Source: Candidatus Heimdallarchaeota archaeon (lineage in GTDB: Archaea; Asgardarchaeota; Heimdallarchaeia; JABLTI01). From it: 11,563 nucleotides of DNA. The notes beneath the pieces were generated by a model that saw only the letters and a program-made list of their open reading frames with translations, was not told where the DNA came from and made no database searches. The DNA lies in contig JAHLVW010000049.1 of the NCBI GenBank assembly GCA_019058275.1, positions 1 through 11,563 on the forward strand. Reading direction: 5' to 3'. This document shows, piece by piece, positions 1-11,563 of the stretch (position 1 is its first letter; the number at the start of each line of letters is the position of its first letter). A program made the position numbers and the translations under genes.

Positions 1-347
1 CATTAATAACAAACAAAAGACTTCCAGAATATTCACCTTGGGGCTCCCTTCGGTATAAAATCCCGTTGCGGGTTAATAGGGGATGTAGATTATGGGAGCA
101 TCTCCAGGTTAAAATTTGAGTTTCCTTTAGATAATCTTGGGATACTTGTACAACTTGATCTAGGAATGCCATTCAGGATAAATTATTTTTCTCCTGCAGA
201 AAATAATTTATTTTTTTATCCTGTTTCCTGTAATGATTTTTTCCCTTAAGTTGCTCGAATCTCAATATTAACTCATTATTTTTCCTTATATAATTTATGT
301 AATAATTACAACGAGAGAAAAAAGTCTCTGTTGATAAATTTAGAAGG
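1..347 (+). ncRNA. Structured repeat unit U1 (divergent subtype; left end cut by window)
   Basis: P1 stem GGGGCTCCC...GGGAGC (~40-99). Rod arms TTGGGAT/ATCTCAA, CAACTT/AAGTTG, CAGGATAAA/TTTATCCTG. Right end ATTAACTC...TATATAATTTATG shared with U3, U4, U7; ends in the 22-bp site. Transcription and strand are inferred from G-U bias. Confidence 0.6.
326..347 (+). repeat. 22-bp right-boundary site, copy 1 of 7
   Basis: CTCTGTTGATAAATTTAGAAGG; other copies at 1717, 2196, 4721, 5477, 5616, 9471. Confidence 0.85.
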
Positions 348-402
348 CAAAACAACTTTATGAATTGATAATTCAATGATTTTTAGCTAATAAATTACCG
401 AC

Positions 403-780
403 TTTAGATTTTAAAGCTTAAAATTTAATACAAAAGTAAAGAATGTATTTTTGAGCCAGGGTGCTCCCATTGAGGTGAATCCTTGGCGCCCTTTAACAGG
501 GATTTAATATTGTGGGAGCATACCCAGGACAAAGTTTGAGTTTCTTAAGGGTCTCATACGTGGGGATTATTCCATGCATATCTTTATTGAAGACACACTA
601 CTCGTAAAAAGAATTTTTCAGGAGGGTGATAGTATCCTTTTTCTGTAGTAGGTTTTTCTTCAAAGATATACTAAATCCCATAGTAACTCTTCTTTCACGC
701 TTTTATTTTTTTTGAAATTACTATTTCTTTAGTAAAGGCGTTTCTTTTTGGTGAATTTTAACCATATCTTGAGAAAAATG
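403..780 (+). ncRNA. Structured repeat unit U2 (subtype A)
   Basis: Palindrome TTTAGATTTTAAAGCTTAAAATTTA at 403; P1 GGGTGCTCCC (459-468) / GGGAGCATACCC (514-525); P2 TGAG..CTCA; rod ~561-680; oligo-T 701-713. Closely similar to U5 and U6. Confidence 0.7.
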
Positions 781-786
781 GCTCAC

Positions 787-895
787 TTTAGATTTTAAAG
801 CTCAAGATTAATAACAAACAAAAGGCTAGAAGAATATATGCCTGGGTGCTCCCTTCCGAATAAAATCCTGTTGCGGTTAAAAGGGAATGAAGATT
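787..895 (+). repeat. Left part of interrupted unit U3
   Basis: Palindrome variant, then GATTAATAACAAACAAAAG and GGGTGCTCCC plus loop. Similarity to U1/U5 stops after ...GAAGATT, just before the 3' strand of P1. Confidence 0.8.
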
Positions 896-917
896 CAGTC
901 ACTAAAAAGTCCCTCCA

Positions 918-1415
918 TTAATAATATGCCCATCTCTCAGCGTATGCTGTTTCTTTCTCTAAATCAAGGAATTCCAAGTATGGCTCCTCACCAACATCCC
1001 CACCAAGAACTATGAATGTAGGTCTGATTCTTACAATAATCATCCCTGGAAAATTCTCCCAAAGTGCGATCGACTCAGGAAACTTCTTTCGCAGTATATC
1101 TGTATATTTTCTATTATTGTCATTTGTGAGGTTTCCCAATATCTCAGCTATCCCTTCTATTTGTACTCTATCTTTACACAAAGCAACACGGGGATTCATC
1201 TGAATTTGTATAGCTTTTCGCGAGTGTCCCCAGGTAAAGAAGTAAATTTCGAGTTCATTATTAGCAATCAACACGTTTCGTGCAAGAACTTTGTTGTTAT
1301 GAGAGGTTGCAAGCACCATTATGCTATTGTCTTTTAATTCCAAGAATTTTATTAGCTCCTCTTTTTTCTTTACATAATCGAGTTCCCATTTAGTCTTTTC
1401 TTTCTTGTTATCCAT
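918..1415 (-). CDS. Pyridoxamine 5'-phosphate oxidase-like FMN-binding split-barrel protein
   Basis: 165 aa with motifs MVLATS, IYFFT..HSRK..QI..NPRVALC and VQIEG.AEI; SD-like GAGGAGAG upstream. Confidence 0.85.
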   Translation of the reverse strand: MDNKKEKTKWELDYVKKKEELIKFLELKDNSIMVLATSHNNKVLARNVLIANNELEIYFFTWGHSRKAIQIQMNPRVALCKDRVQIEGIAEILGNLTNDNNRKYTDILRKKFPESIALWENFPGMIIVRIRPTFIVLGGDVGEEPYLEFLDLEKETAYAERWAYY

Positions 1416-1428
1416 TTTTTCACTCTCC

Positions 1429-1563
1429 TCAAATCTTAGATATGCCTGTAAAATATAATCTTGGCTTTCTTGGAATTAATCCTACTAAAAATTTGATGAA
1501 CCCTATAAGAGCTATAATTGTTATTATTATTACCCCTGCTATTAAAATATCATTCCAATTCAT
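1429..1563 (-). CDS. Small single-pass membrane peptide, 44 aa (not in ORF track)
   Basis: MNWNDILIAGVIIITIIALIGFIKFLVGLIPRKPRLYFTGISKI*; its stop abuts the SD of 918-1415. Confidence 0.55.
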   Translation of the reverse strand: MNWNDILIAGVIIITIIALIGFIKFLVGLIPRKPRLYFTGISKI

Positions 1564-1607
1564 TGTTAGTTTCTGATATACTTTGAATTAATCACTTATT
1601 TAAAGTA

Positions 1608-1738
1608 ATCTGTTTTTCTGCATATTATTTTTTTCCTACAAGTTGCTCGAATCCTCATATTAACTCCTTATTATTCCCTATATAATTTATGAAGCAACTT
1701 ACACAAGTGTAAGAAATTCTGTTGGGATAGTTAGAAGA
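1608..1738 (+). repeat. Right part of interrupted unit U3, including 22-bp site (1717-1738)
   Basis: AAGTTGCTCGAATC..ATATTAACTC..TATATAATTTATG matches U1 ~248-299. Confidence 0.8.
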
Positions 1739-1892
1739 AATGCAAGCACGAAAAGAAGATTTAAAGTTTGCAATTGAAAATAACCTCACTTTTGCCCCTG
1801 CAATGCATCACTTCGTAACAGGTCTATGAACTGATAATTCAATGATTTTTAGCTAATAAATTACCAACTTTAGATTTTAAAGCTTAAAATTT
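1717..1892 (+). repeat. Site-to-palindrome linker, direct repeat of 5616-5790
   Basis: About 175 bp, highly similar to 5616-5790; its last part is also present at ~360-426. Confidence 0.9.
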
Positions 1893-2217
1893 ATTATAGA
1901 TTACACAAATTCTTTAATTGTCTCTGAAGGGTACCCAATGTTTTGTTCCGGAGAGGTCAATTGGTTGGGAACCCTATCAGGACACTTTGTTTAAATGGAG
2001 ACTAACAAAGTTTTGAGTCGAGATTATTTGCATATCCTTTTAGAAGACACACTACACTCTAAAGAATACCAAATAAATAGGAATTATAGCCTTTTCCTGT
2101 AGCCAGTTTTTCTTCAAAGATATACTGAATCCCCATATTAACTCCTTATTATTCCTTATATAATTTATGAAGTAACTAAAAACAAGTGCAAGAAATTCTG
2201 TCGGGAAAGTTAGAAGG
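1869..2217 (+). ncRNA. Structured repeat unit U4 (subtype B)
   Basis: P1 AGGGTACCCAA/TTGGGAACCCT; P2 CTTTGTT/AACAAAG; rod with GAAGACACACTAC..GTAG..TCTTCAAAGATATAC; ends in site 2196-2217. Collinear with U7. Confidence 0.7.
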
Positions 2218-2363
2218 AAAAAAATCAGGATGTTTGCAAGCCTAGTGAAACTTTGGGAGAACCCTTATCACATTAACTCAAAAAATCTACTAGATTTTTC
2301 ATTCAGAAATGCTTATTTTATCAAATGTTTATAGTATTTTATTTCTGAAAAGGAGAAAAGGAA

Positions 2364-2600
2364 ATGTGCAGGAGAAGAAATAAACAATCTTCTAGTAGTG
2401 AAGAAACCTCTGCTGAAAATAATGAAGAATGCAAAAAAAATCAAGAAAAGTTGATTTTGGAAATAACTAATTGTAATGCACAAATCATTCAATTTCATCG
2501 AAACTATCAGATGAGAGTAAACAGTCATATACAAAAACTATGGGAAGCTCAAATGCATTTTACATGGTGGATATCAGCTATATTAACATCAATGAAATAA
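2364..2600 (+). other. Possible small ORF or eroded gene fragment
   Basis: 78-aa ORF with no recognisable motif. Confidence 0.2.
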
Positions 2601-2728
2601 CCTTTATTGAAGAAAAATGCATTGGTTTTAACTTAGAGAATGTAGAGTGTAAAAAAAATAGGAAATTTATAATTATCTAATTAATTTATAGATTAACTTA
2701 TAAAATTATTTTGATTAATCAACTTTAA

Positions 2729-3691
2729 TCATATAATATCATCTAAAGTAATACTATCCAGAAGATTGGTTATTACTTCGATTTTTTTTTCAATTTGATT
2801 TTGCTTTTCTACATTGGAAGAATCTTTTGTAAAGTACAATAACGCTTCATTTAAATCATTTTTAAACTGAAAGAGCTTACTATAGTGTTCATGTGTTAGT
2901 TGATTATGCGATAACCGAAGGATATTATTCAGTTGTTCTTCAATCTGGCAGATACTTTTTGAATAAATCAAATCCTTAAACTGAATACGATCATCGGTGA
3001 TTTGTAAGTTTAGTTCTTCCTTCAGACTTTTCTTATTTATCAGGTGCTCTATTCGTTTTTGTTTCAAATCTACTTTCTGCGAGAGAAGGGTAAAAGAGAT
3101 TCCTTCAGGAGTTTCCTTAGAAACCAATAGTGCTTCTTTTATCTTTTCATATATTCTCTCTCTTTCTGAAAATAAATACAAGCCGAACATTATTATTGAT
3201 ACAATGGATACTGTCATATCAAAAATTAATACAATTATTCCAGCATATTTATGTTCGAAAAATCTTATAGACTTTATGCTAATAACAAGCCATTCAGATA
3301 AATGCCATTCCAAGTTATTTGCAATTTCTATAATTGTATATGAGGGGCCTTTTATATTTCCTATAAAAGAAAACACTGTCGAAGGTTCAAATCGAAACTG
3401 CCACGAGTTATCATAGGATACAACCATCCCGTATATAAATATGTGAGAACCAGGATTCATCTCATAATCCTTTCGAAACTCTTCCCAAATACTTCTATTG
3501 GATGCATCAACTGCTAACTGATTACCGTCATAATCCTTAATAATTGCCCAACTGTTGGTTTCATGTTTGATATCTTCTGAATTATTTAAAATGAAAAAGT
3601 AGGTCGGATACCCAAAAAGTAATCCAATGATTACTACAATGAAGATTAATTTTGGCACTTTCCTGTTCATGACAATCCCACACCTTTTCAA
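2729..3691 (-). CDS. Hypothetical membrane protein (two TM segments, helical C-terminal region)
   Basis: 320 aa; hydrophobic stretches LIFIVVIIGLLFGYPTYFFIL and AGIIVLIFDMTVSIVSIIMFGLYLF. Confidence 0.8.
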   Translation of the reverse strand: MKRCGIVMNRKVPKLIFIVVIIGLLFGYPTYFFILNNSEDIKHETNSWAIIKDYDGNQLAVDASNRSIWEEFRKDYEMNPGSHIFIYGMVVSYDNSWQFRFEPSTVFSFIGNIKGPSYTIIEIANNLEWHLSEWLVISIKSIRFFEHKYAGIIVLIFDMTVSIVSIIMFGLYLFSERERIYEKIKEALLVSKETPEGISFTLLSQKVDLKQKRIEHLINKKSLKEELNLQITDDRIQFKDLIYSKSICQIEEQLNNILRLSHNQLTHEHYSKLFQFKNDLNEALLYFTKDSSNVEKQNQIEKKIEVITNLLDSITLDDII

Positions 3692-3738
3692 TAAACAATT
3701 ATACTAGAAAGTTTGAAATAAAAAATGTTGTTAATAGC

Positions 3739-3824
3739 TCCTGGATGCCCTTTCTGATCCAGGATGAAATTGATCTAAGGTTTGTTTGTAGCAATCACCT
3801 AAATTGCCTTTTGGAGAAAGGGCA
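3739..3824. other. Two intergenic hairpins
   Basis: TCCTGGAT/ATCCAGGA (3739-3764) and TGCCTTTT/AAAGGGCA (3805-3824); function unknown. Confidence 0.5.
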
Positions 3825-3902
3825 GGATAATTATACGATAAGTTACATTTAACTTGAAATTAGAGAAATAGTTGATAATAAAAAAAGAAAAAAAATGTGA
3901 AG

Positions 3903-4337
3903 CTACTTCCGTTTCTTATATAAAATGAGTACGATGATCGGCATGACAGCTATGAATGCTAAGAATCCATTAACATTACTAAGTTGAGTAGATGGTATGG
4001 GTGAGTCAACAAATTTCGTAACAAAAACATCACTCGTATCACCTAAGGTATTATCATAAGCATTCTGGGTGGGGAAATCGCTTGTTTTGGTTTGACCAGT
4101 GACATAGCAACTGCCATCTTCAGTAACAGCAATACCATACCCACAATCCCCACCACTTCCGCCAAGGTAGGTGCTAAAATTCAAATTGGGATAGGTTGCA
4201 GTTAAAGCTTCAGGACAAGTTAGTGGTATAGTATGTTCAGTAGAAGGAAGCACCTGCTGAGGTATTGAAAGAAATACAACACTTATGAGGAGGACAACGC
4301 CCAAACGATTGATTACTAATCGTAAAATTCTTCCCAT
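3903..4337 (-). CDS. Surface-anchored protein with a single SBBP (beta-propeller) repeat
   Basis: Signal peptide; FSTYLGGSGGDCGYGIAV..DGSCYVTGQT..SDFPT.NAYD; C-terminal TM segment plus KKRK. Confidence 0.8.
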   Translation of the reverse strand: MGRILRLVINRLGVVLLISVVFLSIPQQVLPSTEHTIPLTCPEALTATYPNLNFSTYLGGSGGDCGYGIAVTEDGSCYVTGQTKTSDFPTQNAYDNTLGDTSDVFVTKFVDSPIPSTQLSNVNGFLAFIAVMPIIVLILYKKRK

Positions 4338-4412
4338 AATAAATTCCCTAAAGAAACAATCATCCAGACTTCTTAAAAGATTTGCTCCTTATACACCATA
4401 AGCTGTTTTTTT

Positions 4413-4643
4413 TTACCAAAAAATACTAGTTATAATAAATAGCATTCTTTTGATTACAAGTGTTACAGTTTTCATATAGATGATTAAAATATTGGAAAAA
4501 GAATGATTAAATTTATACAATTCTGTTTTTAATAGGTCCCTCTCTCGAGATAGCCAATTTTCCAATTCCCTCAAGTCTGCTGCATTTTTAATTAGGTCCA
4601 GGATATGATCATAGATTTCTATTTCCAAATTCATATTTGCCAC
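4413..4643 (-). CDS. Small hypothetical protein
   Basis: 76 aa; helical, charged N-terminal half looks protein-like; C-terminus may be eroded. Confidence 0.4.
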   Translation of the reverse strand: MANMNLEIEIYDHILDLIKNAADLRELENWLSRERDLLKTELYKFNHSFSNILIIYMKTVTLVIKRMLFIITSIFW

Positions 4644-4720
4644 CAGTGGTGCATTAGAAAATGAATGTGCTGGGTATATAAATGAAAAGTATAGGGATAG
4701 AGATTTCCTAAACTAAAGAA

Positions 4721-4742
4721 TTCTGTTGGTAAATTTAGAAGA
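4721..4742 (+). repeat. Stand-alone 22-bp site
   Basis: TTCTGTTGGTAAATTTAGAAGA. Confidence 0.8.
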
Positions 4743-4773
4743 AAAAAGAACTGAAAATATGATAATGCTCCTT

Positions 4774-4938
4774 ATCATATATCCAAGATTTCTATTCGTT
4801 TAGGTTTATTTTTAAGAATTTCATGTTTTTCTTTAGCTGCTTCGAATTTTCCTTTTTCAATTAATGAAAAAAACTCAGCTAAAGTTTCAGGAAGTTCTTT
4901 ATTTTTATTAACAAAGTTAGTAAGATGTATATTTAATT
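4774..4938 (-). pseudogene. Small ORF lacking a start codon
   Basis: Open frame LNIHLTNFVNKNKELPETLAEFFSLIEKGKFEAAKEKHEILKNKPKRIEILDI* directly after SD-like AAGGTGA; ends approximate. Confidence 0.35.
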
Positions 4939-5015
4939 TTTCACCTTAATCTTTTTAGTTTATACAACAATTTATAACATTCTACTCAAGCAAAAGATAA
5001 TAACACATCCTGCAG

Positions 5016-5201
5016 CTAGAAGCATTTGTTAATGTAGACCAGTAAGAGTGTTAAGAAAAGCATTTCTTCATCAGAGAATTGATGATCTTTCTGTAATTCA
5101 TTTTGCAGATTGTGTAGGTTGACAATTGCATAGTTAATCTGTTTAATGATCATCTTATTAATGATTTCTTGTTCGAACTCGCTCAAATGAAAACTTGTCA
5201 T
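5016..5201 (-). CDS. Small hypothetical protein
   Basis: 61 aa; ATG overlaps the TGA of the upstream HTH-like frame (ATGA). Confidence 0.55.
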   Translation of the reverse strand: MTSFHLSEFEQEIINKMIIKQINYAIVNLHNLQNELQKDHQFSDEEMLFLTLLLVYINKCF

Positions 5202-5344
5202 TGTTTAGACCTCTCAGCTACTTTTTCAATTGCTAGTCTTTTTTTTCCTTGAGAATGGTTAATGTGAATAACTGCTCTATCGACACCAAGTATTCTACCT
5301 GTTTCTGCAATTTCATTTTCTTTCCTTTCCTTTAGTAGAATCAC
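5198..5344 (-). pseudogene. Eroded helix-turn-helix protein (sigma-4/Tfx-like pattern)
   Basis: VILLKERKENEIAETGRILGVDRAVIHINHSQGKKRL; an in-frame TGA lies a few codons upstream. Confidence 0.45.
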
Positions 5345-5476
5345 ATTCCACTCTTTCCATCAATATAAGACGTAATCCTCACAAATGTTTTTCCTTTTCA
5401 AAGAAAAGTTCAAGTTAATTACTTTTTAGTTTTTAAAAAATAAAAAGGTTTTGATTTTCTAACTAGGAAATAAAGA

Positions 5477-5498
5477 TTCTGTTGATAAATTTAGAAGG
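5477..5498 (+). repeat. Stand-alone 22-bp site
   Basis: TTCTGTTGATAAATTTAGAAGG, 21/22 identical to 326-347. Confidence 0.85.
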
Positions 5499-5615
5499 GG
5501 AAAGAACCAAGCACAGAAAAAGGTGAGAATAAAAACTATTTCTTTCGAACATTAGGATTTACTATATTTACTATTATTTTGTAAGAAGAAGATATTTTTG
5601 TCGTCTACAAACCAG

Positions 5616-5790
5616 TTCTGTTGGGATAGTTAGAAGAAATGCAAGCACGAAAAGAAGATTTGAAGTTTGCAATTGAAAATAACATTGCTTTGCTCCAGCA
5701 ATGCATCCCTGGGTAACAGGTCTATGAACTGATAATTCAATGATTTTTAGCTAATAAATTACTGACTTTAGATTTTAAAGCTTAAAATTT
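5616..5790 (+). repeat. 22-bp site plus linker, direct repeat of 1717-1892
   Basis: Similarity begins exactly at TTCTGTTGGGATAGTTAGAAGA. Confidence 0.9.
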
Positions 5791-6221
5791 AATACAAAAG
5801 TAAAGAAAGTATATTTGAGCTTGGGTGCTCCCTTCAGAATAAAATCCTGTTGCAGTGGAATAGGGGATGAAGATTGTGGGAGCATACCCAGGACAAAGTT
5901 TGAGTTTCTTTAGGGTCTCATACGTGGGGATTATTCCATGCATATCTTTATTGAAGACACACTACTCGTAAAAAGAATTTTTCGGGAGGGTGATAGATAT
6001 CCTTTTCCGGTAGTAGGTTGCTCCTCAAAGATATACCGAATCCCCATAGTAACTCTTCTTTCACGCTTTTATTTTTTTTGAAGATACATTCATCTAGTAT
6101 AGCGGTTTTTATTGAAAGAATTTTAACCATATCTTGAGAAAAAAAGCTCTAGAAACTGATTTTTGCCAATGGACTACGGAAAAAGAAGGATTAGTTGTCA
6201 AGAGAATGTTGGAATTCGCAA
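5767..6221 (+). ncRNA. Structured repeat unit U5 (subtype A) plus tail
   Basis: P1 5823-5889, rod ~5926-6045, oligo-T ~6067-6079; tail to 6221 shared with U6. Confidence 0.7.
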
Positions 6222-6438
6222 CATTCTTTCTTAACTACAACATCATCACTAACTATGAATTATTATTTCTATGTATTAAGAGACTTGAAATTAATTGAAC
6301 TATTAGGAGAAGGTTAAAAAACACCTTTAGGACATACTAAAAAGCATTACAAAATAATTAAAAGTAAGGTAAACGATAAAATGTGGGATAATCCATAAAA
6401 ATACCTTAAAGAAATATTCTCTTAGGGCAGTCAAATAT

Positions 6439-7620
6439 GTGCAGAGTAAGACAAAATATTATGAAGAAAAAGAAACCAAGTACATAGAAGCTAAGTGTAA
6501 TGTATGTAACAAGAAAAGAGATTTTGCTGAAGTAGATGAGAAAAAGGAATATACAAGAGGAATACCAAGAAAAAAAGCACATTGGATTTGTAATAGTTGT
6601 AAACGAAAAATTAAAAGAAAAGAATTATGGGAAAAAGTAAAGGGTTTCATGCAAGCATCAAGAATTCAAACTGCACCATTTGCTGCAGCAGTAATTTATA
6701 TGGCTTATTTAAGTGGACTAGACAAACAAATGTGGTTAAATATTATATTACCTTTTCTTGGTGGATTAGTTCATATGGTTGGTTGTATTCATAATTCTAT
6801 TATTGATACTGTTATGGGATATGATACAAAAGATAGTAATAAAGTTCATGGCTATACAACTGGTGTTTTAGATGCCAAAAAACACAAAAAAATGATTAAT
6901 TGGATTATACTTGTTTTTGCTGTTATATTGTCTATTATTGGGGTTTTTGGAGCTAATAATATATTATCTCTTTTAGGAATTATCTTTTTAGTAGTTGGTG
7001 GTTATGTTTACAATAATATTTCAAAACAAACTTATTTTGGATTTATTCCAATCGGAGTATCTTATGCTGGAATGGTTCTTTATGGTTTTTCATTAAGTCA
7101 TAGTACAGTTCTTTTAATTGATTTATTTCCATTGATAATTTATGTTATGGCAGTAACAATGATTCAAATAGCTTTCTGGGGTGAATTAAAAGACATGGAA
7201 TATGATGAGAAAAGTTTGGTCAAAAAATTAGGTGTAAAGTTAGAAAATAATTATTTAACAATTACAAAGAAATTTGATATTATGTACTTTACTTTTCGAG
7301 CATTAAGTTTATCACCATTAATAGTTTACATGGTTTTAACTCATGACCCCAATCATATCATTCAAACGGTTCATTTATCATTATGGATGTTTGTTTTTGT
7401 ATTAATTGCATTTTGGTTAAACACAAAAATCTTTCAATTTAAAGAGTGGAATAGAAGAAAGATTTTTCTATACATTAATTTTAGTGAATTTTTGTTTATT
7501 TTTCTTATGTTTCCATTCTTCATTAAATGGTGGATAGTATTTGTAATACTTCCAGTAAGTGTTGGATTATGGATAGGATTAAATAAATTACTTTGGGATG
7601 ATTATGTGCAAAAAACTTAA
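6439..7620 (+). CDS. UbiA-superfamily prenyltransferase with N-terminal CxxC...CxxC zinc ribbon
   Basis: Multi-TM protein; Asp motifs HNSIIDTVMGYD and ELKDMEYD, plus YVYNNISK; CNVC and CNSC at the N-terminus. Start is uncertain (frame open from 6373). Confidence 0.8.
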   Translation: MQSKTKYYEEKETKYIEAKCNVCNKKRDFAEVDEKKEYTRGIPRKKAHWICNSCKRKIKRKELWEKVKGFMQASRIQTAPFAAAVIYMAYLSGLDKQMWLNIILPFLGGLVHMVGCIHNSIIDTVMGYDTKDSNKVHGYTTGVLDAKKHKKMINWIILVFAVILSIIGVFGANNILSLLGIIFLVVGGYVYNNISKQTYFGFIPIGVSYAGMVLYGFSLSHSTVLLIDLFPLIIYVMAVTMIQIAFWGELKDMEYDEKSLVKKLGVKLENNYLTITKKFDIMYFTFRALSLSPLIVYMVLTHDPNHIIQTVHLSLWMFVFVLIAFWLNTKIFQFKEWNRRKIFLYINFSEFLFIFLMFPFFIKWWIVFVILPVSVGLWIGLNKLLWDDYVQKT

Positions 7621-7642
7621 AAAAATATTTAAAATAATAGGA

Positions 7643-11563: not shown

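Follow-up and report, generated by a model that had tools for sequence, protein, structure and literature searches.

A conserved long-hairpin rod in a modular non-coding unit of a Heimdallarchaeota cassette array

Known hairpin elements and the array that carries the rod

ERIC, BOX and Correia/NEMIS elements are bacterial imperfect palindromes of ~120-150 bp that are modular or mosaic in build, are co-transcribed, are able to alter transcript stability, and lie dispersed through the genome as independent insertions. The attC sites of integrons are imperfect palindromes of ~60-140 nt that stand in co-oriented arrays and whose fold is conserved more than their sequence (PMC2727003, PMC4889954). 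Here we describe a long hairpin, the rod, which is the best-conserved part of a previously undescribed repeated unit in a cassette array of a Heimdallarchaeota genome; our searches of the literature on Asgard mobile elements and integrons gave no such unit, and a term search of PMC8813620 turned up no mention of one.

The window, meaning the whole stretch of DNA that was analysed, is the complete 11,563-bp contig C39 of a genome bin of 4.1 Mb (118 contigs, 32% G+C) and carries 7-8 co-oriented copies of the modular unit interspersed with small cargo genes. Because further units or sites lie on the small contigs C24, C27, C49, C37 and C4 and at the edges of C117 and C42, we regard these contigs as one fragmented array region, which holds about a dozen units of three diverged lineages (A, B and U1-type) with shuffled modules. 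The neighbours of the units are accessory genes (a toxin-antitoxin-like pair, a NERD-NACHT protein, acetyltransferases, a TnpB-like protein and two CRISPR mini-arrays), the cargo genes lie mostly on the - strand, and the cargo differs among the genomes G000, G004, G005 and G007 and the metagenome contigs. No tRNA, rRNA or Rfam RNA anchor was found on the assembled array contigs. Units were detected with a 5'-domain covariance model in only four of the 12 genomes of the family, all belonging to one genus, and BLAST of 41 relatives recovered the same four; the unit is thus accessory, being carried by some species of the genus only. Pattern scans of public genome and metagenome collections added only three metagenome contigs, and the public relatives with the element are annotated as Candidatus Heimdallarchaeota or Promethearchaeati bins.

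Several genes and repeats of the array region were recorded alongside the units. Contig C4 (L091) carries two CRISPR mini-arrays (1-269 and 2125-2465, ~4 repeats each, with a 37-nt repeat) at 1.8 kb from a 22-bp joint site, as if they were cargo of the same array. Similarity to the CRISPR repeats of the genome was considered as well and dropped, as it came down to a 9-mer in common. On contig C27 (L086), a TnpB-like protein of 543 aa with a Cas12f1-like TNB domain is encoded on the - strand at 7401-9032, ~5.6 kb from a U1-type unit and without an adjoining unit module. On contig C42 (L087), an HTH-Peptidase_M78 and DUF4411 gene pair and a gene for a NERD-NACHT protein of more than 1,399 aa (313-1949 and 5802-9998) adjoin joint sites, a content that is defence-island-like. 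In the window, a gene for an FG-GAP/VCBS-repeat beta-propeller protein with an N-terminal membrane anchor (10576-11562) follows directly after the last cassette and continues past the contig end. U1-type units are the main component of the array in G004, where contig L079 carries three of them in succession at ~1.5-kb spacing, with 1-2 small ORFs between.

A unit spans ~330 bp. It opens with a promoter-like, AT-rich palindrome that includes a TATA-like box, after which come a 5' domain that a long-range stem closes, the rod as a 114-129 nt hairpin, and an AT-rich tail of one of three kinds; a 22-bp site with an A-rich run behind it usually follows. At either side the unit has a TATA-like box that faces inward, the one in the left palindrome on the + strand and TTATATAA on the - strand, and A-type units terminate in a T8-10 run on the + strand. 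The start of unit U1 is missing, cut off by the contig end; its 5' domain, which model R1 matches at 25-145 with 129.9 bits, is closed by a long-range stem of 36-48 with 94-108 that encloses a small hairpin, and TTATATAA at 286-293 is the TATA-like box of its tail, 20-21 nt from the rod base and with an A-rich BRE-like flank on its - strand side. The unit is non-coding: no ORF of at least 18 aa is common to the unit types on either strand, and 1-nt indels shift the frames. A small - strand protein gene in the rod, considered for an SD-like box and an ATG at the base, was rejected since its frame is not conserved: in the C24 copy a stop closes it 3 codons after the ATG, and between units 402 and 5765 the frame shifts. 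Nor was a conserved toxin ORF of the type I toxin-antitoxin kind found across the unit types. No Rfam 15 family reached its gathering score in the window or in seven other array stretches, the sole hit in the window being a chance-level match to snoZ162 (25 bits where 45 is the gathering score, E 0.32).

In the following list of features, R2 is a covariance model built only from 13 U1-type rods (27 pairs), for which unrelated sequence gives a full-length background of ~13 bits (one 14.0-bit match is only partial), and R3 is a sequence-only model of the same alignment.

1-136, + strand: leader, 5' domain and linker of U1 (alignments A1/A2, consensus fold)
137-265, + strand: U1 rod (arms; fold z -3.4; 12 homologues in alignment A3; R2 128.2 bits)
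137-143/259-265, 146-148/256-258 and 151-158/246-253: base helix, 3-bp helix and helix 2 of the U1 rod, followed by the middle and the variable apex (~183-223)
266-325, + strand: tail of the TATA-bearing kind (repeat families D2, D15 and D17; conserved in tail copies)
326-346, + strand: 22-bp joint site and A-rich run, the one element that every cassette joint shares
562-679, + strand: subtype A rod in unit 402-790 (R2 20.4 bits, full length)
1589-1654, + strand: U1-type remnant of apex and 3' arm in the split unit (R3 19.2 bits, model positions 47-120)
2020-2134, + strand: subtype B rod in unit 1868-2222 (R2 11.8 bits, full length)
5926-6045, + strand: subtype A rod in unit 5765-6150 (R2 10.6 bits)
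8782-8900, + strand: subtype A rod in unit 8621-9010 (R2 11.2 bits)
9297-9410, + strand: subtype B rod in unit 9145-9497 (R2 17.5 bits)

Like the rods, integron attC sites are imperfect palindromes that stand in co-oriented cassette arrays and combine a variable centre with a conserved base; the rods also fit the length and centre of attC sites (57-141 nt, variable centre), the apex being their most variable part. However, the rod fails two defining features of attC, the core motifs and the occurrence of one site per cassette boundary. The core boxes R'' (RYYYAAC) and R' (GTTRRRY) are absent from the rod base TTGGGAT/ATCTCAA; GTACAAC and GTTGCTC of an inner helix fit the boxes at 6/7 and 5/7 positions, but their place is 13 nt inward of the base and the A and B rods lack them. 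The joint between cassettes is a separate 22-bp site, several joints being rod-less, and the rod is part of a larger unit that has a 5' domain as well as promoter-like and terminator-like signals of its own, in an archaeal host. Six matches to PF00589 were found in the genome, none of them on C39, C24, C27, C49, C37 or C4, and the searched ends of C117 and C42 likewise contained no tyrosine recombinase by this criterion; as the array is fragmented, the search covers only some of its ends. Two paralogous tyrosine recombinases of ~310 aa were noted at contig edges of G000 (C5:3-659 and C9:20141-21046), with relatives in G004, G007 and G009. A link between these enzymes and the array was rejected, since they are present in three of the four genomes with units and also in one without a detected unit (p ~0.09), and no unit- or site-bearing contig carries them.

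The bridge RNA of IS110 elements shares with the unit a constant structured scaffold with variable internal parts in the non-coding DNA of mobile regions. It differs in that no complementarity between a variable loop and the joint is established here, the 8-mer common to rod base and joint not being significant. The IS110 (DEDD) recombinase, PF01548, has 0 matches in the genome, which is 92.8% complete, while control genomes score, and the reverse transcriptase PF00078 also has 0 matches in the genome. Because these enzymes are missing from the genome, the rod is neither an IS110 bridge RNA nor a retron msr-msd RNA. In contrast to the dispersed ERIC, BOX and Correia elements, the rod stands at one fixed position of the unit and in one array region: BLAST of the genome found rod copies only inside units on C39, C24 and C27, and the A and B rods are likewise confined to units. 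The rod is therefore not a dispersed palindromic repeat.

The U1 rod, its subtype and its relation to the A and B rods

A rod had been predicted at 137-265 from four pairs of complementary arms, and all four are present at those positions. TTGGGAT (137-143) pairs with ATCTCAA (259-265) in the base helix and CAACTTGA (151-158) with TTAAGTTG (246-253) in helix 2, with one G.U pair each, and they are followed by CAGGATAAA (174-182) with TTTATCCTG (215-223) and by AAATTATTTT (180-189) with AAAATAATTT (200-209). Since CAGGATAAA and AAATTATTTT have three A's in common, these arms cannot all pair at once; in the minimum-energy fold the upper rod is closed by TTTCCTG at 224-230 instead. As + strand RNA, 137-265 folds into a single unbranched rod of -29.8 kcal/mol and is more stable than its dinucleotide shuffles (z -3.42; mean -18.9 +/- 3.2 for 200 shuffles, one of which was as good). 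The - strand RNA reaches -25.6 (z -2.75), and as single-stranded DNA the z scores are -2.5 (+) and -2.3 (-); the whole U1 unit folds weakly (z -1.4 on + and -0.5 on -). Two further statements of the original prediction are also borne out, namely that GAAGACACACTAC and AAAGATATAC are absent from U1 137-265 (each occurs five times in the window, in units 402, 1868, 5765, 8621 and 9145) and that subtype A has equivalent arms, GGGATT/AATCCC, GAAGA/TCTTC and CTAC/GTAG among them.

U1 is a member of a subtype and not a one-off. Full U1-type rods number 13 and come from four Heimdallarchaeota genome bins of one genus and two metagenome contigs; beyond the window, BLAST and the 5'-domain covariance model placed U1-type units on two contigs of this genome, C24 and C27, and in three more genomes of the genus, and three of the 13 rods come from a metagenome pattern scan. 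The U1-type rods are 77-98% identical to one another, and all 13 fold better than shuffles on the + strand (z -2.1 to -5.9). Mean pairwise identity is 87-89% in the lower rod arms, 80% in the 5' domain, 73% in the apex and 67% in the tail, making the lower arms the best-conserved stretch of the unit and the apex the least-conserved part of the rod. The AT-rich apical helix is found only in U1 and two G004 copies, and partly in one G007 copy, the remaining U1-type copies having a 3-nt deletion and a different apex, and the middle of the U1-type rod has two alternative pairing registers, CATT/AATG and AATCC/GGATT. Covariation within the type was considered as proof of structure and rejected: 94.7% of cells pair, but shuffled controls are equally good, and the comparison is uninformative because the paired columns hardly vary.

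The U1 rod had been described as different from the others in sequence and the same in fold, a conservation of shape taken to imply selection on structure. Structural alignment of U1 to the other rods succeeds, for R2 matches all ten A and B rods over model positions 1-122, at the correct coordinates and on the + strand. Six of the ten score 17-25 bits (E 2e-5 to 0.008), which is above background, and the other four 6.7-11.8 bits, which is within it; R3 gives 5.5-14 bits on the same rods in partial matches of the 3' arm only, and structure adds 5-12 bits over sequence in these cross-type matches. The difference in sequence, on the other hand, was overstated. Homology between U1-type and A/B rods extends over the rod base, the greater part of the 3' arm and portions of the 5' arm, 19 rods of all types are colinear in MAFFT with 65% column identity, and identity between rod types is ~55-65%; with the shared base removed, same-orientation local alignments still give z 3-7, centred on the upper 3' arm. 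This homology indicates that U1 is a diverged homologue and not an independent solution. Descent of the U1 rod from an inverted A/B copy was rejected, as same-orientation alignments score above inverted ones in most pairs.

As for selection on structure, the claim holds up in part. In the R2 alignment all eight pairs of helix 2 are kept in both types and six of the eight have changed on both sides, and in B rods one helix 2 pair runs through the series T-A, C.A and C-G over three copies; this series and the two pairing registers in the middle of U1-type rods are lesser signs in the same direction. This compensation across types speaks for selection on pairing, but it is read from an alignment fitted to the structure, and covariation within the U1-type is no better than in shuffles. 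On a sequence-only cross-type alignment RNAalifold finds no common fold, the helices being one or two bases out of step, and for this reason the compensatory reading rests on the structure-fitted alignment. We conclude that the U1-type and A/B rods diverged from a common ancestor, probably with compensatory change in the paired arms.

Reduced rods occur in two forms. In a B-type unit on C24 (L088, 4930-5203, - strand), a natural deletion of the upper rod, the hairpin is precisely cut to its base and helix 2 (~45 nt). The split unit of the window (786-1737) consists of a head (786-897), cargo with a PNPOx-like gene on the - strand (918-1415, with a Pfam PNPOx_N match), and a tail with site that extends to 1737, so that a 44-aa membrane peptide and the PNPOx-like gene take the place of the rod's 5' arm. 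As the same half rod, tail and site recur on an unrelated metagenome contig (L066, reverse strand, ~1588-2206), the split unit is a stable cassette form. Units that persist with a mini-rod or half rod imply that the full rod is not needed for persistence of the unit.

Joint site, strand and competing explanations

The 22-bp site occurs seven times in the window (326-346, 1717-1737, 2196-2216, 4721-4741, 5477-5497, 5616-5636 and 9471-9491), is weakly dyad, and marks a boundary, the similarity of copies stopping a few bases past it. It is also present on C24, C49, C37, C4 and C42 and in the unit carriers G004, G005 and G007, and is absent from G009 and G010, which are without units; the co-oriented sites listed number 41, and a reversed control pattern gave 0 matches. 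Stand-alone sites share an extra TAACTA...AAGAA stretch with the tail end, and, taken with ~20 nt upstream, the joint site looks like the last part of the tail of the unit itself. Joints with the site and without a rod lie at 4721 and 5477 of the window and on C37, C42 and C4. That the joint site arose by copying the 5' base of the rod was rejected: one core class resembles this base, but the 8-mer they have in common lacks significance (140 of 2000 shuffles).

Strand was assessed by comparing the 5' arm with the reverse complement of the 3' arm under a strand-neutral score and counting G.U-type transition mismatches for each strand. The counts for + and - were 46 and 49 in U1-type rods, 14 and 47 in A/B rods, and 43 and 11 in the 5' domain; base composition does not account for them, and summed over all regions (103 vs 107) they show no net strand bias. 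The folds of A/B rods overall reach z -4 to -5 on the - strand and about -1 to -1.7 on the + strand. A-type rods are about at shuffle level on + (z -0.8 to -1.7) and stable on - (z -4.1 to -4.7), a gap that comes mostly from an upper helix formed only on the - strand, and nearly every pair shared by the two strands is Watson-Crick. The whole unit at 5765-6150 (U6) gives z -1.59 on + and -3.15 on -. The flip in wobble bias, with + favoured in the 5' domain, - in the A/B rods and neither in the U1-type rods, suggests convergent transcripts or two functions.

The explanation we favour, at about even odds (a probability near 0.5), is that the long-hairpin rod is a structurally constrained domain of an accessory non-coding RNA unit in the cassette array and is recognised by its shape; transcription of the unit, its strand and any role of the rod are what we infer beyond the fold, the homologues and the array context. 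The rod may instead be a cis-acting part of a transcript, either the 5'-terminal hairpin of a - strand transcript or, together with oligo-T, an insulator of adjacent cassettes against read-through, which is the strongest of the alternatives and in our view still unlikely. A start directed by TTATATAA, with its A-rich flank on the - side 20-21 nt away, would fall on the first pairs of the rod, and the - strand is the one on which most cargo genes lie and on which the A/B rods and the whole U6 unit fold better; the A-rich run after the 22-bp sites is oligo-T on that strand, and A-type units end in T8-10 on the + strand. Yet the cargo of the split unit has its own TTTAAATA box nearer the start codon, so that the tail promoter is not needed there, the U1-type rods are without a - strand preference, and the 5' domain favours the + strand. 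Termination in archaea, moreover, needs oligo-T and not hairpins.

Somewhat less probable again is an action of the rod as DNA, in the form of a hairpin or cruciform, extruded from one strand, that a recombinase would recognise by shape, in the manner of attC, in order to shift cassettes or change their order. In its favour, the rods are imperfect palindromes of 114-129 nt that stand in a co-oriented array, their base conserved and their centre variable, the single-stranded DNA folds of both strands beat their shuffles (z -2.5 and -2.3), and the summed G.U counts (103 vs 107) are balanced between strands. The homology of copies, however, breaks at the 22-bp site and not at the rod base; many joints (4721 and 5477 in the window, and those of C37 and C42) have the site and no rod, the rod always lies inside a larger conserved unit, its base arms are without the attC core motifs, no tyrosine recombinase was found on the array contigs and contig ends searched, and units survive with truncated rods. 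It is improbable, to a degree beyond either of these, that the fold is under no selection at all and that the rod is a relic palindrome, for example an old foldback insertion, in young copies that spread through duplication or transfer and were homogenised by gene conversion among paralogues. Such a history would agree with the covariation within the type, which is not above shuffles, with the 77-98% identity of copies within a type, with the narrow distribution and the existence of rod-less variants, and with the mosaics of modules among units, which point to frequent recombination between them. It agrees poorly with rod types that stand at ~55-65% identity and yet each have an 8-bp helix 2 without a mismatch and, in the same position, a long fold without branches, with the gain of 5-12 bits from structure in cross-type matches, and with an apex that has diverged much more than the arms of the same copies, a difference that the age of the copies cannot explain.

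A further reading, as doubtful as that of a relic, builds on two convergent, structured and partly complementary RNAs, one from the + strand with the 5' domain, which would start at the left palindrome, and one from the - strand, which would start from the tail TATA box and run from the rod base. The A, B and U1-type lineages would then be specificity types of a recognition system based on RNA that controls or guides cassette capture, immunity or exchange at the 22-bp site.

Proposed role of the rod and its meaning

In the favoured interpretation as a domain of an accessory RNA, 137-265 would be this contig's copy of a distinct conserved rod subtype in a modular non-coding unit. The U1-type and A/B rods would go back to a common ancestor from which the base helix and 3' arm have kept recognisable sequence, while the 5' arm and helix 2 probably changed together with pairing preserved and the apex was free to vary. 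Selection on pairing in a single-stranded nucleic acid would hold the lower two-thirds of the hairpin. That nucleic acid is most likely RNA transcribed from the unit, in which the rod may act as a shape-recognised scaffold or as a stabilising stem of an accessory RNA tied to the array.

The U1 rod by itself is a supporting piece and not a stand-alone discovery. The three diverged lineages with one fold offer a natural series of variants on which probing and binding could be studied. Should the unit be an RNA with a shape under selection, it would be a new RNA family and a handle on how the array works; if it folds as DNA, it would represent an integron-like mechanism made from different parts. 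Among known prokaryotes, Heimdall-group archaea stand closest to eukaryotes, and very little is known of their non-coding RNAs and of how they collect accessory genes; should the scheme of two convergent RNAs be true, the array would be an RNA-programmed counterpart of the integron in these close archaeal relatives of eukaryotes.
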